From NCBI RefSeq assembly GCF_000299365.1, contig NC_018655.1:1440001-1472000 (forward strand): a stretch of DNA of 32,000 bases, in the 5' to 3' direction. Below, one piece after another: positions 1-32,000 of this stretch (position 1 is the first letter of the stretch; every line of letters starts with the position of its first letter). This DNA is from Candidatus Nitrosopumilus koreensis AR1. Lineage in GTDB: Archaea; Thermoproteota; Nitrososphaeria; Nitrososphaerales; Nitrosopumilaceae. The notes beneath the pieces were generated by a model. The model ran no database searches. It worked only from the letters and a program-made list of their open reading frames with translations, and was not told the DNA's origin. Made by a program: the position numbers and the translations under genes.

Positions 1-306
1 CAATAGTAGTCTTTAGCAATAAGATTCCAACTACAACTGAAACTACCAAGGTTATCCAATCAGTTGTAAGGAATGAAATTCCAAGATCCAAGATCAAAAG
101 CAACGTAACAACAACCCCAATAGGAATGCTAACTACAAATATTCCACCAAGTTTTTCAATTTTTTATTTTCGTTTTGTCCAAGTGGAGTCAATTTAGCAA
201 TTAGTCCACCAATCCAAGCAGTTGGATGATACTTATTCTTTGGATCACCAAATGCAAAATCAAGTATCAATGCAAACCCTACAACTATCAAAGACTCTAA
301 AATCAT
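1..306 (-). pseudogene. cbiB: Adenosylcobinamide-phosphate synthase CbiB (membrane protein). Only the 5' part is present (it runs off the window), and the reading frame is broken as sequenced.
   Basis: The ATG at 306 overlaps the cobQ-like stop (ATGA). Frame 1 reads MILESLIVVGFALILDFAFGDPKNKYHPTAWIGGLIAKLTPLGQNENKKLKNLVEYL, which carries the CbiB GDP..HP..WIG block, then hits TAG at 133-135. The neighbouring frame continues EKLGGIFVVSIPIGVVVTLLLILDLGISFLTTDWITLVVSVVVGILLLKTTI to base 1. It is absent from the ORF track because both pieces are short or partial. Confidence 0.75.
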
Positions 307-1142
307 TTTATCATCATCTCAATTGTTTTAATATCTAAATTATTTTTTACAGTTTTTGCCAGTTTGTCTAGTTCTTTATCTATTTTTGAGATATTATTTT
401 TAGTCCATGTAATTTGTTTTGCTTTGACATTAAGTGAATCTTCTTCAGGGAGATTCATTTTCATCATGGGAATAGTCCCAATAATAGGGATCTTTGTAAG
501 TTGTTTTATTTTTCTAAATCCTGGTTTTAGGACATTAATGTCTCCTCTAAATTTATTTAATACAAATCCTTTTACCAATTTTTTATATTTTTTTTCAATT
601 AAGGCCATAGTACCAATCAAACTTGCAAATGAACCGCCTTTGTCAATATCTGAAACCAAAAATACAGATGCATTTGCTTTTTGAGCAATTTGCATATTTG
701 CAATATCATATTTTTGTAAATTAATTTCAGCTGGAGAACCTGCACCTTCCAAGATTACCAGATCATAGTTTCTTTTGAGTTTTGATAATGAAGTAGTAGC
801 TGCTTTGATTCCTTTTGATTTTACAAATTTTGTATAGTAATCTTTTGCATGCATTTTCTTGTAATATTTTCCATTAAGGTAAACTGCACTATAGTAATTT
901 CCCAAAGGTTTGAGCATTATGGGGTTCAAGTCAGGTTCGATTGGGCACTTTGCAGCAATAGCTTGAATTGCCTGAGCACGAGAAATCTCAAAATCAGGAG
1001 TGGTATAACCAAAATTAGACATATTTTGGGATTTGAATGGAGCTACACGGTATCCTTTTTGTTCAAAAATTCTACACAATGCTGCAACTAACGTTGTTTT
1101 TCCAGCACCAGAAGATGTGCCCTGAATCATCAAAGACTTCAT
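303..1142 (-). CDS. cobQ: Cobyric acid synthase CobQ/CbiP-like ATP-dependent synthetase domain only. The glutamine amidotransferase domain is absent.
   Basis: 279 aa. It has the P-loop MIQGTSSGAGKTT and the conserved CobQ N-domain blocks APFKSQNMSN, LEGAGSPAEINL, SDIDKGGSFA, LNKFRGD and LPEEDS. The ORF ends about 45 aa after LPEEDS and its TGA overlaps the cbiB ATG, so there is no room for a GATase domain. Confidence 0.85.
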   Translation of the reverse strand: MKSLMIQGTSSGAGKTTLVAALCRIFEQKGYRVAPFKSQNMSNFGYTTPDFEISRAQAIQAIAAKCPIEPDLNPIMLKPLGNYYSAVYLNGKYYKKMHAKDYYTKFVKSKGIKAATTSLSKLKRNYDLVILEGAGSPAEINLQKYDIANMQIAQKANASVFLVSDIDKGGSFASLIGTMALIEKKYKKLVKGFVLNKFRGDINVLKPGFRKIKQLTKIPIIGTIPMMKMNLPEEDSLNVKAKQITWTKNNISKIDKELDKLAKTVKNNLDIKTIEMMIK

Positions 1143-2218
1143 GCTATTGCCTCCATAGCAGATACAAGTTTTAGATTATCTTTATGAGATTTTACTGCAA
1201 TTCGAATATAGTGATTGTTTAATCCACGGAAATTTTTACAATCACGAATCAATATTTTATGTTTTAATAATTTTTTTTGAATTTTTGTTGAATCTTGTTT
1301 TGTTTTTATTAAAATAAAATTTGTTGAAGAGTCATGACATTCAAAGCCAGTAATTTTAGCAATTTTCTTTTTTAGAAAAGTTGATTCTTTTTTAATAAGT
1401 AACTTTGATTTTGTAAGGTGTGATTTATTTTTAATTGCAGTAATTCCTGCTTCTTGAGCTAATGCATTAACACTCCAAGGAATTTTTATTTTTTTTAAAA
1501 TTTCAATTATAGTTTTTGAACCAACACCATATCCAATTCTGATTCCCGCTAATCCAAATGATTTTGTTAATGATCTTAAAACAAAGAGATTATCATATTT
1601 TTTTACTAAATTTATTATAGATTGATCTGATTCAGGTACCAATTCAATAAAACACTCATCAACAAATACAAAACTGGATTTATTTTTTGCAGCTAAGATT
1701 ATTTTTGTTATTTGTTTTTTTGACAATATAGTTCCAGTTGGATTATTTGGATTACATACAAAAACACAGCCATTCATAGGAATTTTTGAAATGAATGAAT
1801 CTATATTTTCAGAAAGATTCATTGTTTTAAAAAAAGTAAATTTACAATCAACAAGTCTTGATGCAGATTCATATTCACTAAAAGTTGGAGTTGGAATTAA
1901 AACATGCTTTTGAGATAGAAATGAATTACAGAAGTTATAGAGTATTTCAATTGCGCCATTGCCAACAACTATGTGAGAATCTGATAATCCAATGTATTTT
2001 TTGAGGCTGGAGATTAAGTTGATTGAATTTGTGTCAGGATAATGCTCCATTTTATCTAGTCTTTTTTTTATAGCAGATTTTACGGATGAGGGCATTCCTG
2101 CAGGACTAGTATTTGAGCTAAAATCTAAGACATCAATCTGTTGATTTCCTCTAGAAAATCTACCCCCATGAGATATTGGGTGGTGTTTGATAATGCTTGT
2201 TTTTGTCCGAATTTTCAC
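1139..2218 (-). CDS. cobD: L-threonine-O-3-phosphate decarboxylase CobD (PLP-dependent, HisC-like class I/II aminotransferase fold).
   Basis: The track ORF is 1139-2287. Motifs are SHGG near the N-terminus, LDFSSNTSPAGMP, CNPNNPTG and SLTKSFGLAGIRIGY (PLP lysine). It overlaps the cobQ-like start by 4 nt. I prefer the GTG at 2218 (16 aa before HGG) over the TTG at 2287, which would overlap asd. A HisC function cannot be excluded from sequence alone. The cobalamin context favours CobD. Confidence 0.7.
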   Translation of the reverse strand: MKIRTKTSIIKHHPISHGGRFSRGNQQIDVLDFSSNTSPAGMPSSVKSAIKKRLDKMEHYPDTNSINLISSLKKYIGLSDSHIVVGNGAIEILYNFCNSFLSQKHVLIPTPTFSEYESASRLVDCKFTFFKTMNLSENIDSFISKIPMNGCVFVCNPNNPTGTILSKKQITKIILAAKNKSSFVFVDECFIELVPESDQSIINLVKKYDNLFVLRSLTKSFGLAGIRIGYGVGSKTIIEILKKIKIPWSVNALAQEAGITAIKNKSHLTKSKLLIKKESTFLKKKIAKITGFECHDSSTNFILIKTKQDSTKIQKKLLKHKILIRDCKNFRGLNNHYIRIAVKSHKDNLKLVSAMEAIA

Positions 2219-2301
2219 ATTACAAAGTAGGAACAGGCGATATAGTATCTTTTGGTAATATGAATAACGATTATTAATTGAAACCAATCAATAGTTTATT
2301 C

Positions 2302-3378
2302 ATGGAGAAGAAAAGAGTTGCAATTATAGGGGTTACAGGTTCAGTAGGACAAGAATTCGTACAATCTTTGAATAACCATCCATGGTTTGAGGTGACTCAA
2401 ATTGCAGCCTCAGAGCGTTCAGCAGGCAAAAATTATCTTGATGCTATTAGAAATGAAGGCGGAATTATCATGTGGGATGTTGGGGGAGAAATTCCAGAAT
2501 ATATCAAATCAATGAATGTTAAAACAATTGACGATCTTGATACATCACAATTAGACCTAGTATTTTCAGCAGTTGAGTCAGTTGCTGCAAGAGACATTGA
2601 GACTAAAATGGCAGCAGAATTACCAGTAATCTCAACTAGTTCTGCATACAGATACGAAGAAGATGTTCCAATTCTCATCCCAGGTGTAAATGATGACCAA
2701 GTTGAATTACTTGAAATTCAAAAGAAAAATCGTAACTGGAAAGGGTTTGTAGCACCACTACCAAACTGTACAACTACAGGTTTGGCAATTACACTAAAAC
2801 CATTACTTGAAAAATATGGCGCAAAAAAGGTCATGATGACTTCAATGCAAGCAATTTCAGGTGGTGGAAAGTCGGGAGTATCAGCAATGGGAATTACAGA
2901 CAACATCTTGCCATACATTCCAAAAGAAGAAGGAAAAGTCAGGCTAGAAACAAGAAAAATCTTAGGAAAACTAAAAGACGGTAAAATCGAAGATGCAGAC
3001 ATCAAAGTTAGTTGTACATGTACCAGAGTTCCAGTAATTGATGGACATACAGAATCAGTCTTTGTTGAAACCTCTGAAGATATTGATCCAGCTAAAGCAA
3101 AAGAGCTTTACAATAATTGCAATAAAGAAATATCAGTTGAAGGATTGCCATCAGCTCCAAAAGAATACTATGCGTTCCACGAGGATCCAACAAGACCTCA
3201 GCCAAGAATGGAAAGAGAAGTTGGTGGTGGAATGACCACAACAATTGGAAGAGTAGAAAGAGAAGAATTGTTTGATAAGGGACTCAAATACATGTTATTC
3301 TCACACAACAAAAAAATGGGTTCAGCAAAAGGTGCAGTGTTATTAGCTGAAATGTTATACAAAAAAGGCAAGATCTAG
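2302..3378 (+). CDS. asd: Aspartate-semialdehyde dehydrogenase (archaeal type).
   Basis: It has the N-terminal Rossmann motif VAIIGVTGSVGQEF, the active-site block PNCTTTGL (catalytic Cys) and VIDGHTESV. The start is taken at ATG 2302 (MEKKRVAIIG), not the upstream TTG at 2278. Confidence 0.9.
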   Translation: MEKKRVAIIGVTGSVGQEFVQSLNNHPWFEVTQIAASERSAGKNYLDAIRNEGGIIMWDVGGEIPEYIKSMNVKTIDDLDTSQLDLVFSAVESVAARDIETKMAAELPVISTSSAYRYEEDVPILIPGVNDDQVELLEIQKKNRNWKGFVAPLPNCTTTGLAITLKPLLEKYGAKKVMMTSMQAISGGGKSGVSAMGITDNILPYIPKEEGKVRLETRKILGKLKDGKIEDADIKVSCTCTRVPVIDGHTESVFVETSEDIDPAKAKELYNNCNKEISVEGLPSAPKEYYAFHEDPTRPQPRMEREVGGGMTTTIGRVEREELFDKGLKYMLFSHNKKMGSAKGAVLLAEMLYKKGKI

Positions 3379-3379
3379 A

Positions 3380-3397
3380 TTTTTTTTGCAATTTTTT
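3380..3397 (+). terminator. Oligo-T tracts immediately after the asd stop (archaeal intrinsic terminator-like).
   Basis: A T8 run at 3380-3387 and a T6 run at 3392-3397 begin 2 nt after the TAG at 3376-3378. Confidence 0.35.
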
Positions 3398-3448
3398 CAA
3401 TAATAACTTTATAAGAACCAGAAATCTAGAACGACTCAGGTGTTTTAG

Positions 3449-3915
3449 ACGGCAAAAGTAGACGAGCTAGATCTTCAGATTTTATCAGAATTATCTAACG
3501 ATGCATCTATTTCTGTTCCACGTTTATCAAAAAAAATCAATGTAAATTCATCAGTAGTATATTCAAGAATTAAGAGATTAGTGAAAAGAAAGTTAATTGA
3601 ACGATTTACAATTGTTGTAAATGATGCTGAATTAGGATACAATGTCAAAGCATTAACCGGAATTAACATGGATACAAAAAACGTGATCATATAATTTCAG
3701 AATTATTCAAGATTGACGGAGTAAGAGAAGTGGCAGAAGTTACTGGAAGATTCGATATTCTAGTTACAATGTATTCAAAATCACTAGATCAGATGCATAA
3801 AATGGTCTCAGAGAAAATAGGAAGAATAGAAGGCATTCAGTCTTCAGAATCCTTTATTGAGATGAAATCCCGTGCCAAAGCAATGCCATATATGCCATCA
3901 AAGGATAGTGACTAG
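3449..3915 (+). pseudogene. Lrp/AsnC-family transcriptional regulator. The reading frame is broken at an A6 run, and there is no canonical start after the upstream in-frame stop (as sequenced).
   Basis: Frame A (3449-3691) reads TAKVDELDLQILSELSNDASISVPRLSKKINVNSSVVYSRIKRLVKRKLIERFTIVVNDAELGYNVKALTGINMDTKNVII, which is the HTH_AsnC part, then TAA at 3692-3694. Frame B reads KKRDHIISELFKIDGVREVAEVTGRFDILVTMYSK...., which is the RAM/AsnC_trans_reg part, and corresponds to track ORF 3730-3915. One extra A in the run at 3676-3681 joins the two frames. Confidence 0.8.
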
Positions 3916-3917
3916 TA

Positions 3918-4847
3918 TTGCAAAAACAAAAGTCAGAATCCAGAGTTGCAGTATACTATGAGCTAACAAAGCCAAAGATATGGTATTTGTTAGTATTTAC
4001 CGCATTTGGGGCTGCTTTAACAGCATCCAATATTTATGGAATTGAGATTGCCCCATCTACATGGGCACTAATGTTATTTTCAGTTGCAGCAGGTTCTGCT
4101 GCAGCAAATACTTTGACAAATTATCACGATAGAGATATTGATGCAATAATGGAAAGAACAAAAGGCAGACCACTCCCATCAAAAAGAATCTATCCTGCAG
4201 TAAAAGCACGTAATTTTGGATTAGCATTAGCTGGAATTTCATTAGTATTAGCATTTGGAATTTCATTTACAACTACATTAGAACAGGGAATATGGGCAAC
4301 TGCATTCATAGCATTTGGATTACTAAACAACGTTCTAGTATACTCATATGCACTAAAACGAAATTCAAGAACTAATATAATTTTAGGAGGATTATGTGGA
4401 GGTTCACCACCAATGATTGGATGGGTTGCAGTTACAATGTCAGACCTATGGACTATGGGACTTGCAATGGCAGGACTAGTATTCATCTGGATTCCAATGC
4501 ATATTTGGGCATTAACATTACATTTCAAAGATGATTATAACAAAGTAAATGTTCCAATGTTAACAGCAGTTCAATCAGAAAAAACATCCGCAAGAGCAAT
4601 TGCAGGTTCAACAGTAGTCATGGTATTGTTTTCAATTGCACCATTTTTCATAACAACACAAAGTGGGGAAGAAATGGTAGGAGGTGTTTATCTATGGACT
4701 GCAATTGCATCAGGTGCTTTGATGATTGCATTGTCAATATGGGTAATAGTAAAACCTATGGAAAAAGCGTCATGGACATTGTTTAAGTTTTCTAGTCCAT
4801 ATTTGGCAGTACTGTTTATTGCATTAATGGTAGATTCTGCATTATAA
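3918..4847 (+). CDS. ctaB: Protoheme IX farnesyltransferase (heme O synthase, UbiA family).
   Basis: 309 aa and polytopic. It has YYELTKPKIWYLLVFTAFGAAL and the UbiA Asp-rich motif NYHDRDIDAIMERTKGRPLPS. The start is TTG. Confidence 0.9.
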   Translation: MQKQKSESRVAVYYELTKPKIWYLLVFTAFGAALTASNIYGIEIAPSTWALMLFSVAAGSAAANTLTNYHDRDIDAIMERTKGRPLPSKRIYPAVKARNFGLALAGISLVLAFGISFTTTLEQGIWATAFIAFGLLNNVLVYSYALKRNSRTNIILGGLCGGSPPMIGWVAVTMSDLWTMGLAMAGLVFIWIPMHIWALTLHFKDDYNKVNVPMLTAVQSEKTSARAIAGSTVVMVLFSIAPFFITTQSGEEMVGGVYLWTAIASGALMIALSIWVIVKPMEKASWTLFKFSSPYLAVLFIALMVDSAL

Positions 4848-5051
4848 TATACTGCTTTTTTCATCCAAACTGTTAAGCTCTTTTGTAATGGTAGTATGTT
4901 TTTCAACTAATTCTTCAATTTCTTTTTGTAAATCAGTTGAATTCCATTTTGATGAGATTAAAGAAGATAGTTTTGCAACAATACTCCACTGAACATTATT
5001 TTGTTCATCAATTAATTCTAAGAAGCGTTTTCCCTTCTCATCATCATTCAT
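4842..5051 (-). CDS. Small hypothetical helical protein (69 aa).
   Basis: An ATG ORF convergent with ctaB, with 6-nt tail overlap. It has no recognisable motif, but its composition looks coding. Confidence 0.4.
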   Translation of the reverse strand: MNDDEKGKRFLELIDEQNNVQWSIVAKLSSLISSKWNSTDLQKEIEELVEKHTTITKELNSLDEKSSIL

Positions 5052-5144
5052 AATTTTGATGAAATTGATCAGTGATAAAAATCTGTAGCAGGTAATAATA
5101 TAATTTCAAAGTTTTATTAAGAATTTGTCAAATGTTTAATCATT

Positions 5145-5303
5145 ATGCAATGCAGTATTTCAGAATGCAATTCAAAAGCAGTTCAAACAGTAAAGATCAG
5201 TTTTAGAGAGACAAGAAACCTCTGTAAAGAACACTCAAAATTATTCAAAAATAAGGATAAAGAATACCTCCCAAATTTTACAAAAGCCTCAAAATTCAAA
5301 TGA
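5145..5303 (+). CDS. Possible small zinc-finger-like protein (52 aa, below the ORF-track cutoff).
   Basis: The sequence is MQCSISECNSKAVQTVKISFRETRNLCKEHSKLFKNKDKEYLPNFTKASKFK. It has a C-x4-C ... C-x2-H spacing. It lies in an otherwise unexplained 320-bp gap, 70 nt upstream of the next gene and on the same strand. Confidence 0.3.
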   Translation: MQCSISECNSKAVQTVKISFRETRNLCKEHSKLFKNKDKEYLPNFTKASKFK

Positions 5304-5373
5304 ATCAAGTTCAAATGTTTTCAAATTTTGAAATTATTGAAAGATTTAACATCTACTATTTTTAAACTACCAT

Positions 5374-5874
5374 ATGGCTGTTAAGAAAAAGACTACAACC
5401 AAAAAAAGACCAGCAAAAAAAGCAACCAAGTCGAAAGCGACGAAATCTAAAACAACAAAAGCCAAAACAACAGCAAAATCTTCCACAAAAAAGCCAGAAT
5501 TTGAAAAGGCATGGAAAGAATACAATTCTGCATTAAATGGATGGAAAGAATCACTAGCACAGTGGCAAAAGGCTACAAATGAAACTTTGATGACATATCA
5601 TGATGCATGTCAAAAAGCAATTGAATCAGATGCAGAGTTATTGAAAAAAGTTAGTTCCAGTTGGGAAAGTACTTGGGAAGAAATTGGCCCTGAATACATC
5701 AAACAACAAACAAAGATGATTGAAAATATTTTCAAAGAAACCAATATTGAATCGATCAAGAAATTTAATGAGCAATGGGAAAAATTCCTAAAAACATCAG
5801 GAGATGATTCAATCACAGCATATCAGGAAGCCATAAAGAAATTCAATCAAGCTTGGCAATCAGGTCAAATGTAA
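5374..5874 (+). CDS. Hypothetical protein with a Lys/Thr-rich N-terminal tail plus a Trp-rich helical repeat domain. It is a paralog of 8882-9295.
   Basis: The tail is MAVKKKTTTKKRPAKKATKSKATKSKTTKAKTTAKSSTKKPEF. It is followed by AWKEYNSALNGWKESLAQWQKATNE ... AYQEAIKKFNQAWQS, which aligns by eye with LWQEYTKSLENWKSLFEQIQTASNE ... AYGEMMKKFTETWGS of 8882-9295. Confidence 0.7.
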   Translation: MAVKKKTTTKKRPAKKATKSKATKSKTTKAKTTAKSSTKKPEFEKAWKEYNSALNGWKESLAQWQKATNETLMTYHDACQKAIESDAELLKKVSSSWESTWEEIGPEYIKQQTKMIENIFKETNIESIKKFNEQWEKFLKTSGDDSITAYQEAIKKFNQAWQSGQM

Positions 5875-5887
5875 TTTTTGAAAATAA

Positions 5888-7001
5888 TTATTTCTTCATT
5901 TTTCCAATACGAAAAACTTTACAGTTACAGGTTGAACAAGTTCCCTTTATTGCAGGTCTTCCATTTTTCATAATTGTTTCCTCAGGGTTTTTGATTTTCC
6001 TTTTTGTTCTACATTTTACACAATAAGCTTCTGGAGAGAATGAATCAGTAGTTGTATTAGAATGATGAACAAGTTTTTTCTCTATATCATCTAATTTTTT
6101 ATTTTGTTTTTGTAATGTTTGAATGATTTCATGTTCAATATCTGCAGCTTCTAGTTTTTCAATTTCTTTTTCTAATTCATTGACCTTTGAAATCTGCTCT
6201 TGAGTAGGTTCGTCAGAAGAAGGATGTAATTTTGAAAATAACTCATCTTCTAATTCGTTAATTTGGTCCCGGAGATCATCAAATTCAGAATGTTGTTCAA
6301 CAGGAATTTCTTCTTCAGGTTCAGATTGAACTTCAGGAATAGGTTTTTTGGATAATTTATTCTCTAATTCATCAATTTGTTTTTGAAGTTCGCCTAATTG
6401 TGCAAATTGTTCAGGAGTAGCTTCTTCATGTTCAGAAATTGTTTCCGTGGCACGGTCTATTTCTTCAAAAATATCGTCTGCAGATTCTTTTGGTAATGAA
6501 TCTCTAGGACTGGATGGAGAGGGTTCCTGAATTGTGAATTGTTTCTTCCGAAACAGGTTCTAGTGCTAGGTCAAGTTCTTGAGGAAGTTCTTCTGCAGAT
6601 TCTTTTGGTAATGAACCTCTAGGACTGGATGGAGAGGGTTCCTGAATTGTTTCTTCCGAAACAGGTTCAAAAGATAATTCTGATTCAATTAACTCAGGGT
6701 TAGATACGCTAGGTAAATCTCCTAGAAAATCTAATTTCACTTTATTTCTATCAATTCGTAAAAACGGAGTGCCGTCTATTGAAAAAGTTTGAATTTTGTG
6801 TCCCTTTTTCCAGGAGTTTTTTCCACTGTAAATTGTGATGTAGGACATTCCGTTTTTAATGTCAGATGAAATGGTTAATCGATCAACAGGTTTACCTTTA
6901 GTGATGCCTTGATCTGTATCTTGATGTCTAATAGCAACAGAAATCAAATGTTGTGCGTTATAACTGACTTCAGAAATTAGATAGTCAGCCCATTTATCCA
7001 T
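5888..7001 (-). pseudogene. DUF3892-like N-domain / acidic coiled-coil / C-terminal DUF5679-like zinc-ribbon protein, split by a 7-bp tandem duplication (as sequenced).
   Basis: Track ORF 6504-7001 ends at ..EPVSEETIHNSGTLSIQS*. In the adjacent frame, about 200 stop-free codons with no usable start codon continue to TAA at 5888-5890: QEPSPSSPRDSLPKESADDIFEE...ELQKQIDELENKL...NELEKEIEKLEAAD...EAYCVKCRTKRKIKNPEETIMKNGRPAIKGTCSTCNCKVFRIGKMKK. Removing one GAATTGT copy (6529-6542) joins the frames. Confidence 0.75.
6477..6668. repeat. Intragenic direct repeat, two copies (6477-6560 and 6592-6668).
   Basis: The unit tctgcagattcttttggtaatgaa[t/c]ctctaggactggatggagagggttcctgaattgt[gaattgt]ttcttccgaaacaggttc occurs twice. 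Apart from 1 substitution and the 7-bp insertion, the copies are identical. It encodes EPVSEETIQEPSPSSPR(G/D)SLPKESA on the minus strand. Confidence 0.9.
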
Positions 7002-7086
7002 TATAAAAAATAGTGATTATTTTCTAGTAAATAAGCGAGTCTAAATCTAAAGATTCAAGAATTAGGCTTGAAAAATAAGATTATAA

Positions 7087-7494
7087 TTGGTTTTAGAAAA
7101 CCATGTTCAAATGGAAATTTCTGTAGAGCCATGGAAAAAACTCATAATTCATGAAGTCATTGAATACAAATTTGATGATTGGGTAAAACAAATAGCATTT
7201 AGTACTAGATCCTCAGGAGGAGCCATTCCAACAATGCAATGGACAAACGGCATTGTATTCTCACCAGCAAATTTTCCAACTACAAACGCCACAGTTGAAG
7301 AGCAGTTGAAAGGAATTTTACATTGGTCATCAGTATCATTTGCAATAAAAGAGAAATTTGAAAAACAAATAGTCAAAGAAAATGCTACAATTAATCTAGT
7401 AGATGTAAGTGTAAATGAAATTTTTAAAGAGTTAGCAATTAGTTTAAAATCACAATCAAAATTTACAAATACTGAATCTGGCAATAACCAATGA
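7087..7494 (+). CDS. Hypothetical protein (135 aa from TTG 7087, or 127 aa from ATG 7111).
   Basis: An uninterrupted ORF whose stop overlaps the next ATG (ATGA at 7491-7494). I recognise no motif. Confidence 0.55.
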   Translation: MVLENHVQMEISVEPWKKLIIHEVIEYKFDDWVKQIAFSTRSSGGAIPTMQWTNGIVFSPANFPTTNATVEEQLKGILHWSSVSFAIKEKFEKQIVKENATINLVDVSVNEIFKELAISLKSQSKFTNTESGNNQ

Positions 7495-8174
7495 ATATTG
7501 ATAAAGCAATTGAAGATTGTAAAATTTATCTAAAACAGATAAAACAATACGATCCTGATCCTTTTTACGTTAATTATTTTTTTTCCAAATTCATAGATTC
7601 TGTAAACACAATACTAGATAGTATTTTTGAAGAAGCAAATAGAGATTTTGGATTATTTATTACAGAAAAAATATCACAAGAAGAGTTTCTTAAAAAAGCT
7701 AAAGCAAAAAATGATACTAAAGCAATTAAATTTTCAAAATGGTATACGGATAAATTTGATCAAGAACACAATAGTAGACTTCCAAAAGTAATAAAAAAAA
7801 TATGTGAATTAAAAAGTAAACAAAATGTATTACCAGAAATAAAAATTATGATAAGAGCACAAGATAGGTATGAAAATGACATCAATCAACAAATCATAGT
7901 GGGTTTAAGTAATGAAAAATTACGTTCAAAAGATGAATTACAGATTGAGATCAATAGACAGTTACCAGTATTTCTAGAAATAATTAATCATAAAAGAAAA
8001 GAAAACAACGAGCCTGTCGTGAATGAGAACCAGATAACAACATCGGCATTTGTTGATGTTGAAGATATTTTCGAGACTGAAATTGCATATGCATCTGAGA
8101 TCTATATTCCTGTATTGATAAGATTAGTTGAGGAATCAAGGAAAAAAATCAAAGAATTAACATCTTGGGATTAA
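7491..8174 (+). CDS. Hypothetical protein (227 aa), Lys/Glu-rich and predicted helical.
   Basis: An ATG ORF translationally coupled to 7087-7494 by a 4-nt overlap. I recognise no motif. Confidence 0.6.
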   Translation: MNIDKAIEDCKIYLKQIKQYDPDPFYVNYFFSKFIDSVNTILDSIFEEANRDFGLFITEKISQEEFLKKAKAKNDTKAIKFSKWYTDKFDQEHNSRLPKVIKKICELKSKQNVLPEIKIMIRAQDRYENDINQQIIVGLSNEKLRSKDELQIEINRQLPVFLEIINHKRKENNEPVVNENQITTSAFVDVEDIFETEIAYASEIYIPVLIRLVEESRKKIKELTSWD

Positions 8175-8175
8175 A

Positions 8176-8841
8176 CTAATCTGAAAACCCAAATATGGAA
8201 TGCTCATCTTTTATTTTAATTATTGGAAAATATGAGAAGCCATGATCAATAGTATCTGAGAATTCAGGGTTTTTTCCCTGATTGCCTTGATATTTTAAGA
8301 AGTTTTTTGTTGGTTCGGAATCTAACTCTACATAATTGAAATTGTAATACACTTCATCCATTTCTAGTGAGGTAATATAACCAAGTACCCAAGATGTTTT
8401 TCTGGGCAATGCAAATAATGTGAGATTTTGTCCATCGGGAAATTCAGGATCATATGTTAGTCTAGCTAAACTTCCAAGATCTTTTAGACGAATAGGATAA
8501 AACTGATCAATAATTTTTTCTTCTTTTTCAGGTAAGGGTGAAATTTCTGATTCTGCATGTATAACAGGAGCATAATGAGAAATATTTTTTGTTGATTCTA
8601 CAATTTCACAAATCTCTTTGTTACCAGTTATTTGATAGGATATGTATCGTCCAGATTTTTTTAGAGGAGTGTAAAAAATCAGCAAAGTATTTGCAAGAAG
8701 CATGGTGCTTGAAACAACTCTTTTGCCGTTAAATTCCTGGGAATAAACTCGTTGTGGATATTCTCGAAATGCACAAGCATATCGTGCTAGATCATCAAAA
8801 CTAGATAATTCAACAAAGCATTCATTTTGAGAAATGGTCAT
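8176..8841 (-). CDS. Hypothetical protein (221 aa).
   Basis: An ATG ORF convergent with 7491-8174, with a 1-nt gap between the stops. It has a balanced, non-low-complexity composition. I recognise no motif. Confidence 0.65.
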   Translation of the reverse strand: MTISQNECFVELSSFDDLARYACAFREYPQRVYSQEFNGKRVVSSTMLLANTLLIFYTPLKKSGRYISYQITGNKEICEIVESTKNISHYAPVIHAESEISPLPEKEEKIIDQFYPIRLKDLGSLARLTYDPEFPDGQNLTLFALPRKTSWVLGYITSLEMDEVYYNFNYVELDSEPTKNFLKYQGNQGKNPEFSDTIDHGFSYFPIIKIKDEHSIFGFSD

Positions 8842-8881
8842 AAAAAATTAAGAATGAATGATGTTTTTATTCTTTCAAAAT

Positions 8882-9295
8882 TTATTTAGATTTTGGCCAC
8901 ATTGAGCCCCATGTTTCAGTGAATTTTTTCATCATTTCACCATATGCATTCATCTGTTCTAATCCAGATGAGCTAAGACTCTTTTGCCAATTCTCAACAA
9001 ATTGTTTGAAAGTAGCCATGTTACTATCATTGAGAGCTTTTTGCCAGTTCTCACTGAATTCTTTGAAAGAAGTCATTCCAGCATCGGTCATTGCTTTTTG
9101 CCAGTTTTCTCCAAATAATTTCATGGTTTCATTGCTAGATTCAATGCTTGCTTTTTCCCAAACTTCATTGAACTTAGATTGCATTTCATTACTGGCAGTT
9201 TGAATTTGCTCAAAAAGAGATTTCCAATTTTCAAGAGATTTTGTATATTCTTGCCATAATGAATCCCACTCATTATTTTTTTCTTGTTCAGACAT
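8882..9295 (-). CDS. Trp-rich helical repeat protein (137 aa), paralog of 5374-5874 without the Lys-rich tail.
   Basis: It contains 19-aa repeats: FGENWQKAMTDAGMTS FKEFSENWQKALNDSNMAT FKQFVENWQKSLSSSGLEQ. The terminal blocks are shared with 5374-5874. Confidence 0.75.
   Translation of the reverse strand: MSEQEKNNEWDSLWQEYTKSLENWKSLFEQIQTASNEMQSKFNEVWEKASIESSNETMKLFGENWQKAMTDAGMTSFKEFSENWQKALNDSNMATFKQFVENWQKSLSSSGLEQMNAYGEMMKKFTETWGSMWPKSK
8981..9207. repeat. 57-bp (19-codon) tandem repeat inside 8882-9295, with three good copies and one degenerate copy.
   Basis: The plus-strand anchor ctttt(t)gcca recurs at 8981, 9037 and 9094, and ctttttccca at 9151 (spacing 56/57/57 bp). Confidence 0.7.
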
Positions 9296-9346
9296 TAACT
9301 AAAGAAAGAGTTCATTATTCTTAAATGGTTCCATGAAAATCAAAAA

Positions 9347-9832
9347 TTATTTCTGTCGATTTTGCAATCTTTTTTCCATTCTTATTTTTCCTTCTTCAAA
9401 TTTGACTCGATCCTCATCTGTTTTTAAAGATAATTTTGGAACATGCATAGATTTTCCATTTTTATCTAAAGCAACAAAGGTAACAAAAGCAGTTGCAGTC
9501 ACAGTTCTAATTCCTGTAACAATATCTTCAGCCTCTGCTTTAACTTCTATCTCCATAGAAGAATTATGCACATAATTTATTCGAGCATTTAATGAAAGAA
9601 CATTACCAACAAAAACAGGTTTTAGAAAATTTACACTATCCATACATACAGTAACAGCATTTGATTGAGAATGTCTTTGAGCGACAATTCCTGCAACCAT
9701 GTCAATATGTTTTAAAATTTCACCACCAAATACATTCCCAGCTGGATTAGCGTCAGAAGGAAACATTCTAACAATAACTTCAGCATGAGATTCAGATGGA
9801 CTCTTTTCTCTAAGATTTGATTCAGATGACAT
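9347..9832 (-). CDS. Acyl-CoA thioesterase (hotdog fold, YciA/BFIT-like acyl-CoA hydrolase).
   Basis: The block MFPSDANPAGNVFGGEILKHIDMVAGIVAQRHS...NAVTVCMDSVNFLKPVFVGNVL matches the conserved acyl-CoA hydrolase hotdog pattern. Confidence 0.8.
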   Translation of the reverse strand: MSSESNLREKSPSESHAEVIVRMFPSDANPAGNVFGGEILKHIDMVAGIVAQRHSQSNAVTVCMDSVNFLKPVFVGNVLSLNARINYVHNSSMEIEVKAEAEDIVTGIRTVTATAFVTFVALDKNGKSMHVPKLSLKTDEDRVKFEEGKIRMEKRLQNRQK

Positions 9833-9886
9833 TTTATCTATAATAATTTTAATTAATCCAAATTTAATTTAATCAGTTGATTTTGA

Positions 9887-11224
9887 TTATTTGAAATATT
9901 TTTCAAGTTTAATTTTGTCAATTTTTGGGATTTTTGCCAATTCAAATCCCTCTGGACGTTTTGAAAGGGATCTAGTTGCATCAATACCCATTTTTGCAGT
10001 TTGTAATTTCTTTTGATCACTTGAAGGATCAAGACTAGAACCACGTACATTTTTTAAGATTATGAGATCCTTATCTGCTTGGAATCTTGTTGCCATAGCA
10101 TATTCTACCGCTTCGGCATTATTAGGGTCAATATCATCATCAACTACTGTAACTTGTTTTAATGAGCGATGAGATTCAAATGTTTTTTTAATTATTTTTT
10201 TTGCATCAGATTCATTTTTCTTTTTTATTTGTACAACAGCATGCAACCAATTACATCCACCATTTGTCATGGAGACTTGTTGTGTTTGTCTGAACGCTTT
10301 TTTCAAATCACCATTTAGTTTTGATTCAATAGGCATTCCCATTAACAATCGATGTTCAGAATATCCAGATAAAACATCATGAAAAATAGGATTATTTCTA
10401 AAATACAAGTTTTCAAGTTCAAAAACAGGTTGGGATCTTTTATGGTCATATGTTTGGAGCATCTCGACCATCCATTCAGGATGGGTTTTGTCCTGAAGAA
10501 CTTTTCCTTCCATAACAATTTCTGAACCAGATGGCACGTTTAGTCCGGTAAAGGGAAGTTTTGTTAAAGTTAATTTTCCACCTAACAAAGAGTTTGCAAT
10601 ATTAATCTCATCTTTTCCCCACTGTTCTTGATATGCACCTGCAATAGAAATTGCAGGGTGTACACCAACAGTAAGTGCAATTTTTAGATCCTCACCATGT
10701 TCTTTAGCATCAACAAAACATCGATGCAAATGACGTCCTTCAACCATTCTTATTGAAAAATGAGTTTTGTCAATTGGCATCATTCTATGAAAGGATGAAT
10801 TTTGTTTTCCAGTTTCTGGATTCTTAACATATGCAATTGAAGAAGTGATAAATGGACCAGATTCCTTTTCGAAATGAGTAACAATAGGCATGGAAAAGAG
10901 ATTTTTTGACCTATTTTCTTGAAATTTTCCAGAGGATATTATTTTAGGTGCTTTTGCCTTTTTTATTGCAGAAATGACTTTTTCATGAATATTATTTTCG
11001 GTTCCACCCACTGCAAGAGCAAAGCGCTTTCTAGTACCAACCAGATTAGCAACTAAATGAAAATCACTTTCTTTAATATTTTCAAACAATACAGCATGTG
11101 AACCATCAACCTTTGCAGTAATTCCTGCAATTTCATATTTTGTTGAAACTTTAGTTTTTATAATTTTGAGTTCTTTACTTTTCTTAATTTTAGAGATATA
11201 ATTTCTTAAATCACTCATTCTCAA
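9887..11224 (-). CDS. UbiD-family (prenylated-FMN-dependent) decarboxylase. The substrate is unassigned.
   Basis: 445 aa. UbiD-like blocks include GPFITSSIAYVKNPETGKQNSSFHRM, RMVEGRHL, LTVGVHPA and GIDATR near the C-terminus. Confidence 0.85.
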   Translation of the reverse strand: MRMSDLRNYISKIKKSKELKIIKTKVSTKYEIAGITAKVDGSHAVLFENIKESDFHLVANLVGTRKRFALAVGGTENNIHEKVISAIKKAKAPKIISSGKFQENRSKNLFSMPIVTHFEKESGPFITSSIAYVKNPETGKQNSSFHRMMPIDKTHFSIRMVEGRHLHRCFVDAKEHGEDLKIALTVGVHPAISIAGAYQEQWGKDEINIANSLLGGKLTLTKLPFTGLNVPSGSEIVMEGKVLQDKTHPEWMVEMLQTYDHKRSQPVFELENLYFRNNPIFHDVLSGYSEHRLLMGMPIESKLNGDLKKAFRQTQQVSMTNGGCNWLHAVVQIKKKNESDAKKIIKKTFESHRSLKQVTVVDDDIDPNNAEAVEYAMATRFQADKDLIILKNVRGSSLDPSSDQKKLQTAKMGIDATRSLSKRPEGFELAKIPKIDKIKLEKYFK

Positions 11225-11552
11225 CCGTCTCCATAATTTCAGACATTAAGTCTTTTGCAGTATTTGATCCTAATTCTTTTTGAATAAATGCAGAAACCAA
11301 TACAATACCTCGCACTCTAATGCTGATTTGTTCAGCAATAAGTTTGAGAAAAAGAGAATCGGTCTTAGAAGGAATTATAGTAGTTGTGACGGGAGTGGGA
11401 CCAGTTGCCATTGAAGCCACCATCGAACCTATTTTATTTGAACCCTCAGATACAGAAATAAAATAACCATTTTCAAATTTTTGAATGTTTAAAGAAAAGT
11501 TACGGCCCTCCAAATTTACCAATTTTTGGAAAAATCCATTTGGAGAGTTCAA
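11211..11552 (-). CDS. Hypothetical small protein (113 aa), translationally coupled to the UbiD-family gene.
   Basis: An ATG ORF whose 3' end overlaps the UbiD start by 14 nt. By eye it has a weak pattern resemblance to PAC4/PSMG4-type proteasome assembly chaperones (FISVSEGSNKIGSMVASM...TTTIIPSKTDSLFLKLIAEQISIRVRGIVLVSAFI). This is unverified. Confidence 0.6.
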   Translation of the reverse strand: MNSPNGFFQKLVNLEGRNFSLNIQKFENGYFISVSEGSNKIGSMVASMATGPTPVTTTIIPSKTDSLFLKLIAEQISIRVRGIVLVSAFIQKELGSNTAKDLMSEIMETVENE

Positions 11553-11569
11553 TAAGCTATGAACAAGTC

Positions 11570-12013
11570 TTATGCTTTTATTGCTATTGATTCACTATCT
11601 TGGGAAGCATCAAGCAAAGCAGGATTTTTCTTGCAGTTCTTTTCATGTTTATCTGGATAGACAAACAATTTCTCACAGTGTTTGCATGGAGTTTTTTCCT
11701 TAGACTTTGTTGTTTTAGTTTTTGCAGTTTTTCTTTTAGATTTTGCTTTTACTGCAATTTCTTCAACTTCTGGTTGAACTTCTGTAGCAGATTTTGCCTC
11801 AATAGAATCAGCTTCAACTCTTGCACGTAGTTTGGCTTTGTATTTCAAATTACGTGGTTTAGTTCTTAATCTATAGCCACAACATGGACACCATAGTCCT
11901 TCCCATTTGATGAATATTTCACAAATTTGACATCGACGTTGTCCAGAAGCATATCTTCCGGTTCCAACAGGCTTTTGAGCCTTATATCTTACACAAATTC
12001 CTTTACAAGTCAT
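11570..12013 (-). CDS. Zinc-finger protein with an N-terminal Cys-rich domain, a Lys-rich linker and a C-terminal C2HC knuckle.
   Basis: The N-terminal domain is MTCKGICVRYKAQKP..RCQICEIFIKWEGLWCPCCGYRLRTKPR. The linker is KAKSKRKTAKTKTTKSKEK and the knuckle is CKHCEKLFVYPDKHEKNC. Confidence 0.7.
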   Translation of the reverse strand: MTCKGICVRYKAQKPVGTGRYASGQRRCQICEIFIKWEGLWCPCCGYRLRTKPRNLKYKAKLRARVEADSIEAKSATEVQPEVEEIAVKAKSKRKTAKTKTTKSKEKTPCKHCEKLFVYPDKHEKNCKKNPALLDASQDSESIAIKA

Positions 12014-12315
12014 CTTGGTAGTTTATTATAGAATTCATAAGTATATAAGGGTGGATCGATGAAATTTAGAAAAAAATAGGAAAAAAGATGAAATAATTTC
12101 AAGTAATTTTACGATCAGTATAATTAGTTTCAACGAAAAACAAGAAATCTTCAATAAATATGTATAGCTTGTTTGATTTTCATCTTTTTTGAAAAAATGA
12201 CATGTATCAATATAGTTGTTTAACAAAAAATTTCAGTTTTTTCTTAAAAAAATGTAGAAAATAGATGAATATCATACAATATTATTTCATGAAAATTGAA
12301 GGGAATCATTAAATG

Positions 12316-12322
12316 AAAAAAA
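12316..12322 (-). terminator. Oligo-T7 immediately after the stop of 12323-12985.
   Basis: The minus strand reads TAG followed directly by TTTTTTT. An 8-bp inverted repeat (catagaca / tgtctatg, 12332-12339 and 12353-12360) lies just inside the 3' end of the ORF. Confidence 0.3.
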
Positions 12323-12985
12323 CTAGCCCGTCATAGACAGGGGCAAAATTGAATGTCTATGGCCATCTCTTTGAGAGATGTATTTTGCAGACAGCATATC
12401 TCGTTTTCCGCCTTGATTAAAATTCTTAATTTTCATACTGGTTTTCCTTTCATCAACAAATTCTAATTCAAAAGATGAACAAAAATTGAGATTTAACATA
12501 GTTACAATTTGTTTGGCAATTCCCATATGCCCATTTCCAATCTTTACAATTTTTCTTTTAGCCCTAAGACCACCCAGAACTCTAATAATATGAATAACTA
12601 ATTCTTCAACAGATGAATGAAATGAACTCTCAATCTCTTTTCCATAGTAAAATACAGACAAACCAGTTCTTTCCCCAGGATCAATTCCCAGAATCAGATG
12701 ATCTTCCTCAAAATCAAGATTTAGTTTTTGCATCATAATGCCCCTAATGACAGTAGGATGATGTTCAAAAATATCCTCATGAAGTAGTGGTATTTCACAA
12801 ATTTTTGGTGATTCTTTATGGGTGGTAAGAATTAGGTGTCCCGAATAATTTTGGATATCCTCAGGTAGAATGGAATCAAATGACAGTTTAAGGGCCTTCA
12901 AATAGGTTGAAAATCTATAATATGGTTTACCATAGGAAGTGGCAATTCCAATACGAGAGTTAAGTAAGGGATCGATATTAGACAA
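12323..12985 (-). CDS. Hypothetical protein with an RNase H-fold (RuvC/YqgF-like) signature.
   Basis: 220 aa with a TTG start. ILGIDPGERTGLSVFYYG resembles the first-strand GIDPG motif of RuvC/YqgF-type nucleases, and there is a later acidic block, FVDERKTS. Assignment is by motif only. Confidence 0.5.
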   Translation of the reverse strand: MSNIDPLLNSRIGIATSYGKPYYRFSTYLKALKLSFDSILPEDIQNYSGHLILTTHKESPKICEIPLLHEDIFEHHPTVIRGIMMQKLNLDFEEDHLILGIDPGERTGLSVFYYGKEIESSFHSSVEELVIHIIRVLGGLRAKRKIVKIGNGHMGIAKQIVTMLNLNFCSSFELEFVDERKTSMKIKNFNQGGKRDMLSAKYISQRDGHRHSILPLSMTG

Positions 12986-13006
12986 AATGAAATATAGAAT
13001 TTAGGA

Positions 13007-13348
13007 TTATGCCTTCAAAACAGTTGACACGACATGTTTCACTGCTTCATCAAAATTAGCATCAATTTTTGATTGAATTTCAGATAATTTAGCCTCGCCT
13101 TCTTGAGCAATTTTTGCAGATTCAGCAGTGGCTTTTTCTTTTGAAGCATTTATCAGAACTTCGGCTTCCTTAGTTGCCATTTCTCTAGTTTTTTCCACGA
13201 GAGAGTCTATTTCATTTTGAGCCTTTACTGAAAGTTGTTTTTTCATATCTCCAACCTTACTGTTTAAGGAATCAATATCATCTTCCAAGACAGTTAGAGA
13301 TTTGATAATTCCAGTGACTTTAGATTCTGCCATACTCATTACACTCAA
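13007..13348 (-). CDS. Coiled-coil protein (113 aa), resembling A/V-type ATPase subunit H/G or b-like stalk proteins.
   Basis: It has an Ala/Glu/Lys heptad-rich stretch: EKTREMATKEAEVLINASKEKATAESAKIAQEGEAKLSEIQSKIDANFDEAV. There is no ATPase operon context in the window. Confidence 0.5.
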   Translation of the reverse strand: MSVMSMAESKVTGIIKSLTVLEDDIDSLNSKVGDMKKQLSVKAQNEIDSLVEKTREMATKEAEVLINASKEKATAESAKIAQEGEAKLSEIQSKIDANFDEAVKHVVSTVLKA

Positions 13349-13412
13349 ATTTCAATAATTCCATTAATTAAATCATTCAGTTTTTGGTCAATTTTAGGCA
13401 CAAAATATTGGA

Positions 13413-13754
13413 TCATCCAGTGGTTAACAGTAAAATTGCCCTAGCAAGATCGCCTTTTGCTTCTTCTAATGCACTTTTGGCTTTTTCTTCATCAACACCT
13501 GCTTGCTGGCTAACAAGTTGGATATCTTCTTCAGAGAATATAGGGACTTCTAATTCTCTTTCCTCATAACTGTCAGCAGTTACAGTAAAAATTGAATTAT
13601 CTTTTGCTTTCATTTCTGTAACAGAAGGCTTTGAAATAATGATCTCTTTTTTATCGGTCTTTATGATAACTTCCTGAACATTTGACATCTCATTCATATC
13701 AAGACCCATCTTGTCCATCATTCTTCGCATTTCACGATTGCCTCCGCGCATCAT
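13413..13754 (-). CDS. nac: Nascent polypeptide-associated complex protein (archaeal NAC alpha with C-terminal UBA).
   Basis: It has the N-terminal block REMRRMMDKMGLDMNEMSNVQEVIIKTDKKEIII, the NAC beta-barrel and the UBA-like tail EEDIQLVSQQAGVDEEKAKSALEEAKGDLARAILLL. Confidence 0.9.
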   Translation of the reverse strand: MMRGGNREMRRMMDKMGLDMNEMSNVQEVIIKTDKKEIIISKPSVTEMKAKDNSIFTVTADSYEERELEVPIFSEEDIQLVSQQAGVDEEKAKSALEEAKGDLARAILLLTTG

Positions 13755-14224
13755 AGTTCTTTTTCCTCTTTACGACTTTTTAAACTATCTCTAACCTTAA
13801 CGGCCACACCTCTATCAAAATCAGAAATCATCTCATATGATAAAACAGCCCTTCCAACTGCAATCACCTTATTTTTGAATAAAACAGGAGTGTCGCCAGA
13901 AATTCTAACATTTTTTCCACATTTTACAACATGCTTGCAAAATACAGATCTGCCATCTTGAACAAATGGTGCAGCATCTTTGTTTATCTCTACACAGTTT
14001 TCTCTGAACACTTTACTTCTCAGGAGTATTTGAGCAAAGTAAGGACTAATTGCTAAACCACCATCGATTCTTAAAGTACATAGTAATTTCCCTTTATGGA
14101 TAACAGTTCTAATTCTACCAGTTTTTCTTGAAAAAGTCATTTCAATATCTTTAGGTAGATATTTTGAAACGCCACTACCAAACAAGGCATCAAGTGAAGA
14201 CTGTAGCTTTAACACATGATCCAT
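13751..14224 (-). CDS. PUA-domain RNA-binding protein.
   Basis: 157 aa. The C-terminal part, NKDAAPFVQDGRSVFCKHVVKCGKNVRISGDTPVLFKNKVIAVGRAVLSYEMI, matches the PUA pattern. It overlaps nac by 4 nt. Confidence 0.7.
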   Translation of the reverse strand: MDHVLKLQSSLDALFGSGVSKYLPKDIEMTFSRKTGRIRTVIHKGKLLCTLRIDGGLAISPYFAQILLRSKVFRENCVEINKDAAPFVQDGRSVFCKHVVKCGKNVRISGDTPVLFKNKVIAVGRAVLSYEMISDFDRGVAVKVRDSLKSRKEEKEL

Positions 14225-14315
14225 ATTCAGATTTCAATCTATTCTAAATATTAGTTCAATGATCATATATATCAAAATGTGCAAACTATATAGAATAGTT
14301 TTTTTTCTTTAGATT

Positions 14316-15362
14316 ATGGAAGAAAGAGAGGAAACAAGGAAAATTCAATTTACAGGTAAATCATCATACATAGTTTCATTACCAAAACCATGGATCATGG
14401 ATTTAGGATTAAAGCAAGGAGATCAAATTAGAATGATAAGAAAAGGTTCTTCAACTTTAGAACTTTATCCACCAAAATTTGAATCACGCAGTCCAAAGAA
14501 AGAAGAAGCTACGATTGAAATAAGCTCAGAAGAAAAGGCATCCTCGATTGTCAGAAAATTAATTTCACTTTATTTTTTGGGTTTTAAGACAATTAACGTA
14601 AAACCAAAAGATGGCAGATTGAGTCCAGCCCAAAGAAACACAGTAAAAGAAGCAGTCAAGCGAATGTTGATGGGTTCAGAGATCATTTCGGATTCCAGTG
14701 GAGGAATAACAATACAAGTCCTAGTTAATTTATTAGAATTATCAATAGATGGTGCATTCAAAAGAATGATCCATTTAGCAAAATCAATGTCTAGTGATGC
14801 AATCCTGGCTGTAAAAGAAAACAATGCAGATTTAGCACAAGAAGTAATAAACACAGATGATGAAGTTGACAGATTTGGATTTTATATTATTCGTCAATTA
14901 AAGATTGCAATTCAAAATGAACACATGCTAAAAGAGATGGGTTTTAGAAATCCTAGAGATTGTCTTGGATATAGATTGGTTGTAAAGAATATCGAGAGAG
15001 CAGGAGATCATGCAGCATTTATTGCAAAAGATCTTCTAGAATTCAAGAAATCAGTGAAGAAAGAAATATTGGACAAATTGCAAGACATGAATGAATTTTG
15101 TCTGTCAGTACTGGATGATGCTTGTCTTGCGTTGTTTAAAGAAGACTATCCACAAGCAGAAAAAACCATCGAAAAGACAAACGATATTACAAAATATGAG
15201 AAAAAAATCAGAGATGCCTCAAAATCACTTAAAGATGACGAGGAGATCTATAGAGTTAGAAGAATGACTGAAAACATCAAAAGAGTTTCAGAATATGCCA
15301 GCGACATTGCAGAAATAGTATTGAATATGAATATTGAAAAGACAATCAAAAAAACGACATAG
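14316..15362 (+). CDS. phoU: PhoU-family phosphate uptake regulator with an N-terminal AbrB/SpoVT-type DNA-binding domain.
   Basis: The AbrB-like swapped hairpin is GKSSYIVSLPKPWIMDLGLKQGDQIRMI. It is followed by two PhoU repeats with DDEVDRF and IERAGDHA / VSEYASDIAE blocks. Confidence 0.85.
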   Translation: MEEREETRKIQFTGKSSYIVSLPKPWIMDLGLKQGDQIRMIRKGSSTLELYPPKFESRSPKKEEATIEISSEEKASSIVRKLISLYFLGFKTINVKPKDGRLSPAQRNTVKEAVKRMLMGSEIISDSSGGITIQVLVNLLELSIDGAFKRMIHLAKSMSSDAILAVKENNADLAQEVINTDDEVDRFGFYIIRQLKIAIQNEHMLKEMGFRNPRDCLGYRLVVKNIERAGDHAAFIAKDLLEFKKSVKKEILDKLQDMNEFCLSVLDDACLALFKEDYPQAEKTIEKTNDITKYEKKIRDASKSLKDDEEIYRVRRMTENIKRVSEYASDIAEIVLNMNIEKTIKKTT

Positions 15363-15418
15363 ATTTTCAAAACAGGTAGAATCTTTAACCCAAGTTATAG
15401 TAAAAGCATAGAATCAAA

Positions 15419-16531
15419 ATGAAATCAGCCATTTTAATCACATATGACAAGGACGACGTGATTAATGAAGCAAAAGGACTTTGTGATGCAGCAGGATTAC
15501 AGGTTGTCCACATAATTAAACAAAAATTCTTGAAAAAGCCAAAGTACGGTATAAGTGGAGGAATTTTAGAGAAGCTTGAAGAGATTTCAGAAAAGATCAG
15601 GCCAGATGTAATTGTGTTTGATGAGATTTTAAAACCAAGTCAAAATTATAACTTGGCATCAGTTTTGCATAGAGAAATTTTAGACAGAGAAGCACTAATT
15701 CTTGAAATTTTTGAAAGCAGAGCATCAAGCTCAGAATCAAAATTACAAGTAAAGTTAGCACAATTAAGATATGAAATGGCCAGAGCAAAAGAAAAAGTTC
15801 GACTTTCGAGCATGGGAGAACAACCAGGATTTATGGGAATAGGAAAATTTGAGGTCGATGTTTACTATAATGACATTAAACATAGAATGCAAACAGTTAG
15901 ATCCAAACTTGAAAAAGCTGGAAAACAAAGAGAGTTACATAGACAAGGAAGAAAAAAAATGGGATTCAAAACAATCTCACTTGCAGGATATACTTCAGCA
16001 GGAAAAACAACATTGTTTAACAAGATGACAGGAGAAACAAAAATTCAAAGTAGTGAATTGTTTACAACACTTTCAACTACTACACGAAGAGTTACAATTA
16101 ATCAAGTGCCATTTTTAATATCAGATACAGTAGGTTTTATCAGCAAATTACCTGCTTACATGATTGATGCATTCAAATCAACGTTAGAAGAATTAGGTCA
16201 TACAGATATCATCATAGTAGTAATAGATATCAGCGATTCATTATTTGAATTGAAGAAGAAATTTTCTAGCTGTATGAGAACATTAAGTGAACTAGGAGTT
16301 GAAAAAGACAGGATGGTGTATGCACTAAATAAATCAGATTTGTTAGAAAACAGTGAGATTGAAGAAAAAATAGAAACACTCAATCTAACAGACAATAAAA
16401 AATGGATTCCAGTTTCGGCAAAAACGGGTAAAAATACAGAAAAACTCAAGGAATTGATTAAGGATATTTTGGAAAGTTATGATTCTTACCAATTTGAAAA
16501 TAAAGGAATTGAAAAGACCTATGGAAATTGA
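15419..16531 (+). CDS. hflX: GTPase HflX.
   Basis: It has the HflX N-domain ([27 protein letters not shown]) and the G-domain motifs [12 protein letters not shown] (G1), DTVGF (G3) and NKSD (G4). Confidence 0.9.
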
Positions 16532-17054
16532 AGTAGTTAGAATTGGACAGAGATTAGTCAGAGACGACAGAGTTACAACCCATGTAGCATTAGTATCAAG
16601 GGCATTTGGAGCATCAAAAATATTCATGACAGAAGTTAATCCAGAGATAAAAGATACTTTGAGAAAAATTAATGAAACATGGGGAGGAAATTTTACAGTT
16701 GAATTTATTGAAAAATGGAAATCAGTTATCAAGAAGAAAAAAGAAGACAATTTCAAAATAGTACATCTTTCAATGTATGGTGAAAAAATTAATGAAGTTC
16801 AAGAAAAGATTCGTAAAGAAGAAAAATTGTTAGTTGTTGTAGGAGCTGAAAAAGTTCCCAGAGAGATTTACGAGGTGGCAGATTATAATGTGGGAGTGGG
16901 CAGTCAACCTCATTCTGAAATAAGCGCTCTTGCCATACTATTAGATCGTATTCAGACAGGTCAACAATTTGAGAAAGAATTTCCAAATGCAAAAAGAAAG
17001 ATTATACCCACAAAAACAGGCAAAAATGTACAAGTAAAGGAAACAAGGGATTAA
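16521..17054 (+). CDS. trm56: tRNA (cytidine56-2'-O)-methyltransferase aTrm56 (SPOUT).
   Basis: [36 protein letters not shown] and HLSMYGE...VVVGAEKVP match the aTrm56 pattern. The start is taken at ATG 16521 (11-nt overlap with hflX), not the upstream start at 16479. Confidence 0.8.
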
Positions 17055-17080
17055 TAATAGAAAATTAGGAAAGATTAGAG

Positions 17081-17595
17081 TTGGTAGACAAATACGAAGA
17101 TCCTTTTGTTAGAATAGCCTCAATGATTGGAGGAGATGAATATCTCAAGGTTGCTCGTTCATTACTAAAAGCAGAAGATGCAACTGATGAAGAAATTGCA
17201 AGTTCTACAGGTCTTAGAATTAACATGGTAAGAAAAGTATTGTATGATCTTTTTGGTAAATCTCTAATCACAGGAATTAGAGTAAAAGATGAAAGAAAAG
17301 GATGGTTTGTTTACAGATGGAGAACTAGAAGAGAAGAAGTAGAACATTTCATTGAAAACCAAAAAAGAAAATTGAAGAAAGATTACAACAAAGACTAGAT
17401 TATGAAAATGCATCTGATTTTTATCATTGCGGAAATGAAGATTGTCCAAGAGTAACATTTGAAGATGCACTTGAAGGCATGTTCAAATGTCCATCATGTG
17501 GAAATGTCCTAAATCTGAAAAAGAACGATAAATCTAAAAAAGCATATCAAAAGAAAATTGATGAAATCAAAAAAGATATGCAGCAGATTTTCTAA
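17081..17595 (+). pseudogene. tfe: Transcription factor E (TFE, TFIIE-alpha homolog). The winged-helix and zinc-ribbon parts are in different frames (as sequenced).
   Basis: Track ORF 17081-17398 is the wHTH part (EEIASSTGLRINMVRKVLYDLFGKSLI..KGWFVYRW). Frame +1, open from 17356, continues KKKIEERLQQRLDYENASDFYHCGNEDCPRVTFEDALEGMFKCPSCGNVLNLKKNDKSKKAYQKKIDEIKKDMQQIF to TAA at 17593-17595. One extra A in the A6 run (17361-17366) or the A4 run (17368-17371) joins them. Confidence 0.85.
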
Positions 17596-17639
17596 TTATA
17601 TTGAGATAATACTAAATACTTTTTAGAGGTATTTTCTTT

Positions 17640-18044
17640 ATGTCTCAAGATTCAGAACCCTCAGTTTGTAATATTTTCAAAGATAATTCATCTAAAATAA
17701 TTAATAAATTAGAAATGCAGATTCCATCTCATTTTCAAATATATTCAGACATGTACAAAGAATATCTTCACATGCTAGATGATGTGTTTGGAACATGTAT
17801 TATTTCTGAAAAAGAATTTTTTGATAAAATAAATGCGGACGAAAATTCCATGAAACATATTAAATCATTTTCAGACAGCATGACAGATTTCTGGATAAAG
17901 CAGATTGAAAATTATGACAATTATCTGAAATGGTACTATCAAATGAGAATTTCAGGTATGAAATCATATGACCAATTTGTGCATATTATGATGAATTCAT
18001 ATTCCAAAACACTTTCAAATTTTACTAAGAGTCTTGAAGATTAG
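17640..18044 (+). CDS. Hypothetical protein (134 aa), aromatic-rich and helical.
   Basis: An ATG ORF. YKEYLHMLDD and FWIKQIENYDNYLKWYYQ are faintly reminiscent of the Trp-rich family at 5374 and 8882, but not convincingly. Confidence 0.55.
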   Translation: MSQDSEPSVCNIFKDNSSKIINKLEMQIPSHFQIYSDMYKEYLHMLDDVFGTCIISEKEFFDKINADENSMKHIKSFSDSMTDFWIKQIENYDNYLKWYYQMRISGMKSYDQFVHIMMNSYSKTLSNFTKSLED

Positions 18045-18083
18045 GTTACTAAATTAAATAGGAGAAATTGTTTTCAAAAAACC

Positions 18084-19475
18084 TTGAATCAAATTACTAC
18101 AGTAAATCCCACTACAGGTAAAGAGATCAACACATTTTCACCAATGGATAGAGATCAAGTATTTGAATTAGTTAGAAAAGCAAAAAGGGCATTTCCTGAA
18201 TGGAAAAAAGATTATGAGAAACGTCGAAGTTACATTTACAATTTAGTTGAACACCTTAAGAAAAACAAAACAGAGTTAGCAAAAATTGCAACTAGTGAGA
18301 TGGGAAAAGCACTCAAAGAATCAATTGGTGAAGTTGAAAAATGTGCTTGGGCCTTGGAATTTTATGCAGATCATGGAGATAGTTTTCTTTCAGACGAAGT
18401 CTTAAACACAGATGCAAGGAAGAGTTTTCTTACATTTGAACCATTAGGAGTAATTGGTTCTATTATGCCATGGAATTTTCCATATTGGCAAGCTCTAAGA
18501 TTTGCAGCTCCATGTTTAATGGCAGGTAATGTAATTGTGATGAAACCATCCAGAATTACCATGCAATCAGGAATTGAAATTGAAAAAGCATTCACAGAAG
18601 CAGGGATACCAGAGGGAGTGTTTTCAACTGTAACTGGAAGTGTTGATTCTGCAAACCATCTAATTGATTCAGAAGTTAATGCAGTGACATTTACTGGCAG
18701 TACTAATGCAGGAGCAAAAGTTGGAGAAAGATCTGCCATGAATCTAAAAAAATGTGTTTTAGAGTTAGGAGGAAGTGATCCTTTCATAGTTTTAGATGAT
18801 GCCATCATAGAAAAAGCGGCTGAAGGCGCAGTTAAAGGCAGATTTATCAATTGTGGGCAAAGTTGTGTAGCCTCAAAAAGATTCTTTGTGGGCAAGAATA
18901 TTGCTAAAGACTTTATTGAATTGTTTATCAAAAAAGCATCTCAACTAAAAGTAGGAGACCCAATGTCAATGGATACAGATATTGGTCCAATTTCTAATAA
19001 AGACGGGTTAGAAACAATTTCTGGAATTGTTGAAGATGCAAAGGAAAAAGGTGCCGAAGTACTGTTAGGAGGAGAAAAGATAGAAGGTAACGGATATTTC
19101 TACAAACCAACAATTCTAACAAACATTACACCAGACATGAGAATTGCAAAAGAAGAAACATTTGGACCAGTTGCTCCAATAACTATTGTTGAAAATGAAA
19201 GTGAGGCAATTAAATTGGCTAATGATAGTGAATTTGGATTAGGTGCCAGTATATGGACACAAGATCTTGCAAAAGCAGATAAAATGTCAAGAAGGATTGA
19301 ATCAGGAATTGTAAGTGTAAATAATGTAGTTATCTCAGATCCAAGAATTCCTTTTGGAGGAATAAAACATAGTGGTTTTGGAAGAGAGTTATCAAGATAT
19401 GGGATGTTAGAATTTGTAAATCTAAAATCAGTTAGATTCTACGACAACTTGACACATCATCATTACGTAGAATAA
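18084..19475 (+). CDS. NAD(P)+-dependent aldehyde dehydrogenase (non-acylating, succinate-semialdehyde dehydrogenase-like).
   Basis: 463 aa. ALDH blocks are PWNFPYWQ, FTGSTNAGAKV, LELGGSDP (Glu), FINCGQSCVASKR (catalytic Cys) and EETFGPV. Confidence 0.9.
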   Translation: MNQITTVNPTTGKEINTFSPMDRDQVFELVRKAKRAFPEWKKDYEKRRSYIYNLVEHLKKNKTELAKIATSEMGKALKESIGEVEKCAWALEFYADHGDSFLSDEVLNTDARKSFLTFEPLGVIGSIMPWNFPYWQALRFAAPCLMAGNVIVMKPSRITMQSGIEIEKAFTEAGIPEGVFSTVTGSVDSANHLIDSEVNAVTFTGSTNAGAKVGERSAMNLKKCVLELGGSDPFIVLDDAIIEKAAEGAVKGRFINCGQSCVASKRFFVGKNIAKDFIELFIKKASQLKVGDPMSMDTDIGPISNKDGLETISGIVEDAKEKGAEVLLGGEKIEGNGYFYKPTILTNITPDMRIAKEETFGPVAPITIVENESEAIKLANDSEFGLGASIWTQDLAKADKMSRRIESGIVSVNNVVISDPRIPFGGIKHSGFGRELSRYGMLEFVNLKSVRFYDNLTHHHYVE

Positions 19476-19618
19476 TTTTTCATAGTTGAAATTATGAGGA
19501 TCCTTTAAGTATAATTTTAGCGTATTATATACTGACGAGGACACTCGATGACATACATTGTTGAGTGAAGATCAATGAGATCTTAGGAACGCCTTGAGCT
19601 TTGATATACGTTCAGAGT

Positions 19619-19906
19619 TCATGATTCCTCAAGGACGGAGTCCTCGTCAAATTCTTCATCATCTTCACATTCTTCTAATTCTACATAAATTGGAGTTTCA
19701 TCTTCAAAGAAAATCTCAATGCAGATATCAGTAGATAAAGTAGATACTATAGTTTCAGCCAATTCTTTTGGAAAATTTCCTAAGCGACCGGGATCAGATG
19801 AATATCTGTACTCAGTTACCACATCATCATGATAAAAATCGAATTCAATGTCCCCATTTGCAAATTTTCTCACAGCAATTACTTGGCCAAATATGCTGAG
19901 AGTCAT
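19619..19906 (-). CDS. Hypothetical acidic protein (95 aa).
   Basis: An ATG ORF that starts 2 nt after the hemerythrin stop. It has a strongly acidic C-terminus, ELEECEDDEEFDEDSVLEES. Confidence 0.55.
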   Translation of the reverse strand: MTLSIFGQVIAVRKFANGDIEFDFYHDDVVTEYRYSSDPGRLGNFPKELAETIVSTLSTDICIEIFFEDETPIYVELEECEDDEEFDEDSVLEES

Positions 19907-19908
19907 GC

Positions 19909-20466
19909 CTAATTTCCTTGCTCAGCAACATCTCGTGTGAGATTTTCAGCCAGATCTTCATAGTGTTTTCGTGATTTTCCCAAACCGTTGAGTTTTTCGG
20001 TTTCAATCTCGTTTAATTCACCATCAACCTTTTGTGCTACATATTGCAAACGAGCTTCTGCCATCATAAACAATCGATTATTTTCTTTCCAAAGGTGTTC
20101 TGTGATATGTTCAACATATTGTTTCATATCACTAATCAGTTTTGTAGAATCACCTGAAGAAAGGTATTCTTTTGCAGAAGCCTCCATGTTTGATCCAATT
20201 TCTCTAGAACGTTCATGATCCATCAACATCATTGCTATAGGTCCCATATTTTTTGGCATTCCAGCTTGTTCTAATGCAGGAAACAAAGAATTTTCTTCTT
20301 TACTATGATGACAAACATCGGTAAAGTTTTTGGAAAAATCAATTACAGGAAGTAAGATAGATTCAGGAATTTTTTTATTTTCGTTTAATAATTGGATAGT
20401 TGCATCCATTGCTTTGATAACTTTTTCAATTAAATCATGATCACGTCTTAATGATGCAGTTGACAT
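19909..20466 (-). CDS. Hemerythrin HHE cation-binding domain protein.
   Basis: The pattern RRDHDLIEKV...HHSKEENSLFPALE...DHERSRE...HLWKENNRLF gives the paired H/HxxxE ligands of the hemerythrin fold. Confidence 0.8.
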   Translation of the reverse strand: MSTASLRRDHDLIEKVIKAMDATIQLLNENKKIPESILLPVIDFSKNFTDVCHHSKEENSLFPALEQAGMPKNMGPIAMMLMDHERSREIGSNMEASAKEYLSSGDSTKLISDMKQYVEHITEHLWKENNRLFMMAEARLQYVAQKVDGELNEIETEKLNGLGKSRKHYEDLAENLTRDVAEQGN

Positions 20467-20533
20467 GATGATTTTACATAATTTCTGGTATCTATATCTT
20501 ATTTTTTCAAAAATAATTAAAAGATAGAAATTA

Positions 20534-20568
20534 GTTAACGAGTTATCGTTAACGAGTGGTTTTAACGA
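20534..20568. promoter_or_regulatory. Three phased TTAACGA(G) motifs upstream of the hemerythrin gene (candidate operator).
   Basis: gttaacgagt occurs at 20534-20543 and 20548-20557 (14-bp spacing), and ttaacga at 20562-20568. The middle copy sits in the 8-bp palindrome CGTTAACG. The motifs lie 68-102 nt upstream of ATG 20466. Confidence 0.3.
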
Positions 20569-20873
20569 TTAGAGAGGCTTTTTGATTTTACAAACGCCCA
20601 AATCTTTTTGGTCATTTCACTTGGAGCAATTGGTTTGTTGCCAAATATTTGTTCAGCAGTTTCTTTTCGACCTGCAAAACTAATGGAGTATCCACCAAAT
20701 GCGGGTTTCTTTGCTTTTGATTTAGTAGTTTTCTTTTTTGGTGCTGCCTTTCTTTTTGGTGCTGCCTTTCTTTTTGGTGCTGCCTTTCTTTTTGGTGCTG
20801 CCTTCTTTTTTGTAGTAGTTTTTCTTTTGGTTGTTTTCTTTTTTACCGCCAATTTCTTGTAGTTGTAATTCAA
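20562..20873 (-). CDS. Lys-rich protein with an (AAPKRK)x4 repeat and a short SWIB/MDM2-like C-terminal segment.
   Basis: The track ORF starts at TTG 20873. An in-frame TTG at 20852 would give MAVKKKTTKRKTTTKKK..., parallel to the MAVKKKTTTKKR start of 5374-5874. The C-terminus IAPSEMTKKIWAFVKSKSL resembles the SWIB pattern (..R.E..K.LW.YIK...L). Confidence 0.65.
   Translation of the reverse strand: MNYNYKKLAVKKKTTKRKTTTKKKAAPKRKAAPKRKAAPKRKAAPKKKTTKSKAKKPAFGGYSISFAGRKETAEQIFGNKPIAPSEMTKKIWAFVKSKSLSNR
20740..20811. repeat. 18-bp tandem repeat, four copies.
   Basis: ggtgctgcctttcttttt occurs three times exactly, followed by ggtgctgccttctttttt. It encodes AAPKRK repeats on the minus strand. 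Confidence 0.95.
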
Positions 20874-20888
20874 ATAAAGTATAAGAAC

Positions 20889-21545
20889 TTAGAGCTTTTC
20901 ATAATGTAGAACTAGATGATTCTTGAGCCTCTTTACTGATTTGAGTCTAAGATTTGGAGAATTGGAAATTTTGCTGAATCCTGTACCACGTAAATAGGAT
21001 ATAGAATCATCACCACCAATTAAGAATGGTGACAAGGTGATAATCATTTCATCAAAAAAGTCATGCTTAACAAATTCCCAATTTACGGTTCCCCCACCTT
21101 CAACAAGGATTGTTTTGATATTTTTTTCAGAGAGTTTTTTTAGTAATAATTTTAGATTAACAGAATTTTTGCCAACAGTGATTATTTCAATGGGAAATTT
21201 TTGTAATTTTGCAAGGTTGGCGTTAGTAATTTTTTTAGATGTTGCAATAATGGTAGGAACTTGGTGGCTTGATTGTAGAATTTTTGATGTTTTAGAGATG
21301 CTTCCTTCAGAATCTAAAATAATCCTAGTCGGATTTTGCCCTTTAGTGTGACGAACAGTCAGCATAGGGTTATCACGAGATATAGTATTTTTTCCCACAA
21401 GAATTGCATCTACACTAGAACGTAATTTGTGTAGTCTCTTGATATCTTCTTTAGATGAAAGTTTTGAATCATTTGTTTTTGTTGCAATTTTTCCATCAAC
21501 AGATATTGCTGCACTAAGAATAACATGAGGTCTAGAGTTTTCCAT
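20889..21545 (-). CDS. arfC: 2,5-diamino-6-(5-phosphoribosylamino)-4(3H)-pyrimidinone reductase (RibD C-terminal-domain type, archaeal ArfC). No deaminase domain is present.
   Basis: RPHVILSAAISVDGKIATKTNDSKLSS..DIKRLHKLRSSVDAILVGKNTISRDNPMLTVR and ILVEGGGTVNWEF are reductase-domain blocks. The start is taken at ATG 21545 (the track's TTG is at 21563). Confidence 0.85.
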   Translation of the reverse strand: MENSRPHVILSAAISVDGKIATKTNDSKLSSKEDIKRLHKLRSSVDAILVGKNTISRDNPMLTVRHTKGQNPTRIILDSEGSISKTSKILQSSHQVPTIIATSKKITNANLAKLQKFPIEIITVGKNSVNLKLLLKKLSEKNIKTILVEGGGTVNWEFVKHDFFDEMIITLSPFLIGGDDSISYLRGTGFSKISNSPNLRLKSVKRLKNHLVLHYEKL

Positions 21546-22722
21546 GTACGATTTTTCCTCCAATCATGACAGCTTTTATTGCAGATTCAGATGCTCTATG
21601 AACAATTGATGCATAAGGATCATGTATTGGTTCTAAATCCAATGCATGTTTATCAAGAAATATACAGTCAGCAATCTTTCCAGTTTCAATTATTCCGATA
21701 TTTTTTTTCAGTATTTTACCACCATTTACCGTGGACATTTTTAGAATTTCTTTAGGATTAACTCTTTTTTTATGAATGCCCATTGTGACTTTCCAAAGAT
21801 AATCCATTTCTCTAAACATATCAGGTGAGTTTATCATTACATTATCTGTGCCTAATGCTAGCGTACAACCTGCTTTTTGCATTAAAGTGATGTCAGGAAT
21901 CCCTTCAGCCAAAGAGGCATTAGCTCTTGGACAAATAACAATGCCTCTGATTTTTTTTGCTGCAGCACGTAAATCACTTTTTGATGCATAAGTCATGTGT
22001 ACAAGAAAATGGGGTTTTAGAGACAATGCCCGAATTGTTTCAGATTTTCCAGTCATCTTTTTAGATTTTGATACGCTTTGTTTGGTTTCAGAAGAATGGA
22101 TTGCTCTGATTTTTGATGTTTTAGAGTAATGATTAAGAACTGAATTACTATTTTCGTTTGCTCCACTTATACCCAATCCATCACATTTTTGAAGAATCAA
22201 AGGCAATTTTTTGGCTTGTTCTTTTGGAATAGGTAGATTTTTTTTAATTTCAAGTGAATCTTGGTAAAAATCTACTCTTCCCAAAATTATTGATCGAATG
22301 GGGAGTTTGGATAATGTTTTCTTTAATAAAATCACACCATCTAATCCCCCTTCTCTAAAATCAACAAAAGTGGTAATGCCTTTTCTAATCATAGAGTGGC
22401 AAGTATTTTGCATAAAATTTGATAAATTCTCAGGAGGTGTGTTTTTTAGAATTTTTGATTTTGCTCCAAAAACAGGATGTATTTTTTTATCTACAGAACT
22501 GTCAAGTGTAACATCCTTTCCAATAGAATCACCTATGTGAGTATGTGCATTAATGAATCCAGGAATAAGTAATAGTCCTTCACAGTCAACAGAATCCTCT
22601 TTAGTACTTGGTTTTATGTTAGGTTGGATTCGCTTGAATTCTCCATTTTTGATTTGAATATTTGTTTGTGAAACAAAATCTAATTCTTTTCCTAGTAGTA
22701 GGCTAATATTTTTGATTAACAT
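21532..22722 (-). CDS. Amidohydrolase-superfamily protein of the deaminase/chlorohydrolase type. The substrate is unassigned.
   Basis: 396 aa. The metal and catalytic signature is PGFINAHTH (HxH), IHSSET (H..E), LVHMTY (His) and LGTDN (Asp). It overlaps the arfA stop by 7 nt and the arfC start by at least 14 nt. Confidence 0.85.
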   Translation of the reverse strand: MLIKNISLLLGKELDFVSQTNIQIKNGEFKRIQPNIKPSTKEDSVDCEGLLLIPGFINAHTHIGDSIGKDVTLDSSVDKKIHPVFGAKSKILKNTPPENLSNFMQNTCHSMIRKGITTFVDFREGGLDGVILLKKTLSKLPIRSIILGRVDFYQDSLEIKKNLPIPKEQAKKLPLILQKCDGLGISGANENSNSVLNHYSKTSKIRAIHSSETKQSVSKSKKMTGKSETIRALSLKPHFLVHMTYASKSDLRAAAKKIRGIVICPRANASLAEGIPDITLMQKAGCTLALGTDNVMINSPDMFREMDYLWKVTMGIHKKRVNPKEILKMSTVNGGKILKKNIGIIETGKIADCIFLDKHALDLEPIHDPYASIVHRASESAIKAVMIGGKIVHGKL

Positions 22723-23468
22723 GATAATTCATAAACTTCAGGTTTTTCTTTTCCTGAATCTCGAATTTCACGAATAGTATCTAGTGACTTTGTGGCTAGT
22801 TTTACAGCTTCTCTACAAGTACTTGCATTACCAATACCGCAATTCAAAGAAATGTTATCATCATTTTTTATCATATTGATGAAATTTTGGACAGAGTTTT
22901 TTGCATCATCACTTGCAACCACCATGAAATTATCACCACCCATAAAAAATGTCAGTGAATTTTTTTCCAAGAAATATTTTGACATTTTTGAATACAATTG
23001 AAAAATTATTGAGGATATTTCGTATGGGGAGTTTGTCGTTCTCCTAGAAGTAAGATCATCAACATCTAAATGCATTATAGTAACTTTGGAGGAAGATGTA
23101 TCATTTACAAAACCAAAAATGTTGTATTGTTTATCTAGAATAATGTTATTTTTCTTGCCTTCATATGCTTTCAGATTTGCATCAAATGGAGATTCAGCAA
23201 ATCCAATTGAAATGGCCAGATGTATTTCAAATGATTTTTCAAGGGTTTTTTGAATTTGGATGTGATCTTCTAGCCCAAGACCATTTGAAACAACAAAGAA
23301 TTCATCAAATCTGTTAAGAAATACAAGACAATTTTTTTCAGAAAATAATTTTTGTACTTGTTTGTAAAGAGATGCCTGAAGCATTTGAAGTTCATGTTCT
23401 CTATCACTGCCCAGAGTCAAAGTCCATGGTCCATAACCAGTTATTTTTAGAATGCTTAACTGAATCAT
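22716..23468 (-). CDS. arfA: GTP cyclohydrolase III (archaeal, FAPy-forming).
   Basis: The N-terminus MIQLSILKITGYGPWTLTLGSDREHELQMLQASLYKQV matches the characteristic GCH III start (MIQ.T.I.I..YGPWT.T....RE..LQ.LQ..LY). FFMGGDNF is also present. It overlaps ribH by 4 nt. Confidence 0.85.
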   Translation of the reverse strand: MIQLSILKITGYGPWTLTLGSDREHELQMLQASLYKQVQKLFSEKNCLVFLNRFDEFFVVSNGLGLEDHIQIQKTLEKSFEIHLAISIGFAESPFDANLKAYEGKKNNIILDKQYNIFGFVNDTSSSKVTIMHLDVDDLTSRRTTNSPYEISSIIFQLYSKMSKYFLEKNSLTFFMGGDNFMVVASDDAKNSVQNFINMIKNDDNISLNCGIGNASTCREAVKLATKSLDTIREIRDSGKEKPEVYELSC

Positions 23469-23881
23469 TTTTGAATCCTTTTTAGTTCAGAGGAGATTTT
23501 TACTACAGCTTCCACTGCACGTTCAGCTACAGGTCTTATTCTAGCATGTGCGTGTCTTTCTTGCATGCCAGGACCAGATATTCCTAAAGATACTGGTTTT
23601 TTGTGTTTTATAGATAAATCAGTTAATGCTTGAGCAGCTGCATGAGAGATAACCTCATCATGTTTTGTTTGTCCCTTGATAATTGCACCTAAGGTAACTA
23701 CTGCATCAACATCACTTTTTTGCAACAAAGCATCAACAATGATAGGCATATCATATGCACCAGGTACAGAACAAGTATAAGTTATTTTTAGCTTTAAAGA
23801 ATTGGCTTTTTCTTGTGCAACTGAAAACATCCTAGATGTCACTTTGTCATTAAATTCCGAAACCACTATAGCAATATTCAA
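23465..23881 (-). CDS. ribH: 6,7-dimethyl-8-ribityllumazine synthase.
   Basis: 138 aa. The blocks are IAIVVSEFNDKVTSRM, VPGAYDMP, VVTLGAIIKGQTKHDEVIS and a GISGPG-type segment. Confidence 0.9.
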   Translation of the reverse strand: MNIAIVVSEFNDKVTSRMFSVAQEKANSLKLKITYTCSVPGAYDMPIIVDALLQKSDVDAVVTLGAIIKGQTKHDEVISHAAAQALTDLSIKHKKPVSLGISGPGMQERHAHARIRPVAERAVEAVVKISSELKRIQK

Positions 23882-23883
23882 AA

Positions 23884-24549
23884 TTAATGCACCTTAGCGT
23901 ATTCTAATAGTTCTTTTCCATCAATTAATGGAATTCCATTTTGTTTTCCAAACTTTTCTGCCTTGTCAACAGATAATGCAGTATATGTTTCAGCATCCAT
24001 CATTTCACAAATTGCAGTTACAGGAGTCAAACCTGCAATCTGTGCAAGATATACGGACATCTCTGTATGTCCTTGACGTGCTGCTAACAAACCTTTTGAT
24101 GCAATTAACAAAGGAACATGTCCAGGAGTTTTAAATGATGATGCGAACTTTTTTTGTTTGTTCTCAACATTATAGATATTTGCCATTTCTCTTATAGTCA
24201 AAGATCTGTCATTATCAGTAATTCCAGTATAAGTCTGATAATGATTTACAGACAATGAAAATGTTGGATGATCACCATAAGGTGCCAGTCCCATGATCAT
24301 CTCCTTATTTGGAATTGAGGAATCAGATAAAATTTCGTGCATATATTTTAGTTCTAATGAATTTGCAAAGTTGTTATCTATTGCAATACAAAGTAATCCA
24401 CCAGCATGTTGACGCATTCTAGCAACATGTTCAGGAGTAACAAATTCTGCAGCTACTACCATGTCAATCTCATTTTCCCTTCCTGCAGAATCAAACAAAA
24501 GTACAAACTCTCCTCTTTTTAGAGATTGTAATGCAGATTCAAGAGACAT
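23884..24549 (-). CDS. ribB: 3,4-dihydroxy-2-butanone 4-phosphate synthase.
   Basis: MSLESALQSLKRGEFVLLFDSAGRENEIDMVVAAEFVTPEHVARMRQHAGGLLCIAI matches the RibB core. The start is taken at ATG 24549 (the track's GTG at 24606 adds a hydrophobic, non-conserved extension). Confidence 0.9.
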   Translation of the reverse strand: MSLESALQSLKRGEFVLLFDSAGRENEIDMVVAAEFVTPEHVARMRQHAGGLLCIAIDNNFANSLELKYMHEILSDSSIPNKEMIMGLAPYGDHPTFSLSVNHYQTYTGITDNDRSLTIREMANIYNVENKQKKFASSFKTPGHVPLLIASKGLLAARQGHTEMSVYLAQIAGLTPVTAICEMMDAETYTALSVDKAEKFGKQNGIPLIDGKELLEYAKVH

Positions 24550-24627
24550 AAACAAAAAAATCCTCAAACGGATTATAAAGTTTACTAAAAAATTGGTAAT
24601 TACCACTAAAGTAGTAGATTATCGTGT

Positions 24628-25215
24628 TTATTTTAGGATGTATTTCCCAAGAATGTCAGTTTCAATATTAACTTTGTCGCCTACTTTTTTGGTTTGAAAA
24701 TTTGTAACCTCAATTGTATGAGGAATTAATGATACAGATGCAAGATTTTTTTTAATGTCAACTACAGTCAGGCTTATCCCATCAACTGCAATGGAGCCTT
24801 TCTTCACGACATACTTTGCTAATTTTTTAGGTACCTCAAACCAAACTTGAACTTCTTTAGGTTTTTTTAGAATTTTTTTGATAATTCCTACTCCATCAAC
24901 ATGACCTAAAACAAAATGACCTTCTAGTCTATCTCCGGCTTTTAAACTTCGTTCAATGTTTACTATTCCACCAACTTTAAGATTTCCAAGATCAGTTTTC
25001 TTTGTTGTCTCTTCAATCATTTCAAATATACAGTTTGATTTTGACAGTTTTGTTGCCGTAAGGCAAACACCATTTAGTGCAACGCTTTGTCCAATTTTAA
25101 GTCCTTTTGCATGTTTTCCCAGATTCACAGTCATTTGTATTGCACTTCTATTTTTTGTATTTTTAGAAATTTTTTCTACCTTACCTATTCCCTCAACAAT
25201 TCCAGTAAACATCAA
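24628..25215 (-). CDS. ribE: Riboflavin synthase, eubacterial/eukaryotic two-barrel type.
   Basis: The canonical N-terminus (M)MFTGIVEGIGKV is present. The internal duplication is visible (GQSVALNGVCLT / GSIAVDGISLT), as is LIPHT. Confidence 0.9.
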   Translation of the reverse strand: MMFTGIVEGIGKVEKISKNTKNRSAIQMTVNLGKHAKGLKIGQSVALNGVCLTATKLSKSNCIFEMIEETTKKTDLGNLKVGGIVNIERSLKAGDRLEGHFVLGHVDGVGIIKKILKKPKEVQVWFEVPKKLAKYVVKKGSIAVDGISLTVVDIKKNLASVSLIPHTIEVTNFQTKKVGDKVNIETDILGKYILK

Positions 25216-25266
25216 AACTATCTACAAATTCATGTATAAAATGATTTAGATGATTTTCATGTAAAA

Positions 25267-25971
25267 TTATTTGTCATCTAATTTCTTAAATTCATTTTCA
25301 CAAACTTGATGGAAAAGAGAACATTTGTTTTCTTTTGCATCTATCTTAATTTTTTCCATATCTTTGTTAAGAATTCCCTGTGCAGCCAAAAATGCATCAT
25401 CCTTCTTTCCTAATTTTTCAAACAGTTTTGATTTAGCAAGAGGAATTTCCTTGAGGCTAGAGTCAACTGATTGGGCCTTATCATAAAGTTCTATTGCACT
25501 TTCATAATCTCTCAAATGGCTATAAGATATAGCTTTATTCATCAAAGCAGTAACATCATTTGGATCTATTTCAAGTGATTTGTTATAACATTCAAGCGCA
25601 TCTTTGTGTCGATTTAATTCATTCAAAGACAAACCCTTACTATTCAAAGCCCAAGAATCACGGGGATTTAAAGAAAGAATTTGATCACATAATTCTAGAA
25701 CTTGTTCATATTGATTCAGACTTTCTAATGCATAAATTTTATTTTTTAATGCATAAGTATCTGATTCTTTTATTTCAAGAACTCTATCACAATATTTTAT
25801 GGCTTCTTGATATCTTTGTAGATAAATCAAGGATAGACAGATATTTTGCAGTGCAACCATGTCATTAGGGATTTTTTCAAGCAGTCCCTTGCAATAATTG
25901 TACATCTCCTCATATTTTCCTGCATTAAACATTCTAGTAATGACATTACATGGGTCTAGCAGATTAACCAT
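25267..25971 (-). CDS. Tetratricopeptide (TPR) repeat protein.
   Basis: 234 aa. It has about 5 consecutive 34-aa units with the A..Y/A..P pattern (e.g. EAIKYCDRVLEIKESDTYALKNK, EQVLELCDQILSLNPRDSWALNSKG, DALECYNKSLEIDPNDVTALMNKA). Confidence 0.85.
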   Translation of the reverse strand: MVNLLDPCNVITRMFNAGKYEEMYNYCKGLLEKIPNDMVALQNICLSLIYLQRYQEAIKYCDRVLEIKESDTYALKNKIYALESLNQYEQVLELCDQILSLNPRDSWALNSKGLSLNELNRHKDALECYNKSLEIDPNDVTALMNKAISYSHLRDYESAIELYDKAQSVDSSLKEIPLAKSKLFEKLGKKDDAFLAAQGILNKDMEKIKIDAKENKCSLFHQVCENEFKKLDDK

Positions 25972-26036
25972 TTTCTAACAATTAGAATAAAATTTCATCA
26001 TCTTTAAGATAATCTGAAAAAAGGAAAATTTCTTAG

Positions 26037-26180
26037 CTATTTTAAGACTTTACGAATGGTTTCGTTTAGGACTTTGGAATAGCTGTAAGAAGTTTGTTCT
26101 TGTTGAATTAACTTTGCTTGACGAAGTCGAAGTTTTTTATCGATGTCATCATCAATCATTATTGTTACTCGTTTGGCCAT
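26037..26180 (-). CDS. Small ribbon-helix-helix (CopG/Arc/MetJ-like) DNA-binding protein, 47 aa (below the ORF-track cutoff).
   Basis: The sequence is MAKRVTIMIDDDIDKKLRLRQAKLIQQEQTSYSYSKVLNETIRKVLK. It fits a beta-strand (KRVTIMID), helix A and helix B layout, with S-Y-S starting helix 2. It lies 59 nt downstream of the receiver gene on the same strand. Confidence 0.5.
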   Translation of the reverse strand: MAKRVTIMIDDDIDKKLRLRQAKLIQQEQTSYSYSKVLNETIRKVLK

Positions 26181-26239
26181 TTATGTTAAATTATGATAAT
26201 TATAATATAACATTATATGAAATGTCCCAAAAATGGGAA

Positions 26240-26590
26240 TTAGTTGTTTATGTTAGAGATGACATGTTCGATGTTAAAGGGTTTTTGGATTACAGGCACA
26301 TTCAATTTTTCTAATTTCTCTTCAGTCTGACTACTTGTATCGGCAGTAACTGCAATTATCCGTGCTGTTGGTTCAATTTCTTGAATTTTCTTAATTGCAT
26401 AAAAACCAGAACCATTAGGCATATTGAGATCAATAAGAGTCACATCAGGTTTTAATTTTTTAAACAATTTAACAGCGGTGATACCATCAAATCCATTTCC
26501 TACAACATTAATGCCCTTCTCTTCAAGAAATTCGGAAAACAGTCTAACAGTATCTTCATCATCATCGACAATAATCACAGACTTGCTCAT
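26240..26590 (-). CDS. Stand-alone response-regulator receiver (CheY-like) protein.
   Basis: It has VIIVDDDED (acidic pocket), TLIDLNMPNGSG (phospho-acceptor Asp), IIAVTA and IQKPF (conserved Lys). Confidence 0.9.
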   Translation of the reverse strand: MSKSVIIVDDDEDTVRLFSEFLEEKGINVVGNGFDGITAVKLFKKLKPDVTLIDLNMPNGSGFYAIKKIQEIEPTARIIAVTADTSSQTEEKLEKLNVPVIQKPFNIEHVISNINN

Positions 26591-26615
26591 TATATTTATG
26601 AAAATGCTATAAGTT

Positions 26616-26624
26616 CTTTATATC
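26616..26624. promoter_or_regulatory. Single central TATA-like element in a 55-bp divergent intergenic region.
   Basis: ctttatatc is centred about 26 nt from ATG 26646 (+) and about 30 nt from ATG 26590 (-). This spacing fits leaderless archaeal transcripts in both directions. Confidence 0.35.
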
Positions 26625-26645
26625 TTACATCTTTAGATATCACAC

Positions 26646-27257
26646 ATGGCAGGATTAGACAAATTAATTTCATTATCATTACCATCAATAATTAAGAAAA
26701 AAATTGATGTTGACACGCTAAAAAAGATTGAACGAGAATTGTTTTTAGAACATGGCATGTCAATAAAACTTTCAATGGAGCACTTTCAGACATTATTAAA
26801 AATTATCAAGAAAAATTCCGAAATAGATGTCAGCAGATTTGAAATGGAATGTCTGGAACAACTATTCCAAATAAAAAAATTAAAAGAAAACTATCATGTT
26901 ACAATTACCAATTCAAAATTAATTCATTTTATTTTAGACATACTTGGAGACGATGAAACCAGAAAGATGATTTTATACATTTTAAAAAGTGAACATACCA
27001 TACCTGAAATTATAAAAGAATCTGGAGTTCCCAAAACCTCAGGGTATAGAAAAATAGAGAATCTATTAATCAATGGGTTTTTCATAGAGACAGGAAAAAT
27101 CCTAAGTGAAAGCAAAAAAATTTCAAAAATTCAATGCGTATTTCAAGAAATTTTAGTTGATGCTAAAAAAGAAAAACTTACAGTCAGTGGAATTGTGCCT
27201 AAAAAAATATTTGAGAAAAGCACAACAATGAAATCTATTGTTAAAAACCTAGAATGA
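26646..27257 (+). CDS. Putative winged-helix (ArsR/TrmB-like) transcriptional regulator.
   Basis: 203 aa. The segment ETRKMILYILKSEHTIPEIIKESGVPKTSGYRKIENLLINGFFIETGK looks like an HTH plus wing. The gene is divergent from the receiver gene. Confidence 0.55.
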   Translation: MAGLDKLISLSLPSIIKKKIDVDTLKKIERELFLEHGMSIKLSMEHFQTLLKIIKKNSEIDVSRFEMECLEQLFQIKKLKENYHVTITNSKLIHFILDILGDDETRKMILYILKSEHTIPEIIKESGVPKTSGYRKIENLLINGFFIETGKILSESKKISKIQCVFQEILVDAKKEKLTVSGIVPKKIFEKSTTMKSIVKNLE

Positions 27258-27258
27258 A

Positions 27259-28113
27259 TTATTTAACAAGGTCAAGTAGTGCCTTTGCTTGTTTAAAATG
27301 AACCTCATCAATCATTTTTCCATCAACAGTAGTAGCACCTTTTCCTTTTTTTGTTGATGCAAGATAGGTTTTGCAAACTTTCTCAGCCCACAAAATTTCA
27401 CTTTTGTTTGGATGAAACAATTTGTGAGTTACAGAAATATGATCAGGATGAATAATGCTTTTTCCAGAATAGCCCAAACTTTTTCCAACTTTGCAATCTT
27501 TTTCTAATCCTTTTGTATCTTTAAGATCTTGCCAGATGGCATCAATTGCAGCAATACCTGCTGCACGTGCATCTACAGGAATTTTTCTTCTAGAGTATTT
27601 TGCACCTTCAGATTCTTTAGTATATTCTACTCCAAGATCATTGAGAAGATCAAATACGCCAAAAACTACCGCTGATACTCGTTTACTACAAGAAGCTATT
27701 TCGTAGGTGTTTACAACACCTTCTGCAGATTCTATAGAAGGGATTAGTTGCACGGGTTTTAGTTTACGTGTTTTTTCCAACCCTGAAATTATTTTTTCAA
27801 TTTTTTTGAGTTCTGTTGTGTTGTTGACCTTTGGAATTACAATTCCATCAATTCCTTTTTGAACAATTTCTTTAAGATCTGCAGGAATTTTGCCAGACAG
27901 AGGAGAATTTGTACGAACAAAAATTGAAGATTTGTATGATTTTCTAGATTTGAGTGCAGACTTGATTAGCTTTCTTGCAGTTGTTTTTTCAGCATCTGGA
28001 ACAGAGTCCTCTAAATCAAAACAAACAATATCAGCCTGTAGCGTTTTTGCTTTTTCTAGAAACCTAGAATTATTTCCGGGAACAAAAATGAGACTACGAA
28101 AGAGCTGAGTCAT
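27259..28113 (-). CDS. HpcH/HpaI aldolase / citrate lyase beta (CitE)-like acyl-CoA lyase.
   Basis: RSLIFVPGNNSRFLEKAKTLQADIVCFDLEDSV, IPSIESAEGV, VFGVFDLLNDLG and GKSIIHPDHI match the CitE/malyl-CoA-lyase family blocks. Confidence 0.85.
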   Translation of the reverse strand: MTQLFRSLIFVPGNNSRFLEKAKTLQADIVCFDLEDSVPDAEKTTARKLIKSALKSRKSYKSSIFVRTNSPLSGKIPADLKEIVQKGIDGIVIPKVNNTTELKKIEKIISGLEKTRKLKPVQLIPSIESAEGVVNTYEIASCSKRVSAVVFGVFDLLNDLGVEYTKESEGAKYSRRKIPVDARAAGIAAIDAIWQDLKDTKGLEKDCKVGKSLGYSGKSIIHPDHISVTHKLFHPNKSEILWAEKVCKTYLASTKKGKGATTVDGKMIDEVHFKQAKALLDLVK

Positions 28114-28120
28114 TAAATGA

Positions 28121-29200
28121 CTAAGCGCCTTCTGGCTTCATTAAGATTTTGCCAAAGAGTCCCTTACCGGTTAACATCTTTGTGTGAGCCTCAGCTGCTT
28201 GCTCAAATGTGTAAGTTGAGTCAATTGCTGCTTTGATTTTTCCTTGACCCATCCAGTAAAGGGCTTGATCAAGTTCGGCTTTGGTTCCTTGTGTTGAACC
28301 CAAGATGTTAGTTCCCTTAAAGAAGATGTGTCTCAGGTCAGTGTGTGCATCATAACCTGTTGTTGCACCACATGAAACTAGTGTAGCACCATATTTGAGT
28401 AAGGTTAGTTGTTTGTTCCAATGAGTCTCACCAATGTGATCAAATGAAACATCAATTCCTGGGACTTCACCTTTCTTTTTGGCAATTTCTTTGGTAATTG
28501 CTCTTACTTCTTTGTGCCAATCATCTTTTCTGTGATCAACCGCATAATCAGCACCAAGTTCTAGACATTTGTCTAATTTGTCTGGGCTTGCAGTTGCAAT
28601 AACATCACAATTGTATAGTTTTGCAATTTGAATTCCAAAACTTCCTACTCCAGAACCACCACCCATAATAAGTACGGTTTGACCGGGTGTAATCTTGGCT
28701 CTACCAACTAGCATATGCCAAGAGGTAAGAATTGTCATTGATGCAGCTGCTGCTTCATCATATGAAACGCCTTCAGGAATTTTTGAAACATTAACTTCTG
28801 GTAAGTGGGTTACTTCTTGATAAGCTCCCCAAGTTGGACCAGTTTGGAATCCCCAAATCATTCTGTTAACACAGTCAAATTCTCTTCCATCCGTACATGC
28901 TTTACAAACTCTGCATGACATGTTTGAGTGGGAAACTACTCTATCTCCAACTTTGATATTTTTTACATCCTCTCCAACTGCGATGACATCACCTGCAGCA
29001 TCAGAACCTGAAACATGTGGTAATGGTACAGGTACTGGTTGTCCTCGCATACCCCAAATATCATTATAATTTAGGGCTGCAGATTTTACTTTAAAAACAA
29101 CTTCATCTGCTTTTGGTTTTGGTTCATCTATATCCTGGACTTTAAGGATCTTAGCATAATCATCATCTGGTGCATATTCATTGTATACAACGGCTTTCAT
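28121..29200 (-). CDS. Zinc-binding medium-chain dehydrogenase/reductase (MDR), enoyl/acyl-CoA reductase-like.
   Basis: 359 aa. It has the structural-zinc cluster CRVCKACTDGREFDC, the Rossmann motif IMGGGSGVGSFGIQIA and the N-terminal LNYNDIWGMRG segment, as in crotonyl/acryloyl-CoA reductase-like MDRs. Its G+C is visibly higher than that of its neighbours. Confidence 0.85.
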   Translation of the reverse strand: MKAVVYNEYAPDDDYAKILKVQDIDEPKPKADEVVFKVKSAALNYNDIWGMRGQPVPVPLPHVSGSDAAGDVIAVGEDVKNIKVGDRVVSHSNMSCRVCKACTDGREFDCVNRMIWGFQTGPTWGAYQEVTHLPEVNVSKIPEGVSYDEAAAASMTILTSWHMLVGRAKITPGQTVLIMGGGSGVGSFGIQIAKLYNCDVIATASPDKLDKCLELGADYAVDHRKDDWHKEVRAITKEIAKKKGEVPGIDVSFDHIGETHWNKQLTLLKYGATLVSCGATTGYDAHTDLRHIFFKGTNILGSTQGTKAELDQALYWMGQGKIKAAIDSTYTFEQAAEAHTKMLTGKGLFGKILMKPEGA

Positions 29201-29242
29201 GGATAAAGCAGTACCTTTCCCATAATTATATTTTATCTGAGA

Positions 29243-29524
29243 TCAGACACGATTGAACTTGAAATCTCGTTTTGGTTGTTGTGTAGAAAGCAAAATTTGC
29301 TTTAATTGATCGTCTGAGATTTGGCCAGGAATTTTTCCTTGGGTTGCCATTCCTATCAAATATTGCTCCACAAGATCTGCTAATTCTGGCTTTACCATTT
29401 TGATATTGTTTAATCTCATTCTTGCTTCGGGCACAAGAATCTGTTTTAGAATTTGTTCTTTTTGTGCAGATTGCTCGTGATCGTTATTATCTTGAGAAAA
29501 ATCGTTTGAATCAGGAAAACTCAT
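29243..29524 (-). CDS. DNA-binding protein of the PDCD5/TFAR19 family.
   Basis: ILKQILVPEARMRLNNIKMVKPELADLVEQYLIGMATQGKIPGQISDDQLKQIL matches the conserved PDCD5 core. Confidence 0.8.
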   Translation of the reverse strand: MSFPDSNDFSQDNNDHEQSAQKEQILKQILVPEARMRLNNIKMVKPELADLVEQYLIGMATQGKIPGQISDDQLKQILLSTQQPKRDFKFNRV

Positions 29525-29530
29525 TTTGAA

Positions 29531-29983
29531 TCAAGTGTAAACTTTCAATTGAGGATTTTCAACAATCATTTCTTTTAGAATTTCTGTTGCCAGTCTGTCA
29601 AGTTTTTGCATACCATGTTTAGAAACTACACGACCTTTTTTCTCAACTTTTTCCAGATAACCTAATTTTTCTAATCCATGAATGGCATTTCTAATAATTG
29701 CGCCGCCAGCATCTTTGTGATGAGCTGCACCATATCCAGATGGTTTGCCACCACCATAATCTTTTCTTAATTCGTTAATTCCAATTGGGCCGTGAAGGTA
29801 AATTTTTCTCATAATTGAAGCACATCTTGTATACCACCAATCACGGTTTTGTGGTGGTTTGTCAGCATGAGCTCCAGTTTTTACAAATGGAATCCAAGAA
29901 GGTGCTGGAATATCCTCATTTTTTAAAATATCAGCTAGTTTTCCTATCAGCACATCTGCTGGTACGTCATACACCTTTGCCAT
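29531..29983 (-). CDS. rps19e: 30S ribosomal protein eS19 (S19e).
   Basis: Matching blocks are VYDVPADVLIGKLADILK..APSWIPFVKTGAHADKPPQNRDWWYTRCASIMRKIYLHGPIG and GGAIIRNAIHGLEKLGY. Confidence 0.95.
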   Translation of the reverse strand: MAKVYDVPADVLIGKLADILKNEDIPAPSWIPFVKTGAHADKPPQNRDWWYTRCASIMRKIYLHGPIGINELRKDYGGGKPSGYGAAHHKDAGGAIIRNAIHGLEKLGYLEKVEKKGRVVSKHGMQKLDRLATEILKEMIVENPQLKVYT

Positions 29984-30014
29984 GAAGACAAAAAATTGAG
30001 AATCGTCTTATAAA

Positions 30015-30335
30015 TCATTGAGATATTATTTTACGATAAGTATGCCCACACAAGTAGCAAGATATTCTGATCGACTTGACAGACGCTCTACCTAAACGGA
30101 TTCTAGAATTCACTCCAGGGGCAATGAATGATTTGCATTTTTTACAAAAAACCATTCTAAGCTCATAAGGCATTCGGATTTTGTGTCTAGTACTAATCCT
30201 TCTAGCAAGAAGTGCCTGGCGCTGAGAGAGTTTGGGATTTTCTTTTGCATTACTGATTGCATTTTTTATTAGAATGTGCATTCTCTCCATTGCAAGTTTT
30301 CTTACTGCAGGTTTCACAATAATTTCTGAGGTCAC
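30015..30335 (-). CDS. rnp4: RNase P protein component 4 (Rpp21/Rpr2).
   Basis: It has RMHILIKNA...ARRISTRHKIRMPYELRMVFCKKCKSFIAPGVNSRIRL...ISCYLCGH, which includes the zinc ribbon C-x2-C ... C-x2-C. Confidence 0.85.
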   Translation of the reverse strand: MTSEIIVKPAVRKLAMERMHILIKNAISNAKENPKLSQRQALLARRISTRHKIRMPYELRMVFCKKCKSFIAPGVNSRIRLGRASVKSIRISCYLCGHTYRKIISQ

Positions 30336-30364
30336 ACCTAAAAATTACTTGTTATTAGAAAAGA

Positions 30365-30438
30365 TGCAGTCAGCGGGATTCGAACCCGCGTCACAGGGTT
30401 GGAAACCCCGAATACTAACCAGGCTATACTATGACTGC
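30365..30438 (-). tRNA. tRNA-Gly (anticodon UCC), 74 nt, with no encoded CCA and no intron.
   Basis: The minus strand reads GCAGTCA TA GTAT AGCCTGGTTA GTAT T CGGGG TTTCCAA CCCTG TGAC GCGGG TTCGAAT CCCGC TGACTGC A. The 7-bp acceptor stem is perfect, the T-loop is TTCGAAT, and the anticodon loop has TCC at positions 34-36. Confidence 0.9.
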
Positions 30439-30460
30439 AACAGAATGCAAATTTTGAGTC

Positions 30461-31129
30461 CTACATAAAAATGGTTTTTTCACACTCATACAGCATTCTG
30501 GCAACTACAGTGTGTCCTTCAAAGGATTCATCGCCAACCGAATACATTTGAGTGAACTTTTTTTCAATTATATCTGAAAAGTGTCCCTTTTGGAATCCCC
30601 CAAATACAAGGCAGGAGTCATTTGAAATATCGGCAGCAATTTTTTCATAAGAGTTCAAGTCGCCTTTGGTAGAAAACCCCAGTACATTTGATGGGTTTAT
30701 TTCATCTACTAGTTCTGGAAATGTTTTGTCTTTGATTTCAAGTAGGACATTATTATTTGCAATTATCTTTTTTTCTTTATACAATTTTTCAATTAAACCT
30801 TCGAATCGATGATATGATTTTGGCACATGCACATTTGATCCAAAAGAAATTACCTTATCATCAACTGTATGAACATAAAATTTGATTTTATTTTTTTGGT
30901 AAAGTGGAATTGTTGTAGCTTCAAGTATTGAAAAATGTACAAGGTCTGGCCGTCCTCTTTTCAATTCATTGTCAATTCCTTTCATTGCTGCAAAATGCCA
31001 TGAATTATCCAATAGAATTTCAGATGGATGTTTTCCCAATTTTCTTGCATGGGAAATTACAGATGGATGGTGTTTTAATTCAGACGGTACAAGCTCTAAT
31101 GCAGATTCTGCTAGAATTAAAGAAATCAT
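30461..31129 (-). CDS. nep1: Ribosomal RNA small subunit methyltransferase Nep1 (Emg1, SPOUT).
   Basis: LILAESALELVPSEL, LLDNSWHFAAMKG, RGRPDLVHFSILEA and VPKSYHRFEGLIEKL match Nep1 blocks. Confidence 0.9.
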   Translation of the reverse strand: MISLILAESALELVPSELKHHPSVISHARKLGKHPSEILLDNSWHFAAMKGIDNELKRGRPDLVHFSILEATTIPLYQKNKIKFYVHTVDDKVISFGSNVHVPKSYHRFEGLIEKLYKEKKIIANNNVLLEIKDKTFPELVDEINPSNVLGFSTKGDLNSYEKIAADISNDSCLVFGGFQKGHFSDIIEKKFTQMYSVGDESFEGHTVVARMLYECEKTIFM

Positions 31130-31130
31130 T

Positions 31131-32000
31131 TTAGTTTATCATTTGAATTTGATTTTTAAATTCATTCCAACTTGGTTTTGGATTGCCGTTCTCATCAAAT
31201 AATCCTGCATTACAGACGTAATGGTTTAGTCTCTCAATTACATGCTCACTACTTCCAAAACCAGAACCGCCAATCTCAAGTTTGCTTTCTCCAATATCCT
31301 GTGCTTCAAATGAGCAAGTTCCTTCTGGCTTGTCATATTGTCTATACCAAGTAAAAAACTCCAACTCTGATTCATTTTCTGTATAAAATTCAAAAGATTT
31401 TCCTACAAATTCAGTCTGAGAGTCTTCACTTCCACCAACAAAGTCAGATGTGCTCCAACTAATCTCAAAGATTGCAGCCTTTTTCTCACCTGCCAAATCA
31501 AAAATTTGTTCTAAATCTTCTTTTGCTTGTTGTGGAGTTTTTACCATCTCATTTAGGACATCAACAGGAGAGTAAGAAAATGCTACAAAATCACCAACAT
31601 CTAGATCAGTTACGATATATCTCAAGTTCTTACTCAAAACTTGGTGTAATGCAAATGAATTTCCAATTTTTACATCAGGATGTTTTTCTTTGATTTGGTC
31701 ATACACTCCTGTGAACAGTTCTTTGTAAGCAGGAATGTTTTGTTCATGATATCGGAATTGAGATTCTGTTTGTCCTGCAAGAATCACTGTATCAATAATG
31801 TCATATCGTGATAAAATTGCATCAAGTACGCTAACTACTCTATCTTCTCTAAGAGATTGAATTGGTGGGTTTCCAATCCAACTTGGGAAAGGTCCAAGAG
31901 TTTCTCCGTTAATTATTGAAAAGTAAAGTGTAACTTTGAGATCATTTTTTTTGTTAAAGCTCATCAGTGCATCAGAATATTGCCAATCATATTCCCCACG
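31131..32000 (-). CDS. Hypothetical protein, possibly a glycoside-hydrolase-like TIM barrel. It is 5'-partial because the frame stays open to the window edge.
   Basis: Track ORF 31131-31964. The same frame continues without a stop to base 32000 (..RGEYDWQYSDALMSFNKK..). The GEYDW plus later FEISW (possible catalytic Glu) pattern is only suggestive. There is a 1-nt gap to the nep1 start. Confidence 0.6.
   Translation of the reverse strand, partial: RGEYDWQYSDALMSFNKKNDLKVTLYFSIINGETLGPFPSWIGNPPIQSLREDRVVSVLDAILSRYDIIDTVILAGQTESQFRYHEQNIPAYKELFTGVYDQIKEKHPDVKIGNSFALHQVLSKNLRYIVTDLDVGDFVAFSYSPVDVLNEMVKTPQQAKEDLEQIFDLAGEKKAAIFEISWSTSDFVGGSEDSQTEFVGKSFEFYTENESELEFFTWYRQYDKPEGTCSFEAQDIGESKLEIGGSGFGSSEHVIERLNHYVCNAGLFDENGNPKPSWNEFKNQIQMIN

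Follow-up and report, generated by a model that had tools for sequence, protein, structure and literature searches.

A COG0402-type amidohydrolase encoded in the riboflavin operon of Candidatus Nitrosopumilus koreensis AR1 is a candidate for the archaeal pyrimidine deaminase

In bacteria, the pyrimidine deamination of riboflavin biosynthesis is performed by the N-terminal domain of RibD, which acts on the ribosyl form of the intermediate, and in fungi the equivalent reaction is performed by Rib2, which acts on the ribityl form; both have the CDA fold. In archaea, the deaminase is among the last steps in the biosynthesis of riboflavin and the F420 precursor that have no experimentally assigned gene. 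An archaeal pyrimidine deaminase, named 'PyrD', has been proposed (Osterman, Overbeek & Rodionov 2010, SEED; Rodionova et al. 2017, PMC5397151), based on clustering and co-occurrence with riboflavin genes as well as on membership in the RbkR regulon (PMC5397151), and MJ0699 and HVO_2483 are its published candidates (Pfeiffer et al. 2021, PMC8305020). None of the publications consulted on that candidate gives its fold, and we found no enzymatic or genetic test of the deamination in the searchable literature, either for 'PyrD' or for the amidohydrolase described here.

A second group of relevant systems are the COG0402 deaminases, which hydrolytically remove exocyclic amino groups from amino-oxo heterocycles and act on bases or nucleosides. 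Structures are available for MTA/SAH/adenosine deaminases (4gbd, 4dyk, 4f0r, and TM0936, 1p1m), for the isocytosine deaminase Vcz (7ww2/8is4), for guanine deaminases (2uz9/4aql, 2i9u, 6ohb), and for AtzA/TrzN. In addition, NCBIfam contains the model NF005552 (PRK07213, 'chlorohydrolase'), an equivalog model without a defined activity, the name of which carries no tested function.

We analyzed a window of 32,000 nucleotides from the genome of Ca. Nitrosopumilus koreensis AR1, a marine ammonia-oxidizing archaeon, and all coordinates refer to this window. Its minus strand contains, in this order, ribE, a tandem RbkR-type operator, and ribB-ribH-arfA-AH-arfC, with AH denoting the amidohydrolase. 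The ribE gene (24628..25215) encodes a riboflavin synthase of the bacterial type, with two PF00677 Lum_binding matches (160 bits) and a score of 226.6 bits against the NCBIfam riboflavin synthase equivalog (cutoff 155). For ribB (23884..24549; PF00926 DHBP_synthase, 199 bits; TIGR00506, 219.7 bits, cutoff 177), the mechanically called ORF begins at GTG 24606, and DHBP_synthase matches it from residue 23 onward; we infer that translation starts at ATG 24549. The ribH gene (23465..23881) encodes 6,7-dimethyl-8-ribityllumazine synthase (PF00885, 115 bits; TIGR00114, 129.6 bits, cutoff 84.6), and arfA (22716..23468) encodes GTP cyclohydrolase III, or IIa (PF05165 GCH_III, 174.5 bits). AH (21532..22722) encodes a COG0402-type metal amidohydrolase of 396 amino acids that matches Amidohydro_1 over its full length (133 bits), and arfC (20889..21545, or 21563 with the alternative start) encodes 2,5-diamino-6-ribosylamino-4(3H)-pyrimidinone 5'-phosphate reductase.

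As read from the sequence, ribE and ribB are separated by 78 nt, and ribB and ribH by 2 nt. The ribH/arfA junction is an overlap of 4 nt (ATGA), the arfA stop and the AH start overlap by 7 nt (ATGTTAA), and the AH stop overlaps the arfC gene by 14 nt when arfC starts with ATG 21545, or by 32 nt when it starts with TTG 21563. All elements of the densely packed six-gene cluster were thus found where the original prediction, which was made from the sequence alone, had placed them. The same was true for its description of arfC as encoding a reductase domain only: the only Pfam match was PF01872 RibD_C (167.8 bits), the score against the archaeal reductase model TIGR01508 rib_reduct_arch was 195.6 bits (cutoff 186.45), and the eubacterial RibD model was aligned with its C-terminal part only (positions 135-336). 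No CDA-type Pfam or NCBIfam domain was detected in AH or in arfC, and a deaminase domain was absent from arfC in AR1 as well as in every compared cluster. The window contains no creatininase-fold, CDA-fold or rbkR ORF, in agreement with the earlier remark that ArfB is not encoded in it.

The gap between ribE and ribB contains two adjacent TTAC-N10-GTAA palindromes (24582..24617, no strand assigned), one exact and one with a single mismatch; no other exact copy occurs in the window. The tandem is retained in 65 of 72 Nitrosopumilaceae loci, and at least one site is present in 71 of the 72. The consensus of RbkR and the rule of 'two adjacent sites' in Thaumarchaeota have been described (PMC5397151), and the tandem is predicted to be an operator of the riboflavin kinase/regulator RbkR ahead of ribB-ribH-arfA-AH-arfC.

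The family and fold of AH were characterized with profile models and structure prediction. AH passed the curated cutoff of NF005552 (320.8 bits, cutoff 294), and residues 1-387 were aligned with positions 2-377 of the 382 model positions. The scores of its relatives lay on both sides of this cutoff: 323 (P0140), 292 (Methanolliviera), 275 (Hodarchaeota type) and 232 bits (a fusion protein, see below). In contrast, AH scored far below the cutoffs of PRK07228 (102.8 versus 522), PRK15493 (57.9 versus 779), TIGR02967 (65.6 versus 375.4) and PRK08203, the 8-oxoguanine deaminase model (89.2 versus 532). Judged by these scores, AH is outside every characterized specificity class, i.e. the 5'-deoxyadenosine, MTA/SAH, guanine and 8-oxoguanine deaminases. 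The AlphaFold2 model (pLDDT 94.2, pTM 0.93) predicts a (beta/alpha)8 TIM barrel with a small beta-sandwich formed by the N- and C-termini. The top 50 Foldseek matches in the PDB all belonged to the COG0402 deaminase/chlorohydrolase group (TM 0.72-0.88), and the nearest folds were COG0402 deaminases with TM values of 0.8-0.88 and only 15-22 % sequence identity. Thus, the profile and structure searches that had been suggested placed AH in COG0402 and in PRK07213, without a characterized subfamily.

AH contains all the ligand motifs of amidohydrolases that had been quoted, namely PGFINAHTH (54-62), IHSSET with H209 and E212, HMTY with H242, and GTDN with D293. In the COG0402 group, the HxH motif belongs to strand 1, a histidine and the HxxE motif to strand 5, a histidine to strand 6 and the aspartate to strand 8, and AH shares these residues of a mononuclear site as well as the overall architecture with the COG0402 deaminases. 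In an alignment of 46 diverse homologs, H60, H62, E212, H242 and D293 were invariant and H209 was nearly so (at least 90 %), so that the metal ligands and the HxxE motif are conserved. The substrate side differs from that of the MTA/SAH deaminases, in which HTHxGDS is replaced by HGHAAMS and CPRxN by CPESN. The motifs lining the pocket of AH are distinct (D65 after HxH, R266 in CPRxN, and GTDN), and D65, K88, R123, R266 and R376 are conserved, family-specific polar or basic residues.

The order ribE-ribB-ribH-arfA-AH-arfC was found in 80 of 80 Nitrosopumilaceae genome loci (65-90 % identity), retrieved by a genome scan that was seeded with a 13-sequence profile and returned Nitrosopumilaceae only. 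Because the gene order is identical in all of them, the arrangement in AR1 is, on this comparison, not due to chance. In metagenomes, AH is directly followed by arfC in 37 of 37 loci at an identity of at least 60 %, in 25 of 25 at 41-59 %, and in 7 of 9 at 40 % or less. The complete arfA-AH-arfC order is retained in the 25 loci at 41-59 % and also in a deep clade at about 40 % identity. The operon of AR1 recurs in a Nitrosomirales locus (L096), and a locus from an Asgard Hodarchaeota MAG (L179) contains ribH-arfA-AH-arfC with an adjacent creatininase gene and a HAD hydrolase gene nearby. The census therefore extends the arfA-AH-arfC linkage beyond close relatives, across Nitrososphaerota and to one Asgard archaeon, as the deaminase hypothesis had led one to expect.

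Several loci contain a more complete gene set. In L097, cofG-cofH-ribB-ribH-arfA-AH-arfC-creatininase(ArfB)-ribE-HAD are encoded on one strand, and L100-L102 have the same architecture. In L097, deamination is the only step without an assigned gene, which leaves AH as the only enzyme for it. The order AH-arfC-cofG-cofH was found in L087/L088 and L155; this linkage fits the proposed role, as CofG and CofH consume the product of the reductase and the deaminase. A separate creatininase-fold gene is part of the AH cluster in L097, L099-L102, L104, L107, L150 and L179. In addition, a fusion of a creatininase domain with AH (P0252/P0563/P0564) was present on 24 contigs. The creatininase domain shares 32 % identity with the ArfB of the L097 cluster, and the neighborhood of the fusion gene (L089-L091) is almost devoid of Pfam-annotated genes.

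The gene linkage, the complete-pathway clusters, the link to cofG/cofH, the fusion with an ArfB-like domain, the predicted operator, the reductase-only arfC and the deaminase-type residues favor the function originally predicted for AH, as does the independent prediction of 'PyrD'. We consider it very likely from this evidence that AH is the 2,5-diamino-6-ribitylamino-4(3H)-pyrimidinone 5'-phosphate deaminase of riboflavin and F0 biosynthesis, in place of a CDA-fold domain. The broader reading, that the family from ammonia-oxidizing archaea (AOA) to Asgard archaea is the archaeal pyrimidine deaminase, non-orthologous to RibD/Rib2 and feeding both riboflavin and F0/F420, is probable. The fold and zinc site of the RibD N-terminal domain and Rib2 are unrelated to AH, but the proposed step resembles that of Rib2 in that it also follows the reductase. 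If confirmed, AH would represent a non-orthologous displacement of a CDA-fold deaminase by a TIM-barrel amidohydrolase. In the proposed pathway, ArfA would convert GTP to the formylamino-pyrimidine, ArfB, a creatininase-fold enzyme encoded elsewhere in the genome, would remove formate, ArfC would reduce the ribosyl to the ribityl side chain, and AH would hydrolytically remove the 2-amino group, yielding 5-amino-6-ribitylamino-uracil 5'-phosphate. After dephosphorylation, this product would either be used together with the RibB product by RibH and then by RibE for riboflavin formation, or by CofG/CofH for the formation of F0 for F420.

If AH works like the deaminases of guanine, cytosine and adenosine, one divalent metal bound by H60, H62, H209 and D293 would activate a water molecule, E212, the glutamate of HxxE, and H242 would shuttle protons, and a tetrahedral intermediate at C2 would collapse with loss of ammonia. 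Whereas COG0402 deaminases use bases and nucleosides, AH is proposed to act on a phosphorylated ribityl-aminopyrimidine, and D65, K88, R123, R266 and R376 may contact the ribityl hydroxyls and the 5'-phosphate. The analysis shows the fold, the catalytic residues, the family to which AH belongs, the gene linkage, the fusion and the presence of the predicted operator upstream, whereas we infer the form of the substrate (ribityl or ribosyl, phosphorylated or not), and likewise the sequence of reactions, the identity of the metal and what the family-specific residues do.

AH might instead be the pathway deaminase but act at another point. Its substrate could be the ribosyl intermediate, deaminated ahead of ArfC as in bacteria, or the ribityl compound after loss of its phosphate. 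Sequence data do not fix whether the side chain is ribosyl or ribityl, and two observations would suit such a role: in L105/L106, AH directly follows arfB, with neither arfA nor arfC nearby, and the fusion of an ArfB-like domain with AH in one lineage would be compatible with consecutive deformylation and deamination. However, in the most common arrangement AH overlaps arfC and not arfB. Furthermore, the M. jannaschii reductase is cited in PMC5397151 as using the diamino ribosyl compound, so that at least in this species deamination follows reduction. We therefore regard action at another point as unlikely. If it were true, the archaeal order of 'reduce first, then deaminate' would fail or would not be universal. 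Where ArfB is fused to AH or arfB is followed by AH, deformylation may be succeeded immediately by deamination, and the order of steps may vary between archaea.

It appears very unlikely that AH is a deaminase of general salvage or catabolism (of the 5'-deoxyadenosine/MTA/SAH, guanine, cytosine or creatinine type) that merely happens to be encoded in the operon. Relatives of AH are labeled in databases as cytosine/adenosine deaminase-related, 5'-deoxyadenosine deaminase or MTA/SAH deaminase, and COG0402 has been counted as a step of creatinine degradation in AOA genomics (PMC7848895). In addition, two distant homologs (about 31-32 % identity) are found in contexts that are clearly different and catabolic: P0309 is encoded beside GntR, a sugar ABC transporter, a Zn-ADH, an FGGY kinase and a DeoC aldolase, and P0398, from Actinomycetota, beside hydantoinase, nitrilase and DHOase-like genes. 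No signature residue cleanly separates these two proteins from the riboflavin-linked members, and thus homology alone is insufficient for a family-wide assignment. With some distant homologs encoded in catabolic operons, functions may differ within the wider family. Homologs that are not adjacent to riboflavin genes were also found in Methanocaldococcus, Methanobacterium, one Thermoplasmata lineage and Syntrophoarchaeum, and P0140 is a further example; this is weak negative evidence, since riboflavin genes are scattered in methanogens at least. For AH itself, a salvage role is countered by scores far below the cutoffs of PRK07228, PRK15493 and TIGR02967 and by substrate-side motifs unlike those of the MTA/SAH deaminases, and it could hardly explain the overlapping position between arfA and arfC, retained from AOA to Asgard archaea, and the linkage to cofG/cofH.

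The fallback of the original prediction, that AH is a non-orthologous replacement of ArfB acting on the formamide of the GTP cyclohydrolase III product while the deaminase is encoded elsewhere, is highly improbable: amidohydrolase-superfamily enzymes can hydrolyze amides, and no creatininase-fold ArfB is encoded in the window or within 8 kb on either side in all 80 Nitrosopumilaceae loci, but AH has no match to the creatininase-fold model PF02633, its HxxE motif and nearest folds indicate deaminases/chlorohydrolases, the complete-pathway clusters hold both AH and a separate ArfB, an ArfB-like domain is fused to AH in P0563, it is implausible that a single operon or polypeptide would supply the same step twice, and a PF02633/COG1402 protein is present in 23 of 23 thaumarchaeal genomes examined, including free-living Nitrosopumilus (PMC7848895). 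COG0402 and PF02633 genes are part of the basis on which AOA have been claimed to use creatinine (PMC7848895). If AH is the pathway deaminase, the pair annotated as COG0402 'cytosine deaminase' and PF02633 'creatininase' would be this deaminase and ArfB, and riboflavin-pathway enzymes would explain the presence of both genes more simply than creatinine use. Confirmation of the AH family would close the gap in the archaeal pathway and would correct the names of thousands of proteins that are labeled 'chlorohydrolase', 'cytosine deaminase', '5'-deoxyadenosine deaminase' or 'amidohydrolase'.

The AH family is very probably identical with the 'PyrD' family, although MJ0699 (Q58110) and HVO_2483 (D4GTA3) were compared by description only. 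The proposed reaction is the same and the type of evidence is the same, as AH also clusters with riboflavin genes across lineages and belongs to a predicted RbkR regulon. The statement of the original prediction that no archaeal gene has been experimentally assigned to this deamination still appears to be true, but a candidate was already in print (PMC5397151, PMC8305020). Because 'PyrD' had been published from similar genome-context reasoning, the deaminase idea is not new but a well-supported re-discovery of the 2010/2017 proposal, for which the cluster in an Asgard archaeon, the clusters covering the whole pathway, the linkage to cofGH and the fusion with ArfB provide stronger and broader evidence. 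A CDA-fold 'PyrD', as raised by the entry 'RIB2 in KEGG' in the supplement of Pfeiffer et al., is countered indirectly by Haloferax omics tables, in which HVO_2483 (337 amino acids) is listed as an 'amidohydrolase domain protein'.

The homologs from Methanocaldococcus and Methanobacterium were reached with a single query (P0249, of thermophilic-methanogen-like composition). Synteny with fibrillarin and Nop5 (MJ0697/MJ0694) was tried as a tie between the Methanocaldococcus homolog and MJ0699 and showed nothing, as the neighbors in M. villosus differ: its homolog is encoded beside SBDS, an isopropylmalate-dehydrogenase-like gene and an aminotransferase gene. The Methanocaldococcus members of PRK07213, from M. 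villosus and M. infernus, scored 531 bits against the model and are 39 % identical to AH.

The riboflavin cluster was recovered from the sequence as the original prediction had described it, including its junctions and the quoted amidohydrolase motifs. It comprises six minus-strand genes: ribE (24628-25215), ribB (23884-24549), ribH (23465-23881), arfA for GTP cyclohydrolase III (22716-23468), the gene for the 396-aa amidohydrolase AH (21532-22722), and arfC (20889-21545), in a window with a G+C content of about 32%. As read from the sequence, 78 nt separate ribE from ribB and 2 nt ribB from ribH, whereas the overlaps are 4 nt for ribH/arfA, 7 nt for arfA/AH (ATGTTAA), and 14 nt for AH/arfC. 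ArfC passed the archaeal reductase equivalog TIGR01508, matched bacterial RibD over the C-terminal half only, and consists of a reductase domain without other domains, as predicted. The mechanical ribB ORF has a GTG start at 24606 and would run through an RbkR-type operator; because DHBP_synthase aligns only from residue 23 onward and 24549 offers an ATG, the latter is probably the real start.

The database entry 100% identical to AH, from AR1, is labelled "amidohydrolase", and the Pfam model Amidohydro_1 spans the whole protein. NF005552/PRK07213 "chlorohydrolase" was the sole NCBIfam model passed (320.8 bits versus a cutoff of 294); AH fell short by hundreds of bits for the NCBIfam 5'-deoxyadenosine, MTA/SAH, guanine, and 8-oxoguanine deaminases, SsnA, HutF, and others. 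A solved structure was sought among its close relatives, and none was found. The AlphaFold2 model, generated from an alignment of 46 sequences, was confident (pLDDT 94.2, pTM 0.93). Its nearest solved folds were all COG0402 enzymes (TM-score 0.8-0.88, identity just 15-22%), namely MTA/SAH/adenosine deaminases, isocytosine deaminase Vcz, AtzA/TrzN, and guanine deaminases. Among diverse homologs, the mononuclear-site residues H60, H62, H209, E212, H242, and D293 were invariant or nearly so, as were the family-specific residues D65, K88, R266 (in CPRxN), N294, and R376. Where MTA/SAH deaminases contain HGHAAMS and CPESN, the AH family contains HTHxGDS and CPRxN. Because the site residues are conserved and the motifs differ from those of MTA/SAH deaminases, AH is predicted, from sequence and model, to be a catalytically competent deaminase-type amidohydrolase with a specificity class of its own.

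The operon linkage, which by the original prediction's own criterion had to reach beyond close relatives, was found to extend to Hodarchaeota. The order ribE-ribB-ribH-arfA-AH-arfC was kept, as far as the contigs reach, in 80 of 80 Nitrosopumilaceae genome loci (AH identity 65-90%), including Nitrosotenuis, Nitrosarchaeum, and Nitrosopelagicus. A metagenome census covered 80 further loci, seeded with a deep clade and binned by AH identity. For identities of at least 60%, 41-59%, and at most 40%, arfC was directly 3' of AH in 37/37, 25/25, and 7/9 cases, and arfA directly 5' in 36/37, 23/23, and 7/10 cases, respectively. A Nitrosomirales contig carried an operon identical in order to that of the window. 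In locus L097 (AH 40% identical), cofG-cofH-ribB-ribH-arfA-AH-arfC-creatininase(ArfB)-ribE-HAD lie on a single strand, and loci L100-L102 contain ribB-ribH-arfA-AH-arfC-arfB-ribE. In these four loci, deamination is the sole step without an assigned gene, and AH is the sole enzyme left over. The arrangement AH-arfC-cofG-cofH was found in L087/L088 and L155, with a 4 nt AH/arfC overlap in L088; the CofG/CofH substrate is 5-amino-6-ribitylaminouracil, the expected product of reduction, deamination, and dephosphorylation. A Hodarchaeota (Asgard) MAG contained ribH-arfA-AH-arfC with an adjoining creatininase gene and a HAD hydrolase close by.

The fallback reading, that AH replaces the formamide hydrolase ArfB, is very improbable. 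ArfB was indeed missing from the window, as had been noted, and from 8 kb on either side of AH in the 80 Nitrosopumilaceae genome loci. However, a PF02633/COG1402 protein is reported for 23 of 23 thaumarchaeal genomes of a comparative study (PMC7848895), and AH and a separate creatininase-fold gene occur together in single clusters. They are side by side as separate ORFs in L105/L106, and in one lineage (proteins P0252/P0563/P0564, 24 contigs) the creatininase domain, 32% identical to the L097 ArfB, is fused to AH in one polypeptide. Because of this joint occurrence, the two proteins are unlikely to share one job. The P0563 fusion has 580 aa (L089-L091 7001-8743), and its neighbours include very large ORFs of 1025 and about 2700 aa without a recorded Pfam match. 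Divergent from and adjoining the L097 cluster is a gene for a 244-aa protein (1078-1812, minus strand) with HTH_3 DNA-binding and DMRL_synthase (lumazine synthase-like) domains, a candidate regulator that would sense lumazine or riboflavin.

For the riboflavin kinase/regulator RbkR, the published operator in Thaumarchaeota is TTAC-N10-GTAA, as a rule in two adjacent sites (PMC5397151). The single exact match in the window (24582-24599) lies in the ribE-ribB gap, abutted by a second copy with one mismatch (24600-24617), and this tandem was kept in 65 of 72 related loci. As it matches the published sites, ribB-ribH-arfA-AH-arfC is predicted to sit behind a riboflavin-responsive operator, which suggests that these genes are a regulated unit; ribE may be transcribed separately.

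The original reading is supported by the clusters that encode the complete pathway or come from Asgard archaea, by the linkage to cofGH, by the fusion with ArfB, and by the operator conserved in related loci. We consider it likely that AH is the pyrimidine deaminase of the riboflavin/F0 pathway; in exactly which form it takes its substrate, and in what order the steps follow, we infer. The same evidence justifies well a direct test of this step.

When 1.84 billion cluster representatives were searched exhaustively, 191 were recovered at E <= 1e-30. Named members belong to Nitrososphaerota, Asgard archaea (Hod-, Hel-, and Njordarchaeia), Thermoplasmata, Altiarchaeota, Hydrothermarchaeota, Archaeoglobi, Syntrophoarchaeum, Methanosarcinales, Methanolliviera, Nanoarchaeia, Methanocaldococcus, Methanofervidicoccus, and Methanobacterium, and, on the bacterial side, to one marine Actinomycetota cluster. 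The homolog from Methanocaldococcus villosus shares 39% identity with the window protein and reached 531 bits against PRK07213. Homologs in Methanocaldococcus, Methanobacterium, one Thermoplasmata lineage, and Syntrophoarchaeum, as well as P0140, are not beside riboflavin genes. Two proteins of about 31-32% identity retain the family motifs but lie in catabolic operons: P0309 (L094 7001-8257) is found with GntR, a sugar ABC transporter, Zn-ADH, FGGY kinase, and DeoC aldolase, and P0398 (L178 7001-8266, marine Actinomycetota) alongside hydantoinase, nitrilase, a DHOase-like amidohydrolase, and a luciferase-like oxidoreductase. The substrate of these two is probably another N-heterocycle, possibly a ribityl- or sugar-linked one, which they would deaminate. 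The conserved motifs separate neither from the riboflavin-linked members, and the deaminase assignment is therefore safest for members syntenic with arfA/arfC, including the window gene.

According to Rodionova et al. 2017 (PMC5397151), Archaea lack orthologs of the RibD-type deaminase. By the account of that paper, an archaeal-specific candidate, "PyrD", was proposed from clustering and co-occurrence by Osterman, Overbeek & Rodionov in 2010 and was untested as of 2017; the paper places it in RbkR regulons of 15 genomes. Pfeiffer et al. 2021 (PMC8305020) named HVO_2483 and MJ0699 as candidates and called for experimental confirmation, a 2026 review on the enzymology of riboflavin is silent on an archaeal deaminase, and no experimental characterization of a candidate was found in the literature searched. 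The hypothesis thus re-derives a published, still untested prediction. In Haloferax omics tables, HVO_2483 (D4GTA3) has 337 aa and the label "amidohydrolase domain protein"; in low-salt-adapted cells it and ribH (HVO_0974) were both down (log2FC -1.0299 versus -1.0297; PMC12852389, supplementary file 12), which hints at co-regulation. Papers on the genomes of AOA and of sponge symbionts have taken COG0402 "cytosine deaminase" together with PF02633 "creatinine amidohydrolase" as a potential for creatinine degradation (PMC7848895). Genome context suggests that these AOA proteins are the riboflavin-pathway deaminase and ArfB, and the inference of creatinine use may therefore be unsafe.

Several other genes accompany the cluster. 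Directly 3' of arfC in 56 of 80 Nitrosopumilaceae loci is a gene (20562-20873, minus strand) for a 103-aa protein that is rich in lysine and contains KRKAAP repeats. Over its C-terminal part, this protein shows weak similarity to the SWIB-like tail found in topoisomerase fusions (NCBIfam E 3.6e-5); it may function as a small chromatin protein or bind nucleic acids. A hemerythrin/HHE-domain protein (19909-20466, minus strand), weakly similar to the RIC/YtfE iron-sulfur repair family, is encoded 3' of the cluster in 46 of 80 loci. On the ribE-proximal side, about 2 kb off past three other ORFs, an HpcH/HpaI-type aldolase/lyase and zinc alcohol dehydrogenase pair (27259-29200, minus strand) is a second conserved neighbourhood, also ribE-proximal in the Nitrosomirales contig (L096 2187-4201).
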